DNA of 63,316 nt, the filler included, from Chlamydiia bacterium (GTDB lineage Bacteria > Chlamydiota > Chlamydiia > Chlamydiales > FEN-1388): the NCBI GenBank assembly GCA_903848235.1. It is 12 parts of 12 records of this genome, joined end to end, with 100 filler letters (N's around TTAATTAATTAA, not from the genome) between each part and the next. Parts side by side here need not be neighbours in the genome. Positions count along the whole stretch, not along the records: positions 31,593 to 35,000 come from CAINFV010000234.1; 11 more parts are not named here. One strand, given 5' to 3'. Positions 1 to 63,316 of this stretch are shown piece after piece. Positions within the stretch are counted from its first letter, which is position 1. Every line of letters begins with the position of its first letter. Under the pieces are notes generated by a model that saw only the letters and a list, made by a program, of their open reading frames with translations, did no database searches and was not told the origin of the DNA. The translations under genes and the position numbers were made by a program.

Positions 1-279
1 ACTAGGAGTGTTTTTTGATGGTCAAATCTCAAGCCTTTTCCGCGACAAAAACACTGCAACTTTCAACTGTCAGAGGTATATTCATCTTCTTGTTCAAGAA
101 TCGGTATAAACAGTACGATGTTGCCGTTGCCAGCCTACATCGCGCGAAAATAGGTAACCCGACTTTTAAAAACCACCCTCTCTAAATTCCACAGGGCGAT
201 AAAATCGATAGATTTTGCAGATACATGTCTCCTATTATTGTATTTAAAAAAACGCCAGCCCAAAGGAACCCAGATATAG

Positions 280-2355
280 ATGGCTTACGCTGATAGTATA
301 GAAAAGGTATTAAGGACAACTTTTGGGTTCCAAGAGTTTCGTCCTGGCCAACGTGAAGCCATCCTGACGTTGCTCAACCATGGCCGAGTCTTGTGCCTAC
401 ACCCTACTGGCCACGGAAAATCGCTTCTCTATCAGCTGCCGACATGTTTACATGATGGGATTACAGTAGTAATCTCTCCTCTGCTCGCCCTCATGCGAGA
501 CCAAGTAGCCCATCTGAACGAGCGTTTCAACATTCCTGCAGCCGCCATCAACACCGACCAGAGTGACGAAGAAAATGCCTGGGCTAGAGAAGCTGCCTTG
601 AATGGAAAAATCAAAATTCTCTTTCTAGCTCCCGAACAGCTTGATCATGTCGATCGGTTCGCCTTCTTGCTCACCCTTGATATAAGACTGATAGTCGTTG
701 ACGAAGCCCATTGCATCTCCACATGGGGACATGATTTTCGCCCGAGCTATAGGCAGATCCTGCATTTTCTCTCCGAAGTGACGACGAAGAATCCCCAGAT
801 AAAAATACTCGGTCTTACAGCAACAGCCAACCACCGCGTCGAAGAGGATATCAAACGGCAGCTGACGCTCACTGACAAACCAGTTGTCGTCTTGCGAGAG
901 ACGATGGACCGCCCCAACATCTCCCTTTCGGTGATTCATCAACGGGGGTTGCCAGCTAAATTGACAACGTGCGCCCACCTGCTAGAGCACAATGAGGGAT
1001 GCGGACTTGTCTATTGTGCTACAAGGGAAAATGTGGAACTTGTGGCAGAATTTCTACAGATGCAGCAAATGAATGCCGCAGCCTATCACGCAGGATTTGC
1101 CCCAGAAGAGAAGAAAAAACTACAAAAAGGTTTCTTAGGCGATCAATACAAGGCCCTCGTCGCCACCAATGCCCTTGGCATGGGTATCGATAAGGGAAAC
1201 CTCCGTTTTATCGTCCACTTTGACGTTCCAGGATCCATCACTGCCTACTATCAGGAAGTTGGCCGCTGCGGCCGTGATGGTCAGCCGGCTCATGGGTTTT
1301 TACTATTCGACCCATCCGACCAACGTGTCCAAGAGTATTTTATCGAATCTGCTTTTCCTTCTCCGGAAGATTTTGACAAGGTTCTCCAGGCAGTGTCTTC
1401 TGCAGAACAACCACCGAACTTAACAGCCATCAAACGGATCAGCGGATTGCATCCCACGCGTGTCACCATCATCATTGCTGAACTTCTCGAACAGGGATTC
1501 CTCGCCAAGAGCAGCCTCCACGGCGTCCAGATTTATTCCAGACTCGACAATGCTGCCCCTCCCGATCTCTCCCGCTACGTAAATCAGCTCACCGTAAAAA
1601 AAGATGAACTCCGAAAAATGCTCTCCTACGCATACCAAACAGAGCACTGCCGTATGGCACTATTGAGAGAGACCTTAGGGGACACCCTTGTAGCGAACTG
1701 CTCGCATTGCGACATTTGTAGCCCTATGTTGCAGCAGTCTAGCCTAGCAGCAAACGACCACGGGAAGGTTGCAGAATGGCTGAAGGATCGACCTCTCCCC
1801 ATTGCACCGATTGCTCTCTATAAACTCTCCGCAGGTGTCAGTATTCTCGATAGCAAGATACGCTCCCCGCTCTTCATTCGCTTTATGAAAGAAAGAGCCT
1901 CTGTATCAACTCATCAAGAGATGGATGGAGAACTGCTTGATCTTCTTCATAAGCATTTTAAGGAGGCAACGCTGGGCAAAACGATAGGCGGAATCATCCC
2001 TATTCCTTCGACCACATGGAAAGCTCGCGACAGTATCCTTCAGCTGCTCTCGAGTCACTTCAACATTCCTATCCTGCACGAACTGCTCCGCTGGAAAGAG
2101 CTTCCTCCAAAAAGGCAGGGAGAGCTTCTCAACAACGACCAACGCCACCATAATGTTCATCAACGAATGGAGGCCAATCCATCTATTCCTATTCCTTCAG
2201 GATCCTTACTGCTCTTCGATGATTACATAGGCTCAGGGAATACTTTGAAGGAAGCTGCTAGAGCCCTCCGCTCAGAGAAAACCATTAAGAATGAGCTAAT
2301 CCCATTTACTATCGCCGCCGTGAAGTGGCACCTCGGGAAACCGGGATTTTCTTAG
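280..2355 (+). CDS. recQ: RecQ-family ATP-dependent DNA helicase with C-terminal PRTase/ComF-like domain
   Basis: PTGHGKS Walker A, DEAH, LTATA, ATNALGMGIDK, YYQEVGRCGRDG, CRM..CSHCDIC Zn motif; C-terminal LLFDDYIGSGNTL PRPP-binding motif. Confidence 0.9.
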   Translation: MAYADSIEKVLRTTFGFQEFRPGQREAILTLLNHGRVLCLHPTGHGKSLLYQLPTCLHDGITVVISPLLALMRDQVAHLNERFNIPAAAINTDQSDEENAWAREAALNGKIKILFLAPEQLDHVDRFAFLLTLDIRLIVVDEAHCISTWGHDFRPSYRQILHFLSEVTTKNPQIKILGLTATANHRVEEDIKRQLTLTDKPVVVLRETMDRPNISLSVIHQRGLPAKLTTCAHLLEHNEGCGLVYCATRENVELVAEFLQMQQMNAAAYHAGFAPEEKKKLQKGFLGDQYKALVATNALGMGIDKGNLRFIVHFDVPGSITAYYQEVGRCGRDGQPAHGFLLFDPSDQRVQEYFIESAFPSPEDFDKVLQAVSSAEQPPNLTAIKRISGLHPTRVTIIIAELLEQGFLAKSSLHGVQIYSRLDNAAPPDLSRYVNQLTVKKDELRKMLSYAYQTEHCRMALLRETLGDTLVANCSHCDICSPMLQQSSLAANDHGKVAEWLKDRPLPIAPIALYKLSAGVSILDSKIRSPLFIRFMKERASVSTHQEMDGELLDLLHKHFKEATLGKTIGGIIPIPSTTWKARDSILQLLSSHFNIPILHELLRWKELPPKRQGELLNNDQRHHNVHQRMEANPSIPIPSGSLLLFDDYIGSGNTLKEAARALRSEKTIKNELIPFTIAAVKWHLGKPGFS

Positions 2356-2371
2356 GAATTGTCTTGCCATG

Positions 2372-3544
2372 TCAAGTCGCCATTTTTTGCAGGCGTTTGA
2401 GGACTGTTGACGCGTTGGGACGACGTGCTGGGTCGGAATCAATCATCTCAAAGATAAGAATCTGAAATTTTTCAAGTGGTGAAAGTGTCATCCCCTTCTG
2501 TTCTTTCTCGAGCAGCGAACCAATTTTTTTCAATTTTTCACGTCTGTACTGATCAAGGATGCGTTTATATATCTGTACCCGGCGTGAATATGCGTAGGTA
2601 TGCAAAGCATAGACATTATAATTCCCACGCCATGGCACGGATTGATTCCACGCCATATAATAGTAATTGCACCCCATAGCATATATATCAATAGGGTATC
2701 GACGAAGTTTCGAAAATGGTGTAATTAGAGCTTCTGGAGGATTTCGAGATTTTGCCGCTTGAGGCACATCACCATCTCCAGCTTGATGAATGTTCATCGT
2801 CTTTCCAAAATCGACAAGCGCAGCCTCAAGAAGGCCTGAAGGGGTACGCCGCAAGAGAATGTTGCCTGCATGAAGATCTCGATGGATAAGATGAAGAGCA
2901 TGCATCGATTTCAACCCTCTTGCACAGTCCCTGGCAATCTTTAGTTTTTGTTCGACTGAAAACTCATGAATCCACTTGAGCTTACTGAGAAGGGATCCTT
3001 CAGAAAAATATTCTAAAAAAATTGAATATTGATTTTTTGATCGTGCTACAGACCCTAGAAACGGAACTATACCTCGACAATCCTTCAGTTTTTTCAGGAT
3101 AGAAATTTCACGAGCCCCTGACGCATCCGATAGACAGTCTGCAATAATTTTTGGTTTTTGCGTGTACAAGATTGCCTTTTGTACAATCTTATGACAGCCA
3201 CTTCCAATTTTACTTCGTCCTCCTGGAAGGTCTCTGACAAGAAATCCATTTAGAGATGAAATTCGTTCAATCACACATGGCAACTTCGTCTCACTCTGCG
3301 AGAAGACTCTGTTCGAACCATCTGATGAATGTTTCTCAATGAATTGACATACAGAGAGCAACTCTTTGTGTGTCAGTCCAATGGTACTATCTAGGTTCCA
3401 GATGAATTCCGCACGTTCTTCGGCCACTTCACCCTGAGCCATCAAAGACAGTGATGAGAAAGAAAAAAAGAAGATCGTCAGGAAGATCACTCGTCTGTAC
3501 GTTCCTACTGGCAATGTCGTGAAAAATGTCATGTGCGTCCCCAA
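2372..3544 (-). CDS. Eukaryote-like protein kinase with N-terminal signal peptide/TM; WNK-like lysine placement
   Basis: IHRDLHAGN, DFG, PPE, DIYAMG, DPARRP motifs; hydrophobic N-terminus. Confidence 0.85.
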   Translation of the reverse strand: MGTHMTFFTTLPVGTYRRVIFLTIFFFSFSSLSLMAQGEVAEERAEFIWNLDSTIGLTHKELLSVCQFIEKHSSDGSNRVFSQSETKLPCVIERISSLNGFLVRDLPGGRSKIGSGCHKIVQKAILYTQKPKIIADCLSDASGAREISILKKLKDCRGIVPFLGSVARSKNQYSIFLEYFSEGSLLSKLKWIHEFSVEQKLKIARDCARGLKSMHALHLIHRDLHAGNILLRRTPSGLLEAALVDFGKTMNIHQAGDGDVPQAAKSRNPPEALITPFSKLRRYPIDIYAMGCNYYYMAWNQSVPWRGNYNVYALHTYAYSRRVQIYKRILDQYRREKLKKIGSLLEKEQKGMTLSPLEKFQILIFEMIDSDPARRPNASTVLKRLQKMAT

Positions 3545-3595
3545 TAAAGGTCCAATGAGACTGGAAAAAAATAACTCATCTTTTTTTCCCGTCCC

Positions 3596-3763
3596 TAACC
3601 GGAGTTTACTTGTTATGGAGCATCATCTAACGCGATCTTCCTCGCACATGTGTGTGGATGGGTTTGGTGTATTACCTGCTAGTAAAACCGCCAAACCAAT
3701 CCACGCAACTGTGACGAGGCACTTCGCATTATCTGATGCCCCCTAACTTGTAAACTCCGGCTA
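3596..3763. mobile_element. Short palindromic MITE-like element
   Basis: Terminal inverted repeats taaccggagtttac...gtaaactccggcta, 168 bp, intergenic. Confidence 0.55.
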
Positions 3764-4179
3764 AGACCCGTCAATTTGAAAGAGTTTGAGTTTTTAACCG
3801 ATGCGCCACCTGCTGTCTGGAGGCAATGTGAGGCTCAATCCTACTGCGCGCTTCATAGTCAGGAAGACTATATTTTATACAAAATTTATGCCATCAAAAA
3901 TAGCGACAATTCCTACCTTCCCTGAAGGAATGTGGCTCCTTGCCGTCATTGGATACAATTGGGAAAAAGTTTCGCATAGCCTTTTTCTTGAACAAGAAGA
4001 GGCACATCTATAATTTTTTTTCTTACTGAAAAATTTATGGCCTACAGCGTTTGGAACACAGTTTATTGAGAAATCAGAAATATTTTTTCGAATTTTTTGT
4101 TGAAATTTTTCGAAAAAATGCTACAAGGAGCCCTTACTGGACTTTGTACAATTTTTGGGGAGCTTAAGAGAGGCTCTAT

Positions 4180-5160
4180 ATGCTTTTTTGTCGTTCCATT
4201 GATCGTTCGCCTATTAAGAAAGGGATTCTGCTCGTCAACTTTGGAACACCATCGTCTCCATCCCAAACAGATGTACGCTCGTTTCTTCTCGAGCTCTTTA
4301 AAGATCAACATTTTCCCCTTCCACCCCTCCTTCAACAGCTTATTGTCCGCACATTCATTATTCCCTTCCGTATCAACTTTGCTGCATCACGGTACCGCGC
4401 CATATGGACCGACGAAGGCTCACCGTTACTCGTTCAATCCAATAAATTTGCTGCAAAGCTTGCTTCTCATCTTCCTGAGGACACTGCTGTCGCTGTTGCT
4501 ATGCGCTATGGCAATCCCTCGATTTCAGACGCTGTAGAAGAGCTCATAGAGGTCGGTATTGAAGAGCTTTCCGTCTTTCCGCTCTTCCCACAACAAGTAC
4601 CCTCGATGACTCACTCGATCATTTCATCCATTTTTCATCAACTTCCCCGCCATTGCCCCCTCCCCCGTCTTACCTGCATCCCTGAGTTCTACAAAGAGCC
4701 ATGGTACATCCAGGCGTCTGCAGAGAGACTAGCACAAGCATCCCCCGCACTGTACGACCATGTCATTTTCAGCTTCCATGGCATTCCAGAAAGAAGCTCC
4801 TCACTTTCTTCACTCTATCGAGACCAGTGCGAACATTCTGCCCGCGCTATCGCTCATGCAGCAGCAATAGGCCCTGAAAAATTTTCCATTTCTTTCCAAT
4901 CCAAGGTCGGATATGGAAAGTGGACTTCTCCTTCCACAAAAGAAGTGCTCGACACTCTTTTGAAAAATGACAAAAAACGAGTTCTCGTCATGTGCCCTTC
5001 CTTCGTGGTAGACTGTATAGAAACCTTGGGGGAGATTGCAGGGGAATACCGTGCGAATTTCTTAGGTCAAGGCGGAGAGTTCCTCGGACTTGTTGAATGC
5101 CTCAATGATTTTCAGCCTTTTGTCGAAGGCGTTGCATCAACCCTCAAGGCTTCCGCTTAA
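4180..5160 (+). CDS. hemH: Ferrochelatase
   Basis: GILLVNFGTP, GSPL, MRYGNPS, FSFHGIP, FQSKVG, DCIETL motifs; exact start uncertain. Confidence 0.92.
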   Translation: MLFCRSIDRSPIKKGILLVNFGTPSSPSQTDVRSFLLELFKDQHFPLPPLLQQLIVRTFIIPFRINFAASRYRAIWTDEGSPLLVQSNKFAAKLASHLPEDTAVAVAMRYGNPSISDAVEELIEVGIEELSVFPLFPQQVPSMTHSIISSIFHQLPRHCPLPRLTCIPEFYKEPWYIQASAERLAQASPALYDHVIFSFHGIPERSSSLSSLYRDQCEHSARAIAHAAAIGPEKFSISFQSKVGYGKWTSPSTKEVLDTLLKNDKKRVLVMCPSFVVDCIETLGEIAGEYRANFLGQGGEFLGLVECLNDFQPFVEGVASTLKASA

Positions 5161-5178
5161 CGTTGTGGATTTGTCTCT

Positions 5179-6432
5179 ATGATACTTCAATCACCATTCT
5201 TCACGACTGTACTCAACAGCTTCCGACTGCTCTATAAAAGGGTGCTCCAAGATGGCCTTCTAAAAGAAGCCTCTGCACTGACCTATCAGTCGTTTTTAGC
5301 CATCGTCCCGCTGTTAGCGGTCATGTTTGGCATTGCAAAGGGCTTCGGGCTCGAGCAGATCCTTGATCGGTGGCTTCAGAAAGATTTTGCAGATCACCAA
5401 GAGGTATTGTCATACCTGCTGCAGTTTAGCCAATCAACACTCAAAGAGGCGCAAGGGGGGGTGATCGCAGGGATTGGCGTTTTCTTCCTCCTCTTTACAG
5501 CTATCCGTCTCCTCTCGTCAGTTGAAACATCGTTAAACAGCATGTGGGGAATACATCGTGGGAGAACCTCTCTTCGCAAGGTGAGCCACTATCTTGCCAT
5601 CCTTCTCACCTGTCCTATTCTTCTCGCTATATCCAGCAGTGTAACCATCTTCATCACAACACAACTTACCACTCTGTCAGAAGCTATCCCCATCCTCTCT
5701 TCTGCTCATTCACTCTTTCTCAAAGCTCTCGCTCTTATTCCATTTGCGATTTCTGCGTTACTCTTCTCTGTCATCTTATATTCCATGCCATGCACTCCTG
5801 TGAGAATCATTGCTGCCTGTTGTAGCGGCTGTATTACGGCTGTCGCCTTCCAATTCATTCAATCGTGGTACATTCTCTTCCAGTTACGATTGACGAAAGT
5901 CAGTGCTGTATATGGAAGTTTTGTAGCCCTTCCGCTCTTCTTAGTTTGGCTGTGGATTAGCTGGCTTCTCATTCTTGTTGCAGGTGAACTTCTCGTCTTC
6001 TTTCAAGAAAAAGGATGGAGATCGTATGTGCTACAGTATACAGATTCGGCTGTAGAGAAGGTAGACATAGACGCTCAGGTATTAGCCTGTGCAAAAAACA
6101 GTTTTGATCAAGGAACGCCCCTTTCCATTGCTACTCTCTACGCAACACTTCCTCGCCCTATACGAGCCCTGAGCACATCTCTCCGACGTCTTGAGGGAAG
6201 AGGCTTTATTCTAAAAGGATGTTCCGAAGACACTGCCACACCTGTTATTCCTAGCAAAGCCGCCGCTACCCTGTCGTTATCTGACCTCGTTTTTCCCGCC
6301 CTACCGCCGCAAGGGGCAGAAGTGTCCCCCGAGGTTGTCGCAGCATTAAAAGCGTGGAAGGCAGAACTTGCCAAAAGCCCGTTCAATCTTTCAATTGATC
6401 AGCTGCCTCCAGCAACAATCTGCTTGAGTTGA
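5179..6432 (+). CDS. YihY/virulence factor BrkB family inner-membrane protein
   Basis: ASALTYQSFLAIVPL, VYGSFVALPLFLVWLWISW motifs, multiple TM segments. Confidence 0.88.
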   Translation: MILQSPFFTTVLNSFRLLYKRVLQDGLLKEASALTYQSFLAIVPLLAVMFGIAKGFGLEQILDRWLQKDFADHQEVLSYLLQFSQSTLKEAQGGVIAGIGVFFLLFTAIRLLSSVETSLNSMWGIHRGRTSLRKVSHYLAILLTCPILLAISSSVTIFITTQLTTLSEAIPILSSAHSLFLKALALIPFAISALLFSVILYSMPCTPVRIIAACCSGCITAVAFQFIQSWYILFQLRLTKVSAVYGSFVALPLFLVWLWISWLLILVAGELLVFFQEKGWRSYVLQYTDSAVEKVDIDAQVLACAKNSFDQGTPLSIATLYATLPRPIRALSTSLRRLEGRGFILKGCSEDTATPVIPSKAAATLSLSDLVFPALPPQGAEVSPEVVAALKAWKAELAKSPFNLSIDQLPPATICLS

Positions 6433-6911
6433 CGGATGGATTGTGACGTAGGCTCCCCACTTGCATTCCAGAGGATCTTCCCCTTTTCATCGACGAGAAA
6501 GACTTGCAGCTGTTCGAGTTCGCGGTAGGAAAGATGGAAGAGAGATGCCGTCTCTTCAGCATTCGAAAAGAGCACGGACACATGGTGTGACAAGTGCTCG
6601 GGGATTCGTTGACGAATCAGCGCCATCAGCGGCTGCCGAAAGAACCGATTCCCCATAAAAGAAGGAAACACAGGGACAACCCGCACACTCAGGCGTCCAA
6701 TGATTCCTTGCTGTTCGCAAAAAAGCGTATACCATCGAGTCAGGGCCCGCCGAGCTTCTCCTCTGCATCCAACAAAAACAAGTTCTTTTTGACCACTGGG
6801 TAGCGAGGACATCTCGCCTTTAAGAGTGTAGAGAGCTAGCGGCGGAAAGGTTGGAGATCCGTGAAGAAATGAACAGAGGACTAGGGCAAGAGCGAAAACT
6901 CGTTTTCTCAT
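6399..6911 (-). CDS. Exported hypothetical protein (possible thioredoxin-like fold)
   Basis: Signal-like MRKRVFALALVLCSFLHG; VFLVDEKGKILW motif. Confidence 0.55.
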   Translation of the reverse strand: MRKRVFALALVLCSFLHGSPTFPPLALYTLKGEMSSLPSGQKELVFVGCRGEARRALTRWYTLFCEQQGIIGRLSVRVVPVFPSFMGNRFFRQPLMALIRQRIPEHLSHHVSVLFSNAEETASLFHLSYRELEQLQVFLVDEKGKILWNASGEPTSQSIRQLKQIVAGGS

Positions 6912-7022
6912 CAAAGAGCACCTCCTTCTCCTTTTTTGCTCATGGAAAAGAATGGTCCCTGAAAGAAAAACTGTCAAAGCACAAGATCTTTTTTTTTACC
7001 CCGGCTAGCTACTAGCCTGGCG

Positions 7023-7430
7023 TTACTTATGTCCGCCGCTATGTCCGCCGCTCTTGGCTCCCCTGTGTGGCATTTGCTCCGGTTGTTTTAGCCGCTCACG
7101 GTGTCCCGCATAAACTCGATGATTGTGCCATGGGTGGTACCGATATTGATGTGAATAATAATTGTAGCACGGATATCCATAGCCATAATCGTACGAATAG
7201 CCACTGTAAAATGGATAGTTGTCGTAATAATAGTAATCTTCCTGAGGTAGTTGTGAAAAGCTCTCATACGGAGAATGTGGAGCATAATACTCCTGATTCC
7301 CTGGAAGATTCGAAAAATCCCGGTAGGCCCTCGACGAGCCGACATCTTCTGGATTTTGAACGGGCGCCATAAGGTGGCTTGCCAGAACCACTAGAAACGC
7401 AACAGTCATTACCTTGCTGCTACTGCCCAT
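7023..7430 (-). CDS. Secreted Tyr/His-rich low-complexity protein
   Basis: GGAGG RBS before ATG 7430, hydrophobic leader, YYYYDNYPFYSGYSYDYGYGYP tract. Confidence 0.55.
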   Translation of the reverse strand: MGSSSKVMTVAFLVVLASHLMAPVQNPEDVGSSRAYRDFSNLPGNQEYYAPHSPYESFSQLPQEDYYYYDNYPFYSGYSYDYGYGYPCYNYYSHQYRYHPWHNHRVYAGHRERLKQPEQMPHRGAKSGGHSGGHK

Positions 7431-7553
7431 ACTGCCCTCCCTTCTTTCCATCTGGATTATACCACAAAAATTAAAAACTTTTCTTTTTTTATTACCCATT
7501 CTTGCTGGACTTTAGCATTTTTTGGGCACCGAGTTCGCAGAGGGTTGTCTCTC

Positions 7554-7615
7554 AGACGATTGCATTTATCATAGATCGTCTTGGGTTAGACCATCTATGA
7601 TAAAGGCAATCGTCT
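7554..7615. repeat. Long imperfect inverted repeat (hairpin)
   Basis: agacgattgcatttatcatagatcgtct / agaccatctatgataaaggcaatcgtct, 28-bp arms. Confidence 0.8.
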
Positions 7616-7659
7616 AAAGAGAGAACGAATGCGAAGGGTAAGGATTTTTCATTACAAAC

Positions 7660-7689
7660 AAAAGGGGGCTTTAAAAAAAGCCCCCTTTT
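7660..7689. terminator. Bidirectional intrinsic terminator
   Basis: aaaagggggct-ttaaaaaa-agccccctttt just downstream of the DUF378 gene. Confidence 0.7.
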
Positions 7690-7718
7690 GTTCGGACAAA
7701 GACAACCGTTCCGAATCG

Positions 7719-7925
7719 TTATTTGCACCATCTGGCATGAATATGTTGCCAGAAAAAGATTTTGTAGATAGTTGATAAACCAACAAGAGCAAAGATCAAG
7801 CGAGAGATCCCCGATCCCATTCCAAAAATAAGGGTTACCAGGTTAATGTCGAAGATACCGACAAGACCCCAGTTAAGCCCCCCTATGAGTATCAACACTA
7901 TTGCGATGACATCGATCACCTTCAT
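7719..7925 (-). CDS. DUF378 family small membrane protein
   Basis: LILIGGLNWGLVGIFDINLV...FALVGLS; AAGGAG RBS. Confidence 0.9.
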   Translation of the reverse strand: MKVIDVIAIVLILIGGLNWGLVGIFDINLVTLIFGMGSGISRLIFALVGLSTIYKIFFWQHIHARWCK

Positions 7926-8074
7926 ATGTTTCTCCTTGAATTGTTTTTTTTGGGCCAAATTTCACAATACTTTTTACATATCATACCGCCGAATTTTTTT
8001 GTCCAGAATTTCTTTTATGTCTTCGCTTAAAATGGTAGGATTGGCATAGAACAGAGTTTATCTCGAGGTGTTGA

Positions 8075-8947
8075 TTGGAAGACCAGCTCTTGTCCCTAGA
8101 GCACCAGGCTCTTGTCACCAAACTGTGCACGGATCTTTCCCTCCTTCTGTCAGAGTACAATTTTGCCAATCTCTATCTTTTTCGAAAGACCCATGAATAT
8201 CGTCTTATCGAAACAATGGGCTCTCATTTTTGTATATATGGCACATCACAATCAGGACATACCTTCCTCATGCCTCTCTTTCATCCAAAAAGCTGGGATT
8301 CCTGTATTGAGTTAGCAGGCGAGTACAATGTCGATTACCTCTTCCCAATTGCAGAGACATGGGCTCTTGAAGCGGCCTCTCAAGGACATTTTCTTTCCTT
8401 CTCTGAAGATGATAGTGACTATCTCTATGACGCAGAAGTGATACGAACATATCGAGGCAGGCATCTTGACGGTCAGAGAAATCTCGTGAGAGGGTTTCTT
8501 TCCAGTCACACAGTTGATGTATACCCATTAAACAGCAACACTCTCCCCAAGGCACGAGTCATCATCGAAAAATGGTCACAGAAAAAGCCTGATACGGACA
8601 GGATCAACGATGTTGATGCGTGCATAGAAGGAGCAGAACGTACTGCAGAGTTAGGACTCGATGGATGGGTGTATGAGGTCGATGGGACTCCAGCTGGACT
8701 TCATCTCGGAGGGCCCCTGACGGCCACAGTGTATATGTATCATTTCTCCAAGGCCTCTCCTGAGTTTCGAGGCCTTTCAACATTTATGCATCAGGATGTT
8801 GCAAAACGAGTTGACCCAAAGTATAGAATTCTCAATTGGGAGCAGGACTTGGGCATTGAGGGGTTGCGCCACGCCAAGCGATCGTACCACCCTCAAGCTC
8901 TCGCCACCAAAGGTCGGCTCGGAGTAAAATCACGAAACATGCTATGA
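8075..8947 (+). CDS. DUF2156 / phosphatidylglycerol lysyltransferase-like GNAT-domain protein
   Basis: SEYNFANLYLF, DSDYLY, HFSKA, NWEQDLGIEGLRHAKRSYHP. Confidence 0.88.
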   Translation: MEDQLLSLEHQALVTKLCTDLSLLLSEYNFANLYLFRKTHEYRLIETMGSHFCIYGTSQSGHTFLMPLFHPKSWDSCIELAGEYNVDYLFPIAETWALEAASQGHFLSFSEDDSDYLYDAEVIRTYRGRHLDGQRNLVRGFLSSHTVDVYPLNSNTLPKARVIIEKWSQKKPDTDRINDVDACIEGAERTAELGLDGWVYEVDGTPAGLHLGGPLTATVYMYHFSKASPEFRGLSTFMHQDVAKRVDPKYRILNWEQDLGIEGLRHAKRSYHPQALATKGRLGVKSRNML

Positions 8948-8949
8948 CT

Positions 8950-9049
8950 NNNNNNNNNNNNNNNNNNNNNNNNNNNNNNNNNNNNNNNNNNNNTTAATTA
9001 ATTAANNNNNNNNNNNNNNNNNNNNNNNNNNNNNNNNNNNNNNNNNNNN
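8950..9049. other. Artificial contig linker (also 14613-14712, 29427-29526, 31493-31592, 35001-35100, 38875-38974, 41599-41698, 45988-46087, 49569-49668, 58454-58553, 61600-61699)
   Basis: Identical 100-nt N-run with central TTAATTAATTAA (stops in all six frames). Confidence 0.99.
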
Positions 9050-9084
9050 ATCGGTCTCAAAAAATGCTAAAGTCCAGACCGGCT

Positions 9085-9249
9085 AGGGACTGTAAAAAAA
9101 TAACATGTGCAAGTTGGCTGAGCGTGCGGCCATCGATCTGCCGATGGATCGTTCCTCGCCCATAGCACGCTATGGGGCTCGTTACGATCCTCGACATCTC
9201 GACGACCTCGCTCACCCAACTTGTACATGTTATTTTTTTTACAGTCCCT
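9085..9249. mobile_element. Palindromic MITE (family A)
   Basis: TIR agggactgtaaaaaaataacatgtgcaagttgg / ccaacttgtacatgtta...tacagtccct; core shared in reverse orientation with 37143-37305. Confidence 0.75.
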
Positions 9250-9572
9250 TATTCGTTTTCCTGGCCTGTCAAATCAGATTAACGAATCAACATTCTCATG
9301 CCGAGTTTTGCCAGAGCCGCCATCTTTTGCGCGTAGTCGGATGTTATTGCAATGCGCCGCTCTCCAAAACTTGATCATTGATCAGCAATGATCAACTATG
9401 AACATGTTTTGGAGAGCGGAATGTGAGTATGCGTTTTTTTACGGCTTGTCCTGCTCACGATTCCTGTTTGAGTCAGATAGTCACCAGCGTACGTGAAAGC
9501 AGTGCCCCAAAAATCAGAAAGTTCAGTAAAGTCCAGGAAAGAGATAATCAGGGGTGAGGAAATTCTGCTAAA

Positions 9573-10568
9573 GTGACCATGGGCTTTTTTCGTTACGTCT
9601 TCTTGATATGCGTTCTCCATTTGATGCCGGATGCGCTGATAGCACTCGGAAGAGACTGTATTATTTCCCCTTCTTCCTCATATCCATCACACTGTAGCCA
9701 AGAACGGTTTCGAGAATTCGTCAATGAAAAGAACTTTCGCCCTGCTATTGCGCTGATTGATCAATGGGTGCAGGAATCCAAAAATCCCACGGCAACCGCG
9801 TTTTTATACGTTGAGAAAGCAAAGATTCTCTATGCCGATCAACAGCATGCTGAGGCGCAAGAGCTGTTTTTACAGGCTTTACAAACTCTCCCTACATCAT
9901 CACAGGGTAAGATCTCTGCTGCTGAGAAAAATGCCTTTGACAAGCTTTTCCCAAGTTATGAAGAGGCCTCGGTGTCTCCAGAAGCCTGTTCCCGCCTTCT
10001 TGAAGAGTCTGAAGCTGTGTATAAGAACCACCCTGAATTTGAATCGATTGAACATTATATTGCAGCATGCCTTGCAAATCGCGGGCAGTTTATTGAGTTT
10101 TTCGACCGCTTTTTTCATGCCTTTCAGGTGCGTCGAGATTGTTTTTTGACTTATAAGACAATAGGCGTACTCCATCTACGACTGTTCGAAGCATCGTCGA
10201 GTGAAGAGAGACGCCAGATGCATCGGCAGGAGGCTGTGATTTGTTTGAAAGAGGCTTTTTCTCGCGAGCCGAAAGACTCAACGCTGTTGGTGAAATTAGT
10301 CTTTATCCTCCCCCCGATGGAAAAACAAATCCTGCTACGTAGTGTCAGCGTAGAACTGACGAAACTCCAAACGCCCATTCGACGTATGGATTGCTTTTTT
10401 CTGATTCAGCAGGCGATGGATGTCGGGGAGTTAGAGGTTGCAAAGCAGCTGATAGAGAAAGCCCATTCCTGGTATCAGTATAGCAGAGCGCTCCATGAGC
10501 TTTCTGATCAGCTGAGCGCCCTGGAAGCTTTTGATACTGGAAATCCTAATATCGAAAGAAGATATTGA
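9573..10568 (+). CDS. TPR-like alpha-helical protein with signal peptide
   Basis: Repeated amphipathic helices with Ala/Tyr/Leu pattern; hydrophobic N-terminus. Confidence 0.6.
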   Translation: MTMGFFRYVFLICVLHLMPDALIALGRDCIISPSSSYPSHCSQERFREFVNEKNFRPAIALIDQWVQESKNPTATAFLYVEKAKILYADQQHAEAQELFLQALQTLPTSSQGKISAAEKNAFDKLFPSYEEASVSPEACSRLLEESEAVYKNHPEFESIEHYIAACLANRGQFIEFFDRFFHAFQVRRDCFLTYKTIGVLHLRLFEASSSEERRQMHRQEAVICLKEAFSREPKDSTLLVKLVFILPPMEKQILLRSVSVELTKLQTPIRRMDCFFLIQQAMDVGELEVAKQLIEKAHSWYQYSRALHELSDQLSALEAFDTGNPNIERRY

Positions 10569-10707
10569 TGTTGTATATATACCGGTGACAGTTGAAAGTT
10601 GGACATACCGATTCTTGAACAAGAAGAGGTATAGATGCCGAAGAAAAAGTCCGCAGATTCGATTCCAAAGACCAGGTAATACACAGTATAACGAAGTCGA
10701 GAGCACC

Positions 10708-12501
10708 ATGCGTTTAGAAGAAGGCAGAACCCTCGGAGACTGGCTCTTATTGAAGCACTTAGGGCAAGGGCCATTAGGGCACGTGTATTTTGCAGAACAT
10801 CGGTTTACGAAGAAGAAGGGGGCTCTCAAAATCCTCCCTGAAGAGCTGTCTGCAGACCGTGCATTTCTTGCTCGTTTTGAAGAAGAGGTGATTCAAGCCT
10901 CAACGATCGAACATCCTGGTATTACGAAGACCTTTAACGCTTCATTTGTCGACGGTCTGTATTTTGTATCCACGGAATGCGTTGTTGACGCGCAGCAAGA
11001 GACCCGAAATCTTGCCCAGTTTCTTGCCGGCCGTAGGCCGACACAGCAAGAGGTGCTGAAAGTAGCAGAACAGGTCGCGGCAGCGCTCGACCATGTGCAC
11101 AACTACCGTGGGGGAGGAAAAGATGCTCTGGCACACGGCAACTTAAAGCCTAATAATATTATGATTGCGGAGTCTACGCCATCAGGACCTATGGTGAAGA
11201 TCGCTGACTTCGGACTCTTTCGCATGATCGGCTGCGGGAATGTCCTCCTTCGAAGTTATAAAGCTGCTGTGGAGCAGCTCGCTGTCCACGATTCCTTTCT
11301 AACAGCGCGTGTTGGCACAGATCGCTATCCAACGTCTGCTGCTGAAACACAGCACTATGAAGACCTTCTTGCGTCTCTTGCGCAAAACCTCCATTTTCTT
11401 TCTCCTGAACAGCGTCAGGGAAATTGGTCTGACCCTGTAGCTGCCGATATCTGGGCTTTTGGCGTCCTTCTCTTCTGGATGCTTTTTGGCAGCTATCCAG
11501 AAGGAGCATGGGATTCTGAAGAGCGGTTTGGCGGAGGTATTGTAGACTGGGAGACGATCATCAGAAGCTGCGTAGCATTAGACCCTGCAAAGCGTCCGCT
11601 GCGCCTTCTTCCCTTTTTCCATACGGCAAAGGCAGTTCCGTCCCGCCCGCCAATCGTTGAAGCTACGGCGCCGCAAAAAATCCCTTCTATCTTCGCGCAG
11701 TCCGTTGTCATCCAAGATGCGTCAGACCGACAGATAAAAGAATATGCCCCTGAGAAGAGAGATCCAAAGGGTGTTGTCCCATTACTCTCAGAAGTATCGC
11801 ATATCCAAGAGGGGGTCTATTATCGAGGATCGAATCAAGGGTGCCGTGATGAGATTCCGCGCCATCCAGTACGCATAGGAAGCTTTTGCATTGACGTGCA
11901 TCCTGTGACCAATGAGCAGTTTGTCCGATTTTTAGATTTTCTTGGGGATGAAAAAGACCATCAAAATCACGATATCATCCGTCTGAAAGACTCTCGCATC
12001 AAACGCACGTCAGGCAGGTTTACTATCGAACGCGGCTATGGAAAGCATCCTGTCGTTGGCGTGACGTGGTATGGTGCTATGGGATATTGCAAGTGGGTTG
12101 GCAAGCGCCTTCCTACAGAGGCAGAATGGGAAGTTGCCTGCTGTGGTGGTCTTGAGCATCCTACATATCCTACGGGAGAAGATATTGAAAAAACGCAGGC
12201 GAATTTCTTCAGCTCTGACACCACGGCTGTGATGAGCTACCCTCCAAATGGCTTTGGCAACTATGACATGGCAGGCAATGTCTATGAGTGGTGCTCTGAC
12301 TGGTATGAGTACAACTACTATGAATATAGCGCTCAAGAGCCAGACTTTCCCAAAGGGCCGATCCAAGGCGTATATCGCGTTCTCAGAGGCGGTTGCTGGA
12401 AGAGTCTAAAAGAAGATCTTCGTTGTTCAAAGCGCCATCGCAATAACCCGGGCGCTGCGAACGGAACGTATGGGTTCCGTTGCGCTCAAGATGCGCCGTA
12501 G
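10708..12501 (+). CDS. pkn1: Chlamydial Pkn1-type kinase / FGE-sulfatase (SUMF1) domain fusion
   Basis: Kinase motifs (ALKIL, KIADFG, SPE, DIWAFG) followed by HPVTNEQF, KRLPTEAEWE, YDMAGNVYEW, RGGCW, GFRCA. Confidence 0.88.
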   Translation: MRLEEGRTLGDWLLLKHLGQGPLGHVYFAEHRFTKKKGALKILPEELSADRAFLARFEEEVIQASTIEHPGITKTFNASFVDGLYFVSTECVVDAQQETRNLAQFLAGRRPTQQEVLKVAEQVAAALDHVHNYRGGGKDALAHGNLKPNNIMIAESTPSGPMVKIADFGLFRMIGCGNVLLRSYKAAVEQLAVHDSFLTARVGTDRYPTSAAETQHYEDLLASLAQNLHFLSPEQRQGNWSDPVAADIWAFGVLLFWMLFGSYPEGAWDSEERFGGGIVDWETIIRSCVALDPAKRPLRLLPFFHTAKAVPSRPPIVEATAPQKIPSIFAQSVVIQDASDRQIKEYAPEKRDPKGVVPLLSEVSHIQEGVYYRGSNQGCRDEIPRHPVRIGSFCIDVHPVTNEQFVRFLDFLGDEKDHQNHDIIRLKDSRIKRTSGRFTIERGYGKHPVVGVTWYGAMGYCKWVGKRLPTEAEWEVACCGGLEHPTYPTGEDIEKTQANFFSSDTTAVMSYPPNGFGNYDMAGNVYEWCSDWYEYNYYEYSAQEPDFPKGPIQGVYRVLRGGCWKSLKEDLRCSKRHRNNPGAANGTYGFRCAQDAP

Positions 12502-12739
12502 TGATTGGAAATTTTTTTTTAGTCTCTAGCGCAAAACTCCATACATGTACTTGTGTTCTTTGCTGGTAAGTGCGGCGATTTTGAGATGAAGTGTGTGAGC
12601 GGATTATCAGACGCTCTCTAGTCTTTCTCAGTAAAAACAGAGCGGCCATTTTCCTTGAACGGGGTGGTTTTTCATGATATACTTCTCACTTTGAGGGTTA
12701 GGGTGTCCCTTCCTCTGTGTTGGTACGAGATGCCCGTCA

Positions 12740-13096
12740 TTGCCGAGGTATTCATTGTCTTCTCGTTTTGATCGTCCAGAGCATGCTCACGATGGACCAT
12801 CGACAACATCGCGGCAGCTCAAAGACTTGGCACGACGGTATTTAGCACACTTAGAACAGAAATTGCAGACGAAGCCAAGAGAGATTCTTGAGCTGTGGCC
12901 TCAAGTGATAGGGCCGGCCTTTGCAGGTATGACGCGGGCGGAGAAGTTTGAACAAGGCGTGTTGCACGTGAGAGTGAGGAATTCCTCTCTGTTGAGTTTG
13001 TTGCATAGTGTCTCAGAACGAAAGAGGCTTGTAGATGCGTTACGCACAGAAGTCCCAGACGTTGAGATTGTAGATATTTCGTTTCGTATTGGATAA
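12740..13096 (+). CDS. DUF721 / DciA-family protein
   Basis: WPQVIGPAFA..T....GVLHVRV; position upstream of gyrB as in Chlamydiae. Confidence 0.8.
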   Translation: MPRYSLSSRFDRPEHAHDGPSTTSRQLKDLARRYLAHLEQKLQTKPREILELWPQVIGPAFAGMTRAEKFEQGVLHVRVRNSSLLSLLHSVSERKRLVDALRTEVPDVEIVDISFRIG

Positions 13097-13109
13097 AAAA
13101 AACAACCAC

Positions 13110-14612
<1,503 letters not shown>

Positions 14613-14842
14613 NNNNNNNNNNNNNNNNNNNNNNNNNNNNNNNNNNNNNNNNNNNNTTAATTAATTAANNNNNNNNNNNNNNNNNNNNNNNNNNNNNNNN
14701 NNNNNNNNNNNNAAGAGAGGACTTGAAGAATAAGAGAGTTTATTTTACTTTGAGGAAATGAACCTCTTGTGTAAACTCACTAACGTTCTAGGCGAACATT
14801 TCTTGTTGTCCTACACCTTGCCGGGTGCGGCGACTCAATCTT

Positions 14843-14871
14843 AGGCCCAGTGTAACAGCTGGGCCTTTTTT
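14843..14871 (+). terminator. Intrinsic terminator
   Basis: aggcccag-tgtaacag-ctgggcct followed by T-tract. Confidence 0.7.
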
Positions 14872-14928
14872 ATTCCCTTGTTTCCAATTTACTTGTTTCG
14901 TATCATCATCCCTCCATTTGGAGGAACT

Positions 14929-15363
14929 ATGATTACGGATTATATTTTCGATACGATGCATGAATTCAAAGAAATGTTCAAGAGATTGTTTGTCTTTAAG
15001 AAGAAGTTGAAGGCGCTGGAAAACTTTTCTGAGACGACAAATTTCTCCCACAAAAATCAACTAAAGTTGCTTCGTGACTGTGTTGAATCAGGAATTCCTG
15101 ATGAAAAAGATGAGGAATATCTTTCTCATTTGCTGAACCGGTACCAACTTAGATGGCTGGATTGGGCGCATAAGACGAATTGGCTCAAAGCGGAGATTAA
15201 ACGGCACTCTTGCCGAATGCCCAAACAAGCGCCAGCAGTCGCTAAAGGACCATTTCAATTCTCATTGTTTGAATGGGGCGATAGACAGAAACAACAAACT
15301 AGCAATGTGCCCGTTGAACTGCTAAATCGCACAGGGACCCACGGAACACGAACGCATATTTAA
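14929..15363 (+). CDS. Phage hypothetical protein
   Basis: GGAGG RBS before ATG 14929; 144 aa. Confidence 0.6.
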   Translation: MITDYIFDTMHEFKEMFKRLFVFKKKLKALENFSETTNFSHKNQLKLLRDCVESGIPDEKDEEYLSHLLNRYQLRWLDWAHKTNWLKAEIKRHSCRMPKQAPAVAKGPFQFSLFEWGDRQKQQTSNVPVELLNRTGTHGTRTHI

Positions 15364-15372
15364 AAGGAAATT

Positions 15373-15840
15373 ATGATTTGGATTGGATTATCTGTGCTAT
15401 TATGCGCAGTTCTTTGTTATATGATTATTAAAAAAGTGGAAAGAATTAATATGTTAGTAAGCAGCCAATGTTTGGATATATTTAATCTTAAGCAAGCATT
15501 TGGCGAATTTCAAAAGGATAGCGACTATCGTCTGACGGAATGGGGCAAAGAGCTGAAGGTGTGCATACTATCGCTTCAGGCGGATGTCCTCAGAAGTAAA
15601 ATCGCGTCGCCGATAAAAGAAGTAATAGAAGAGAAAAAAAGACAAGCTAGACGCCCTTTATCAGAAGAAGCAAAGAAAAAGCAGGCCGAGAGACGGCGAG
15701 AATTAAGAGCACAAAAAAAAGAGGCCGAACAAGTTAATGCTCCGCCTCTTGAAATAAAGAAAGTGAGAGTCCGCGCCCCCTCTTTCTTTAATAATTACAC
15801 AGCAACGGAAGTTGAAGAGTCCAGCAGTGACCTCAAATAA
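15373..15840 (+). CDS. Phage hypothetical protein, N-terminal TM plus basic coiled coil
   Basis: AAGGA RBS; hydrophobic first 20 aa; K/R/E-rich helix. Confidence 0.6.
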   Translation: MIWIGLSVLLCAVLCYMIIKKVERINMLVSSQCLDIFNLKQAFGEFQKDSDYRLTEWGKELKVCILSLQADVLRSKIASPIKEVIEEKKRQARRPLSEEAKKKQAERRRELRAQKKEAEQVNAPPLEIKKVRVRAPSFFNNYTATEVEESSSDLK

Positions 15841-16556
15841 GATTCCTTGAATTGTGCTATGCGTTCGGGGCGCAAAGCTGCTTCAATGACATCGATAATA
15901 GGGGTCTCTTTGCCTGTCTTCTTAGCGGACTTCTTGCTCAGGGCATCTAGAAACTCTTGAAGATGGGAGGTGTCTATTCCGTCTATCTCTAGATGCTCTT
16001 TTAATGTTTCGAAAGGGGAGCCGACGGGTGTCGATTGAGGCTGAGAATCTTCTTCTTCTCTGCCGTCTGAATCGGCCCAGGGATTGCCACCATCGAAAAG
16101 CGCCTCTAAGTTTACTGGGCATTCTTTCATTTTCGCTTTGATTTCGTCTGAAATCGGCTTCTTTTTATCAGCGATAACCATGTATTGCGTCAGCTTTCCT
16201 TCGCCACTTCTGAAGATTTTTATGTCAAACTCATCCAAATCACCGTATTTGGGGTCATCTATGAAGTCTCTAAGGGCATTCAGAACTGAAGCCTGCCTTA
16301 TCTCCAGCACTCCCAACTCTTCGTTGATTATATCCCATGCCCAAAACGCCCAGAAGCTCTTTATGGGTTTTGTTGCAACAATTGGTTTCTTGGGGCATTC
16401 GTTATCTCTAAATCGGACTGGCTTATGGTCTAATGTCCAATCTTCCCATCCAATGATAGGAAGAGAAACAAGCCGAAACGCGTTTTCCCCTTTCTCAATG
16501 TTTAAATATTTGCTTTTCTTTTTTGGTCTGTATCCTGGCAATTTATACCTGCTCAT
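15795..16556 (-). CDS. Putative phage ssDNA-binding/annealing protein (gp32-like)
   Basis: YGDLDEFDIKIFRSGEGKLTQYMV pattern, acidic linker, same operon as exonuclease. Confidence 0.55.
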   Translation of the reverse strand: MSRYKLPGYRPKKKSKYLNIEKGENAFRLVSLPIIGWEDWTLDHKPVRFRDNECPKKPIVATKPIKSFWAFWAWDIINEELGVLEIRQASVLNALRDFIDDPKYGDLDEFDIKIFRSGEGKLTQYMVIADKKKPISDEIKAKMKECPVNLEALFDGGNPWADSDGREEEDSQPQSTPVGSPFETLKEHLEIDGIDTSHLQEFLDALSKKSAKKTGKETPIIDVIEAALRPERIAQFKESYLRSLLDSSTSVAV

Positions 16557-16558
16557 GT

Positions 16559-17170
16559 TTACCTTGTTCTTAATTGTGTAGTTGTTTCGTTATAGACTTC
16601 TATACCAGGTATCGTTTCAACACCCAGCTTTAAGTCTCTTTTAATTGCTTCTTCGTTAATCATCAAGTATTTAATAGGCACTTTTGCAATGTCCAACAAG
16701 CGAAACCGCTTCTCGGACTTCTTTATCATCATGGCGCCTTCTCCACGGATAATGTTTTTGACAGGCTCAATTTCAAAGGGCTCATCACACCCAAAAAGAG
16801 AGGCGATAGCATTTAAATCAGCCTCGCGCTTCTTCTTGAGGTCTTCCAAAAGCAACATGTACTTGCCCGTCTTGGCATTGGCCAGCTCAATCACCTCGTC
16901 AAGGGGCTCAGTGACTTCTTTAGCCTTGTCGTTGATGCGAGCCAGCTCATTCCGCAGGGGCTCCGTTAACTTCTTCCTTAGGGATTCTACGACCTTTTTC
17001 AAGTCTTTCGCCTTGCGGTAAACAGAAGTCATCGACTTGTACTCGGATTCCGTTGAGACGACGAGAGACGAGGCATAAGACACCAGGTCAGAGACGACTT
17101 TTTTAACGGGGCTCTCTTCCTCCTCATTCAAACAAATGGTGAATGCGGGCTCTTCACACGTCATCGTCAT
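16559..17170 (-). CDS. Phage coiled-coil protein (Gp157/Gam-like, recombination module)
   Basis: Long coiled coil, C-terminal VPIKYLMINE..IPGIEVY motif. Confidence 0.6.
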   Translation of the reverse strand: MTMTCEEPAFTICLNEEEESPVKKVVSDLVSYASSLVVSTESEYKSMTSVYRKAKDLKKVVESLRKKLTEPLRNELARINDKAKEVTEPLDEVIELANAKTGKYMLLLEDLKKKREADLNAIASLFGCDEPFEIEPVKNIIRGEGAMMIKKSEKRFRLLDIAKVPIKYLMINEEAIKRDLKLGVETIPGIEVYNETTTQLRTR

Positions 17171-17336
17171 GATAAACCTCTTTGGGCGTTGTGATTACCA
17201 TCGCACATATGGGGCATACCCACACCATCTGGCGCGGGTGAAGGTCCATTATCTCTGCACAAGCAGGGCATTCGCATTCTGGGAACTCGTGAAACTCTGC
17301 GGGGTCTAATTGATGATCCAACATATTAATAGCCAT
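17154..17336 (-). CDS. Small Zn-ribbon protein
   Basis: CPAC...CPIC. Confidence 0.55.
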   Translation of the reverse strand: MAINMLDHQLDPAEFHEFPECECPACAEIMDLHPRQMVWVCPICAMVITTPKEVYHDDDV

Positions 17337-17623
17337 AGGTTGTCTTTTCCCCAGAGTTAGCAGGATTTGATAAAAGTTTAAACGATTTCATGAGCTGGTC
17401 ACTGAAGAACCGCTCGGCATTTATTTTTGATGACTCCGAAACAAGCGCTTCGGCCTTGGAATCGGATTGCAGGAATTGGTTTACGTAATTGTCTAGATTT
17501 TCTATATTCATGATTGACTGAGTTCTCCTAAGTTTTCTTAGTCTCCCCGTGACTTTATCCACGGGGATTTAATCTCGTTTGAGATTGCTCAGAATCTTGC
17601 CACATTTTGCCATTTTGTGGCAA

Positions 17624-18181
17624 TCACTTTTTCTCAGTTTTCCAGAAATCTTCTATGGCAGTCATGCATTTTTGATGAATATAAGAGTCGAGTTTATAGG
17701 CGTGAACCTTGGGGTCTAGCCCGTCTTTATTGAGACGAAGAAACAGGAAGCGGTCACCAACATCAACTTTGTTTTTTAAAAGCAAATATCGATAAAGATG
17801 CCCTTGCATACCCCATGAAACGGGGGATTCTTGCACAGATGTTTTGAAGTCCATTAGGACTGGTACAAGTTCGTCTGGCATCTTTATAATGGCATCAATT
17901 TGCCCAGTCAACATCTTGTCTTGGCAAAAGAAGCGCTTCTCCCATTGGAGAAATTTAGGTTTTATTTCTTTTTTCCATCTAAGATAACTGTTGAAGTAGC
18001 CCCGAGTCTCATCTGAGGGGATAACGAATTCCCCATCCAAGTCATCAGCAATTAACTTGTGCACCTCTGTCCCTATGCGCGCCTTATTATCCAGTACAAC
18101 AGGGTCAATATGTCCAAAACAACAGAATGGCCGAATGATATCAGACACCCTTGCATACAGTTTACCTTCATATTCGAACAT
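17624..18181 (-). CDS. PD-(D/E)XK phage exonuclease
   Basis: RVSDII, GTEVH, GQIDAI, LMDFKTS, Q..LY motifs. Confidence 0.8.
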   Translation of the reverse strand: MFEYEGKLYARVSDIIRPFCCFGHIDPVVLDNKARIGTEVHKLIADDLDGEFVIPSDETRGYFNSYLRWKKEIKPKFLQWEKRFFCQDKMLTGQIDAIIKMPDELVPVLMDFKTSVQESPVSWGMQGHLYRYLLLKNKVDVGDRFLFLRLNKDGLDPKVHAYKLDSYIHQKCMTAIEDFWKTEKK

Positions 18182-18206
18182 TTTAAACCGCCATTGAGAG
18201 TTTCGA

Positions 18207-18235
18207 TTGACTTTAACATTCCCACTTTTTATCAT
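18207..18235 (+). promoter_or_regulatory. Sigma70-type promoter for the Cro-like operon
   Basis: TTGACT-17 nt-TATCAT in divergent intergenic region. Confidence 0.65.
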
Positions 18236-18264
18236 CAACTGGGAAAAAGAATGGAAAATTACTT

Positions 18265-18459
18265 ATGCAGCCTAATAAATATTTTGTTTCGGAAGGGGTT
18301 AATGTCGTAGAATTTGCCGTCAAATCTCACGTTGGCGTCAGCACGATGTATAGATACTTAAGGGGAGAAAGCTGCCCATCGCGAGAAAGAGCAAAGTTTC
18401 TTGAAAAGATGACGAAAGGAAAAGTAACAGCAGCAGAATGGAGGAATTGTGACGGATAA
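18265..18459 (+). CDS. Cro/XRE-like HTH regulator
   Basis: EFAVKSHVGVSTMYRYLRG...TKGKVT pattern. Confidence 0.75.
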   Translation: MQPNKYFVSEGVNVVEFAVKSHVGVSTMYRYLRGESCPSRERAKFLEKMTKGKVTAAEWRNCDG

Positions 18460-18889
18460 AAAGGATCCAGTTGAATTTAACGATTTACGCGAAGTGATGG
18501 CCTATGCTCACGTGGGCAGGCAAGCACTTTATCTTGCTATTAGCAAAGGAGCACTAAAGGCAACAAAGAAAGGCCGCAAATGGACCATCTTCCTGAAGGA
18601 CCTAGAAGAGTACCGTTTAAATAAATATAATCGCGACAAGAGAAAAGTGGATGGAGAGCCCGTCTTTGATGTTGAAAAAGGATTTTTCTCGGTTTTCCAC
18701 GTCGCAAAGATATTGAGCCGTGAATTGGGATACAATTATAAAACGCAGCGGATTTATTACTTAATCCAACATGGCCGTCTTAAGGCAATGAAAAAGGGAA
18801 GCGCTTGGGTCATCGCTAAAGAAGACCTTGCTCTCTTGTTAACCGAGGAATTGATGATGAGACGCTTCTCAGAAAAAGCAGCAGATTAA
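18449..18889 (+). CDS. Tandem HTH (excisionase/MerR-like) DNA-binding protein
   Basis: Two repeats: LYLAISKGALKATKKGRKWTI and IYYLIQHGRLKAMKKGSAWVI. Confidence 0.75.
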   Translation: MTDKKDPVEFNDLREVMAYAHVGRQALYLAISKGALKATKKGRKWTIFLKDLEEYRLNKYNRDKRKVDGEPVFDVEKGFFSVFHVAKILSRELGYNYKTQRIYYLIQHGRLKAMKKGSAWVIAKEDLALLLTEELMMRRFSEKAAD

Positions 18890-18959
18890 ATAATCTAATC
18901 CCCTTTACCTAAATTAAGGACATCGTTATTTCTGGGTTTTATACTCAGGTCAAATAACG

Positions 18960-19400
18960 ATGTTTCAATTCGAAATATTCTACCCATTAGCAGCGCAGAA
19001 GCAGACTCGCTGGACCAAAGATGGTCATGCATATGACCCCTCCAAGAAAGACAAAGAACGCATCCAATGGCAGATTAGGCCAACAGCTCCAGCTGTTCCA
19101 TTATCTCAGCCAGTCGAATTAACCATCATTTTCTTTTTTAAGGTGCCAAAAAGCGCGTCTCGCCTGTTAAGGGCACAGATGCTCAACCGTGTCATTTTAC
19201 CCGATAAAAAGCCCGATGCAGACAATCTAGCGTACCTTGTCAGCAACGCATTAAAAGAATTAGTTTACGACGACGATAAACGCGTCTGTGCTGAGCACAT
19301 CTACAAGTTCTATGGTCCAGAAGAAAAGACGGTCATTCGTGTACGTCCCATTTTACAAGCTGAGCCGCTCGGTCTTCGGGATGTGGATGATATAATATGA
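18960..19400 (+). CDS. rusA: RusA-family Holliday junction resolvase
   Basis: KPDADNL...DAL-like (NALKELVYDDD), K.Y motif. Confidence 0.85.
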   Translation: MFQFEIFYPLAAQKQTRWTKDGHAYDPSKKDKERIQWQIRPTAPAVPLSQPVELTIIFFFKVPKSASRLLRAQMLNRVILPDKKPDADNLAYLVSNALKELVYDDDKRVCAEHIYKFYGPEEKTVIRVRPILQAEPLGLRDVDDII

Positions 19401-19708
19401 GGGTGATATTCGAAGAGGACATAGAAAATGAGGACTTCTTGGAAATCATCCTACGAGAAGAAGAACTAGAGAAAATAGGCCAAAAGGGATTGGTGAACTT
19501 CTTCCCCAAGGGGCTATCAGAAAGCAGAGAATTAAACGTATTTATAAGAAAAGAAAGAGAGGAAATTATGCCGTTAGTAAAAGGCGCTAAAGCCAAAACA
19601 AAGAAAGGATTTTCTTCCAATGTGAAGAAAGAAATGGAAGCAGGCAAACCACAAAAGCAAGCTGTCGCTATCGCATACAGCGAGGCTAAACGTGGCAAAA
19701 AAAAGTAG
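19397..19708 (+). CDS. Phage protein with basic GKPQKQAVAIAYS motif (may start at internal ATG 19568)
   Basis: MPLVKG...EMEAGKPQKQAVAIAYSEA, a motif common in small phage proteins. Confidence 0.6.
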   Translation: MRVIFEEDIENEDFLEIILREEELEKIGQKGLVNFFPKGLSESRELNVFIRKEREEIMPLVKGAKAKTKKGFSSNVKKEMEAGKPQKQAVAIAYSEAKRGKKK

Positions 19709-20287
19709 CCCCATAGAACCAAAGGCTGAAGAGAAAATTGTTGCTCCGGAAGACAAAGGCGAGCAATCACTAAAGACGCTTAACGAAATCTTAAAGATGT
19801 TTTGCCATCTCTCCAATGAATTGGTGGAGGCGGTGTGGCTTTTGAAAAGAGAATCAAAAGACCTGCGGGACTTTATAGAAGAAGTCAGCAAAACAAATGC
19901 CAATGTGGACGAGACACTCGGAAACGTGCTGCTCGCCATCAGGCAAAATGAATATCTGCAAGCCCACTATCCAGCTCAACAGGGTTACCCAGAGATGAAG
20001 GTAGTCGGCAAGCATCCACTTAACATTAAAGCAAAAGGAAAAAAATGACGATAAGATGGGTATTTTATTTCGATGAAGGAAACGTAGTGGCCGATTTTGA
20101 TGATGATGTACAAGACTTGCGCGTCCAAGACTTGCTAGAAGATATGAAAGAGGGCTTCATTGCATTTCCCTCTGGCAAGATGAGCGTCTATGCCAACTTG
20201 AACAAAGTGAAATGCATCACACGAGAGCAGCTTGAAGAGAAGAAACAAGAAGACATCCCAGTCATCGAGCCAGAATTAGTTGAGTGA
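19692..20287 (+). CDS. Two coupled phage hypothetical proteins (19692-20048, 20045-20287)
   Basis: Overlapping stop/start codons in same operon. Confidence 0.55.
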
Positions 20288-20308
20288 CAATAATATGTTT
20301 CAACTCAC

Positions 20309-20337
20309 TTGCGTAAATGAGACACATGAGGTACAAT
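20309..20337 (+). promoter_or_regulatory. Sigma70-type promoter for putative sRNA
   Basis: TTGCGT-17 nt-TACAAT. Confidence 0.6.
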
Positions 20338-20343
20338 GAAGTT

Positions 20344-20420
20344 GGCGAGAGATTGAATCCCTTTCGCTGTTCATATAACTCCTCGTTTTGGGGCCCTTCT
20401 CAACTGGGGCCCTTTTCTTT
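20344..20420 (+). ncRNA. Putative phage small regulatory RNA with anti-Shine-Dalgarno linker
   Basis: 5' hairpin ggcgagag/ctttcgct, unpaired ttcatataactcctc, terminator ggggccct..ggggccc-TTTT. Confidence 0.55.
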
Positions 20421-20575
20421 AATCTGTCCGTCATCCAACCATATTAGCACCACAATCTACGTCCTTATGCAACATATGGACTATTATCAGACTTACTAGC
20501 AGTCTTTTTACGTGAAAAAATATCTGTTGTTAAAATAATTCGTCGCAAGTAAGGTAAAAATTTAGCGGCGGTGTT

Positions 20576-20968
20576 ATGGCAAAACGTACTAAAGCAATTG
20601 TACCAACCGAAGTGGTATCAAAAGATGGTACTAGCGTAGAGAAGCGCGGCCGCGGTAAGCCTCGCAAACTTATAGACGAAACAATGCTCTACAAACTGGG
20701 GCAATCAATGCTTACCGTTGAAGATATAGCCGACATATTAGGGTGCTCAGTTGATGTCATAGGGCGCCATTATAGCGGAGTTTTGCGTGATGCCAGAGCT
20801 AACCGCAAAAATAGCCTTTCGCAATCAATGTGGAAGAATGCTTTGGACAAGGAAAACGTACAGATGCAGATATGGCTGAGCAAACAGCACTTGGGCCACA
20901 AGGAATCATCTCCAGAGCAAAGCCAACAAGTCAACTTCAATATAATTGTCAACGAGGTGCCACTGTGA
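20576..20968 (+). CDS. Putative terminase small subunit
   Basis: RGRGKPRK, HTH (EDIADILGCS), NVQMQIWLSKQHLG motif; upstream of terL. Confidence 0.7.
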   Translation: MAKRTKAIVPTEVVSKDGTSVEKRGRGKPRKLIDETMLYKLGQSMLTVEDIADILGCSVDVIGRHYSGVLRDARANRKNSLSQSMWKNALDKENVQMQIWLSKQHLGHKESSPEQSQQVNFNIIVNEVPL

Positions 20969-22629
20969 AAAACGAAAAGGTGCTCATTACCCTGCTTCTA
21001 GTTATCGGGATAACTGCGGTCTATTTAACGGGCTTTGTACATGGGATGTTGTGGGCGTCATGAGAATATTTATAGCAATAGTCGTAGTTTTGTTCGTGTC
21101 TATATGGGCGCTTATAGTTTGCATGATGATAGCCGAGCAAGTGGCAACATTTCAACAATAGGTAAGGTATATGGACGATAGCCAACGAGCTGCCCTTGAA
21201 GAGTTGAGAAAGGATTTGATGACCATCAACATAACAATGGCCAAAATCTCTGCGTATACGGGGCGGGCCATTTGGCACAACTTCGGGCCCCCTCCATCCT
21301 CACGCCCGCTCCCAATTCACAAAACGGGCGAAGGCCTCCCTTGGAGAAAAGATCTTTGCGACCCAACTGCCTTATATTATAGATGTCACATGCGCCATCC
21401 AGATATCAATACGGTCGATAACGCAAGACTCAATGGCTTTGTCACCGTCCAAGAGTTTGTCAAAGACCTCAGCTTTTCTGCTTCGCATGTTTATCTCTTT
21501 ATCAAAAACCAGCCAGAAGCGGAACCTCGCGGCTGCAAGGGAGCAACAATCTTTATTAACAAGAGCCTGCTCACAGAAAGGCTGAGTAAAACGAAGACGT
21601 GGCAGCTCCGAGAAAAAAAGGGGAAGCTGTTCTTTGCATCAAGGAGCGCCGATCAATGAGCAACCACAATTCAGATGAATACGAGTTCGCATGTTGGTGC
21701 TTTGGGTCAGACGTATGGGATGGCTTCTTGTTCAACGAGAAGGACTCGATGGATCTGTTGCAAGCCTGGAACAAGCGTCATGGCGACTTGTTGTTGTTGC
21801 ATGAGTACAACGCGGTCTGTCTGTCGATGGCAAAGATGAAAGAGTTATGGAAACAAAGTAAAGAGGGCAAACGAGTGGAAAAGAAGAAAACAACGGCCAA
21901 TGAGCCGCCAGATTTAGTTAAGAAGATGTTTGGCAATACAGCGCCTAAACAAAGTAAAACGAAGCCGGAACTTAAAGTTAAACTCCCTAAGGGATTTGGA
22001 TGTGTAAAATGAGTCTAGTAAAGATTGTGCAGGATTACAAAGAAGCGAATCAAAAGACGCTCGACGAGAAGACATTCAAAGCGGCGATCGACACATATAA
22101 AGGCGATATCAACATCCTTTATGAGATATACATCGCTCAAGAGTCATATAACAAGTTGGTTGACGTCTTGTTCGACATCTCCAATCGTTTGGAGTGCCTA
22201 GAAGACGGTCTCGAATGTCCTTGTGATTGTTGTGAAGGTGAAGGATGACAGACCACGACTGGGTGTTGATTGACGAAGTCCCACCCATACACGCGCAGAT
22301 TGTTTACTTCGCGCCAGAAGACAAGTACATATGGGCTATCGGCAAAGACTACCAAAGGGTCAAAGCCGAATACCCCGAATGTACCCATTGGCGCGTTGTG
22401 TGTCATCCGCCAATGTCACGAGTACAGATAAATGCATTCCCACGAGGATAACATGCGCCCCATCGACTATGCGACAGACGAGAGATATACAGTGCCTTAC
22501 ATTGAAAGAGAGGCGGCATTGATACTACTTACCCTAGGAAGAAAGTGTGTCAACAAGTTCGGCCGCAGTTCCTATATCCGCACGGAGTTAGACAAGCGAA
22601 TACTACATCGATGGGGCCTTGATAGATAG
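20965..22629 (+). CDS. Cluster of small phage hypothetical ORFs between terS and terL (e.g. 21171-21659, 21656-22012, 22009-22248, 22245-22451)
   Basis: Co-oriented short ORFs with overlapping stop/start codons. Confidence 0.5.
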
Positions 22630-22702
22630 CCCGTTTAGTTCAACGGTAGAACGATAGATTTGTAATCTTTAGGTGTGGGTTCAATTCCTGCAATGGGCAC
22701 CA
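22629..22702 (+). tRNA. tRNA-Thr(TGT), phage-encoded, CCA encoded
   Basis: GCCCGTT/AATGGGC acceptor, GTTC/GAAC D-stem, loop TT-TGT-AA, GTTCAATTC T-loop, ACCA end. Confidence 0.88.
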
Positions 22703-22744
22703 TTTTCGTGACATCATGCAAAAGAAAGAGGATTAAGCATTTAC

Positions 22745-24094
22745 ATGTCTGTAGAGCCACCAAAGGACGGCCCAATCGAAATACCCCACCAATATAAATG
22801 GCGTCCATACCAGATGGATTTTTGGCGTGCGGCAAGAAAGGGCTTTAAGCGCTTTGTTCTGGTATGGCATCGACGTGCCGGCAAAGAGAAGACGTGTTGG
22901 AATTATCTTATCGTCCAGGCCATCAGAAAGCCTGGCATATATTACTACTTCTTCCCGCACTTTAGCCAAGGTCGCAAGATTCTGTGGGATGGTATTGACA
23001 AGAGCGGGTTTCGTTTCCTTGATCATATCCCGAAGGAGCTTATCGAAGGCAACCCCAACTCCACTGAAATGAAGGTTAAGCTTAAAAACGGTTCACTCAT
23101 TCAAGTTATCGGCACGAACAATGTTGACTCCATTGTTGGTACCAACCCTATTGGCTGCGTGTTTACTGAGTATAGCTTGCAAGATCCCAAGGCGTGGCCT
23201 CTTATACGTCCGATTCTTGTTGAGAATGGCGGGTGGGCCGTTTTTAACTTTACTCCAAGGGGCGCGAATCATGGAAAAGATTTGTTTGACATGGCCAAGG
23301 GCAACCCCAAGTGGTACTGCCAGCTTTTAACCGTTAAGGATACTGGTGTTGTGTCCGATGCTGACATCCAGGCCGAGCGTGACGCGGGGATGAGTGAAGA
23401 TTTTATTCAACAAGAATTCTTCTGTTCCTTTACTCTGGGCGTTGAAGGCGCTTATTACGCCAAATATATGCAGGAGGCAAGAGATGAAGAACGAATTGGC
23501 AACGTTTCGTGGAATAAGCAATCTCGCGTTTACACGGCTTGGGATATCGGGTACGGAGATTCAACGGCGATTATTTTTTATCAGATTGCTGGGCAGGAGA
23601 TACACATCATCGATTATTACGAAAACCACGGAGAAGGTCTGCCACATTATGCTGGCGTCTTGCAAGCCAAAGGCTACACCTACGCAAGCCATTTCGCGCC
23701 TCATGATATCGAAAGTCACTCCTTTTCGTCTGGACTCTCGGCACAAGAAGTTGGCGCAGAGCTGGGGATTCGGTTTACTACGCTTCCCACACTCAAGCTG
23801 CGTCTTGATGACGGCATTGAGGCTCTCAGAGGCCTATTCCCGCGCCTTTGGCTGGATGCTGACAAATGTAAAGGACTCATTAAGTGTCTCGAGAACTACC
23901 GAAAAGAGTTCGACGACCGACTAGAAGTATACAAAAACAGGCCCCTTCATGATAAGTATTCACATGGCGCTGATGCGGCCCGTTATCTGGCATTGGCTGT
24001 CAAAAAATATGTCGATACTGGCAAAGCGTCTGGTATGATTGACGACTCGCAAAGCGAAAAGTGGTTTAAACAATTCAACCCGGTATTTGAGTGA
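22745..24094 (+). CDS. terL: Terminase large subunit
   Basis: RPYQ, WHRRAGK Walker A, GCVFTEY Walker B, FTPRG, TAWDIG nuclease, SHGADAARY. Confidence 0.95.
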   Translation: MSVEPPKDGPIEIPHQYKWRPYQMDFWRAARKGFKRFVLVWHRRAGKEKTCWNYLIVQAIRKPGIYYYFFPHFSQGRKILWDGIDKSGFRFLDHIPKELIEGNPNSTEMKVKLKNGSLIQVIGTNNVDSIVGTNPIGCVFTEYSLQDPKAWPLIRPILVENGGWAVFNFTPRGANHGKDLFDMAKGNPKWYCQLLTVKDTGVVSDADIQAERDAGMSEDFIQQEFFCSFTLGVEGAYYAKYMQEARDEERIGNVSWNKQSRVYTAWDIGYGDSTAIIFYQIAGQEIHIIDYYENHGEGLPHYAGVLQAKGYTYASHFAPHDIESHSFSSGLSAQEVGAELGIRFTTLPTLKLRLDDGIEALRGLFPRLWLDADKCKGLIKCLENYRKEFDDRLEVYKNRPLHDKYSHGADAARYLALAVKKYVDTGKASGMIDDSQSEKWFKQFNPVFE

Positions 24095-24290
24095 GACATT
24101 ATAAATATATTTGTTTCTCATATAACGACATTCATAAATCGCGCCATTTTCATTTTTTAAGAAAGAGATATATGAAGGAGGCGATGCGTGAAAACATGAA
24201 TTGTTGGGATACCTTTTCTTTTGGTGAAAAGCTTCCAAAGTGGCCCTTTTTGCTTCGCTTAAGACATGAAGAAGTCGGGAGACAATTTCC

Positions 24291-24545
24291 ATGAGACACG
24301 TAAGCCATTGCCCGCATTGCAAATCGCTATTAGATGGCAAAGATATATATCAGTGCTTCTTTGACGATTACCAAGATAAGGCGAAAGCGCTCGATTACGC
24401 TTCGTCTTATGGCTGGACAAAGGAGAGGCCGACGTGCTTTTCTCGTCTTATCGGCGTGTATGACATGGAACAGGACCGAACAACCCATTATGAATGCCCT
24501 GATTGCAAAGAGAAAATATCTCGTAAAGTTGGAGAATTAGCATGA
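24291..24545 (+). CDS. Small Zn-finger phage protein
   Basis: CPHC...CPDC; FSRLIGVYD. Confidence 0.65.
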   Translation: MRHVSHCPHCKSLLDGKDIYQCFFDDYQDKAKALDYASSYGWTKERPTCFSRLIGVYDMEQDRTTHYECPDCKEKISRKVGELA

Positions 24546-25177
24546 TTTACCAAGTTCGCACGTTTTACCCGCTGTCCTGTTCCAAGAAGTATTGTGAGAC
24601 GGTAGACGTTTTGCAAGCGCATATCGCCGACGTTATTAAGGCGACAAACTCGCAGCGCAAGTCAATGGATGCAGAAGAGGTGGCCGATCTCAAGTGGGAC
24701 CATCCCGTGACAGTGCGCGAGATTGAAGACGGCTTGGAAGTAATTAGCATTGATGACACCGAACTGCCAGATTGGCACAAATACTTCGGAGATGAGGCGC
24801 CAATAACTCCGACGCTCATGTGCATCAGAGATGGCAAGAAAATATACGCGAAAATAAATACGTGATTATTTTAGGTTATAGAAAATGTAGCAATTGTGCA
24901 TAGGAGAAAAATCATGCGAAGTCGTGTTGAGGACCTTGGAAGAGTCGCAGTATTAATTGACAACGTCATCGAGCACGACCTGTTTGACAAGGAATTAGTC
25001 AGGCCGAAGGACTTTGTTGATTGGTTTGCCGAACGCAATCAAGACGAGCGCGACGATATACTTCATGAGTATGTATATGGTCGGCAGTCAGTCCTTGAGT
25101 TATTGTACAACATACGCGAGATAGCCCGTGGCGAAGACGTGTTGAACGAAAATGTTGATGGGATGATAATTAAGTAA
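24542..25177 (+). CDS. Two phage hypothetical proteins (24542-24865, ~24914-25177)
   Basis: Co-oriented ORFs with GGAG RBS. Confidence 0.5.
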
Positions 25178-25197
25178 ACGCAACCCGTGCAGGTAAC

Positions 25198-25497
25198 ATG
25201 ACCACAAGCCCTTTCAAGAAGCCCAATGACACTTCCTCTGGTGGAGCTGGTGGTGGCGGATGCGGAGGAGCCTCTGGTGGAAGCGGACGCGTTGTAACGG
25301 CCCTTCCGCCGCGTAACAGGCCTTACCCTTGGCCATTACCCTATTCAGCGACTCAAGGCGCTGTAGGGGGCGCTGGAGGCCTTGGCAAGGTTTCGGTCCA
25401 AAAACCCCCTTTCGGAGCCCCTTATCAGCCCTATTGGCCATACGCAGTACCTGATCAGTATTATCGTGGGCTGCCGACAAACCCGGTGCGATTATGA
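25198..25497 (+). CDS. Gly-rich / Pro-Tyr-rich low-complexity protein
   Basis: GGAGGGGCGGASGGSG linker, PYPWPLPY and PYQPYWPY blocks. Confidence 0.55.
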   Translation: MTTSPFKKPNDTSSGGAGGGGCGGASGGSGRVVTALPPRNRPYPWPLPYSATQGAVGGAGGLGKVSVQKPPFGAPYQPYWPYAVPDQYYRGLPTNPVRL

Positions 25498-25634
25498 TCA
25501 GCTTGAGGACGCATTTGGTTTGTGTGTTTTTAGGATTTATTGTCGGCTTGAGTTTGTATTATAGATTCAAGCATCCGAATTTGACGGAGACCCAACTCTT
25601 TGTAGATATGGTAAAGTTAAAATGGTTTTTGTGA
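25494..25634 (+). CDS. 46-aa membrane protein (not in ORF track)
   Basis: ATGA overlap with upstream stop; MISLRTHLVCVFLGFIVGLSLYYRFKHPNLTETQLF. Confidence 0.5.
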   Translation: MISLRTHLVCVFLGFIVGLSLYYRFKHPNLTETQLFVDMVKLKWFL

Positions 25635-25804
25635 CATTATGATTGAAGTCAAGCGGAGCAAAAAAGAAGACTTAGCCCCCGTTGGCTCGATAATGTATCG
25701 CATCGATGTGGTGCCCTGTTACGGACTATATGACGTCTACGAAAGCGACAACGAGTTTGCTGAGATATGGGTTCCGTTAGAAGAAGACAACAAAGAAGGT
25801 AGCA

Positions 25805-25966
25805 ATGGCTAAAGGCACCGTATCAATTCAGCGTCCACCGTCACCCGTTCCGCGCTCGCCAATGAGCCCGATTGGCGTTCAGAGTCCTTATGTGCCATTT
25901 CCAAGGATACCTTATCCATCAGGGCCAGTGCCTCCAGTTCAAAACGTAACACCGGTGCCACCGTGA
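25805..25966 (+). CDS. 53-aa Pro-rich peptide (not in ORF track)
   Basis: MAKGTVSIQRPPSPVPRSPMSPIGVQSPYVPFPRIPYPSGPVPPVQNVTPVPP; GAAGG RBS, coupled to next ORF. Confidence 0.5.
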   Translation: MAKGTVSIQRPPSPVPRSPMSPIGVQSPYVPFPRIPYPSGPVPPVQNVTPVPP

Positions 25967-26133
25967 AATTTTTCTTTATTAGCAGTCTCGCTTGCTTATT
26001 GCTAACCGGCTGCACCATCTCCATGACAATGGTCCACACACAAGGAAGCGCATCGGATGTGGTTGATGAGGAGCAGGCTCCAGTGAATGATGTGAAGCCT
26101 AGCTTGACTGTGCCGGCGTCGTTGCTGCCTTAA
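25963..26133 (+). CDS. 56-aa lipoprotein (not in ORF track)
   Basis: MKFFFISSLACLLLTGC lipobox then TISMTMVHTQGSASDVVDE. Confidence 0.6.
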   Translation: MKFFFISSLACLLLTGCTISMTMVHTQGSASDVVDEEQAPVNDVKPSLTVPASLLP

Positions 26134-26167
26134 TGTAAGAAAAACACCCAGAGGACTCGAATGGGTG

Positions 26168-26371
26168 TTAAATGTAGATGACCATAGCAGATGCCAAGAA
26201 AGCGTATTCACCTTTGTCCATGCACATGCAAGTGGAATATTTGATGTCTATTACTTGACAATCCTCTATGGTTTCGCAAATGAAAATGTTTATTTCGTCG
26301 TCTAGTTTTTCTAAAGCGTCAACCTCAAGGACAGAAAATATTTTCACTTTTCGCTGAGTATTCTCTGTCAT
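26168..26371 (-). CDS. Cse60/DUF2758-like small protein
   Basis: KVKIF...LDDEINIFI...IDIKYS...SAMVIY. Confidence 0.6.
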   Translation of the reverse strand: MTENTQRKVKIFSVLEVDALEKLDDEINIFICETIEDCQVIDIKYSTCMCMDKGEYAFLASAMVIYI

Positions 26372-26565
26372 ATTTTTCCTCTTTCAAATTCTGCTCTAAG
26401 CAAGAGAACAATATCCTCAAGGCACATATCTGGTTCTTCATGACAACGGGCACCCAATGCGAGCATTCTTATCATTGCTGCATTTCCCATTTCATTAGAA
26501 ACGCCGTGGTCGCGAAGAGTTTTTACTATCAAATTCTGCACCTTAACAAGTTGCGGATGTTCTCC

Positions 26566-26880
26566 TGTCATCTTTTCTCCTTCAGTAAATCGATAAACAT
26601 CTCGTAAAGTCTATGCTGCCTTACTACGGTCTAGAATAGAGGACGAGAGCATAATGGAGGTCATCTGGAAAGCTCCCGCGAGTCGTGAATTTAATGTCCA
26701 TTATCGTGACAGGACCCATGCACACATATTTTTCTGCCTCTTTGCGCGCGAATTCATTTATCTGTGTAGCCAACCCGTAAATACAGGGGTCATCAAAAGC
26801 CTTAACTCGTTGCATCACGTTTTCCCTCTTTTGTCATCTTTTCTCCTTCAGCAAATCGATAAACATCTCGTAAAGTCTAT
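26566..26880. repeat. 49-bp direct repeat pair (26566-26614 and 26832-26880)
   Basis: tgtcatcttttctccttcagYaaatcgataaacatctcgtaaagtctat, one mismatch. Confidence 0.9.
26624..26818 (-). CDS. Cse60/DUF2758-like small protein (paralogue)
   Basis: RVKAF...LATQINEF...MDIKFT...YALVLY. Confidence 0.55.
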   Translation of the reverse strand: MMQRVKAFDDPCIYGLATQINEFARKEAEKYVCMGPVTIMDIKFTTRGSFPDDLHYALVLYSRP

Positions 26881-27473
26881 CCGTTCGGGCCGCTTGAGCA
26901 TCCATTTTGGATTCCAAATGCCTCATGTCGCTCTTTATCCCAGCAGAAAAATACCACGATACGGCAACCAAGGCGAGAATGGTTTGAATGTTAAATCCCA
27001 TAAGGAAGTTCGTGAAATTTTCCATTATTTCTTATCCCTCACTGGCATTCCCATCATCGACAAGATTGTCTCCATCACGGCTATTCGCGTCTCTACAAGG
27101 CCGACTCGCGCCTCTAGACAAACGATTTTCCTGTCCAAATCCTTCATTTGATATATCAACCAGCCGAATCCTGCACCCATCATACTGATGATGGCCCAAA
27201 ACTGTCCATTTTCCATTGTTCCTCTCATTTGATGGCTTCGATTTTCATTCTCTCTTCTTTTATCGCATCTGCAAGGCTCTTTCCTGTTGATAGCCAGAAC
27301 ATGCGTTCGTCAAGCGAAAGTATTTTAGCGTCAAATACGTCCATTCTCTTCTCAAACGCATCGAGACGTCGGTCCATCCGGCCGTTGATGTCATTCTTGA
27401 AGTTCCGCATGATTGAGTACATGAATCCTATGATACCCACCGAACAACTAATCACCGTTAAATCTAAGTCCAT
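26834..27473 (-). CDS. Three coupled small N-terminal-TM plus coiled-coil proteins (26834-27025, 27025-27228, 27225-27473)
   Basis: Each has one hydrophobic helix then heptad repeats; overlapping stop/start. Confidence 0.65.
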
Positions 27474-27615
27474 TTGATTGTTCCTCTCATTTTAAGCCTC
27501 GAATATAGAATTATTCTCATTTTTTGGCAACGAAAGTATGCCATTCTGTCTCTATTTCGTATGTAAAATTTAAACTTTAACTTATATACTAAAGTTTAGA
27601 TTACAGAGGTTTTCG

Positions 27616-29426
27616 ATGGCTAGCCCAATGTCAAATTATTCCAACTCCCAAGATTCACAAGACTTCTTAGGGGACTATAGAAAAAAAATTGTAGAAAACG
27701 ACCCCAGATTAGAATTTCACCAAGACGTGATTAAAGATTTCGGCGAGTCGTATGAAAGAGCGTATCAATTATGGAACACGTTTTACGCAGAGGCATATAA
27801 AGACCTGTCTTACTACCTGGGAAACCAATGGAGCCTCGAAGAGCTGGCCTACCTGAACAATCAGAGGCGGTCTTCCTTCACGTACAACAAGATCAGACGC
27901 ATAATTAACCTCGTTCAGGGCTACCAGCGTAAAAACCGCCTTTCTAGCGTAATTAGACCCATTGAGAACGCCTCAGAAGAAACGGCCGAGCAGCTCTCGG
28001 ACTGTCTGCAGTACGTTATGCAATCGGCCGATGGGTATGAGGCAATATCTGACGCATTCAAAGGCGCACTGACGACCGGCTTGTCATTCCTTTCTCCTTG
28101 GATTGACTATCGAAACGACCCAGTATCCGGTGACATTAAATTCCATCGCGACGATTGGAACGCGGTCATCCTCGACCCGTTCTTCACGAAGAAAGACTTG
28201 TCCGACTGCTCTTTTGTTGCTCGACGCAAATTCCTGTCCAGAACGGAGATTATATCGCTGCTTCCTGACAAAGAGGATGTGATTAATTCACTGCCATGGG
28301 GTTCAAGAGACGACAAGTTCACCTATATGCCTTATGCAAGACAATGGGGCATGCAGAAGTTGCTCAACTACACGGAGTATTGGCGCACCAGATGGGAAAA
28401 CAAAGAAGTCCTCGTCGACATGTCAACAGGCGAGACGAAAGAATGGGATGGCGACAAGAAACGCCTTCAGTTATTTAGGCAGCTATACCCTCAACTAGAA
28501 GTGATTCGCAAGCCCGTCAAGACGGTGGAGTTGGGAATCATCGTAGAAGGAGAATTATTACACTATGGAAAAGACCCCTTCGGCCTCAATGAATATCCTT
28601 TTGTGCCGTTTATGGCCATTTTCGAGCCATCCTACGACCTTTTCACTTGGAAAGTGCAATCACTCGTCAGAATCGTGCGAGACCCGCAAACAGAACTCAA
28701 CAAACGCCGCTCCAAGATGGTTGATATCATCGATAATCAGCTTAATAGCGGATGGATAGCCAAGACGAACTCCGTCTCTAACCCAACATCTCTCTACAAA
28801 ACAGGCCAAGGCCAGGTCATATTCCTGAAGCCAGAAGCCCAGATGACGGACATCCAGCGCCTCAACCCCGCTGACATCCCTCCCGCCATGTTCCAACTCG
28901 AGCAGGAATTCGAGAAAGACATCATGGAGATTGCAGGTGTTAACTCCGAACTATTCGGCATGGCCGACAATGACAAGATAGAGACCGCTGGCATGCTTGC
29001 CAAGATGCGCCAAAGCGCTGGCCTTGTGAACCTGCAAGACATCTTCGATGGACTGCGGGATTCTCAGAAGCTGCTCGGGCGCAAAGTCCTCAAGCTGATT
29101 CAATTGAAATATACCCCAGAGAAAATCGAACTCATCACCAAAAAGAAACCATCAGACGAATTTTATAGTAAAACGTTTGCTAAGTATGACGTTGTCGTGG
29201 AAGAGGGTGTTCTGACGGATACCCAACAGCAAACTGAGTACCTGCAACTTAGCGCTTTGAAAATGATGGGTGTCAATGTCACCGACGAGGAGTTAATCGA
29301 CGCGTCCAATCTCCATGGCAAGAAGAAGATGAAAGACCGCATGGCAGCGCAGGCGCAACAAGCGCAACAGGTGCAAGAGATGCAGACGAAGATGGCGATG
29401 GAAAACCAGGCCGTCTTAACCGAAGC
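27616..29426 (+). CDS. Portal protein, P22-like (3' truncated)
   Basis: YYLGNQW, TYNKIRRIINLVQGYQRKNR, SLVRIVRDPQTELNKRRSK, YDVVVEEG. Confidence 0.85.
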
Positions 29427-29526
29427 NNNNNNNNNNNNNNNNNNNNNNNNNNNNNNNNNNNNNNNNNNNNTTAATTAATTAANNNNNNNNNNNNNNNNNN
29501 NNNNNNNNNNNNNNNNNNNNNNNNNN

Positions 29527-29709
29527 ATTACGTAGATCCTCAGTGAGATTGCGAGCTGCTTCTCCCATTACCTCTAGCTGTCTTATGACACCATCTTGAA
29601 GTAACCTGTTCTCCATAAAATCATCATGAGAGACGCCATCTGTGTAGCGCTCTATTTGCACAAACGCATCCATGATATGGTGCAAATAGACTGAATCATC
29701 TTTCTTCAT
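29527..29709 (-). CDS. HepT-like DUF86 ribonuclease toxin (truncated by contig edge)
   Basis: DDSVYLHHI..., QDGVIRQLEVMGEAA. Confidence 0.85.
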
Positions 29710-29998
29710 AGAGCAGAACCAGGTCCTTTTCTGCATAGGGTCGCAAATATGGGCTTAGAGAGCCTTCAGCTATCAATTCTACCTCTCTTCCCAGAACACG
29801 GCTTAGTTCTTCTTCCAAACCAAACCATGCTAAACCAAGTCGGGGACGCTTCTCTGGGGCTTTTAGTTCCACCAGTAGATCGATATCGCTTTCTGGCGTC
29901 TCCTCGCCCCGAGCAAAAGAACCGAAAACTGCAATGCGCTTAACGTATGGCCTGAGCAAAGGCAATATTTTCTCGCTCAGATCCGCAAATCGATTCAT
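29696..29998 (-). CDS. MNT-type minimal nucleotidyltransferase antitoxin
   Basis: VFGSFARGEETPESDIDLLV; overlaps DUF86 gene. Confidence 0.9.
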   Translation of the reverse strand: MNRFADLSEKILPLLRPYVKRIAVFGSFARGEETPESDIDLLVELKAPEKRPRLGLAWFGLEEELSRVLGREVELIAEGSLSPYLRPYAEKDLVLLYEER

Positions 29999-30203
29999 TT
30001 GACCTCCTTTTTATCTAGATATCTGATATCATTCTTATGTTTGGAACTATGCACTTAAATAGATGAGGGAGAGAGGAAAAAGAGCAGTGCTTGGAGAAAT
30101 GCCTCACTTGATTCGTCTTGTGCTCTTGGTCGCATCTGGTCGGGCCAGAGTGTCAGGTGGTGCTGGACTCCGGCGGAGGCAATTTTCAGGGTGCTGGGTT
30201 TTA

Positions 30204-31399
30204 GGGTCGTGTACTTTCTTAACTGAAAGATTTTAATACTACCTCATCAATTAATAAGTTGGGGTAGCGATGAATTCGAATCTTGATGTTTCACTATTTT
30301 GGTGCTGGCAGAAGGATTGTCCCGACTTCGGAAAAAAAGGTGCAGGAAACATAGTTTTGAAAGAACGATATGGGAAGGATAACAGAGCGCTTCTCAAGTG
30401 CAGAACTTGCGGCCATTGCTTCAGCGAAACTCATGGAACGCCGTTCTTCGGCCTTAACACTCCGATTGATGAGGTCTGCCGAACACTAGCTCTGATTCCA
30501 GAGAAGGGAAGCATTCGGGGAGCTGCGCGGATTTCGGGGCATGATAAGGGCACAATATGCAAGTGGGTTGATCTCGCTGGCAAGCACTGCAGAGAAGTGA
30601 CGGATTATTTTTTGAAAGAACTTCGCCTAGATCGCGTGCAGGTTGATGAGATCTGGTCGTATATAAAAAAAGGAGAAAAACGTCGCTGTCAACGATTCGA
30701 AAGAATGCGGTGATGTCTACAGCCTTACTGCAATAAAACCTGACACTCGACTTTTTTTGAGTCATCATGAAGGAAAGAGAACTGCAGAGGATTGTGTCGA
30801 ATTATTTGGCGATATTGAAAGACGTCGCGCAATTGATTCGCCTATTCCTGTATTTACTTCAGATAACTGGGATCCTTTCGAGGAAGGGCTTCTCAATGTT
30901 TATGGCTTTTTTGAAACGCCGCCTTACTGCGGAATCGGAAGAAAGCCTGATCCGATACTGGTTCCTTACCCAAACCTGAAGTACGCAAAGGTGTGCAAGA
31001 AAAGAGAGAAAGGACGACTCGTTGAGGTAATACAACGTGTTGTTTATGGCGATCCGAAAGATGTAATGCACTTACTTGGTGCCGATTCTGGAGGAAAGAT
31101 CAATACGGCATATATCGAGCGGCTGAATCTCACAATTCGCAATTCATTGGCTCGATTCATACGCAAGAGCATGAATTGCAGCAAGATCTTGGGGAGGCAT
31201 ACTCATGCCCTGGACTTTTTCCAAGCTTGGTACAACTTTGTCAAGCCGCATAAGTCACTTCGGCGAAGAATTGATCAAGGAAGGAAGAAATGGATGCAAA
31301 GAACACCTGCGATGGCAGAAGGACTGACTGATCATGTATGGACTATCAAGGAGCTAATGGCATTCAGGATACCAATTCAATGATATGAGTACACGACCC
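30204..31399 (+). mobile_element. IS1-family insertion sequence, archaeal type (orfA 30270-30713, orfB frame to 31383)
   Basis: TIR GGGTCGTGTACT / AGTACACGACCC; Zn-ribbon and HTH, VDEIWS, TSDNW, NTAYIERLNLTIRN DDE motifs. Confidence 0.88.
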
Positions 31400-31592
31400 A
31401 ATTTCCTGGGGTTGAGAAAAGGCATTTTCGGATCAAAGCCCTACTTCTCTTTCGATCCGCCCTCAAACTCCTGGAAGGTGCGTAGCGCCGAANNNNNNNN
31501 NNNNNNNNNNNNNNNNNNNNNNNNNNNNNNNNNNNNTTAATTAATTAANNNNNNNNNNNNNNNNNNNNNNNNNNNNNNNNNNNNNNNNNNNN

Positions 31593-31828
31593 AATTGCTG
31601 TTTCTACCTGTAACGTTCTCCTTGAATTTTGGACTTTTCTTTCCACCCGATTTCTTGTGAAAATTTTGAAGTTTTCAGCTTTTCTTCTTTTGTCTTTGTA
31701 ATCGTCATTCCTGATGAACTCTAATGAGCGAAACTTGTCGAATCGAAAACAAAGACCAATCCCTTTAAAGGATTCCCCCCATTTGCGATCACTTGCCTGC
31801 TTTTTTCCAACAAAGAAAGCATCCACAA
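31593..31828 (+). repeat. 5' pseudo-LTR (second copy 34672-34909)
   Basis: ~237-bp near-identical direct repeat; differences seen are one substitution and two 1-nt indels. Confidence 0.95.
31692..31756 (+). ncRNA. Minimal type I hammerhead ribozyme, copy 1
   Basis: CUGAUGA 31711-17, stem II cuc/gag, GAAAC, GUC site 31737-39, stem I auuc/gaau + ucg/cga + gucuuugu/acaaagac. Confidence 0.82.
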
Positions 31829-31882
31829 AGAGTATTTTTCTGCAAGAAGATCCAATCACGGACCATTTATTTCTCAGAAACA

Positions 31883-32644
31883 ATGGACCGCACCACTAAT
31901 GTCTTGGAAGACACCATTAGTGCACAAATCCGGCAGCTGCGTATTGCAGAGTTCAACCTAATTCAACGAAAGAATAGCTTGATCAAGCTGTTGGCACACC
32001 AGAGCGCGGGGACACTGCCGAAAGACCTGAGTTTTGTTTTCAAAGAAGTTGCTCTTCCGAAGACATTCTCAGCGAACATCGTAGCAGACCTCCACAGCAA
32101 AGAGCAAACAATTCTTCTTGCAGCTAAGAATGAAATACTTGCATTGCGAATCGCGACTTATCAGGAGAACGTAGGAAAATTGGAAAATGAGGCTTTGCAG
32201 ATGAATCAGACCGACAACATCCGCGCAAGCTTCATCACCCAGCTCCCTGAACTAGCATCGCAACCAGACATGCTCAAACAAGTGATCTCGAAGATGATGC
32301 TCCAGAAGTCAGCACTCGAGACCAGAAGCAGAGCCAAAGCAGCAGCAGTTCCGATGATCGTAGAACCAGAACCAGCAGCAGCACCCAACATTGCAGACCT
32401 CTTCAAGCTCGTCACTCAATTGGCGGCTACAGTTTCACTGCTCCAGAAAAACGGAGCTCGGACCTCGGACCGTCACTCCGCACCATCGTCCGGAAACACC
32501 AGAGAGTCGTCTGCGAAGAGAGAACAGCCGAAAAGACCTGCCGAAGTCGACAGATCTCGTTCGCCCCGGCAACCAAGAGGGCAGAGCCCGCGCCACGGAG
32601 ACCGCGATACCGCGAAAACCAAGGAAACCCGCCGAAGACGCTAG
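31883..32644 (+). CDS. Retroelement ORF1: coiled coil plus basic Arg/Ser-rich tail
   Basis: ATG 31883 just after pLTR; helical Q/E/L-rich body; RSRSPRQPRGQSPR tail. Confidence 0.7.
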   Translation: MDRTTNVLEDTISAQIRQLRIAEFNLIQRKNSLIKLLAHQSAGTLPKDLSFVFKEVALPKTFSANIVADLHSKEQTILLAAKNEILALRIATYQENVGKLENEALQMNQTDNIRASFITQLPELASQPDMLKQVISKMMLQKSALETRSRAKAAAVPMIVEPEPAAAPNIADLFKLVTQLAATVSLLQKNGARTSDRHSAPSSGNTRESSAKREQPKRPAEVDRSRSPRQPRGQSPRHGDRDTAKTKETRRRR

Positions 32645-34485
32645 AGCAACTAGCTATAGATAAGTACTCCTGCATCACAAATAAAGGAGTATTCAATCTG
32701 TCAGACTATGCCCTTTCTCCCTTAGAATCTTTAGTCCTTGGCCTCGGCCTCAATTTCATCCCATCCCCTTGTACAAATCCCGCCACTCTTCTCCCTCCCA
32801 TACTAAAATCCATAGCTAAACTCCACCGAACCCTAGAACTAGCCATGTACTTTAAATCTATACCTACTGCCGATCCTACGATTCCTTTCAATCATACGAA
32901 GACCCCTTGGATTCCCAATCCCAGCCCTAACTACTCGGCCTCCTTACAACTGTACATAGACAAAATCACAATCGTAGCCACAGAGACCATTCTCTCATCC
33001 CGCATTCGACTTAACGAAATAGACACCCTCCTGTACAAAACTCTCCTTCACTTGCGTCGTCAGAATCACATTGTCATGAAGCCTGCTGATAAAAATCTCG
33101 GCCTATGTATCCTCAACAGAGTAGACTACATTGACATGTGTATGACCCATTTGAACGATGCCCTTACATACCAACCTGTCCCTAAATACACACACAAAGT
33201 AGTCGTTGACAAATTACGTAAAATAATTCTCTCCGCGGGACGTATGTTTGTAGAAAATAGCATCGACCTAACTCCCCTCTCTAAATCTTTGCTGCAATAT
33301 GAGAACCCAGAAACCTGCAGAATCTCACTCTTTTATTGCCTTCCCAAAGTACATAAGAACCAAGCAAAACCCCCCGGCAGACCCATTGTCTCCTCATGCA
33401 GCTCTCTCACATATCCTGCATCGAAGTATGTAGACCACTGCCTCAGCCCTTTCCTTAAATTCTTAAACACTATATGTCGTTCCTCAAACGACTTCATTCG
33501 ACTGCTCACCTTCACAAAGCAAGCACCGACTGATATCATTCTGTGTGCGGACGTCACTTCTCTCTACCCAAACATCCCCCTGGATTTTGGGCTCGAGAAA
33601 GTGTCTTCCCTACTCAACCATCTAAATCAGATTCACAAGTTAATCCCTCCCAAGGACCTCGTATTCTGCCTTGACCTGATGAACTGGGTGTTATATAACA
33701 ACTATATCTCATTTGCTAATACTACGTACAAACAAATTAAAGGTACAGCGATGGGCACACCTGTCGCTGTCACTTTTGCCCAACTCTTCCTAGCCGCCAT
33801 AGAGCTTCCTATCCTTTCTACTACTCCCTGCACACTCTATCAACGCTATATAGATGACATATGTGCTTTAATCTCTGAATCCGCCGCCTCAGATTTCATT
33901 GCACAATTTAATGCTGTATGCCCATCTATCAAATTAGAAGCAGTCACTATCGGACCTAATGGCATCTTCCTTGACCTTTCCCTCCACGTTGTGAATGGCT
34001 CCACCTCCTACACAATCTATCAGAAACCAGCCAATAAATACCAATATATTCCTTTCCTCTCTGCACACAACCTGTCTGTCTTCTATAATTGGGTGTTTGA
34101 AGAATTGAAGCGATATCGTGTGAAATGCTCTACTCACTCAGACTTCGTCTCTCTTACTCTACTCTTCGCTGAACGCCTTAGAGCTAGAGGCTACCCTCCT
34201 AGAATATTTGCCCTTGCCATGACCAATCTACCATCGCGAGCATCTCTACTCAAACCCATCCTCAACCCCAATAAAATCAATATTAAGCACAAAGCCTTAG
34301 GCCCTGTCCTCACCTTAGCCTTGCCTAGCTTACATCCCAATCCTAGATGGAAACTGCTTCTAGCAATTCCCCCTCAAATATTTTACAACCGTCATTATTT
34401 TGAGGCCTATGGAAATAAACAACTAGTAATTGGAAAGCGCAACCCTCCTAACGTCGCCTCCTATGTCACTCACAGCAAATTATAG
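32251..34485 (+). CDS. Penelope-type reverse transcriptase (frame open from 32251, first ATG 32845; no GIY-YIG)
   Basis: VFNLS..LGLNFIP N-terminal motif upstream of ATG, KPADKN, LPKVHK, GRPIVS, ADVTSLYPNIP, GTAMG, RYIDD, FLDL. Confidence 0.9.
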   Translation, partial: TSIATRHAQTSDLEDDAPEVSTRDQKQSQSSSSSDDRRTRTSSSTQHCRPLQARHSIGGYSFTAPEKRSSDLGPSLRTIVRKHQRVVCEERTAEKTCRSRQISFAPATKRAEPAPRRPRYRENQGNPPKTLEQLAIDKYSCITNKGVFNLSDYALSPLESLVLGLGLNFIPSPCTNPATLLPPILKSIAKLHRTLELAMYFKSIPTADPTIPFNHTKTPWIPNPSPNYSASLQLYIDKITIVATETILSSRIRLNEIDTLLYKTLLHLRRQNHIVMKPADKNLGLCILNRVDYIDMCMTHLNDALTYQPVPKYTHKVVVDKLRKIILSAGRMFVENSIDLTPLSKSLLQYENPETCRISLFYCLPKVHKNQAKPPGRPIVSSCSSLTYPASKYVDHCLSPFLKFLNTICRSSNDFIRLLTFTKQAPTDIILCADVTSLYPNIPLDFGLEKVSSLLNHLNQIHKLIPPKDLVFCLDLMNWVLYNNYISFANTTYKQIKGTAMGTPVAVTFAQLFLAAIELPILSTTPCTLYQRYIDDICALISESAASDFIAQFNAVCPSIKLEAVTIGPNGIFLDLSLHVVNGSTSYTIYQKPANKYQYIPFLSAHNLSVFYNWVFEELKRYRVKCSTHSDFVSLTLLFAERLRARGYPPRIFALAMTNLPSRASLLKPILNPNKINIKHKALGPVLTLALPSLHPNPRWKLLLAIPPQIFYNRHYFEAYGNKQLVIGKRNPPNVASYVTHSKL

Positions 34486-34770
34486 AATACGAGCCCCTCC
34501 TACCCCCACTCCCTCACCTCTCTCTCAACACTACTGCCACTACACTTCATCACTACTATCTACATCCCCTCCAATCCCACTGTCTCTACTATTTCCTGCC
34601 TCTATATCTACACCGTACCTATTTTATTGCTTCGCATGGGGCAACCCCCCCCCCCACGCGCGCGGTCAGAGAATTGCTGTTTCTACCTGTAACGTTCTCC
34701 TTGAATTTTGGACTTTTCTTTCCACCCGATTTCTTGTGAAAACTTTGAAGTTTTCAGCTTTTCTTCTTTT

Positions 34771-34836
34771 GTCTTTGTAATCGTCATTCCTGATGAACTC
34801 TAAATGAGCGAAACTTGTCGAATCGAAAACAAAGAC
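34771..34836 (+). ncRNA. Minimal type I hammerhead ribozyme, copy 2
   Basis: Same core as copy 1; only difference is one extra A in the stem II loop. Confidence 0.82.
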
Positions 34837-35100
34837 CAATCCCTTTAAAGGATTCCCCCCCATTTGCGATCACTTGCCTGCTTTTTTCCAACAAAGAAAG
34901 CATCCACAATGAAGTCAAAAAAATGTTTTTATTTCGGGACGAATTTCGAGGAGAGTGTGCTAAAGGTGAAGTAACCGTTTTTTACGGTCAAAATCAACGG
35001 NNNNNNNNNNNNNNNNNNNNNNNNNNNNNNNNNNNNNNNNNNNNTTAATTAATTAANNNNNNNNNNNNNNNNNNNNNNNNNNNNNNNNNNNNNNNNNNNN

Positions 35101-36007
35101 TAGCTCAGTACGAGTAGCAAAAATCCAAAACTGGACCGTATTTGGCGTGCGTCGAGGATATCGAGGACTGATCTATGGAGAGCTCGATGAAATGGGATCT
35201 CGCTCTGTGTCAAATATTATTCAGCGCGGAGGGACGATTCTCCGAGCATCGCGATGTAAAGAATTTGAGACAGACGATGGGCTGCAGCAGGCAAAAAGAA
35301 CGCTAGAGGCTTTTGGCATCCAAGGCCTGATCGTCATTGGCGGCGACGGCTCATTTCGAGGAGCTGTGGCACTCGCGAAGATCTGGGACGGCCAGATTAT
35401 CGGTGTCCCTGGGACCATTGATAACGATATCTTCGGAACTGATTTCACGATTGGCTATGACACCGCTGTGAACACGGCCGTCGAAGCAATCGATAAAATT
35501 CGAGATACCGCTGATGCACAGGAGAGGTATTTCCTCGTAGAAGTCATGGGGCGAGAAGCTGGGTTTATAGCCCTCGCAGCGGGCCTATCAGGAGGTGCCG
35601 AGGAGATTATGGTTCCTGAAATTCACACGGAACTCTCCGAGATCCATAGACGCCTGATGCAAGGGAAGCAGCGTGGAAAAACATCCAGCATTTTAATCGT
35701 TGCTGAAGGAAACCATGAGGGAAATGCCTTTGAAATCGCAACAAAGCTCAAACTGCTGTGTGGAAGCGAATATCGAGTCGTGGTTCTTGGCCACATTCAG
35801 CGCGGCGGATCCCCTACGGCAAGCGACAGAATCCTTGCCACAAAGCTCGGAGCCTATGCTATCGACGTTTTGACAGAAGGCAAGTCCAACGTCATGGTTG
35901 GCGAGGTGAAAGGAGAGCTTGTCACCACACCTCTAGAGGATACGTGGGGAACGAAAAAGCCTCTTGATCCCTACCTGCTTCATTTAAACTCAGTACTCGA
36001 AACGTAA
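35101..36007 (+). CDS. pfkA: ATP-dependent 6-phosphofructokinase (5' truncated)
   Basis: GGT, IGGDGS, PGTIDND, EVMGR, LGHIQRGG. Confidence 0.92.
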
Positions 36008-36016
36008 ATTAGGCTC

Positions 36017-37144
36017 ATGGAACAATTCTATTCAAAATGGGCTCGCGTCCTGGTGCACTACTGCCTAGAAGTAGCCCCTCGGCAACATTTTGTCATTGCA
36101 GGAGATGTTGAGGCAATGCCTCTTATCAATGCTTGCATGCAAGAAGGGGTTGATGTTGGCGCTTTTTGCGACTATCTGTGTATTTCAGGGCATCACAAAG
36201 AGATGCTCTTTGCGCGAGGCCATGACGATCAGCTCGAACGCACACCAGCTCTCTGGCTGAATGCTGTATCGACGTGTGATAAATACCTCATTATTTCAAG
36301 CGCTACGAACACCAGAGCACTGTCTCAATATCCCAAAGAACGGCAGGTGCTTTATTCGAAGGGATACTCCCCTGTCGTCGATACGATTATTCGGCGACGC
36401 CATGAAGGAAATTTTTCTTGGTGTCTGACCCAATTTCCATCCCCTGCACTAGCCCAAGAGGCGAACATGGGGACTCTCGACTATCAAAAGCTCACTGCTG
36501 CTGCCTGCTTCCTCGACAGAACAGATCCCGTGGCACAATGGAAAGCGCTTGCCCAAAGGCAGCAAAAACTCGCCGATAGACTCTCTACGGGCACTATACT
36601 TCGCTTTGAAAATGATGAAGGCACCTGTCTTGAAGTCGACATTCAAGGGATGCGATGGGTGAATAACGCTGGAAAGACTAACTTTCCAGATGGAGAAGTG
36701 TTCACAGGGCCAAATCTTTCTGCCCCCAACGGCGGTGTCAACGGAACTGTCCGTATCACGTTCCCAACAATTATGAAACAGGTCGAAGTATCGGGGATTG
36801 AGTTAACGTTTGAGAAGGGAGCTGTCGTCAAGGCATCAGCAAAAGAAAATGATGCTTTCCTCCAGTCCATGATCGATCTCGATCCTGGCAGCCGATATGT
36901 TGGGGAAATAGCACTAGGAACGAACTATGCAATTTCGACGGGGACGAGGAATATCTTATTCGATGAGAAGATCGGCGGGACTTTCCATTTAGCTTTAGGG
37001 AAAGGCTATCCTGAGACAGGGAATACCAATCAGTCAGCTCTTCACTGGGACCTTGTCACCGACATGAGGCAGTCTGGGAAGATCTTCCTCGACGACGAAC
37101 TCATCTCTGATAAAGGACAGTTTGTCGATGCAGAATGGCCTTAG
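36017..37144 (+). CDS. Peptidase M29 (AmpS/AmpT-type aminopeptidase)
   Basis: NFPDGEVF, GEIALG, LFDEKIGGTFHLALG, NQSALHWD. Confidence 0.9.
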   Translation: MEQFYSKWARVLVHYCLEVAPRQHFVIAGDVEAMPLINACMQEGVDVGAFCDYLCISGHHKEMLFARGHDDQLERTPALWLNAVSTCDKYLIISSATNTRALSQYPKERQVLYSKGYSPVVDTIIRRRHEGNFSWCLTQFPSPALAQEANMGTLDYQKLTAAACFLDRTDPVAQWKALAQRQQKLADRLSTGTILRFENDEGTCLEVDIQGMRWVNNAGKTNFPDGEVFTGPNLSAPNGGVNGTVRITFPTIMKQVEVSGIELTFEKGAVVKASAKENDAFLQSMIDLDPGSRYVGEIALGTNYAISTGTRNILFDEKIGGTFHLALGKGYPETGNTNQSALHWDLVTDMRQSGKIFLDDELISDKGQFVDAEWP

Positions 37145-37305
37145 GAGTCAAATTTAAATAAACTAGACAATCTGGGCGAGCGAGATCATTGAGATACGAA
37201 CGATCGAGACAAGCCCCCATAGCGTGCTATGGGCGAGGAACGGTCGCGCGCAGATCAATCGGTCGCAGCCGGCCAGATTGTCTAGATTATTTAAACTTGA
37301 CTCCT
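37143..37305. mobile_element. Palindromic MITE (family A core, different TIR)
   Basis: aggagtcaaatttaaataaactagacaatctgg / ccagattgtctagattatttaaacttgactcct; overlaps upstream stop codon. Confidence 0.78.
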
Positions 37306-37435
37306 TAGCTCGACATGGATTCATAAGGACTCACCAATTAAGCGCCTGTTTATCCATCAGATCTATTTTCTTGACATAACTGGAATTTTGGTACAATATT
37401 ACGGATATAGATAAAATAGTCCGAGGTTTTGTGCC

Positions 37436-38050
37436 ATGAAGAAAAAATCAAACCTTGACACAGCTGTTGCAGCTTTTCGAAAGGCGGGAGGCGTTCTCAC
37501 TATGTCAGAAGCCATGGCCCTTGGTATGCATCGTCGAGAACTGTATACATTACGCGACAGAGGGGACCTAGAAACTATCTGTAGAGGGCTGTATCGTCTT
37601 ATCGAAATGCCGGAACCTTCGTTTCCAGACTTTGTTTGTGTAGCGAAAAAAATCCCCAGGGGGGTCATATGTCTGATTTCAGCCTTGGCATTTCATGAAA
37701 TCACCACTCAAATACCACATTTCGTCCACGTCGCCTTACCCCGCTCTGCTCATAAACCGCTGATTTCTTACCCCCCCATGCGATATTTTTGGTTCACTGA
37801 GAGACTTCTAACGACGGGGGTTGAAGAACACACTGTCAACGGCTGCACCATTAGAATTTTTGACGCCGAAAAAACACTTATCGATTGCGTTAAGTTCCGA
37901 AATAAAGTCGGAATGGATATCGTTCTAGAGGCACTGAGGATGTATTGGCAGAGCGAAAAAGCAGATCTTGAGAAGCTTTTTGAATATGCAAAATTATTTC
38001 GTGTCAAGAAAATCTTAAAACCGATTATGGAGGCAATCGTCAGTGGGTAA
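37436..38050 (+). CDS. Type IV TA antitoxin, AbiEi family
   Basis: RGLYRL, GVICLISALAFHEITTQIP, EKTLIDC. Confidence 0.9.
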   Translation: MKKKSNLDTAVAAFRKAGGVLTMSEAMALGMHRRELYTLRDRGDLETICRGLYRLIEMPEPSFPDFVCVAKKIPRGVICLISALAFHEITTQIPHFVHVALPRSAHKPLISYPPMRYFWFTERLLTTGVEEHTVNGCTIRIFDAEKTLIDCVKFRNKVGMDIVLEALRMYWQSEKADLEKLFEYAKLFRVKKILKPIMEAIVSG

Positions 38051-38741
38051 ATCAACTGAAAACCCGAAAAAGAACCTTGGCGAATCGATACGTCAACGAT
38101 TAAAGAATCTTTCGAAAATCAGAAACCGTCCCTTCGATGAAATCCTTCGATATTATGCAATAGAGCGATTTTTGTACCGTCTGAGCAGGAGCTCCTATGC
38201 TGAGAAATTTTTTCTCAAAGGAGGTCTCATGCTGAAAGTGTGGGATTCTATGAGCCACCGCGCCACCATGGACATCGATCTGCTTGCTCGAACATCAAAT
38301 CAGATTCAAAATTTACAAGGAATCATCTCTGACGTTGCTGCAATTCCCTACGAGGAAGATGCTATAGCATTTGACACGCAGAACCTCATTCTCCAAAACA
38401 CACAAACTACCGGAGACTACAACGGCGTAAGCGCCAGTTTTTCTGCAAAATTGTTTACAACCAAAATGCCTGTTCTTATCGACATTGGGTTTAATGATAT
38501 CATCATTCCTAAGGCTCAAAAAATTCAATACCCTACACTCTTGGGAATGCCCGAGCCCACTTTGTGGGGGTATACACTAGAGACGGTTATCGCCGAAAAG
38601 TTAGAGGCTATTGTAAAACTTGCCCTGATCAATACACGAATGAAGGATTTTTATGATCTGTGGACGATCCTACGACACCATGAGATACAGCCTGACAGAC
38701 TGAAAGTAGCCATATCAGAGGTGTTTGCGAACCGGGGTTAG
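38043..38741 (+). CDS. AbiEii-family nucleotidyltransferase toxin, probably C-terminally truncated
   Basis: ERFLYRLS, LKGG, RATMDIDLL, AEKLEA, TRMKDFYD; stop codon supplied by a repeat end. Confidence 0.85.
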   Translation: MGKSTENPKKNLGESIRQRLKNLSKIRNRPFDEILRYYAIERFLYRLSRSSYAEKFFLKGGLMLKVWDSMSHRATMDIDLLARTSNQIQNLQGIISDVAAIPYEEDAIAFDTQNLILQNTQTTGDYNGVSASFSAKLFTTKMPVLIDIGFNDIIIPKAQKIQYPTLLGMPEPTLWGYTLETVIAEKLEAIVKLALINTRMKDFYDLWTILRHHEIQPDRLKVAISEVFANRG

Positions 38742-39156
38742 TAACTGCTCGATAAAATATGGACATATCTGGATAAACCTACCCTTTTTGTCCAGATTTT
38801 GACTAGCAAAAAAAACATACTGCACATCTCCAGATCAAGGCATCTTTGTTTTTTCGTGCTATAGTTTAAACAAANNNNNNNNNNNNNNNNNNNNNNNNNN
38901 NNNNNNNNNNNNNNNNNNTTAATTAATTAANNNNNNNNNNNNNNNNNNNNNNNNNNNNNNNNNNNNNNNNNNNNTGTTATTCCATACTCTAAAGCTGAAA
39001 TAGCTTCTTTACGAGTTTTGTACTCTTTTAAATATTGTTGTGCAGTAGATTCAGGGCCTTGTACTATTTTTTGATATTTGCTTGACAGGCTTTTTTTATA
39101 GAGTAAGTTACGATAGCATTATAATGCTATCAATTATAACTAAAATAAAGGGAAGG

Positions 39157-41087
39157 ATGAAAAAACTGAAGATGTTGGTGAGGAAACTTTTAGACATTGG
39201 TGCCATTCTTCCAGGTTCAATCAGCCGTCAGTTCAATGTCTGCGGGATGTCCGGATGCCGTTGCAAGGATAAAAAGAATCCGAGGAAGCATGGTCCGTAT
39301 TTCCAGCTCAGCTACGGTGCGAAGGGCAAAAGCTCCAGCATGTTTGTAAAGGAGGCCGATACCGTAATGGCTGGCAGGATGGCGGAAAACTACAAGAGAT
39401 TCCGCGATCTCACCATCGAGATAGGATTTGAAATGGTTGCGTTGAGCAGGGAGAAGGGCGTTGATGGGGCGGCGAGAATCTATAATGAAATTCTGTATCG
39501 CGAGAAGATGCGCTCGATCGGAAGGAAGCCAGAGGCGCAGTCTAAAAAAGAGGATGGCGAAGAGAAGGAGAGGAAGTTGGAGCGCAGTTCCATGATCGAA
39601 AAGAAAAGAGTCGAGACAAGGGATATTCGTGCGAGCCGGAGCAAGTGGAGGGAGGAAGCTCTATCTCTAAGGAAAAAGCTGACGGCGCTTGAAGACCGTC
39701 TAGAATCAGCCGAAAACGAGAAGTCTCTGCTCGGTTTGGGACTCAAAAAAAAAATGAGCCATTAGCCGGAGTCAGTTCCACCCCATGCGGATTCCATTAT
39801 TCTCTGGATACAATCATCCTCTCGATCCGGCTTGTCGTGTTCGGGTTGCTGTCACTCAGGGGAACCGGCAGGGCGCTGGACTTGTTCTCCGCGTGGTTCG
39901 ACGGCGGTGTCCCGTGCCACGTGGTCGTCCAAAACTGGATAATGCGTCTCGGCATTTACAGGTTGCGCAAGCCACCGGAGAAAAGAAAGGATTGGATATT
40001 CATCCTGGACCACACTATAGATTACGGAACGAAAAAATGTCTTGTAGTCCTTGGAGTAACTATGAAAAAATTCGTGGAGAAGAAATGCCGCCTCAGCCAC
40101 GAGGACATGAGTGTGCTGGACATCTCGATAGTGGAGAAGGCCACAGCTTCTAGCGTGGAGAAAACTCTTTTGATAGTTGCGGAAAAGGCGGGGACTCCCG
40201 TCCAGATCGTATCTGACAAAGGCAGCAGCATAAAGAAGGGAGTTGCGGATTTTATAGGGAGGAATTCCGGAGCAAGGCATACATACGATGCAACACACAA
40301 GGCGGCGATTCTCATGAAACATCATCTCAAAAATGATTCGAGGTGGAAGGCGCTCACCAAGAAAATGTGGATGGCCAAGAGAGATATCCTGTTCACCCCG
40401 CTGGGATTCATGGTCCCTCCGAAACCGAAGGACAAGGCAAGGTGGCTCAATCTGGACATATATATGAATTGGCTCGGGAAGGCATTGGATTTTCGCAAGC
40501 GCAAGGTTGATGCCGGAGGAGCGAAGCTATTTGATGAGAAGCTCGGGTGGATAGGGGAATTCGCCGGTTCGCTGCCGGAATGGAGAAGCATGCTCGACAT
40601 GCTGGACCTGATGAAGGGGGAGATAAAAAAGAACGGATTAAGAAAAGACACACCAATGCGATTCGAGAAACTTTCCTCGGGGATAGTCTTATCGACCAAA
40701 AGATTGCGCACACTGAAGAAGGAAATAATGGACTACATCGAGGTAGAAACCGCAGGCATCGGGGATGACCAGATTTTACTTGGCTCCTCCGACATAATTG
40801 AATCAGTCTTCGGAAGATATAAGGGGTTTTCTGGAAAAACTCCCATGAAAGAGGTTGGAAGAGCGGTGCTGGCAATACCCGTGTTCACGGGGAAATTCGA
40901 TGCGGCAGAAGTGAGAACAGCCATGGAAAGCGTGCCGGCGAAAGATGTGGACGATTGGCTCAGGCAGAATATCGGAGAGAGTTTTTTGTCAAAAAGGAAA
41001 AGGGCTTTTAGTCTCATAAATACAAATTTTAAGAATTCCTCGGTGAAGTTATTTCCAGAAAACCTAAGAAAAGTGGCAAGTTTTTAA
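39157..41087 (+). mobile_element. Two-ORF DDE transposase: orfA 39157-39765 (DUF6788-like) and orfB in -1 frame via A10 run
   Basis: GSIS..CG...CRC..HGPY; orfB ILDHT, VSDKG, YDATH, SDIIES. Confidence 0.7.
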
Positions 41088-41107
41088 CACCCTAGGTCTG
41101 ACCCCTT

Positions 41108-41539
41108 TTAGACCTCTGCGGTTAATTTTCCTTCAAGGTTCGCGTTTGGCCTCTGGCGGTTTTGGCTTCTTGAAGATAATCTCATGTTTCTCTTCGGGCA
41201 TGAAGCTAAGTGGTTCTTCAGATTTTTTTTCTTGTCAATTTCATATGGCTTGCCGGTAGATGGATCTATCGGTGGAGCATAATTCTTCCTTTCTGGTCTC
41301 CTGAATGAGAACCCTATCTTCACCGAATCCTTGTCTTCCAAAATGTCATACGGTTTTCCAGTCAATGGATTTATGACCAACCTTTCGACCTCCTTGCCGA
41401 GCACGATTGCCAGCCCAGGCTTCATCACATGTTCGTCTTTATCCATGTCTATGCCAGTCTCAAAGATTTCATCATAGTCTTCAAATATATTATTGTCTTT
41501 TGAAAAATAACCATTGTCCTTTATGTAAGGTTTCAGCAA
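41108..41539 (-). CDS. Hypothetical protein fragment
   Basis: Two internal copies of (N/D)P.TGKPY. Confidence 0.35.
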   Translation of the reverse strand: MLKPYIKDNGYFSKDNNIFEDYDEIFETGIDMDKDEHVMKPGLAIVLGKEVERLVINPLTGKPYDILEDKDSVKIGFSFRRPERKNYAPPIDPSTGKPYEIDKKKNLKNHLASCPKRNMRLSSRSQNRQRPNANLEGKLTAEV

Positions 41540-41698
41540 TATAGTACCTGTTCGAATCTTTTATTCGAACGCTATCAAGCTTTATTAATAGATCACAANN
41601 NNNNNNNNNNNNNNNNNNNNNNNNNNNNNNNNNNNNNNNNNNTTAATTAATTAANNNNNNNNNNNNNNNNNNNNNNNNNNNNNNNNNNNNNNNNNNNN

Positions 41699-41771
<73 letters not shown>

Positions 41772-41863
41772 TATAATTAATCAGTAAATCATTCTATTGA
41801 TATAGATTTTTCAAGAGCTTTCCTGTATTTGTTGGGAGTTGTATCGGTCGAGTGCAATTAAGA

Positions 41864-42086
41864 GGTTCCTCGCTGTATCGAGTGGCTAATAGATCGTAGA
41901 GCCCTCTGTGAGTCCTCCGTGCGCTCTGTGCCTCTGTGATGGTAGTTCGTGACCATTGGTCATAAACCAGTGGCGAACGACGTTTCAACCACAGAGACAC
42001 AAAGTTCACAGAGTACGCACGGAGACGAATTACCAACGGAAAAACCAAAATAGCCTGAGGTTAGCCACTGGAAATGGCGAAGAGCC
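41864..42086. mobile_element. 223-bp MITE with 8-bp target-site duplication
   Basis: Imperfect 26-bp TIR ggttcctcgctgtatcgagtggctaa / ttagccactggaaatggcgaagagcc; AATTAAGA at 41856-63 and 42087-94. Confidence 0.75.
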
Positions 42087-42197
42087 AATTAAGAAGATCT
42101 CCAGCAAGGTCTAAGGATTGATCATAGAAAGAGAAAGCCGATTATAGGGCATTACAGGAAATAATTTTCTTGGAGCTAAGAAAGAGGCGTCTTGCGG

Positions 42198-42647
42198 TTA
42201 TGATACATCAAAGATTTGGCTAGCCTTAGTGCCGTTGATTGTCCCCTTGTCTCTATATTCTGTTAGCTCATCGAATCGCTTTCCTGCTATAATTCCGACG
42301 ATTAAAATATGAAATGCTACCAGAGTTATAACTCCCGGAAATATGAGCATGTAAACAAGCTCTATCCTCTGATCTATCACATATAGAAGTATAGCCATAG
42401 CTATGGCGATCACAATAAGAAACACAAAGGCCTTTGGACCACCATCGTTTTGTTGTTCTGCCAAGTATATCGCACAATCCAGATGATCACATTCTTCGCC
42501 CTCCTTGGGCTTATCTTTCCATTCTCGTCCGCAATTGGCAACCCATTTATCAGTATAATAGTAAAGGTCTCCAGTAAAATTACCTACCTCATATACGGTC
42601 TTGTACTTCTTGATCTTCCCCTCTGCTATTTGTAGCTGAACCGCCAT
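42198..42647 (-). CDS. Membrane protein of uncharacterised CDHLDC family, paralogue 3
   Basis: CGREW...CDHLDCAIY, two TM, ELTEYRDKGTING. Confidence 0.8.
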   Translation of the reverse strand: MAVQLQIAEGKIKKYKTVYEVGNFTGDLYYYTDKWVANCGREWKDKPKEGEECDHLDCAIYLAEQQNDGGPKAFVFLIVIAIAMAILLYVIDQRIELVYMLIFPGVITLVAFHILIVGIIAGKRFDELTEYRDKGTINGTKASQIFDVS

Positions 42648-42659
42648 CCTTGGTCCTCC

Positions 42660-43145
42660 TCATCGCCAGAACTGCCACCAGTGCCTTGCCTTCGTTTTTT
42701 CCTGATCTCCAAAAATCTGCCAAGCGGTAATACCGTTGATCGTACCCTTGTCTTTAAATTCGGTTAATTCTTTGAATCGCTTTCCTTCTCTAAGTCCGCC
42801 AAATAAAAACCAAAATGCTAATAGAGTCAGGGCTCCTGAGATCATAATCGCAAAACCACCCATTTGCCTGCATCCGATGACAAACCCAATAATCATAACG
42901 GCGGCGGCGAGTACAATCAAAAATATAAATACGTCTGGTTTTTCCTTCCTGTCAGATTCTGCTACGTAAATTGCACAGTCTAGATGATCGCATGCTTGGC
43001 TCTCTGTTCCGGGTTTCCATTCTCGTCCACATTTCGTGACGTATTTATCGATACAGGAACCTCCGTCACCACACGGCACAAATAGCACTTGAGTCACCCT
43101 GTATCTCTTGATTTTTCCATCTGCAGTCTGTAATCGCACCACCAT
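42660..43145 (-). CDS. CDHLDC family paralogue 2
   Basis: Same motifs; C-terminal WWQFW. Confidence 0.8.
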   Translation of the reverse strand: MVVRLQTADGKIKRYRVTQVLFVPCGDGGSCIDKYVTKCGREWKPGTESQACDHLDCAIYVAESDRKEKPDVFIFLIVLAAAVMIIGFVIGCRQMGGFAIMISGALTLLAFWFLFGGLREGKRFKELTEFKDKGTINGITAWQIFGDQEKTKARHWWQFWR

Positions 43146-43156
43146 CCTTGGTCCTC

Positions 43157-43813
43157 CTATTCTAGCCTGCCAACAGGAGCATTTAGCGAGTGTGGGTCTT
43201 CAGAGATTTGACGGGCCTTGATACCTTTGATCGTTCCATTATTCTTAAATTCGTTCAGCTCATCCAAACGTTCTTCAACTCCGGGACGAGAGCCCCAAAA
43301 ACAAATCGCCAGGAAGGCCGAGATTATTGAAATCATAAAGGTGTATTTTACAAACCCAATTTCGAATCTTATCTCTTCTATGACTACAAAAGCGAAAAAT
43401 ATTACCGCAATAGCAGCAAGAAAACGCCCGATAATCCGTTTTGATCGCCAATTTAAAGAAAAAATTGCCCCTATGGAGAAGGGTACTAAATAAAGAAATG
43501 AGACTGCTGCAAGCCAACTTATTCCTTTTAGATCTGCTATGACTGTAATAACGAAAGAAATTACTACCATAGCAGCAAAAAAACGTCTAGACCACTTATT
43601 CGCCCGCAAATGTTCAGCTACGAGGTAAATTGCGCAATCCAGATGATCGCATTCTTGGTGAGGCTCGGGTTTATAGTACCATGTTCTTCCGCATTTGGTA
43701 ACCCATTTTTCGAATTTATAAGAATATTCAGATTTTGTGGGATGTAAATCTACTCCATACGCGGTGTGGTATTCCTTGATCTCGCCATTCTCTAGTTGTA
43801 GCCGTAAACCCAT
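43157..43813 (-). CDS. CDHLDC family paralogue 1 (four TM)
   Basis: MGLRLQLENGEIKEY aligns with paralogue N-termini; CDHLDCAIY; ELNEFKNNGTIKG. Confidence 0.8.
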   Translation of the reverse strand: MGLRLQLENGEIKEYHTAYGVDLHPTKSEYSYKFEKWVTKCGRTWYYKPEPHQECDHLDCAIYLVAEHLRANKWSRRFFAAMVVISFVITVIADLKGISWLAAVSFLYLVPFSIGAIFSLNWRSKRIIGRFLAAIAVIFFAFVVIEEIRFEIGFVKYTFMISIISAFLAICFWGSRPGVEERLDELNEFKNNGTIKGIKARQISEDPHSLNAPVGRLE

Positions 43814-43954
43814 CCAGGTACCTTCTTTCTCGTTGCCGGAACTGCCACCAGCTTTTAGCCTGTCCTTCTTCCCGCAACATCCGCCAGGTCCTTGGATGTC
43901 GCCCACTTCCAGACCTCAAAGCCACCATGCCCATCGATCGCCCTAACCTACTCA

Positions 43955-44132
43955 TCAAGATAGCTTCGCCTCAGCAGGTTTCTCCCCCAGCTCTTCATAA
44001 ATCGCCCTGAACTCCTCCAGCGCCGTCTCCAGGCTCTCCACAATCTCCGCCGCCAGCACCTCGGGCGCAGGCAGTTATCGGAATCCTCCAAGCTTTCGTC
44101 CTTGAGCCAGAAAATGTCCAGGCTGGCCTTCT
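43955..44132 (-). pseudogene. hsdM: Remnant of type I R-M methyltransferase (HsdM) C-terminus
   Basis: KASLDIFWLKDESLEDSDN / LPAPEVLAAEIVESLETALEEF with a 1-nt frameshift; no upstream gene body. Confidence 0.7.
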
Positions 44133-45034
44133 CAGTCGATCAATAGAGAGATCGATCAAATGTTGTTACAGGTAAGTGTAACTACCCACCAGAGTTTACA
44201 GCGTCTGTGGCACCTACAACGACGGAGACACCTTTTGTGCTGTTGCTTTTATACGGATTTACTCTCAGTTTCTTTGCTGATCGTCACTTTTTTGTCAGCA
44301 GCTTTTTGATCTGCTTCGGCCTTCTTATTTTCTCTTCCGGCCGTTATCTTGTCTGAGGATTTTGACATGCTTCTATAACATAGATTAAAAAAGATATAAC
44401 TCTTTCTATTTTTTATATGGATTCAAATTATAAAATTTAAATTCCTTGGCCCTGGCCTTCTGTCCCACAGCCTTCATAAACAATGCAGCACTATATCCAA
44501 TTGGCCCGGAAAGATCGTTCATACTCCCAAGTTGTTCGTTTTTTTCCCGGGCCACACTAACCTTCGGGTTCTTCTCTTTCCATACTCCTTGTGACCTGAA
44601 TAGATTGCCTGCTAGGTCGGGTCCATGCGACATAATGTCCATCAGGTTTTTTTGAAGTGTCCAGAAAGTCTACCATTCTCTCCCACCCAATGCAACGGTC
44701 CGACAAAGAAAACAAAAACGTGCATAAAGTGTTTGTTGGGCGCAGGATTTTGGAGTGGGGGCCTTAAACTGTCACCCAATTCTAATAGTTTTTACTATAC
44801 CCAGGAAAAATCGTAGCGTAGCGGCTTATTTTTTGAATATCTTATAAACTCCGGTAGGTCTACCACATTCATGGCTCTGTGTACCTCCTTATGTTTCGAC
44901 GATTTGGGGATACAGGGCTAATTATTAAATATCTTGTGAAGAAATGACGTGTTGTTATCTCGTTCACAACACGTCGGCTCTTGACGCTAATTTTACATCA
45001 AAGCGGTCCCACACTACCGTCAAGAACCCAGGTC

Positions 45035-45526
45035 TCAGATATTTTCTCCCTGGTACTTCCCGGAGTACAGCTTTTCCGCCTCCTTCTCCAGCCGCAGAAA
45101 GACTAGCTGCATCAGCCGGGCATTCTTCTTCAGACGCAGGCCCAGCGGATTGTAGACCACGAGCAAACTCTGGCTGCGTCCCCGGTAGCCCGGGTCCCAG
45201 AGGGCCGTCTCCAGGGTGGCACCGCAGCGGAGGAGCGTGGAGCGAGCTCTGGCCATGGCCGTCACATCCGTAGGGATATTGACAATCTCGTTGAAAGTGA
45301 CCAGGTAGGAGCCAGCTAAAAGCTCGATCCAGCCCATTTCATCGAAATTCACGGGCTCGGTCTCGGGCAGCTTTCGCTCTTTATTGTCGAAAGCGACAGC
45401 TCCAGCGGTTGTGAAGCGCTCGATCTTCTGCAGCGTCAACTCTACGCCGCACATCTGGGTCTGCGTTTCAGGGTCGATCATGGATTCGACCAGGCCCCGG
45501 GCCTCGCTGCCGGTAAGAATAGTCAT
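45035..45526 (-). CDS. Trimeric dUTPase (dCTP deaminase/dUTPase family)
   Basis: ARSTLLRCG, WDPGYRG, ARLMQLVF, YSGKYQGE. Confidence 0.88.
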   Translation of the reverse strand: MTILTGSEARGLVESMIDPETQTQMCGVELTLQKIERFTTAGAVAFDNKERKLPETEPVNFDEMGWIELLAGSYLVTFNEIVNIPTDVTAMARARSTLLRCGATLETALWDPGYRGRSQSLLVVYNPLGLRLKKNARLMQLVFLRLEKEAEKLYSGKYQGENI

Positions 45527-45627
45527 GCTAAATCACCTCGAATTGTACCTTTTTCGCAAAATTCCGCTCAGGCCATAAACATTGTGCACGCCGGAAAGCT
45601 CTATTAACCTTTACAGATATATTCGCC

Positions 45628-45987
45628 GTGAAGCAATCATCCTGGAGCGAAAGCTTGTTCGAAATTTTCTTCCTGCCTGTGGCCATCATCATTCTGCTGC
45701 TCATATTAGCTGTGCCCATAATCTTCGTCTACCTCTTTTTGCGTCTCTCTGAGACCGCCTTCGAGATGGTGGGCTTCAGCCACTGGAATGCATCCCTGGC
45801 CGTTTTCGGCTCCATTCTGGGGAGCCTGGTGGATCTGCCTCTCATGAGCGCACCTATCACTGCTTACCCGGCCTGGTACTTGACAGTGATGAGCCTTTAT
45901 CCACAGAGCTTTCCCACGACATTCCACTCCCTCTATCTGGCCGTGAACCTGGGAGGATGCATCATACCACTGGTCATCTCAGCCCAC
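45628..45987 (+). CDS. DUF1614-like membrane protein (3' truncated)
   Basis: AFEMVGFS, GSLVDLP, LAVNLGGCIIP. Confidence 0.7.
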
Positions 45988-46116
45988 NNNNNNNNNNNNN
46001 NNNNNNNNNNNNNNNNNNNNNNNNNNNNNNNTTAATTAATTAANNNNNNNNNNNNNNNNNNNNNNNNNNNNNNNNNNNNNNNNNNNNCCCATTGTATCAA
46101 TCTGACGGTATTTGTT

Positions 46117-46710
46117 TTACTTTTTTTTCAGTACTAAGTCGCACGCATCATCTGGCATCCAGTGAGCATCATGTCCTTTCCACTTCACCGTACAGCCCAC
46201 GGGGTTTGTCAGAGGGATGCGCACAGATTTTCCGGTAAGGACATCTTTGATGGCCTCGTCGAGGTCATTCCGCGACTTTCTCGTCGGATGCATTGGATCT
46301 TCAACCTCGCGTCCGCAATAGACAAGACGGCGTTTAGCGTCAAAGACGTAAAAATGGGGTGTTCGCAAGGCTCCGTAGGCACGGGCAACCTCTTGCGTTC
46401 TGTCTACAAGGTAGACCCAGGGGAATGCGTTGAGCTTCATCCTGTCAACCATATGATCAAAGGAGTCTTCTTCATAGAGTTCTGGCGTATTGGAATTGAT
46501 AGCGACAAAGGCAACGCCTTTATCCTTATATTGGAGGGCAATATGTCGTGTCGTTTCATCCGAGGCGATGACATAGGGACAGTGGTTGCAGGTGAAGAAG
46601 ATGACGAGGATCGGTGAGGTGGCAAAGCTTTGAAGAGTGTAGATCTTGTCATCAGTTGCCTGAAGAGAAAAATCAGGGGCTTTTGCTTGTAAGGGAAGAG
46701 TGAAAGGCAT
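46117..46710 (-). CDS. AhpC/TSA thioredoxin-family protein
   Basis: APDFSL, TCNHCPY, YGALRTPHFYVFD, GCTVKW. Confidence 0.9.
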   Translation of the reverse strand: MPFTLPLQAKAPDFSLQATDDKIYTLQSFATSPILVIFFTCNHCPYVIASDETTRHIALQYKDKGVAFVAINSNTPELYEEDSFDHMVDRMKLNAFPWVYLVDRTQEVARAYGALRTPHFYVFDAKRRLVYCGREVEDPMHPTRKSRNDLDEAIKDVLTGKSVRIPLTNPVGCTVKWKGHDAHWMPDDACDLVLKKK

Positions 46711-47157
46711 ACGACCTCAAATTTCTTTCTTGTATGAGTCTTGGGATAAATTTTTCGAAAGGTTGAGTAGAGAGCGACGGAGAAGTTTTTGAAGGAGTTC
46801 TTCATTGGCTGTTGGTTTGCGGCGCTCGTTGGGGTTGCGTTCTTTTACGGAAACAACTCTCCGGCCGTGCCAAGAGCTTCCGACAGACACTTCATCTGCG
46901 AGAGAAAGATGTGAAACTGACTGGAACTCCTGTGGTGACTCCAGCGAATGACAGGTGCTCATGGAAAAACCCTCCATCATCAGGTGAATATCCAATTTGC
47001 CTTTTACCAATTATTATTTTATATTTACAACAAATAGTGTTCTTTCCATAGAATGGATTGCTCAAAAAGTGCAAAGTTCGGTATCTTCGCTGGAGCAACC
47101 ATCGAGGATCTTTCTTTGATCCAGTGAGAGGGGAGCGTTTCTCCCTCTAGGTTTTTT

Positions 47158-47230
47158 GGGGGTTTAGCTCAGTTGGTAGAGCGTCTGATTTGCATTCAGA
47201 AGGTCAGGAGTTCGAACCTCCTAACCTCCA
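47158..47230 (+). tRNA. tRNA-Ala(TGC)
   Basis: GGGGGTT/AACCTCC with G3-U70, TT-TGC-AT loop. Confidence 0.95.
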
Positions 47231-47236
47231 TCATAT

Positions 47237-47310
47237 GCGGGTATAGCTCAGTTGGTTAGAGCGCGACACTGATAATGTCGAGGTCCTTAGTTCAAATCTA
47301 AGTACCCGCA
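47237..47310 (+). tRNA. tRNA-Ile(GAT)
   Basis: GCGGGTA/TACCCGC, CT-GAT-AA loop. Confidence 0.95.
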
Positions 47311-47563
47311 CTTCTTTTCGACTCCTAAGAGAATTTCACTGAAATTTCGAAGAACCAGCCTCTGCTAGGAGATCCGTTTGTTCCTCCAATCCACGATTTC
47401 TCTCTAAGAGAGAAAAAATCTGTATGCAATGGTCTACGAAGGTAGAAAAATTTGGGGTGTATACGTAGAATGCCGTAGTACAGGAGTCGAGTAGTGTCAT
47501 ACAAGGCCATGGTGCTTGCGTGAAGCAAGGCCATGGCAAACAAAGAAGAGGTTGGAGGCATCC

Positions 47564-48181
47564 ATGACCAGTCGCAAGGAAAAAATGGCAGAATTTGACC
47601 AAGGCTATAATGTCACGGTCACCGGTCGACATATGCATGTCACCGATGGGATGAAACAACATGCAATGGACCGCATCTCAAAATTAGATCATTTTGGTGA
47701 CCACATTCTTGATGTGAACGTCACCATGGATATTCAAAAGTTGAGTCACCTCTGTGAGATCATCATGAAGTATGGTCACACAGTGATTTGCTGCCGTGCA
47801 TCGACGACAGATATGTATGCTTCAATTGACCAAGCGGCATCAAAGCTTGCTCAACAGCTTCGTCGATACAAAAGAAAACTTCATGACCACCATAAAAAGG
47901 GGCATCCTATCAAAGAGATCCCCGTCCAAGTCATTGAGGCTCCACGCGAACAAGAGACAGAACTTGAAGAGGTGGGCGGAAGTGACGAAGTAGCACTTCC
48001 TCATCGTATCGTAGCTACTGAAATTGGAAGGCTGAAAATCCTCGATGATTCGGAAGCTGTGATGAAGATGGAGCTGTCTGGTGAATCAGTGATGGTGTTC
48101 CGTGCAGAATCAGACAGGCGCCTGAAGGTTATCTATCGACGTCATGATGGAAACTACGGAATTATCGAGCCGGAAGCGTAG
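47564..48181 (+). CDS. hpf: Long ribosome hibernation promoting factor
   Basis: VTGRHM, DMYASID, EAVMKMEL, VIYRRHDGNYGIIEP. Confidence 0.92.
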   Translation: MTSRKEKMAEFDQGYNVTVTGRHMHVTDGMKQHAMDRISKLDHFGDHILDVNVTMDIQKLSHLCEIIMKYGHTVICCRASTTDMYASIDQAASKLAQQLRRYKRKLHDHHKKGHPIKEIPVQVIEAPREQETELEEVGGSDEVALPHRIVATEIGRLKILDDSEAVMKMELSGESVMVFRAESDRRLKVIYRRHDGNYGIIEPEA

Positions 48182-48184
48182 TCG

Positions 48185-48640
48185 ATGAGCTCTAAGCTGG
48201 TGTGTCTAGTGCGATCTATTCCTGTGCAGGACACACCAGAAGAGCGCGTTCGCCAGCACCTGCTTTCCCATCTGATAGGGGCGTTTGGGTGTCCTCGGTC
48301 GCTGATCGGAGTGGAAGTGCCGTTACAGAGCCTTGTAGGATGTTGTCGTCGACCTGTTCCACGGCGCAGAATGGACATTGTCTGCTTTTTCTTGGATCGG
48401 GGTGCGCTGTCTCCGCTTCTCGTCATTGAATGCAAAGCATCAAAGCCCTTGCCCGGAGCTGTGTCTCAATTAAATGGGTATAATTTCTTTATCCACGCTC
48501 CTCTTGTAGCTCTTGCCTGGCCAGGAGCTCTTCGTATCTCCCATCTAAGCGCAATTTTGTATGAAGGGGATCCTGCTTTTTCGCCAACCTATCATCAGGC
48601 GCAAGAGGCGGCTGCCTCGGCTCTGCATACCCATATCTGA
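48185..48640 (+). CDS. HsdR N-terminal-like PD-(D/E)XK domain protein
   Basis: TPEERVRQ, RRMDIV, IECKA, QLNGYN. Confidence 0.75.
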   Translation: MSSKLVCLVRSIPVQDTPEERVRQHLLSHLIGAFGCPRSLIGVEVPLQSLVGCCRRPVPRRRMDIVCFFLDRGALSPLLVIECKASKPLPGAVSQLNGYNFFIHAPLVALAWPGALRISHLSAILYEGDPAFSPTYHQAQEAAASALHTHI

Positions 48641-48833
48641 TGGTTCAATTGATATGGATTTGCGCAATTTTCTTTTTTAGAATTCGCTTTTCATGTATGG
48701 CCAATAGGGAAGAGTAGAGTTTGATGGTAGTCCTCGTTGCCTCATACCGTACGATCACAGGCGCTAAAGGTTTGTGGGAAAAGGCCGCGGCGGAGGGCAC
48801 TCTGAGGAGATGCTATTGAGTTTCTAAGTTTGA

Positions 48834-49409
48834 ATGAAAGTGAGATTCGAGCATATGGGCATACGTAACAAAGAAGAGACCTCACGAGAGGCTATCCAGC
48901 AAAAAGATCCCTCTCCTGTTCAAGGAGAACAGATGCCTCCACTGCAACCAATTCCTGCCGGTCCAATATCCATTCCTGAAGTTGTTAATCGTTTGGAGGA
49001 ATTGGTGAAGTTTGCTCTTGAATGCGAGGGCAAACAGCTAAAAGAAGGCGTGTCGTTTGTTGATGTCTTCAAACAGCTTGAAGAGGTACGGAATGCTATC
49101 GATTTGTTGAATCAGGATCAGCATGAGCTGCTCAATCTATTTTCTTCCGTCACAGGAGGATCAGTAGATGTGAATAAGATCCCATTTTCAGAGGACGATA
49201 AAAAGACTCTCGACAAGTTAAAACATCTTCAATCGGTGTGTGAAGCAGCAAAAGAACGAATGTATGTGGCGGTAAAAGAACAGCCAGAGACTGAGGCGCT
49301 TTTGGAAGAGAAGATTGAGGATGAGAAAGCCAGTGAAAAGAAAAAGGTCGTTCGAAGGAAAGGGAAATTCCGCCCGTTAGGCGGAAAAGAAGGATGGATG
49401 CGGACGTAA
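48834..49409 (+). CDS. Hypothetical helical protein
   Basis: 191-aa ORF, basic C-terminus. Confidence 0.6.
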   Translation: MKVRFEHMGIRNKEETSREAIQQKDPSPVQGEQMPPLQPIPAGPISIPEVVNRLEELVKFALECEGKQLKEGVSFVDVFKQLEEVRNAIDLLNQDQHELLNLFSSVTGGSVDVNKIPFSEDDKKTLDKLKHLQSVCEAAKERMYVAVKEQPETEALLEEKIEDEKASEKKKVVRRKGKFRPLGGKEGWMRT

Positions 49410-49878
49410 GGAATTGTGCTTAGCTACGCTCTCGTTAAAAAACTCGAACGTATACGTGGCGTCGCCGTTATCTTCAGGCCTTGTCCTCACGAAGGGTTCT
49501 TGTGGAGGCTCTACTACTTCTTTTGTTTTCAAAATCGAATTTACTACTATCATCAGACCGGACGTTACNNNNNNNNNNNNNNNNNNNNNNNNNNNNNNNN
49601 NNNNNNNNNNNNTTAATTAATTAANNNNNNNNNNNNNNNNNNNNNNNNNNNNNNNNNNNNNNNNNNNNCTGTCGTCAGAAACATCTGCGGCAGCTGCGGG
49701 TACGGAGGCACCACCGAAAGCGGGCACGTTATCTAAAGCCTGAAAAGACATAGAGAATCCTTTTTAATAATAAAGTAATATTTTCGATAAGCATGTTATG
49801 TTTGATTATAACTATAAACGAAATTGATCAGAAATAATAATGAGCATATGAAATAAGGGGATCACCTTCATGGCTCGC

Positions 49879-50238
49879 TTATTTGCGTTCATTCCCCGCG
49901 TGAAGCGGCGGCACGTAAAAAAACTTACTCGCGACGGTTCGTACTACAGATTGAGTCTCTTTCGACGTCTTCGTCAGGTTCTCCCATCGCTTCAGAGCGG
50001 TTACCACAGCTTCTATCTCAGGTTTTTTAAGCTGGCGATCGTTCAGAGAGCGGATGATGCCTATGGCATATTCAAAAACAGCAATATCAGAATGGGCACC
50101 TGAGGGAACGTACGGCATGACCTGGCGAACTGCCGACAACACGTGACCTGCTTTCAGATAGACACCTTGTGACTCTGCATCGGCCTGAGCCACCCTATAC
50201 ACCTCATGCAGCAGTCCTTCCACTGATCCGATGGACAT
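49879..50238 (-). CDS. Hypothetical protein
   Basis: 119-aa ORF with purine-rich RBS. Confidence 0.5.
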   Translation of the reverse strand: MSIGSVEGLLHEVYRVAQADAESQGVYLKAGHVLSAVRQVMPYVPSGAHSDIAVFEYAIGIIRSLNDRQLKKPEIEAVVTALKRWENLTKTSKETQSVVRTVASKFFYVPPLHAGNERK

Positions 50239-50333
50239 ATGCCCCCCCTTGTCTTCTTTTCTTCTGTCATATACACATCTATCATCAGTTTATCAATCGG
50301 AAGTAAACAACTTTTTATATTTGGTTATAAAAA

Positions 50334-51335
50334 ATGAGAATTGCATGGTTCGGTCTTCAAGTACTAGCTCTGCTCATAGCAAGCAGTCTCGGCGCCATGA
50401 GCGATAGTGAACGCATTAAATCTTTTGAAGCTCTGACAGAAAAAGATACTAAAAGCATCCCAAGACACCTCCTGCGATGGCTTGACACACAAACAGTACC
50501 GATCGACCCTCGAGCAATCTCCGGTGACTATGAACAGATCAAAGAGATGCTCGGCAGAATCTCAAAGCATATCAAAAAATCATCCTCCGTAGGTTCCATG
50601 GAAGGAAACAGAGAAAAAAATGCACATACTAAAATTCCAGCCATCGACGAGACCCGAACTCTGCGGCACATCGACAACTTTTACCTCAGCGCCAATGACG
50701 TCCTCACTCCTCTGCAAGAGTATATCATCAGCCAAGGCCCTCTTGAAACGACATTGCCGGACTTTTGGCATGCCATCATCGAAGCAAACATATCCACCAT
50801 TGTCATGCTTTCCATGCCATCTGACGCCGGCGGCAGAAACCCAGCATACTGGGGAAAGAACCGATTTCCCACTGTCATGTTCGGATGGAAAATAGAGGAA
50901 AAGGACGGCGAAGAGGTAGTAGATACAAGTGAAGCAATACCTATTCAGCGTATTGTCAGGAGAACCTTTCAGGCAACTCATGAAGAATCTAAAGAGACGA
51001 GAACGATCAGTCATATCCACTATGAGAACTGGCCTGACAATGGAGCTCCAGAACCTATTTTATTCCATAGGTTCCTTCATTTGATCAGCAAGATCCACCC
51101 TGTCGCTTCATCTTCGATTCTTGTCCACTGTTCGGCCGGTCTTGGCCGCTCAGGAACATTCGTCGCATCGCATAGCTTATGCAAAGAAATCCACGCCCTC
51201 CATCCAGCAACCGTCAACATCCCCAAAAGAATCGTCGAACTTCGCATGCAACGGCCATATGTCGTCAGCACCGCTGTACAAATAGAAGCGATTTATACAG
51301 CGGTACGACAGTGTGCTGAGGAGCAACATCCCTAG
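50334..51335 (+). CDS. Classical-type protein tyrosine phosphatase with signal peptide
   Basis: YIISQGP, DFW, WPD loop, VHCSAGLGRSG. Confidence 0.9.
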   Translation: MRIAWFGLQVLALLIASSLGAMSDSERIKSFEALTEKDTKSIPRHLLRWLDTQTVPIDPRAISGDYEQIKEMLGRISKHIKKSSSVGSMEGNREKNAHTKIPAIDETRTLRHIDNFYLSANDVLTPLQEYIISQGPLETTLPDFWHAIIEANISTIVMLSMPSDAGGRNPAYWGKNRFPTVMFGWKIEEKDGEEVVDTSEAIPIQRIVRRTFQATHEESKETRTISHIHYENWPDNGAPEPILFHRFLHLISKIHPVASSSILVHCSAGLGRSGTFVASHSLCKEIHALHPATVNIPKRIVELRMQRPYVVSTAVQIEAIYTAVRQCAEEQHP

Positions 51336-51356
51336 CCCGAGGTTACTAGGCTACAC

Positions 51357-53372
51357 TCAAGCCGAAATGGTTGATTGCTTCTCTACCGTTGCCTCCCATC
51401 GTAGATCTGGTCGGTGTAAAACTTCTGTAGCTGCATTGTGAATAGCTTTGATCTGCTCATAGTGAGGCCTGGAAACGATCTGCAATGTTCCTAAGGTTTC
51501 AGAAGGATCAGCATTACGAGTCCATGTAGCAGCTACTTGAGCATCTTCACTGACACCACTACGATAATAAAAATCGATCCGATCTGCATACGCCAGGAAT
51601 GTATCATGTATACGCTGCGGCAATAACAGTCCTTTTTGTCGCACATCATCTTCGGTCGTTTGAACAAAACGGGTGTCCCGTTCCTGAATAGATGCCCATC
51701 GAACATCGTCCGGTGCTGTGACATGGATCAGCCGAATCTGATACCGCTGTTTCTTAAAGAACTCGAAGGATTTACCTGTAGCAGGACCTGATGAAGTACT
51801 GCCAAAATAGAATGCATACTGTTCGCGAATAAGATTTCCCAAAATCAGATGTGTTGCGGCATTTGACCCTGGTCGCCATTTATTGTAGGCAGCTAGACGC
51901 GCCTCCCGAGATCCATCGCCCTTTAGAAGATCAGCTTGAAAAGATCTTGTTTGATTTTGTAGGCACACATCATCAGGACAAAGGTATGCAAAATTTCTGC
52001 CCGATTCATGAGCTTTTGCCAATTCTTGACGCATTAACACCGTTTTCCCTGAACCAGGAGCTCCAGCCGTGATAACAGCTTCCTTTGCCTTAACAGGATT
52101 GATGGATAGAATTTTTTGAAACAGCTCATTTATGTCATGTCGCAATCTCTGCGATTCTTCTTCCGTATACGCTTCTTTATTATCAAAAGCCTTCCCTGAA
52201 AGAAAACCTTCTAACACCGTCCTGGGCAATGAATACAAATATCCTCTATCGTACATACGATCGACGTTACATACGTCATACACAACACTAGCCATCCTGT
52301 TCTTCTCCTTCACTTTTACTACACCAGCTTGCTGCTGCGAAATCTCATATAAGCATTTTGTAACGGTATCAAATACCAAAGAAACCATTCTCTCTCTTTG
52401 CACCGCCCGTTCTTTATCAGAGAGTGCCGGAGCAATAGTATCCAAGGCCATGCCAGAGTCACGCAAAGCCGTCTCGCCTGCAAGCTGTTGATATGCCCAC
52501 AGAAGAGGATAGCTACACGCCAGAATCGTCCCTGGCCGTGGATGGCATTCTTGTAACCAGGTACGGATAGCGTCTTTTGTTGAAGGACGAGCGTTTTGCC
52601 CCTTGGGAGCATTCACAAAGACTACCTTCGCGGATAAGGCTTGCGCCATATCTTCTGGGATATCGGTCTGACTCCAGACAAGCTTTACCATGTCATACTC
52701 AGTGTCATAGACAGCATCCTCTGGCATCTTCCATCCCTTTTTAAAGGGAAGGATAGAACTCTTCTCATCGCACAGCTTTTCAACAGCATCTTCGCCGCCT
52801 TGCTGCTTTCGTAAATAACGTTCACCAGTGAGAAAAACGAGGGAATCAAATCGTATTCCTCTCTTCCAGGCCGCTACGAGCTGGAATAGATTTCGTCGTA
52901 CGCCGTCGAGAAATGCCCCATGGCAGGCCCCATAGGTATAGCGGTCCAAGGCCGGCGCCCTTTCTGCAAAAAGGCCCATCGAATCTGCGCATTCTTCGAC
53001 CTCCTGACGAATGTCACCTCTTCTCACGCCATCTTTCAGATCCGCTCTCTCTTTGTTCCCTCTCCCCTGAACAACAGAAAGCCAGCACTCCTGTGTCTTT
53101 GCCGTAGCACGAGCCAGATCGTCGCTCTGTTCGTACAGACCATCAAGTTTCAGAAGCGTAATGACATGCGGTGTCAACGCTCCATCGCTTTTAACAAAGA
53201 GCGTCGCCGGGCTTCTCTCTTGTATCATCCATTGTTCGGCCTCCATCGCCGGCGCGCTCTTCGCTTCGGCATAAGCAGCCGCACACGAAACCAGCTGAAC
53301 CGCCATAAAAACTCCTACTGAAAGTGCTATCATTTTACTGATGAGCGAAAAACTTTTAGCTCTATTATCCAT
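51357..53372 (-). CDS. Fusion of exported unknown domain and Zeta-toxin-like P-loop kinase
   Basis: Signal-like N-terminus; TAGAPGSGKT, CPDD in C-terminal half. Confidence 0.65.
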   Translation of the reverse strand: MDNRAKSFSLISKMIALSVGVFMAVQLVSCAAAYAEAKSAPAMEAEQWMIQERSPATLFVKSDGALTPHVITLLKLDGLYEQSDDLARATAKTQECWLSVVQGRGNKERADLKDGVRRGDIRQEVEECADSMGLFAERAPALDRYTYGACHGAFLDGVRRNLFQLVAAWKRGIRFDSLVFLTGERYLRKQQGGEDAVEKLCDEKSSILPFKKGWKMPEDAVYDTEYDMVKLVWSQTDIPEDMAQALSAKVVFVNAPKGQNARPSTKDAIRTWLQECHPRPGTILACSYPLLWAYQQLAGETALRDSGMALDTIAPALSDKERAVQRERMVSLVFDTVTKCLYEISQQQAGVVKVKEKNRMASVVYDVCNVDRMYDRGYLYSLPRTVLEGFLSGKAFDNKEAYTEEESQRLRHDINELFQKILSINPVKAKEAVITAGAPGSGKTVLMRQELAKAHESGRNFAYLCPDDVCLQNQTRSFQADLLKGDGSREARLAAYNKWRPGSNAATHLILGNLIREQYAFYFGSTSSGPATGKSFEFFKKQRYQIRLIHVTAPDDVRWASIQERDTRFVQTTEDDVRQKGLLLPQRIHDTFLAYADRIDFYYRSGVSEDAQVAATWTRNADPSETLGTLQIVSRPHYEQIKAIHNAATEVLHRPDLRWEATVEKQSTISA

Positions 53373-53472
53373 CGCTCTTCCTTCAAAAAGAGATGCCTTC
53401 AGAACTCTTCGATCTTCTCGAGATCACAGAAAAGCCATATACTCACAACGAAATCATTGAGAGGGAGAAAGT

Positions 53473-54531
53473 ATGCCACAGATAGATATTGAAAAGAAAC
53501 GAGCGCTTGATCTTGCTTTAAGCCATATTAAGAAACAATTTGGCGATGGCGCGATCATGTCGCTGGGAAAGCATTCTGAAAATAGAGAGATCAGCTGTAT
53601 TAAGACCGGTGCCATCACCATCGACATGGCGCTTGGTATCGGCGGCGTTCCTCGAGGAAGGGTAGTGGAGATTTTCGGCCCTGAGTCGTCTGGAAAATCA
53701 ACACTAGCACTCCACATCGTGGCGAATGCACAGAAAAATGGTGGTATCGCAGCCTATATCGACGCAGAGCATGCCCTAGACCCTGGATATGCTACAAGGA
53801 TCGGAGCTAACATCAATGAGCTGCTTATCTCGCAGCCTGATAGCGGTGAAGAAGCGTTAAACATTGCCGAAACTCTTGCTAGATCAAATGCCATCGACGT
53901 CATTGTCATCGACTCTGTCGCCGCCCTCCTCCCAAAAGCAGAACTCGAAGGGGAGATCGGGGATTCTTTTGTCGGCCTTCAGGCACGAATGATGTCGCAA
54001 GCGTTACGGAAGCTCACAGCAGCTCTTTCCAAGAGCAATACCTGTGCCATTTTCATCAACCAAATCCGTGAAAAGATCGGCGTGATGTATGGCAATCCAG
54101 AAACAACGACAGGGGGACGCGCACTGAAGTTCTACTCGTCAGTACGGATTGACCTTCGAAAAACAGCTGGGATCAAAGGGGCTGACAATATTGAAATCGG
54201 CAACCGCGTCAAAGCAAAAATCGTAAAAAATAAAATGGCGCCTCCTTTCAGGGTCGCTGAATTTGACATTCTCTTTGCCGAAGGCATCTCTCGTGCAGGG
54301 TCAATCCTCGACCTCGCCTCCGAGATGAACGTCATTGAGAAAAAAGGCGCTTGGTTTAGTTACAAAGGACAACGCCTCGGTCAAGGCCGAGATACCGTTC
54401 GCGATGAGCTCAAGAAGAACGCTAAGCTCCTCGACGAGATCGAAAATGAACTTCTTGCCGCTTGCAAAGAGAAGGCTCCAACGAATCTAGCTCCAAGAAG
54501 CGACACAGAAGAAACTCCAGAGACCGAATAA
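53473..54531 (+). CDS. recA: Recombinase A
   Basis: [43 protein letters not shown]. Confidence 0.98.
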
Positions 54532-54596
54532 CGATCTTTTTCATGAAGCGAGCGTATCAATATGCTCGCTTTTCCAAAAAGCCAGGAAGAGCTTCT

Positions 54597-55595
54597 ATGC
54601 GATATCTAGAGCACGCCTTCTTCATTTGTATCTTCTTTTTGTTCGGATCGCTCAGCGCTGTAAATTCTTTTGAAAGACGCACCGCCTTCAACGCCCTAGT
54701 AGAACGGGACCTACAACTCCTTCCCCCTGACATCCGTGCGTGGCTAGACAAACAGACGATTCCAGTAAAACAGTTCAACAAGGAAGTCGCGAAACTCAAC
54801 TACCAAAAACTCCTCTCAACACTCCATGAAGCGTCTAAATATGTCAAAAAACCAGCCACATATGGCCTTCGACCAGAACACGTCGGAAAAAACGTCCATA
54901 TCGGCTGCGTTCCGTTCGACGAAACACGATCTCTTCGCCATCTCGAAGGGTTTTATATCAGCGCCAGTGACGTTTTAACCCCTGAGCAGACCTATATCGT
55001 CGGAGAAGCTCCCATAGAGCCTACAGAAGACATCTTTTGGCAAGCAATCGTTGAAGCAGATGTCAGAACCATCGCCGCCCTTGTCACTCCAACAGATGGG
55101 GCATATTGGGATAGCTCGCGATTTCCGAAAACCGTGCGCCGATGGAAGATCGAAATGATCAGCGAAGAAGACGAGGGCTACAGCCCTCTCCTCGTAGAAC
55201 AACGCATCATCCGTCGGGTCTTTAAGATCTCATACCATGACGATTGTAGGATCATCACCCATCTTCACTATAAAAATTGGCCGGACCACGGAGCCCCAGA
55301 CCCTGCTTTATTCCATAGATTTCTCGCTCTGCTAGACGATGCTCACCCAGGAAGCTCTTATCCGATCTTTGTCCACTGTGCCGCTGGTATTGGCCGCTCT
55401 GGAACCTTCGTCGCAGCTCATAGCTTACGAAAAGAGGTCCTCATGCATCGGGCAAGCGATGGCCCTCTATCTATCAACATAGCAAAACGAATTTTAGAAA
55501 TGAGGATGCAGCGATACAAGCTGTTAAGCCGCCCCACACAGCTCAGAGCTGTTATAGAGGCCGTTCGTGATGCCATTCAACAAAGAGCGCAGTAG
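54597..55595 (+). CDS. Protein tyrosine phosphatase paralogue with signal peptide
   Basis: YISASDV, WPDHG, VHCAAGIGRSG. Confidence 0.9.
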   Translation: MRYLEHAFFICIFFLFGSLSAVNSFERRTAFNALVERDLQLLPPDIRAWLDKQTIPVKQFNKEVAKLNYQKLLSTLHEASKYVKKPATYGLRPEHVGKNVHIGCVPFDETRSLRHLEGFYISASDVLTPEQTYIVGEAPIEPTEDIFWQAIVEADVRTIAALVTPTDGAYWDSSRFPKTVRRWKIEMISEEDEGYSPLLVEQRIIRRVFKISYHDDCRIITHLHYKNWPDHGAPDPALFHRFLALLDDAHPGSSYPIFVHCAAGIGRSGTFVAAHSLRKEVLMHRASDGPLSINIAKRILEMRMQRYKLLSRPTQLRAVIEAVRDAIQQRAQ

Positions 55596-55621
55596 TAAAC
55601 GCCTGTTAGAGACTTAAGACC

Positions 55622-56530
55622 TTACCCAACAACGATGCGCATTGCTGATGCGAGGGTGACAAGGGGAGACTCTCCTAAGCTAAGTTCATCCGCCAGAGCG
55701 CAAAAGCCTTCTACATGTGACCGAACGCTGTTGCGAGCCTCTTCGACACCAAAGAGAAGGGCGTAGTTGACCTTTTTGCCAGCCTCTTTATCCTGCTCTA
55801 TGTCGTCGAGATCGTCCATGATTTGGAAGGCCCTTCCAAAATGTGTTGCCAGGCGATGCAGATCATCGAGCTTGGCAACAACGCCGCCGCCAAAAAGCCA
55901 TCCTAAGACAAAGCAGACCTCGAAGAGCGCACCCGTCTTAAGGTCCATGATTGTATTAATCGACTTCTCATCAAATCCCTGCGGTCTTAAATCAAACTGC
56001 TGGCCACCGATCAGGCCATTAAGGCCAATAGCACGACTTGCTGTCGAAAATGCCGCGTGCAACACCGCCCCCTGGCGCTCTTGTGGAATGGGGGTCCGTG
56101 CCATGAGTTCAAAGCCGGCCGATGTCAGGGCAAAGCTTGCCATAATAGCGGTGGCTTCAGAAAACGCCTTGTGCGTTGTTGCAACACCTCGGCGGAAGTC
56201 ATCATTATCCATACATGGCAGATCATCGGTGATCAACGAGGAGATGTGGAAGAATTCAACAGCCACGGCAGCAAGATCGACAGCAATCGGTGAGTGAAGA
56301 GCTTCCGCCACCATCCAGACGATGGCTGGACGCAAGCGTTTTCCCCCTGATTGCATGGCATAGGCAATGGCCTGACGCACAGTAGAATCTTCTCCAAGCG
56401 ATGGAAGGACGCTAAGGAAGCTCGAGTCAAACCGTTTTCGATACGGCTCAAGAATTTGGAGGGCAACCCTAGCAAATGAATCCATTGGGCTATTTGGTTT
56501 TTTTGAAAAACCTGAACTATCGTTGGCCAT
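55622..56530 (-). CDS. ispA: Farnesyl/geranyl diphosphate synthase
   Basis: GGKRLRP, DDLPCMDNDDFRRG, GQ, KT, FQIMDD. Confidence 0.9.
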   Translation of the reverse strand: MANDSSGFSKKPNSPMDSFARVALQILEPYRKRFDSSFLSVLPSLGEDSTVRQAIAYAMQSGGKRLRPAIVWMVAEALHSPIAVDLAAVAVEFFHISSLITDDLPCMDNDDFRRGVATTHKAFSEATAIMASFALTSAGFELMARTPIPQERQGAVLHAAFSTASRAIGLNGLIGGQQFDLRPQGFDEKSINTIMDLKTGALFEVCFVLGWLFGGGVVAKLDDLHRLATHFGRAFQIMDDLDDIEQDKEAGKKVNYALLFGVEEARNSVRSHVEGFCALADELSLGESPLVTLASAMRIVVG

Positions 56531-56550
56531 ACAACTTCTCTTCTTTGTGG

Positions 56551-57243
56551 TTAGAGGTCCTCTACAATAGAGACCGAGGATCCCAGCTTCACAAGACGCC
56601 CCTCTTCTATCACGCCGCCGATGTTAGCACATGGATAACACTTGGCATGTTTTCCTAGGAGTGTACCTGGATTCATGACCACATTACAACCAATCTGACA
56701 GCCATCGCCGACGATAGAGCCGAATTTCCGCAGCCCCGTCGATATCGATTGTTGATGATATCGAACAAAGACAGGGCATCCGTCAAGCCGTAAATTCGCA
56801 CACTTCACCCCCGCCCCGAGGTTAACGTCATTCCCAAGCACTGAATCCCCAACGAAGGCAAAATGAGCGGCCCTGGCGTGATTTAAGAGGATTGAGTGCT
56901 TCAACTCCGTTGCATGTCCAACGACACATCGATCTCCGATGAGAACATTGCCCCGGATGTATGATCCATGGCGAATCTGACAGTTGCGGCCGATGATGCA
57001 CGGTCCTCGGATATAGGCGCCGGGTTCTACTACAGTTCCTTCGCCGATAGAAATCAGTTCAGGATTGACAAGGTAGGCATATTCTTGGTGGGCTGAGTTA
57101 TTTTCTCCAAGCGGCTGGCGCAGCAGATATCCCTCAAGCTTTTGCAAGACTTGCCATACATATGAACACCCATCGAACACCGCTCGATGTTCGAATGAAG
57201 AGAGATCAAAAAACGTCGGTACAGAGAAACTGTTTTCTTCCAT
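56551..57243 (-). CDS. GlmU-like left-handed beta-helix acetyltransferase
   Basis: Hexapeptide repeats, AHFAFVGDSVLG, TGLRKFG; adjacent to ispA as in Chlamydia. Confidence 0.8.
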   Translation of the reverse strand: MEENSFSVPTFFDLSSFEHRAVFDGCSYVWQVLQKLEGYLLRQPLGENNSAHQEYAYLVNPELISIGEGTVVEPGAYIRGPCIIGRNCQIRHGSYIRGNVLIGDRCVVGHATELKHSILLNHARAAHFAFVGDSVLGNDVNLGAGVKCANLRLDGCPVFVRYHQQSISTGLRKFGSIVGDGCQIGCNVVMNPGTLLGKHAKCYPCANIGGVIEEGRLVKLGSSVSIVEDL

Positions 57244-57844
57244 GGCAAAGAGCCCCCTCGTCTAACAAAGCGTGTGATATGGATTCCTCTATCACACCAT
57301 AGCAAACAGGGTCTTTTGGCACCTATCAACATCATCCACAACGAATAAGAGAAGAATAATCTATCTATATATCTATCGTCTTCTTCAGGCGGTGTTGGAG
57401 TGTTCGTAACTCATGCATTCCACTGGAGATCCTTCTGTCTGCAACTTGACGACTATCTGTTGAGAGCTCTTGTATATCTCTTTCGATTGTGCGTAGTCGA
57501 AGAGTTGCATTGCTCAAAAGCGGACTCCATACACGACTTTTGATCGATGGGCGCGCTTTTTGCGGCTATTGACATCTCCCACAGCACCGAAGAGAAGAAG
57601 AGTTATATATATATACTTCCTCTTCTTCAGGCGATGTTGGAGTGTTCGTAAGTGTCGATTTTGTCTCGCAATGCGACTGTCGATAGTTGGAGCGCTGGGT
57701 GTTCAAAGCAGGCCCTGAGTGTTGTGATTGTTGGTAGGAAAGAGAGCTGTTGAGGAGTTACGGACACCGCAAGATGAGTTGTTGCCCGACTATGCTAACA
57801 AGTAAGAGGCTGGCCTGAAGAACCTGCCTAGATTCTTTGGATGA

Positions 57845-58007
57845 TGAGACTTTTGAAAAACTAGCGGGCGCGCTCTGCTCGCGGCGGCTTGAAGGGAGAG
57901 TTTGCCTCTCCTCACCAATAGCTAGCGCTATTGGCTTCGTAGAGATAGTCTCTCCCTTCGTCACTGGCGCTTCGCATATCGCAGCCGCTAGTTTTGCAAA
58001 AGCCTCT
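57845..58007. mobile_element. Palindromic MITE (family B, full length)
   Basis: Reverse-orientation match to 13110-13228; central hairpin ccaatagc-tagc-gctattgg. Confidence 0.8.
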
Positions 58008-58232
58008 GATGTTCAGCTCTTCGAAAGGTTGGAACTTTAGAAGTTGCGATGTTTGTGAGTTGATAAGAGAGGGGGGCTTGTGTGTGAATAGTCTAAAAGA
58101 AGGTTGGAATTTCCTAACTTCCTAAGTTCTCGAGTTGATGCGATTACGGCTTTTGCAATGTATGTTGAGACAGCAGTCGATCATAGGATTTTTGCAAGCT
58201 TGCAGAAAAGCTTTTTTTGCTTGATCTCGTCT

Positions 58233-58392
58233 ATACCGCTTCCCCTTGAAAGTTGGATAGATGCCGAAGAAAAAGTCCGCAGATTCGATCGGCAAAAACA
58301 GACCTGCTACTAGAATTAGGGGTTGTTTTTACCGACTCGAAGATGCGGACTTTTTCGATGGCAGGTATGCGACTTTCAATTGAAAACGGTAT
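58233..58392. mobile_element. Palindromic MITE (family C)
   Basis: ataccg..ttgaaagttg / cgactttcaa..cggtat; fragments at ~56-108, ~10578-10666, ~60385-60407. Confidence 0.7.
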
Positions 58393-58802
58393 GTACCCAG
58401 CTCTGGGCTCTCCAAAAATCCGGCCTAGAGAATTATAATGTTCAGTTGAAAAANNNNNNNNNNNNNNNNNNNNNNNNNNNNNNNNNNNNNNNNNNNNTTA
58501 ATTAATTAANNNNNNNNNNNNNNNNNNNNNNNNNNNNNNNNNNNNNNNNNNNNAATCAATAGCTCAAGGAGAGATTTTGGACACATCATGAAGTAACAAG
58601 ATGTCCGATGTTTCTTGAGTAAGCCCGTATCATTTTGAAAAAACCTAACCTTGTGATTATAGGGGGTAACTTTGTCTTGGTTTTTTTTGATCTTAATTTT
58701 TATTTTGACGAGTGATTCATTGAACCCAGCGGGAATCGCTGAGATATGTCCATATTTTATCGAGCAGTTACTAGCCCCCCCTTTTTTTTCAGATGATTAT
58801 TA

Positions 58803-58871
58803 CATGAAAAACGAGAAGGCAGTAGCATGAAAAACGAGAAAACGGTAGCGTGAAAAACGAGAAAATATTGA
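58803..58871 (+). repeat. Three tandem 23-bp direct repeats upstream of Fic gene
   Basis: Core TGAAAAACGAGAA x3, 23-nt period. Confidence 0.85.
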
Positions 58872-58877
58872 GGCTCT

Positions 58878-60419
58878 ATGACACACAATTGTATAGAAAA
58901 GCCGCTCTCTCGTCTTCAAGCACTCTTGAAGAAAAAGGGATCCTCCATCATTCACACAAGCGAGCTTGCTCGGGCTGACCGTGAAATTCTCGTGCAACAC
59001 CATTGGTTGGAAGAAATCATCCGCGGCTGGTACCTCGCCATTCGACCTGACCTAGAAAAGGGTGATTCGACTGCCTGGTATGCCAATTTTTGGGACTTTC
59101 TCAATAGCTACTTGGGACATAATTACGGCCTGGAGTATTGCCTGTCCGCCGAATGTTCTTTAGATGTTCATGTAGGAAGCACCACTATCCCAAAACAGGT
59201 CATCGTTATGGCTCAAAACGGAAGCGGATCTCCGATACAATTGCCATTCGATACATCGCTTCTTGTGTATGCCGATCCTCAACGCTTGCCGCTATTTCGA
59301 GAGACTGTTCGTGGCCTTCAGGTTATGCCTCTGGCATATGCAATATGCAAGGTGTCTCCAGCCTATTTTCAGCTATCGTCTGATGATGCAAAAATTGCCC
59401 TTCAGCTTTTCCATGATCCTTCAGAACTTCTTCACGTCCTAGTCGAGAATAGGTTTAAAAATGCAGCAGGACGGCTTATTGGTGCCTATAGAGCTTTGAA
59501 CAACGCCGAAATGGGAGACGCCATCAAAAAAGGATTGAAGGATATAGGTGTTAACGTTCAAGAAACCAATCCTTTTGCCAGGGAAATCCCAGTTTCTTCT
59601 TACAGGGCATATTCCTCGCCGTATGTAGCTCGGGTGCATGCTTTATGGGAAGAGTTACGTCCCGTAGTTCTTGCTCACTTTCCTGCTCCCCCGGGTATCC
59701 CTTCTGATATCAAAAAATATCTCAAAAGCATCACGGAAACATATGTGCAGGATGCCTACAATTCGCTTTTAATAGAGGGATATCGAGTTACTGAAAACAT
59801 TATCCAGAAGGTACGGGAGGCCAAGTGGCATCCTGAACACGACATAACCGATCGACAGCATTATGACGCCTTAGCAGCACGTGGATACTACGAGGCTTTT
59901 CTTGAAGTGAAAGACTCTGTCGAAAAAATTATTCGGGATGGAAACTCCGGTCTTATTGTAACAAAAGACCTTCCAAGATGGTATCAAAAGCTATTTCATC
60001 CATTAGTACAATCCGGGATTCTTTCGGCATCAGACCTTTTTGGATATAGACGACAGCAGGTGTACATTCGCTCCTCTCGACACACGCCGCCACCAAAAGA
60101 AGCTTTATCTGCTGCGATGGAAACTCTTTTTCAACTTCTTCAAGAGGAAGAACACCCAGCCGTACGAGCCATCCTCGGCCACTTTATTTTTGTATATATA
60201 CATCCCTATATGGACGGCAATGGCCGTATGGGTCGTTTTCTGATGAACGCCATGCTCGCCTCCGGGGGGTATCCATGGACCATTATTCATGTAGCTCGTC
60301 GCGACGAGTATATGAGTGCTTTAGAACGAGCCAGCGTTGAGAGAGACATCCTGCCTTTTGTCACATTCGTTGCTTCAGAAATGCAACTTTCAACTGTTAC
60401 CGGCATACACCTTGCTTAG
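58878..60419 (+). CDS. Fic-domain protein
   Basis: HPYMDGNGRMGR; SLLIEG inhibitory-helix-like motif. Confidence 0.92.
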   Translation: MTHNCIEKPLSRLQALLKKKGSSIIHTSELARADREILVQHHWLEEIIRGWYLAIRPDLEKGDSTAWYANFWDFLNSYLGHNYGLEYCLSAECSLDVHVGSTTIPKQVIVMAQNGSGSPIQLPFDTSLLVYADPQRLPLFRETVRGLQVMPLAYAICKVSPAYFQLSSDDAKIALQLFHDPSELLHVLVENRFKNAAGRLIGAYRALNNAEMGDAIKKGLKDIGVNVQETNPFAREIPVSSYRAYSSPYVARVHALWEELRPVVLAHFPAPPGIPSDIKKYLKSITETYVQDAYNSLLIEGYRVTENIIQKVREAKWHPEHDITDRQHYDALAARGYYEAFLEVKDSVEKIIRDGNSGLIVTKDLPRWYQKLFHPLVQSGILSASDLFGYRRQQVYIRSSRHTPPPKEALSAAMETLFQLLQEEEHPAVRAILGHFIFVYIHPYMDGNGRMGRFLMNAMLASGGYPWTIIHVARRDEYMSALERASVERDILPFVTFVASEMQLSTVTGIHLA

Positions 60420-61412
60420 ATGTCTAAATTTGCTTTTGGAGCCTGCTGATGTTACGGCTCGAAGTTTATAGTGGCTTTTCAAATACTCTTTATAGCCGTA
60501 GAGATGGTGCTTGTAATAGTCTTTTGGATGAAGAGTCTTTGTAAAGTGGAGCTTTGTGGTGGTGTATAGGAGTCTGTTGTTCTTATATATTTCAAATCCC
60601 ACGACATCTTCAGAGCGGCTTTTTTTCCAATGCGTTTTCATATACAGGCGGCGACAATGCTTCCCTAATTTCCCGTGAAAATGTGAGGGGCGTTTTGGAC
60701 GCTTAGCAGGGGATGGTATGGCGATTGACGTGATGCGACGGGCGTTTTCAAATGAACCTGCATTGCTGACTGTCTGGCCTGTAAATGTTTGGCTGACTGA
60801 GGTTCCTGCGGAGTTTGTCACTATTAGTGTTACGTCATATGTCCCACTCCGCAGATACGCATGTGAAATCAGCGGCTCTTCGGTCGTCAGTTCTGGGGAT
60901 TCATCCCCAAAATTCCAGACATACTTCGCAATGGTGCCAACGGCGGACATTGAACGTGATGCATCAAAGACCGTAGGCGTTGTGGCTGCCATAGGTGTCG
61001 CTGTAAAATCAGCAGCAGGAGATGGGTCAGGGGTGATGGCGATCATATATAGTTCAGAGCTTTCGGGGAAATGAATCGTGTCTACAGACACTGGTAGGTC
61101 TTGCGTCAGATCGATGACGATGACGATCCTTGCTTGTGCGCTAACGATATATGCCGTTTTGCCGTCTGGCGTGATGGCTATGCCAGACTTCTGCAGATAC
61201 CCTCCGCAATCGATAGGAACAATCTTCTGAGTGGAGGCGGTAATTTGAAATGCGAAAGATGTAGCCAGATCTGTGACATAAACGAATCTTCCATCAGGGC
61301 TGATGGCGATTCCCCCAAGATCCTCAGCAGTGGTAACGATAGGATCCTTTAACGTGTCAGTTGATGTATCAATGACATATACCTTGTTATTACGTGCTAC
61401 CACATAGACCAT
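60390..61412 (-). CDS. YncE/YVTN beta-propeller plus PKD domain protein (5' part may be degraded)
   Basis: GIAISPDG, GIAITPDG repeats; YVWNFGD, GTYDVTLIVTN. Confidence 0.75.
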   Translation of the reverse strand: MVYVVARNNKVYVIDTSTDTLKDPIVTTAEDLGGIAISPDGRFVYVTDLATSFAFQITASTQKIVPIDCGGYLQKSGIAITPDGKTAYIVSAQARIVIVIDLTQDLPVSVDTIHFPESSELYMIAITPDPSPAADFTATPMAATTPTVFDASRSMSAVGTIAKYVWNFGDESPELTTEEPLISHAYLRSGTYDVTLIVTNSAGTSVSQTFTGQTVSNAGSFENARRITSIAIPSPAKRPKRPSHFHGKLGKHCRRLYMKTHWKKSRSEDVVGFEIYKNNRLLYTTTKLHFTKTLHPKDYYKHHLYGYKEYLKSHYKLRAVTSAGSKSKFRHLSKVYAGNS

Positions 61413-61715
61413 ATCTCCGGATGGAGCGATGGCAAGTGCCGTAGAAATCGATGTCCCTAGAAAAATCGTTTTTGTTCCCGCACCGCTTCTAAAAATCTAT
61501 ACAAATGTGGACATATAGCCCTTTCAGGCCATTGTGAACGGTTGTCTAGATACGACAGCCTAGCAGCTCTGCTGTCGATTCGCGTGAAGGCATCTCACCN
61601 NNNNNNNNNNNNNNNNNNNNNNNNNNNNNNNNNNNNNNNNNNNTTAATTAATTAANNNNNNNNNNNNNNNNNNNNNNNNNNNNNNNNNNNNNNNNNNNNA
61701 CAATTGATTAACCAG

Positions 61716-62525
61716 ATGAGCAAGAAACCATTCAGTATTATCTCGAACGGAAAGCCAACAATTCCTATGATAGCTCATGTGCCACATGGTTCCACCTTCA
61801 TCCCACAAGACGTGCGACACTCTCTTTTGCTGAGCGACGCGGGCCTCAAGAAAGAATTGATTTTGATGACTGACAGCTATACGCCGGAGCTTTTTGCAGG
61901 AATTGCCGCCTCAGGTGGTTTGGCGATGGTGAATAACTATAGTAGGCTGGTAGTTGATCCTGAACGATTTGAAAATGAGGAAGATGAAGTAATGAGCCCA
62001 AGAGGAATGGGGGCCATTTATACAAAAACGGCTTGCCAGCAAATGCTAAGAAAAGAACTATCCGCAAAAGAAAAGGAAGAAATGCTTTCTACTTATTTTA
62101 GGCCGTATCATGAGGCTTTGAGAAATGAGGTGCAAGAAATGCTGGAACGATTTGAACGATGTCTAATCATAGATTGCCACTCATTTCCTTCAAACCCTCT
62201 ACCTTGCGAATTGGATCAATCCATCGATAGACCAGATATTTGTATCGGCACGGATCCGTTCCACACTCCAGAGGATTTGATAGCCTTGGTACGGTCATTC
62301 TACGAAGCAAATGGAATAAAGGTAGCCATAGACAAACCCTTTTCCGGGACCTATGTGCCACTAATGCATCTTGGCAAAGATAAAAGAGTCTCATCCATTA
62401 TGGTCGAGGTGAATAGAAGTCTGTATATGGATGAAACAACAGGCGACCGATCAGGCCAATTTTTCCAGACAAAAGAAATGACTGACGACCTTATCAAGGA
62501 AGTCATTGGTTTCGAAGCTGGATAG
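61716..62525 (+). CDS. N-formylglutamate amidohydrolase family protein
   Basis: HVPHGS, TDSYT, SRLVVDPER, PYH, IDCHSF, PDICIGTD, MVEVNR. Confidence 0.9.
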   Translation: MSKKPFSIISNGKPTIPMIAHVPHGSTFIPQDVRHSLLLSDAGLKKELILMTDSYTPELFAGIAASGGLAMVNNYSRLVVDPERFENEEDEVMSPRGMGAIYTKTACQQMLRKELSAKEKEEMLSTYFRPYHEALRNEVQEMLERFERCLIIDCHSFPSNPLPCELDQSIDRPDICIGTDPFHTPEDLIALVRSFYEANGIKVAIDKPFSGTYVPLMHLGKDKRVSSIMVEVNRSLYMDETTGDRSGQFFQTKEMTDDLIKEVIGFEAG

Positions 62526-62697
62526 AATAACGATTAAACATCGTAGCTACCGCTGAAGCAGACCTACAGTGAGGCCACTATTCTGCTCTACTCGCTCACG
62601 CTGGACATTCACCTACAGAAAATGGCCGAGCTGCCCGACGGGGTGTTCTGCATCTACAGTTAGCAGACGAGAGTTCAGGCGAAAGGCTGAGGCGAAG

Positions 62698-62950
62698 ATG
62701 CCGGTGGCCAAAGTACGCGAAAAGCGAACTCATGAGGAGGCCATGGTGGCAGGAGGCCAGGGGCGTTGAGCCCAGGCGGGCGGTCAGCACTGGCGCCATA
62801 GGGTTGGAGACGGCCAAGGAGATCCTGGCGGAGGTCTTCCGCGCCCGACCCGGTGAGGTGAAGGAGATGAAACAGAGGCGGCTGGAGAAGAGCGGACTGG
62901 AGGAGCGCGAGGAAGGGCTGTGGCCGGCGAATTTCTGCCTGGGAGAGTAG
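62698..62950 (+). pseudogene. Degraded small hypothetical gene
   Basis: GC-rich; coding-like fragments in two frames (MPVAKVREK... and ...AKEILAEVFRARPGEV...FCLGE). Confidence 0.3.
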
Positions 62951-63316
62951 ATGTGGGCGAAGATTCGAAGGCATGAGGATGTCACGGACAGGTGGCTGAA
63001 CGGTAGCTGGGCCCTGAAAATGCAGGACCAGGTTAACGTAGCAGAGGCTGACGGAGATGCCCAAGAAGCACTCCCGCGAGGCTTTCTATGCGTAGGATGA
63101 TTCGCTGGAGGCGGCGGTGTTATCGGTGCCGTACACTATGGAATGATTTTTTCGAACAATTGCCCTATCTCGACTTTTCGATATCATCAAAAGCAAAGAG
63201 TGCTGTATAATCCGGCGCTTCTGCTGTCCTATGTCATGCATGGCTTCGTCTCGTCAGCCTGCGGGTTATCTACTAAAAAAAGGGATGGCAGGGGTCAGTC
63301 TTGAATGGGATGTATG

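Follow-up and report, generated by a model that had tools for sequence, protein, structure and literature searches.

A putative compact Penelope-like element without endonuclease or telomeric tail on a contig of a chlamydial metagenome bin

The finding consists in full of one contig, CAINFV010000234.1 (C234; 3,408 nt), which belongs to the metagenome bin GCA_903848235.1 and is here placed in the window, the whole 63,316-nt stretch of DNA analysed, to which all coordinates refer. C234 is best explained as an intact endonuclease-less Penelope-like element (PLE), an autonomous and chromosomal retrotransposon of a freshwater microeukaryote, and is eukaryotic contamination mis-binned with the bacterium. 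It is a member of a large and apparently unnamed freshwater PLE radiation. Because it has no nuclease and no telomere tail and ends within another repeat, it probably inserts at DNA ends that are not of its own making and do not match it, and we favour, with moderate confidence, a Coprina-like element whose primers are non-telomeric DNA 3' ends already in existence.

Repeat unit, pseudo-LTRs and source

The repeat unit comprises 3,079-3,080 nt, which C234 reads 1.08 times (Table 1), and in run X1 the 3,080-nt unit closed as a clean cycle at 26x; among the loci, 23 of 96 assembled as cycles. Comparison of the four sequencing runs holding the element gave a depth of 26-52x with low variation; in run X2 the depth at the 5' end was 31, rising to 52 at the 3' end, a weak hint given that it is one figure per contig. 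Positions 31593-31706 had no depth in this comparison because the reads fit the 3' repeat copy. In RNA runs only 5-8% of the element's words were present.

Identity between the two direct repeats (31593-31828 and 34672-34909) is 98.3%, the differences being one substitution and two 1-nt indels, and both alleles of the substitution and of the loop indel were found in other runs. Direct repeats of 236/238 nt together with the 3,080-nt cycle identify PLE pseudo-LTRs, the 5' copy being cut by the contig start. The direct repeats of ~237 bp at both ends and the ~3.1-kb unit with intact frames described by the first-pass annotation therefore hold in identity and length, and not in a true 5' edge, since the repeat starts at the contig's first base. 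Its reading of near-identical repeats as a sign of recent activity was not supported: both repeats come from a single unit that was read beyond its own length and thus cannot date an insertion, and recent activity is suggested instead by the intact frames and the low variation at the given depth. The promoter-like motif of the GCGATCACT region was present in all eight loci of the subclade vs none of 20 other clade loci with a hammerhead core, and TCACT is termed Inr-like for a Penelope pLTR in PMC3846280.

Table 1 Features of C234 in window coordinates.
Feature	Position	Strand	Remarks
5' pseudo-LTR copy, cut by contig start	31593..31828	+	repeat alignment; C234 begins at 31593
Type I hammerhead-like motif, copy 1	31692..31756	+	core 31711-31739, predicted cut after 31739; z -2.9
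Candidate TATA-like box (TTTAAA) and putative initiator (GCGATCACT)	31764..31793	+	motif marks 8-locus subclade
9-bp hairpin with AC-rich loop and 7-nt AC-rich tail; 3'-end signal, internal copy	31798..31828	+	z -1.7, weak
ORF1, 253 aa	31883..32644	+	ATG 31883, stop 32644; long helical hairpin, TxPxDL turn motif common with relatives, basic tail
RT frame, -1 to ORF1	32251..34485	+	PLE RT conserved from about 32662; endonuclease absent
Candidate -1 slippery site G AAA AAC	32446..32452	+	second candidate at 32491
Pyrimidine-rich 3' untranslated region	34486..34671	+	no Pfam match
3' pseudo-LTR copy	34672..34909	+	hammerhead core 34790-34819, hairpin, tail ending 34909, no CCCTAA
3' flank, member of another repeat family	34910..35000	.	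conserved core 34941-35000; in run X1 a cyclic unit of 674 nt; telomeric repeats absent

A microeukaryotic source, as the first-pass annotation had proposed, is supported by the Atlas look-alikes of the RT, which are eukaryotic DUF8422/HTH_animal/RVT_1 clusters, and by the chrysophyte-like ankyrin and kinase genes in the flank of the relative L009 (64% identity over 57% to Spumella vulgaris, the best relative with a name). A chrysophyte, the link being drawn via L009, whose RT is only 35% identical to that of C234, is accordingly our best guess for the host. The proposed virus of such a host received no support, as none of the 58 pattern matches in IMG/VR proved to be a relative.

Coding frames and the absent endonuclease

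ORF1 was modelled as two long antiparallel helices (pLDDT 89.6), contains no cysteine and ends in a basic tail with 19 K+R vs 8 D+E in 63 aa, in agreement with the coiled coil and basic tail recognised initially. The fold search returned generic helical hairpins only (best Z 9.3, rmsd 8.3), and the ORF1 profile aligned at the FP turn with the N-terminus of P0164 at a probability of just 0.35% and had no match to P0160. Overlapping ORF1 by 390 nt, the RT follows in the -1 frame, an arrangement shown to be family-wide: it occurs at 52 of 56 loci having an ORF1, with a strict XXXAAAC in slip phase at 41 of the 52 (phase counts 42:6:0). Moreover, in 3/3 close pairs synonymous changes tracked the ORF1 frame upstream of the slip and, in the core, that of the RT (of nine pairs, six were not counted because they were too diverged or did not align upstream of the slip); neither frame was favoured between the slip and the ORF1 stop. 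In C234 the slip site is imperfect, no pseudoknot or hairpin was found 3' of it (z +1.1 to +1.5), and an 867-aa ORF1-RT fusion is the predicted product. The -1 frameshift, the telomeric tail of relatives and its lack in C234, and the non-telomeric 3' junction are features beyond those of the first reading.

Open from 32251, the RT frame has its first in-frame ATG (32845) downstream of the first conserved motif, and all seven named RT motifs stand in one open frame that ends in KRNPPNVASYVTHSKL-stop at 34485. The RT model (pLDDT 92) had telomerase TERT as its top 12 structural matches (Z about 18.9-16.2), most of them covering model residues 11-530, with DGR, group II intron and LINE RTs ranking below. 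Together with the seven motifs this confirms a Penelope-class RT, and the kinship with retrons, group II introns or LINEs that would have spoken against it was not found, as these fall below the TERT matches. At the sequence level, the RT is 29% identical to P0164, a GIY-YIG PLE; it had no relative in IMG/VR and no match in a single-sequence search of the PDB, and a profile search of the PDB gave weak bacterial RT matches only (E 9e-4 or worse, ≤132 positions). RT variants in other runs affected 10 codons synonymously and 13 non-synonymously, which is only weak evidence of selection.

The stop of C234 directly follows the RT thumb, at a motif past which P0164, which is placed outside the C234 clade, runs on. 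No GIY-YIG-like motif was detected in the six frames of C234, with P0164 as positive control, and there was no Pfam match. Among the relatives, 0/258 have a GIY-YIG motif after the RT, and, of the 246 reaching the end of the profile, 222 stop within 30 aa, so that the loss of the endonuclease noticed at first is well established. The RT trees contained no named Coprina or Athena sequence, and kinship to Coprina was judged without them; none of 30 looked-up proteins bears either name, and P0164 and the amphibian matches appear to be Neptune-type, judged by their Zn-finger linker. A literature search found no published account of the freshwater PLE radiation, and the lineage is apparently undescribed, as had been suspected.

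Hammerhead, 3' ends and priming

A hammerhead-type core is present in each repeat, at 31711 and 34790. The C234 motif has this core and stems I and II at the family position, with stem I of copy 1 lengthened by an 8-bp helix, yet its A10.1-C11.1 mismatch and CUUG helix III fail the strict hammerhead test, and Rfam reported no ribozyme in C234 at the gathering cut-off or at E≤10. The strict test was passed by 69 family motifs, all of them sense, vs none antisense and 0-1 in 10 shuffles; covariation was seen in stem I, with 47, 47, 45 and 41 of 48 paired vs 36, 19, 25 and 20; and 42 of 48 family cores keep the G10.1-C11.1 pair that C234 does not have. The C234 hammerhead thus deviates from its family at two conserved places and its self-cleavage is putative; of the hammerhead-bearing repeats annotated at first, the core at the family position in both copies was retained, and the strict test and Rfam did not recognise a ribozyme. 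A second ribozyme considered upstream of the 3' repeat was rejected (z +0.3).

Downstream of the hammerhead, 16 of 27 scorable loci of the C234 clade carry a CCCTAA-type tail, which is lacking in C234 and ten others, and tail-bearing and tail-less members stand side by side in one well-supported clade. At least three tandem CCCTAA units occur in 15 of 97 sequences, all on the sense strand; L017 and L033 show a short tail and then telomere repeats, and in telomeric relatives the tail is followed by 4-20 repeat units. In C234, none of 15 telomere motifs occurred in at least three copies and no CCCTAA lay within 170 nt of the cut, which leaves room for an unusual host repeat. Fixed 3' ends in the family are shown: C234 ends 90 nt past the predicted cut, L017 and L033 end at 81-84 nt, and all five 3' junctions seen without a tail, taken from short-read contigs that gave neither an empty site nor a 5' junction, join non-telomeric DNA 82-100 nt past the cut site. 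C234 joins a repeat; L008 and L009 each join a different unique DNA, both at the same point; in L001 the 3' end runs straight into its own RT gene, part of a truncated copy of the element, with no telomere repeat between; and L027 adjoins a host coding frame. The flank of C234 (34910-35000) had no match elsewhere in the source genome, among the loci, in Rfam (including rRNA) or in IMG/VR, and its repeat family was present in three of the four runs holding the element. The C234 junction rests on one assembly, because none of the contigs listed for the four runs, a listing short of 16 pieces, bridges 34909/34910. Microhomology past the junction is not claimed, being unusual in one of four junctions (L009, about 1%; others 14-23%).

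In the mechanism we propose, a promoter in the pseudo-LTR would yield an RNA longer than one unit, from which ribosomes would make ORF1 and, via a -1 slip, the ORF1-RT fusion. The RT may bind the pseudo-LTR and start copying at the fixed internal AC-rich hairpin and tail ~90 nt past the hammerhead cut site, using as primer a DNA 3' end already in existence. For most relatives this primer would be the telomeric G-overhang, paired to the CCCTAA tail of ~1.5 repeats; for C234 and the other tail-less branches it would be a non-telomeric end with little or no homology, left by a break, by erosion of a chromosome end or by truncation of an earlier copy. Repeated rounds would then produce head-to-tail and 5'-truncated copies. 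Homology-free internal initiation in an AC-rich stem-loop was demonstrated in vitro for an EN+ PLE (PMC11167929).

Among the other explanations, an ordinary telomere-attaching Coprina-type element, whose AC-rich tail pairs with an unusual host telomere repeat and whose flank is a subtelomeric satellite, is unlikely but deserves attention: the distance of the 3' end from the cut is that of the telomeric relatives, the tail of C234 is C/A-rich, its nearest subclade includes the tail-bearing L019 and L081, and its flank is a tandem-type repeat. However, no short tandem repeat follows the tail in C234, L008, L009, L001 and L027, whereas the telomeric relatives have their arrays there, and the tails of tail-less elements are unlike one another. 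Diversity among the tail-less relatives, which join unrelated DNAs, also makes it improbable that a nuclease is borrowed in trans (from the host, satellite-associated or from another element) and directed to a specific repeat as in PLE-X, although the sole C234 junction lies in a recurrent repeat family and insertion genome-wide or into rDNA has been described for EN- PLEs (PMC8557442); no target duplication could be scored, and PMC3846280 gives no evidence of Athena cross-mobilisation by Penelope in Adineta.

The clean cycle of X1, the cyclic loci and the self-joined end of L001 would also be expected if tail-less head-to-tail arrays themselves capped the chromosomes of a host that lost simple telomeric repeats. 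We regard this as quite improbable, given that dispersed copies with two repeats also give a cycle and that L027 ends beside a coding frame, and as equally doubtful that tail-less EN- PLEs of some freshwater microeukaryotes gave up pairing to telomeric repeats and extend naked chromosome ends, copy priming on copy, with the arrays of this closest retroelement relative of telomerase as telomere. Cyclic contigs, and hammerheads that might sustain a circular RNA template as modelled in PMC4209133, would likewise fit an extrachromosomal circular retro-replicon or a piece of a virus genome, which is very improbable because relatives have junctions with host genes and telomere repeats, IMG/VR gave no relative and the unit is without capsid or replication gene; the depth rise in X2, as 5'-truncated chromosomal copies would give, adds the weak hint mentioned above. 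That C234 is a true resident of the bacterial genome is hardly credible: it was binned there, and by tetranucleotide profile it ranks 25 of 84 small contigs and so does not stand out, but it carries no bacterial gene, no read was seen joining the element to the bacterial chromosome, 40 related genomes held no full-length match (three give RT-like matches of 45-73 positions only), and the relatives are scattered over the bins of many unrelated phyla, 15 of the 16 lying on contigs <6 kb. The freshwater PLE radiation is a contaminant of prokaryotic bins.

Comparison with known systems

With Coprina, the EN- PLEs of fungi, Selaginella and diatoms (e.g., Coprina-1_Alen, PMC13159263), C234 shares the lack of an endonuclease, the DKN, RT and thumb, an upstream coiled-coil ORF, direct repeats and a hammerhead-type motif, and its relatives also share the reverse-complement telomere tail and the telomeric junctions, whereas C234 itself has no telomeric tail and ends in a non-telomeric repeat. 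Compact PLEs are quoted at 4-6 kb (PMC6431247), compared with 3.1 kb for C234, and the hammerheads of fungal and protist PLEs have a large helix III (PMC4209133), in contrast to the short palindromic helix III of the C234 family. The Athena elements and Terminons of bdelloid rotifers, as described in PMC8557442 and PMC6431247, are alike in their two ORFs with optional frameshift, the coiled coil, the hammerhead-type motif adjoining the 3' end and head-to-tail arrays; C234 differs in having no ACACCC-type tail, no accessory genes and no pseudoknot that we could find, and its host is probably not a rotifer.

PLE-X, the EN- Chlamys-related elements of Selaginella and Chara (PMC8557442), resemble C234 in the missing endonuclease, hammerhead-type motifs and, probably, non-telomeric insertion, and insert in the 28S rDNA of spike mosses or genome-wide by an unexplained route (PMC8557442). 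They have a CxC motif and a cysteine-rich N-terminal extension; C234, by contrast, has a frameshifted helical ORF1 and a place nested within telomere-tailed elements. Neptune-type and Poseidon EN+ PLEs (PAc in vitro, PMC11167929) have an RT homologous up to the last motif and a hammerhead upstream of the AC-rich stem-loop where copies end but, unlike C234, continue into the Zn-finger/GIY-YIG, nick their own target and form a separate branch in the RT tree. Telomerase TERT is the closest solved fold to the C234 RT, including the region N-terminal to the RT core, and extends an existing DNA 3' end; it copies a short template repeatedly, whereas the C234 RT would copy its own mRNA-length template once, and the two are 10-14% identical. 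EN- PLEs have been proposed as a living model of the telomerase ancestor, and their primer source without telomeric pairing was stated as open (PMC8557442). The C234 family is compact, intact and of high depth, and since tail-bearing and tail-less members stand together in one clade, a direct tail-swap test of telomere targeting becomes possible with a small RT.

Contig setting, repeat unit and host

C234, the contig carrying the Penelope-like element (PLE), is 3,408 nt long and is occupied by the element and its flank throughout. It is mis-binned eukaryotic DNA, since none of 40 related genomes held a full-length match (short RT-like matches occurred in three) and its relatives are spread over bins from many unrelated phyla, 15 of 16 sitting on contigs below 6 kb. 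The element is present once in the 2.35-Mb bin of 284 contigs, its tetranucleotide profile is ordinary (rank 25 of 84), and the nearby contigs in the window are bacterial and unrelated to it, with an IS1-type transposase, a phage portal and phosphofructokinase.

The 5' repeat is present from the contig's first base on. In the public sequencing runs X1 and X3 the unit joins back on itself (see table), and in X1 the element forms a single 3,110-nt contig with a 3,080-nt cycle (depth 26, no variant listed), so that C234 represents one unit read 1.08 times, followed by exit into the flank. Such a cycle could come from a tandem array, from scattered copies with two repeats each or from a DNA circle. 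The substitution and the loop indel distinguishing the two repeat copies were each found in both states in other runs; they are thus population variants and provide no clock, and the proposal of the first-pass annotation that near-identical repeats imply recent activity is not upheld. Runs with at least half of the C234 words (four of 20 rows) were pond and freshwater-sediment metagenomes, one of which may be the source of the assembly. Among the relatives, L031 is a 13.4-kb cyclic unit with an ORF1 of about 2,390 aa, and L031 and L034 are giants of Terminon-like size with a frameshifted RT and extra ORFs of 375-862 aa lacking Pfam matches.

Regarding the host, the 9.8-kb flank of the relative L009 carries intron-poor ankyrin, proline/threonine-rich and cNMP-kinase-receiver genes. 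The best organism-named match of the kinase was the chrysophyte Spumella vulgaris (64% over 57%), and Atlas taxa for its domain architecture were eukaryotic, Chlorophyta being commonest among few records. Sequence similarity points to a chrysophyte host for L009, and a chrysophyte host for C234 would be an extrapolation from it. Separately, the 99.5-kb contig L091, binned with Dehalococcoidia, is eukaryote-like and carries several distant copies of PLEs along with CA microsatellites and an 87-copy 16-nt satellite.

Coordinates of features in the window and in relative loci, with the tail-less 3' junctions
Feature	Location	Observation
C234 contig	window 31593-35000	finding spans the entire contig
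Cyclic join	34802 to 31723	
Pyrimidine run, then AG/CAGATC-like motif	window 31830-31856	just past the 3'-end point, ahead of ORF1 start; possible splice acceptor
-1 frame open	from 32251	
Candidate slip site	32446	imperfect G AAA AAC
IS1-family transposase	window 30270-31383	neighbouring contig; split over two overlapping frames
P22-like phage portal gene	window 27616-29424	at contig end
Diverged repeated coding segments	window 42209-43826 and 51006-55324	probable paralogous domains, spaced about 500-660 nt, with 4.2 kb between the members of a second pair
Two hammerhead copies	L029:330-760; L028	about 195 nt apart inside one repeat region; retrozyme-like duplication
Telomere repeats	L016:5-119; L018:1-48	joined straight onto 5'-truncated RT end
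RT fragment	L095:2-2596	adjoins bacterial-type elongation factor G frame; probably chimera or unrelated bacterial RT
Tail-less junction	C234	into a repeat
Tail-less junctions	L008, L009 (one element)	flanking DNA differs between the two
Tail-less junction	L001	into own RT gene
Tail-less junction	L027 (outside C234's clade)	beside host coding frame

Reverse transcriptase, relatives and frameshift

Pfam returned a weak RVT_1 match to the C234 RT and nothing else. Its AlphaFold model (pLDDT 92.5) was closest to telomerase, TERT filling the top 12 rows of the structure comparison (Z 18.9-16.2; human TERT Z 18.1, rmsd 3.6, 391 aligned) and ranking first in Foldseek too, while diversity-generating (DGR, Z 15.7), group II intron (15.6) and LINE/R2 (14.9) RTs ranked lower, in agreement with the PLE class first proposed. 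Atlas look-alikes were eukaryotic DUF8422/HTH_animal/RVT_1 clusters. In the protein search 1,110 of 8,000 scored proteins matched at E<=1e-5, the best 120 (self excluded) at 35-47% identity; at E<=1e-30 the profile picked up the representatives of 6,069 clusters built at 50% identity. Other PLE clades are counted among these, and the figure does not give the size of the C234 clade.

The RT motifs, direct repeats and RT stop all match the first description, which placed the stop where GIY-YIG-bearing PLEs continue into the endonuclease. Among 17 longer proteins, the relative P0164 indeed has a Zn-finger and GIY-YIG following the equivalent motif, and a Closterium protein stops at the same motif with no nuclease. 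No GIY-YIG motif was found in 258 RT relatives, 246 of which extend to the profile end and 222 of these end within 30 residues of it; three of those reaching the profile end bear low-complexity tails of at least 100 residues.

A quick 80-row tree was rooted at the midpoint and built without bootstrap from 49 of 91 loci, with no named Coprina or Athena among its rows. In it C234 fell inside a 36-row clade (SH-aLRT 100), which excluded P0164 and the matches from amphibians, lungfish and pseudoscorpion. Its 8-locus subclade reached SH-aLRT 97 in the tree holding a 32-locus clade and lacked resolution in the 80-row tree. A literature search covering mainly open-access papers found none on this freshwater PLE radiation or on chrysophyte PLEs.

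ORF1 of C234 encodes 253 aa, shares homology with the ORF1s of its clade via a TxPxDL turn motif, and is modelled as a long helical hairpin with generic structure matches only. The RT frame has no start codon ahead of its first conserved motif. Among 56 loci with an ORF1, 52 have the RT in the -1 frame, 41 of these with a strict XXXAAAC heptamer, the slippery-site consensus, in slip phase (counts by phase 42:6:0). Upstream of the slip, synonymous changes in three close pairs favour the ORF1 frame (27, 21 and 20 vs 5, 7 and 5), and in the RT core of the same pairs they favour the RT frame (53, 36 and 53 vs 9, 9 and 12); a C234 variant has five synonymous and two non-synonymous codons upstream in the ORF1 frame, and zero and six in the RT frame. 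Slippage at the candidate site would give a predicted stop-free product of 867 aa; a search for a stimulatory RNA structure in C234 found none. Frameshifting is already known in EN- (endonuclease-less) PLEs, according to a figure legend (PMC8557442, fig. 1). Long frames of 400-540 aa lie 5' of the RT in L005, L071, L076-L078 and L080, and in L077 ORF1 and RT seem fused in a single frame. The pyrimidine run and AG/CAGATC-like motif recur at matching places in L006, L007, L010, L019 and L027.

Hammerheads and 3' ends

At the sequence level the family hammerhead is real, given that 57 of the 97 family sequences contain strict matches, 69 in total and all sense-strand, vs 0-1 in 10 shuffles. Stem I pairing in 48 cores not chosen for pairing (47, 47, 45 and 41, several pair types) exceeded every shuffle, counts that kinship inflates. 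In conventional hammerhead numbering, the hammerhead-like motif of C234 has A rather than G at position 10.1, where 42 of the 48 cores have G-C, and its helix III is CUUG; the 26x consensus of X1 has both features. Helix III of the family is in most cases short and palindromic (CTAG 28, CGCG 9), the dimer-type form described in PMC4209133. For C234 either a loop or a duplex fold is possible, because a CUUG loop can close partly with a C-G pair across its two uridines or can promote duplex formation (PMC10401711). An EN+ (endonuclease-bearing) PLE inserted in vitro without need for hammerhead cleavage (PMC11167929).

In a screen with generally known telomere motifs, at least three tandem CCCTAA units occur in 15 of 97 sequences, all sense-strand. 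The telomeric tail that is the hallmark of Athena and Coprina is present in many C234 relatives: where a core was found (42 loci), a CCCTAA-type motif lies within 230 nt in 21 (background 206 of 1,688 windows). In L017 and L033 the end consists of about 1.5 telomere repeats, 81 and 84 nt past the predicted cut, followed by telomere repeats onward. Within the 32-locus clade 16 loci have a tail, 11 including C234 have none, one is too short and four lack a core, some loci duplicating one element; this tail, one defining feature of Coprina/Athena, was not found in C234. The joins in L016 and L018 are as expected if telomerase capped a truncated copy.

CGA(T/C)CAC is common to C234's 8-locus subclade (8/8 vs 0/20), which includes two tail-bearing members, and by analogy is likely an initiator (compare PMC3846280). 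The five tail-less junctions all lie 82-100 nt past the predicted cut, with telomere repeats at none. The 3' flank of C234 is one member of a diverged repeat family that occurs in X1-X3 and forms a 674-nt cyclic unit in X1; among the run contigs listed, none spans the element/flank junction.

Proposed insertion model and known systems

C234 is a PLE and is EN-. Its insertion is best explained by initiation on a host-supplied DNA 3' end, given the fixed end point, the unrelated flanks and the absence of a nuclease: the RT would start inside the RNA at one fixed position, the AC-rich hairpin/tail, and the primer would be a DNA 3' end provided by the host. It is not a new kind of element, because non-telomeric EN- PLEs are already described (PLE-X, PMC8557442; MjPLE01). 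The proposal parallels Poseidon PAc, for which homology-free internal initiation has been shown (PMC11167929), and C234 would work like Coprina, minus the telomere-pairing tail.

Follow-up and report, generated by a model that had tools for sequence, protein, structure and literature searches.

A variant of the minimal hammerhead motif in the repeats of an endonuclease-deficient Penelope-like element filed in a Chlamydiia genome assembly

The contig CAINFV010000234.1 (C234, 3.4 kb) of a bacterial metagenome-assembled genome (MAG) holds, as its sole content, a 3080-nt endonuclease-deficient (EN-deficient) Penelope-like element (PLE) with a deviant hammerhead motif in each of two direct repeats. 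According to the reading that we prefer, with a probability of roughly 0.5, this is an intact element, likely from a mis-binned freshwater eukaryote, whose motif would likely be an attenuated, dimer-dependent ribozyme cutting a minority of transcripts.

Coordinates refer to the whole stretch of DNA that was analysed (the window, 63,316 nt), in which contigs are chained with N spacers; C234 occupies positions 31593–35000 (3408 nt). The assembly (GCA_903848235.1; 2.35 Mb, 284 contigs) is filed as the MAG of a Chlamydiia bacterium, and neither blastn nor tblastn found a second copy of the element in its 2.35 Mb. Neighbouring contigs in the window are unrelated to C234 and encode a P22-like portal protein (27574–29426), an IS1-like transposase (30667–31383) and a phosphofructokinase, while the next contig carries a 39-bp inverted repeat between genes (37140–37308; 90% complementary, 91-nt spacer).

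Table 1. Features of the C234 element and its flank, in window coordinates.
Feature	Position	Strand	Remarks
Pseudo-LTR, copy 1	31593–31828	+	3' end of the upstream unit, cut by the contig start; direct repeat of 34672–34909
Type I hammerhead, copy 1	31692–31756	+	Predicted cut after C31739; 30.6 bits
Parts of hammerhead copy 1	CUGAUGA core 31711–31717; A10.1 31718; C11.1 31729; GAAA 31730–31733; CUUG 31734–31737; C17 31739	+	
Predicted small hairpin AAUCC/GGAUU	31758–31774	+	Just 3' of the hammerhead; from the fold of the equivalent copy 2 stretch
CGATCAC motif	31786–31792	+	Downstream of the hammerhead, common to relatives; CGA(T/C)CAC in 11 of 15 loci examined, C234 included
Pyrimidine-rich AG/ATCC, resembling a 3' splice or trans-splice acceptor	31830–31855	+	33 nt upstream of the ORF1 ATG; putative function
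ORF1, 253 aa	31883–32644	+	Predicted long helical coiled-coil region and basic disordered tail
PLE-type RT frame, 744 aa stop to stop	32251–34485	+	DKN motif, GTAMG, YIDD, thumb; no GIY-YIG endonuclease
Likely −1 frameshift site G AAA AAC	32446–32452	+	Would join ORF1 to RT in a fusion of about 867 aa
Pseudo-LTR, copy 2	34672–34909	+	34909 is the element 3' end, 90 nt after C17
Type I hammerhead, copy 2	34771–34836	+	Predicted cut after C34819; 29.4 bits
Predicted 9-bp hairpin	34879–34902	+	Directly before the element 3' end; fold prediction
Flank	34910–35000		Likely a host repeat family, not telomeric repeat

An earlier note on this DNA had described a minimal hammerhead in each repeat, and every part that it named was recovered in its place, including an A–C apposition. 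Stem I consists of four base pairs (auuc/gaau) extended by ucg/cga and an outer 8-bp stem (gucuuugu/acaaagac), and stem II of three (CUC/GAG) around a UAAU loop, with A31718 facing C31729 at its base. Copy 2 differs from copy 1 only by one A in loop II, again in agreement with the note. Both copies match the consensus core (C3 U4 G5 A6 N7 G8 A9 G12 A13 A14 A15 U16 H17) at 13 of 13 positions, and the 1.1–2.1 (C–G) and A15.1–U16.1 pairs are intact.

The identity of the motif was confirmed with a covariance model (R1) of the motifs of 28 relatives, from which the C234 element was left out. Copy 1 scored 30.6 bits (rough E 3.8e-6) and copy 2 29.4 bits (rough E 8.7e-6), the next-best match in the 63-kb window reached 11.5 bits, and the two copies rank first and second across the 2.35-Mb assembly. 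Canonical relatives score 45–64 bits under R1, most of them being part of its training set. A Rfam scan of positions 28000–39000 gave no hammerhead family match at E ≤ 5. The loose core pattern alone was not above chance in the window (34 matches versus 20 ± 9.5), so the significance rests on the covariance model. No antisense hammerhead was found in the C234 stretch or the relatives. By this search of both copies with relatives only, the motif is a type I minimal PLE hammerhead homologue, and almost certainly a genuine one of the dimer type.

The homology extends to 14 of the 15 family-conserved columns. G10.1–C11.1 and a palindromic loop 3 are listed as conserved features of minimal PLE hammerheads (PMC4209133). 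C234 has A·C in place of the G10.1–C11.1 pair that opens stem II, and CUUG in place of the palindromic 15.2–16.2 pair and loop 3 from which the dimer helix III is built. Judged by its sequence, the motif lacks two of the features that define the canonical minimal form and is filed as a variant. It resembles the PLE pseudo-LTR hammerheads described by Cervera and de la Peña (2014, PMC4209133) in topology, sense strand, 2-bp helix III and the presence of one copy per repeat about 3 kb apart, as in the dimer and circle model, but differs from them in lacking G10.1–C11.1, the palindromic loop 3 and the extra base before a paired 10.1. The hammerheads known from PLEs of fungi and protists carry a long helix III and work as monomers (PMC4209133), whereas the C234 clade is of the short palindromic type, with a helix III of only 2 bp in C234 itself.

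To compare the motif with its family, one hammerhead descriptor, which demanded the outer but not the inner pair of helix III, was run on both strands of 89 related loci. It gave 63 sense and 0 antisense matches in 53 of the 89 loci, comprising 45 distinct motifs. G10.1–C11.1 is kept in 44 of them (30 directly, 14 after one extra base), the remaining one being a spurious second parse at L048. The four-base insert between GAAA and UH is a palindrome in 32 of 33 cases (24 CUAG, 6 CGCG, 1 CCGG and 1 CAUG). The inner bases of helix III thus covary as UA, GC, CG and AU, all four Watson–Crick types; since they can pair only between two copies, this four-way covariation gives comparative support for dimer action in the family. 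In a 35-row alignment 93.5% of the cells were paired versus 65% after shuffling, a figure inflated by stems I and II having been partly selected for.

Among the loci compared, A10.1·C11.1 and CUUG are confined to the C234 lineage; A10.1·C11.1 occurs in none of the 45 relative motifs. The descriptor admits such deviant motifs, both C234 copies being among its 9 matches in the assembly, so the search itself does not account for their absence from relatives. The core conservation in homologues that the earlier note had set as a test therefore holds for the core itself and fails at the two atypical positions. Other forms of the motif were observed among the relatives: a hammerhead with U3–A8 core covariation (UUGACAA; L003:1690-1742), and two hammerheads 176 nt apart in one element (L023:2627-2855, L052:919-1147, L087:3105-6211). 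L087 also holds tandem units of 930 nt that have sequence in common with the hammerhead region, in a retrozyme-like manner. A distant clade (L056, L057, L061, L062, L065, L067, L071, L075 and L077) has a long helix III, one additional base preceding G10.1 and a U17, a monomer-type architecture.

In a quick maximum-likelihood tree of 60 RTs (restricted to loci whose open RT was long enough, without duplicates and without L089 and L091), the C234 RT is sister to L002 (SH-aLRT 99) within an 11-row clade, the other 10 rows of which all have G–C at 10.1–11.1 and a palindrome. Given this nested position, both deviations look derived. They are unchanged in four of four DNA runs (X1–X4; depth up to 52), in which other nearby sites vary; the contigs over the motif show no other letter and are all of the copy 2 form. 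The same letters in four runs indicate that the deviations are not assembly errors. The elements in these runs are nearly identical (one run may be the source sample itself, and three may stem from a single campaign), and both repeat copies come from one template, so the fixation spans little time. The change at 10.1 keeps a purine, and two random changes among 17 constrained positions would miss all 11 catalytic-core ones in 15 of 136 cases (about 0.11). Within the RT-only region, a partial list of variants contains 7 synonymous and 9 non-synonymous codons, with no clear sign of strong selection.

The layout of the element follows that of EN-deficient PLEs with hammerhead-bearing pseudo-LTRs in tandem or partial-tandem arrangement, and the C234 repeats are pseudo-LTRs of such a unit. 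They differ at 3 positions, and the two C17 positions lie 3080 nt apart, which bears out the unit length proposed earlier. The description of the repeats as terminal needs amending: the direct repeat pair is real, while copy 1 begins at the contig edge, so the repeats are not defined termini. The pyrimidine-rich AG/ATCC site, similar versions of which occur in 10 of 12 loci examined (C234 included), resembles a splice or spliced-leader acceptor and could serve to cap ribozyme-cut RNA. CGATCAC together with AG/ATCC, the latter 25–43 nt before the ORF1 ATG, was also observed in L002, L009, L013, L014, L018, L041, L042 and L048.

Both ORFs of the C234 element are open. The AlphaFold model of ORF1 (mean pLDDT 76) has helices at residues 2–42, 64–108 and 128–155, and no significant match was found in Pfam, in the Atlas or among PDB folds (fold search E ≤ 0.001). 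The putative slippery heptamer falls on the sole invariant column (N190) of a 16-row ORF1 alignment. Among 22 relatives chosen from the 89 loci for room upstream, ORF1 overlaps RT in the −1 frame in 21 and a canonical slippery heptamer is present in 16, as in the published scheme of EN-deficient PLEs with their two overlapping frames (PMC8557442, Fig. 1). G AAA AAC departs from the commoner A AAA AAC, T TTA AAC and G GGA AAC, and possible stems lie directly after it. The RT carries the DKN motif, core motifs and thumb of PLE-type RTs (motif names from PMC13159263). No GIY-YIG endonuclease was found in the whole C234 unit, by loose pattern in the 89 loci, or among precomputed Pfam domains of 120 listed RT homologues (lengths 300–956 searched). 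Within that length range, 904 of 7999 candidates scored were RT homologues at E ≤ 0.001; the best non-self ones are 44–47% identical, and a PDB sequence search returned only a weak RT match.

Among the closest described systems, Athena/Terminon elements of bdelloid rotifers likewise have no endonuclease, a coiled-coil ORF1, an RT made by likely frameshift, and a hammerhead close to the 3' end, shortly upstream of the attachment point (PMC8557442, PMC6431247); in C234 the coiled coil and the frameshift into RT are predictions. C234 differs from them in its 3.08-kb unit, its lack of a reverse-complement telomeric stretch and its non-telomeric flank, the likeness being one of features; its relatives abut CCCTAA, and Athena/Terminon ACACCC/TCACCC. 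Coprina EN-deficient PLEs (fungi, diatoms, Selaginella) also have no endonuclease and attach to telomeres as the C234 relatives do, and a two-ORF Coprina is known (PMC13159263). In L028 and L033, related RTs stand amid several long co-oriented ORFs without Pfam match, with no hammerhead detected, in a Terminon-like layout.

The ends of the elements bear on the RNA that is copied. Element ends lie 50–97 nt past C17 in seven relative loci and 90 nt past it in C234; telomeric arrays start 50–73 nt after C17 in five loci, and flank junctions lie 95–97 nt after C17 in L004 and L005. Such ends could not be copied from a linear unit that stops at C17, so the RT template would be uncut or re-ligated RNA. 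A template spanning the cut site fits a circle and equally an uncut read-through transcript. Since it must keep the cut site intact, a weak ribozyme would be tolerable and cost little. Internal initiation has been shown for an anole PLE (PMC11167929), and attachment just downstream of the hammerhead was described for Terminons (PMC6431247).

The C234 copy contains no TTAGGG-type hexamer or stretch and shows no telomeric attachment. Among relatives a telomeric hexamer lies within 140 nt downstream in 16 of 34 versus 5 of 33 upstream, while L004 and L005, like C234, end in non-telomeric DNA; EN-deficient families departing from the telomeric rule have been noted (PMC8557442). Positions 34941–35000 are matched by several different contigs in X1–X3, and one X1 record with the flank loops back into itself about every 674 nt. 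The flank appears as a variable repeat family with A/T tracts, and the loose ends beyond it contain one CCCTAA. An EN-deficient member beside long ankyrin-repeat ORFs (L005:3050-6722) represents an insertion without telomeric repeat.

These junctions also weigh on a very improbable alternative, namely that the element is an extrachromosomal retro-replicon, a 3080-nt circle of DNA or RNA, and not a chromosomal transposon. In its favour, position 34802 is joined to 31723 in X1 and X3, with X1 forming a closed record of 3110 nt; 27 of 88 loci are likewise closed on themselves, and most of the 120 listed homologues come from contigs about as long as one unit. Such a cycle, however, arises from any repeat that exceeds the assembly word in length, and the closed X1 cycle was rejected as proof of a circle, since the graph would be the same. 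Junctions into flanks or telomeric arrays were observed in C234, L004, L005 and L017, diverged tandem copies occur in L014 and L086, variants roughly 86–95% identical co-occur in one run, and no relative was found among viral contigs.

How strongly the C234 motif would cut was approached through predicted folding. The single-strand minimum-free-energy structure is a UCGUCA/UGAUGA hairpin that hides the core (−15.4 versus −11.9 kcal/mol for the hammerhead). The hexamer of the dimer helix III, with two central U·U mismatches, has a predicted energy of +0.3 kcal/mol in C234 versus −4.6 to −8.3 in four palindromic relatives. The best cofold is more stable than the active dimer by 11.7 kcal/mol (the median gap in 27 relatives is 7.2, and a single relative has a larger one); with two monomers as the reference, 6 of the 27 are as unfavourable as C234. 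Stem I probability is at most 0.04 in 7 of 26 canonical relatives. Some canonical relatives thus fold poorly as well, and folding predictions discriminate poorly. With this reservation, the deviations weaken the predicted dimer, and weak cutting is predicted for the C234 hammerhead; low activity, even in dimeric form, has been reported for minimal hammerheads of PLEs (PMC4209133).

Perreault et al. (2011, PMC3088659) reported a natural hammerhead in which stem II opens with a U10.1–U11.1 mismatch, at the most conserved pair, as in C234; here the mismatch is A·C, not U·U, and is combined with a 2-bp non-palindromic helix III. In that paper U–U is the best tolerated mispair at 10.1–11.1, and mispaired matches in repeats were treated as mostly cryptic mutants and discarded. 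No natural A10.1·C11.1 hammerhead was found in the literature searched, although the survey of PLE variants by Lünse et al., outside it, may contain one, and no value for position 10.1 was found in an eLife mutagenesis study (PMC9901934). Dimer action, as the earlier note proposed, is supported for the family by the inner helix III covariation and weakened for the C234 copy, in which CUUG breaks the palindrome, a point that the note had missed: the missing 10.1–11.1 pair, the weak dimer helix III and the core-masking hairpin may add up as three handicaps against activity.

If these handicaps were decisive, the ribozyme would be vestigial: with G10.1 and the palindrome lost it would not cleave, and the element would spread via uncut read-through transcripts or DNA-level amplification of arrays. 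This is distinctly less probable than attenuation. In its favour, the two deviations occur in none of the close relatives and the copies score about 30 bits against 45–64 for canonical ones (most of them in the training set); it also agrees with the predicted hairpin and weak dimer, with an RT template that needs no cut, and with the proliferation of Naiad and most Chlamys PLEs without canonical hammerheads (PMC8557442). Against it, the catalytic core, stem I, the 3-bp stem II and the 8-bp outer stem are all intact, and the poor folding is shared by some canonical relatives, as the same 7 of 26 (stem I) and 6 of 27 (against two monomers) show.

The CUUG insert can be read in another way, which we consider quite unlikely: as a hairpin with a two-base loop (C–G closing UU), it would let helix III fold within one copy with no partner. 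In molecular dynamics, C and G of a CUUG tetraloop pair in about 57–65% of the ensemble (PMC10401711), although that tetraloop had a G–C closing pair and a 5-bp stem, and in C234 only A15.1–U16.1 closes it. The outer 8-bp stem, predicted with a probability of 1.0 in the C234 monomer, would pre-organise the monomer, and monomer-type long helix III exists in the distant clade (L056–L080 and others); however, the monomer prefers the inactive hairpin, and a monomeric fold leaves A10.1·C11.1 unexplained.

The host of the element is likely a freshwater eukaryote, with the contig mis-binned into the bacterial MAG. Eleven fetched related loci hold tandem CCCTAA, always on the sense strand, and Atlas clusters of RT look-alikes are 95–100% eukaryotic where taxa are recorded. 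The RT is absent from 18 of 18 genomes of the MAG's own family, and among 30 relative genomes there was one weak partial match (23% identity, E 1.6e-4). Runs with at least half of the element's words come from pond and freshwater-sediment metagenomes; in three RNA runs the share is only 5–8%, which is no evidence of expression. Related RT matches were observed in nine GTDB MAGs (L081–L089), including a tandem array in a 99.5-kb contig (L086) and one marginal match of 23 residues.

A chance motif, an assembly artefact or a genuine bacterial element is barely credible and already largely refuted. The filing in a bacterial MAG, a tetranucleotide composition that does not flag C234 as foreign (r 0.79 versus a median of 0.83) and the nine related loci in MAGs would accord with it. 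Those matches, however, are scattered over unrelated phyla, mostly on short contigs, which suggests recurrent eukaryotic contamination; the strand skew of the RT (−0.36) is more extreme than in any of the 1284 other assembly windows, the same letters recur in independent assemblies, and the covariance score and the position of the motif speak against chance. In practical terms, C234 is likely eukaryotic contamination in a MAG and its motif not a bacterial ribozyme.

Under the preferred reading of an attenuated ribozyme, a read-through transcript of tandem units would bring two hammerheads together, and helix III would form across the two copies despite its two central U·U mismatches. An occasional cut after C31739 and C34819 would give 3080-nt units able to ligate into circles. 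The RT would be translated through the −1 frameshift from ORF1 and would begin cDNA synthesis at a free chromosomal 3' end, on RNA that is uncut or circular, some 90 nt downstream of where the ribozyme cuts; by running for more than one unit it would regenerate the pseudo-LTRs. A bolder and rather unlikely version is that a currently spreading EN-less PLE lineage left telomeres for a host satellite, and that an active A10.1·C11.1/CUUG hammerhead, gated by the hairpin, makes 3080-nt circles as the RT template. If true, C234 would be part of a large, as yet uncharted freshwater clade of EN-deficient PLEs with two ORFs and a frameshift.

Hammerheads in PLE repeats, their dimer cleavage and the circular-RNA idea have already been published (PMC4209133; PMC6765202), and what is new here is the comparison with relatives. 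The role of PLE hammerheads is debated between processing, circularisation and mere parasitism (PMC8557442, PMC4209133), and C234 with its canonical sister L002 forms a natural pair for the question of whether PLEs need their ribozyme. If the deviant motif cleaves, the tolerated core widens to A·C at 10.1–11.1, a form rejected by standard filters and missed by Rfam here. If it does not, an intact multicopy EN-deficient PLE has spread without cleavage.
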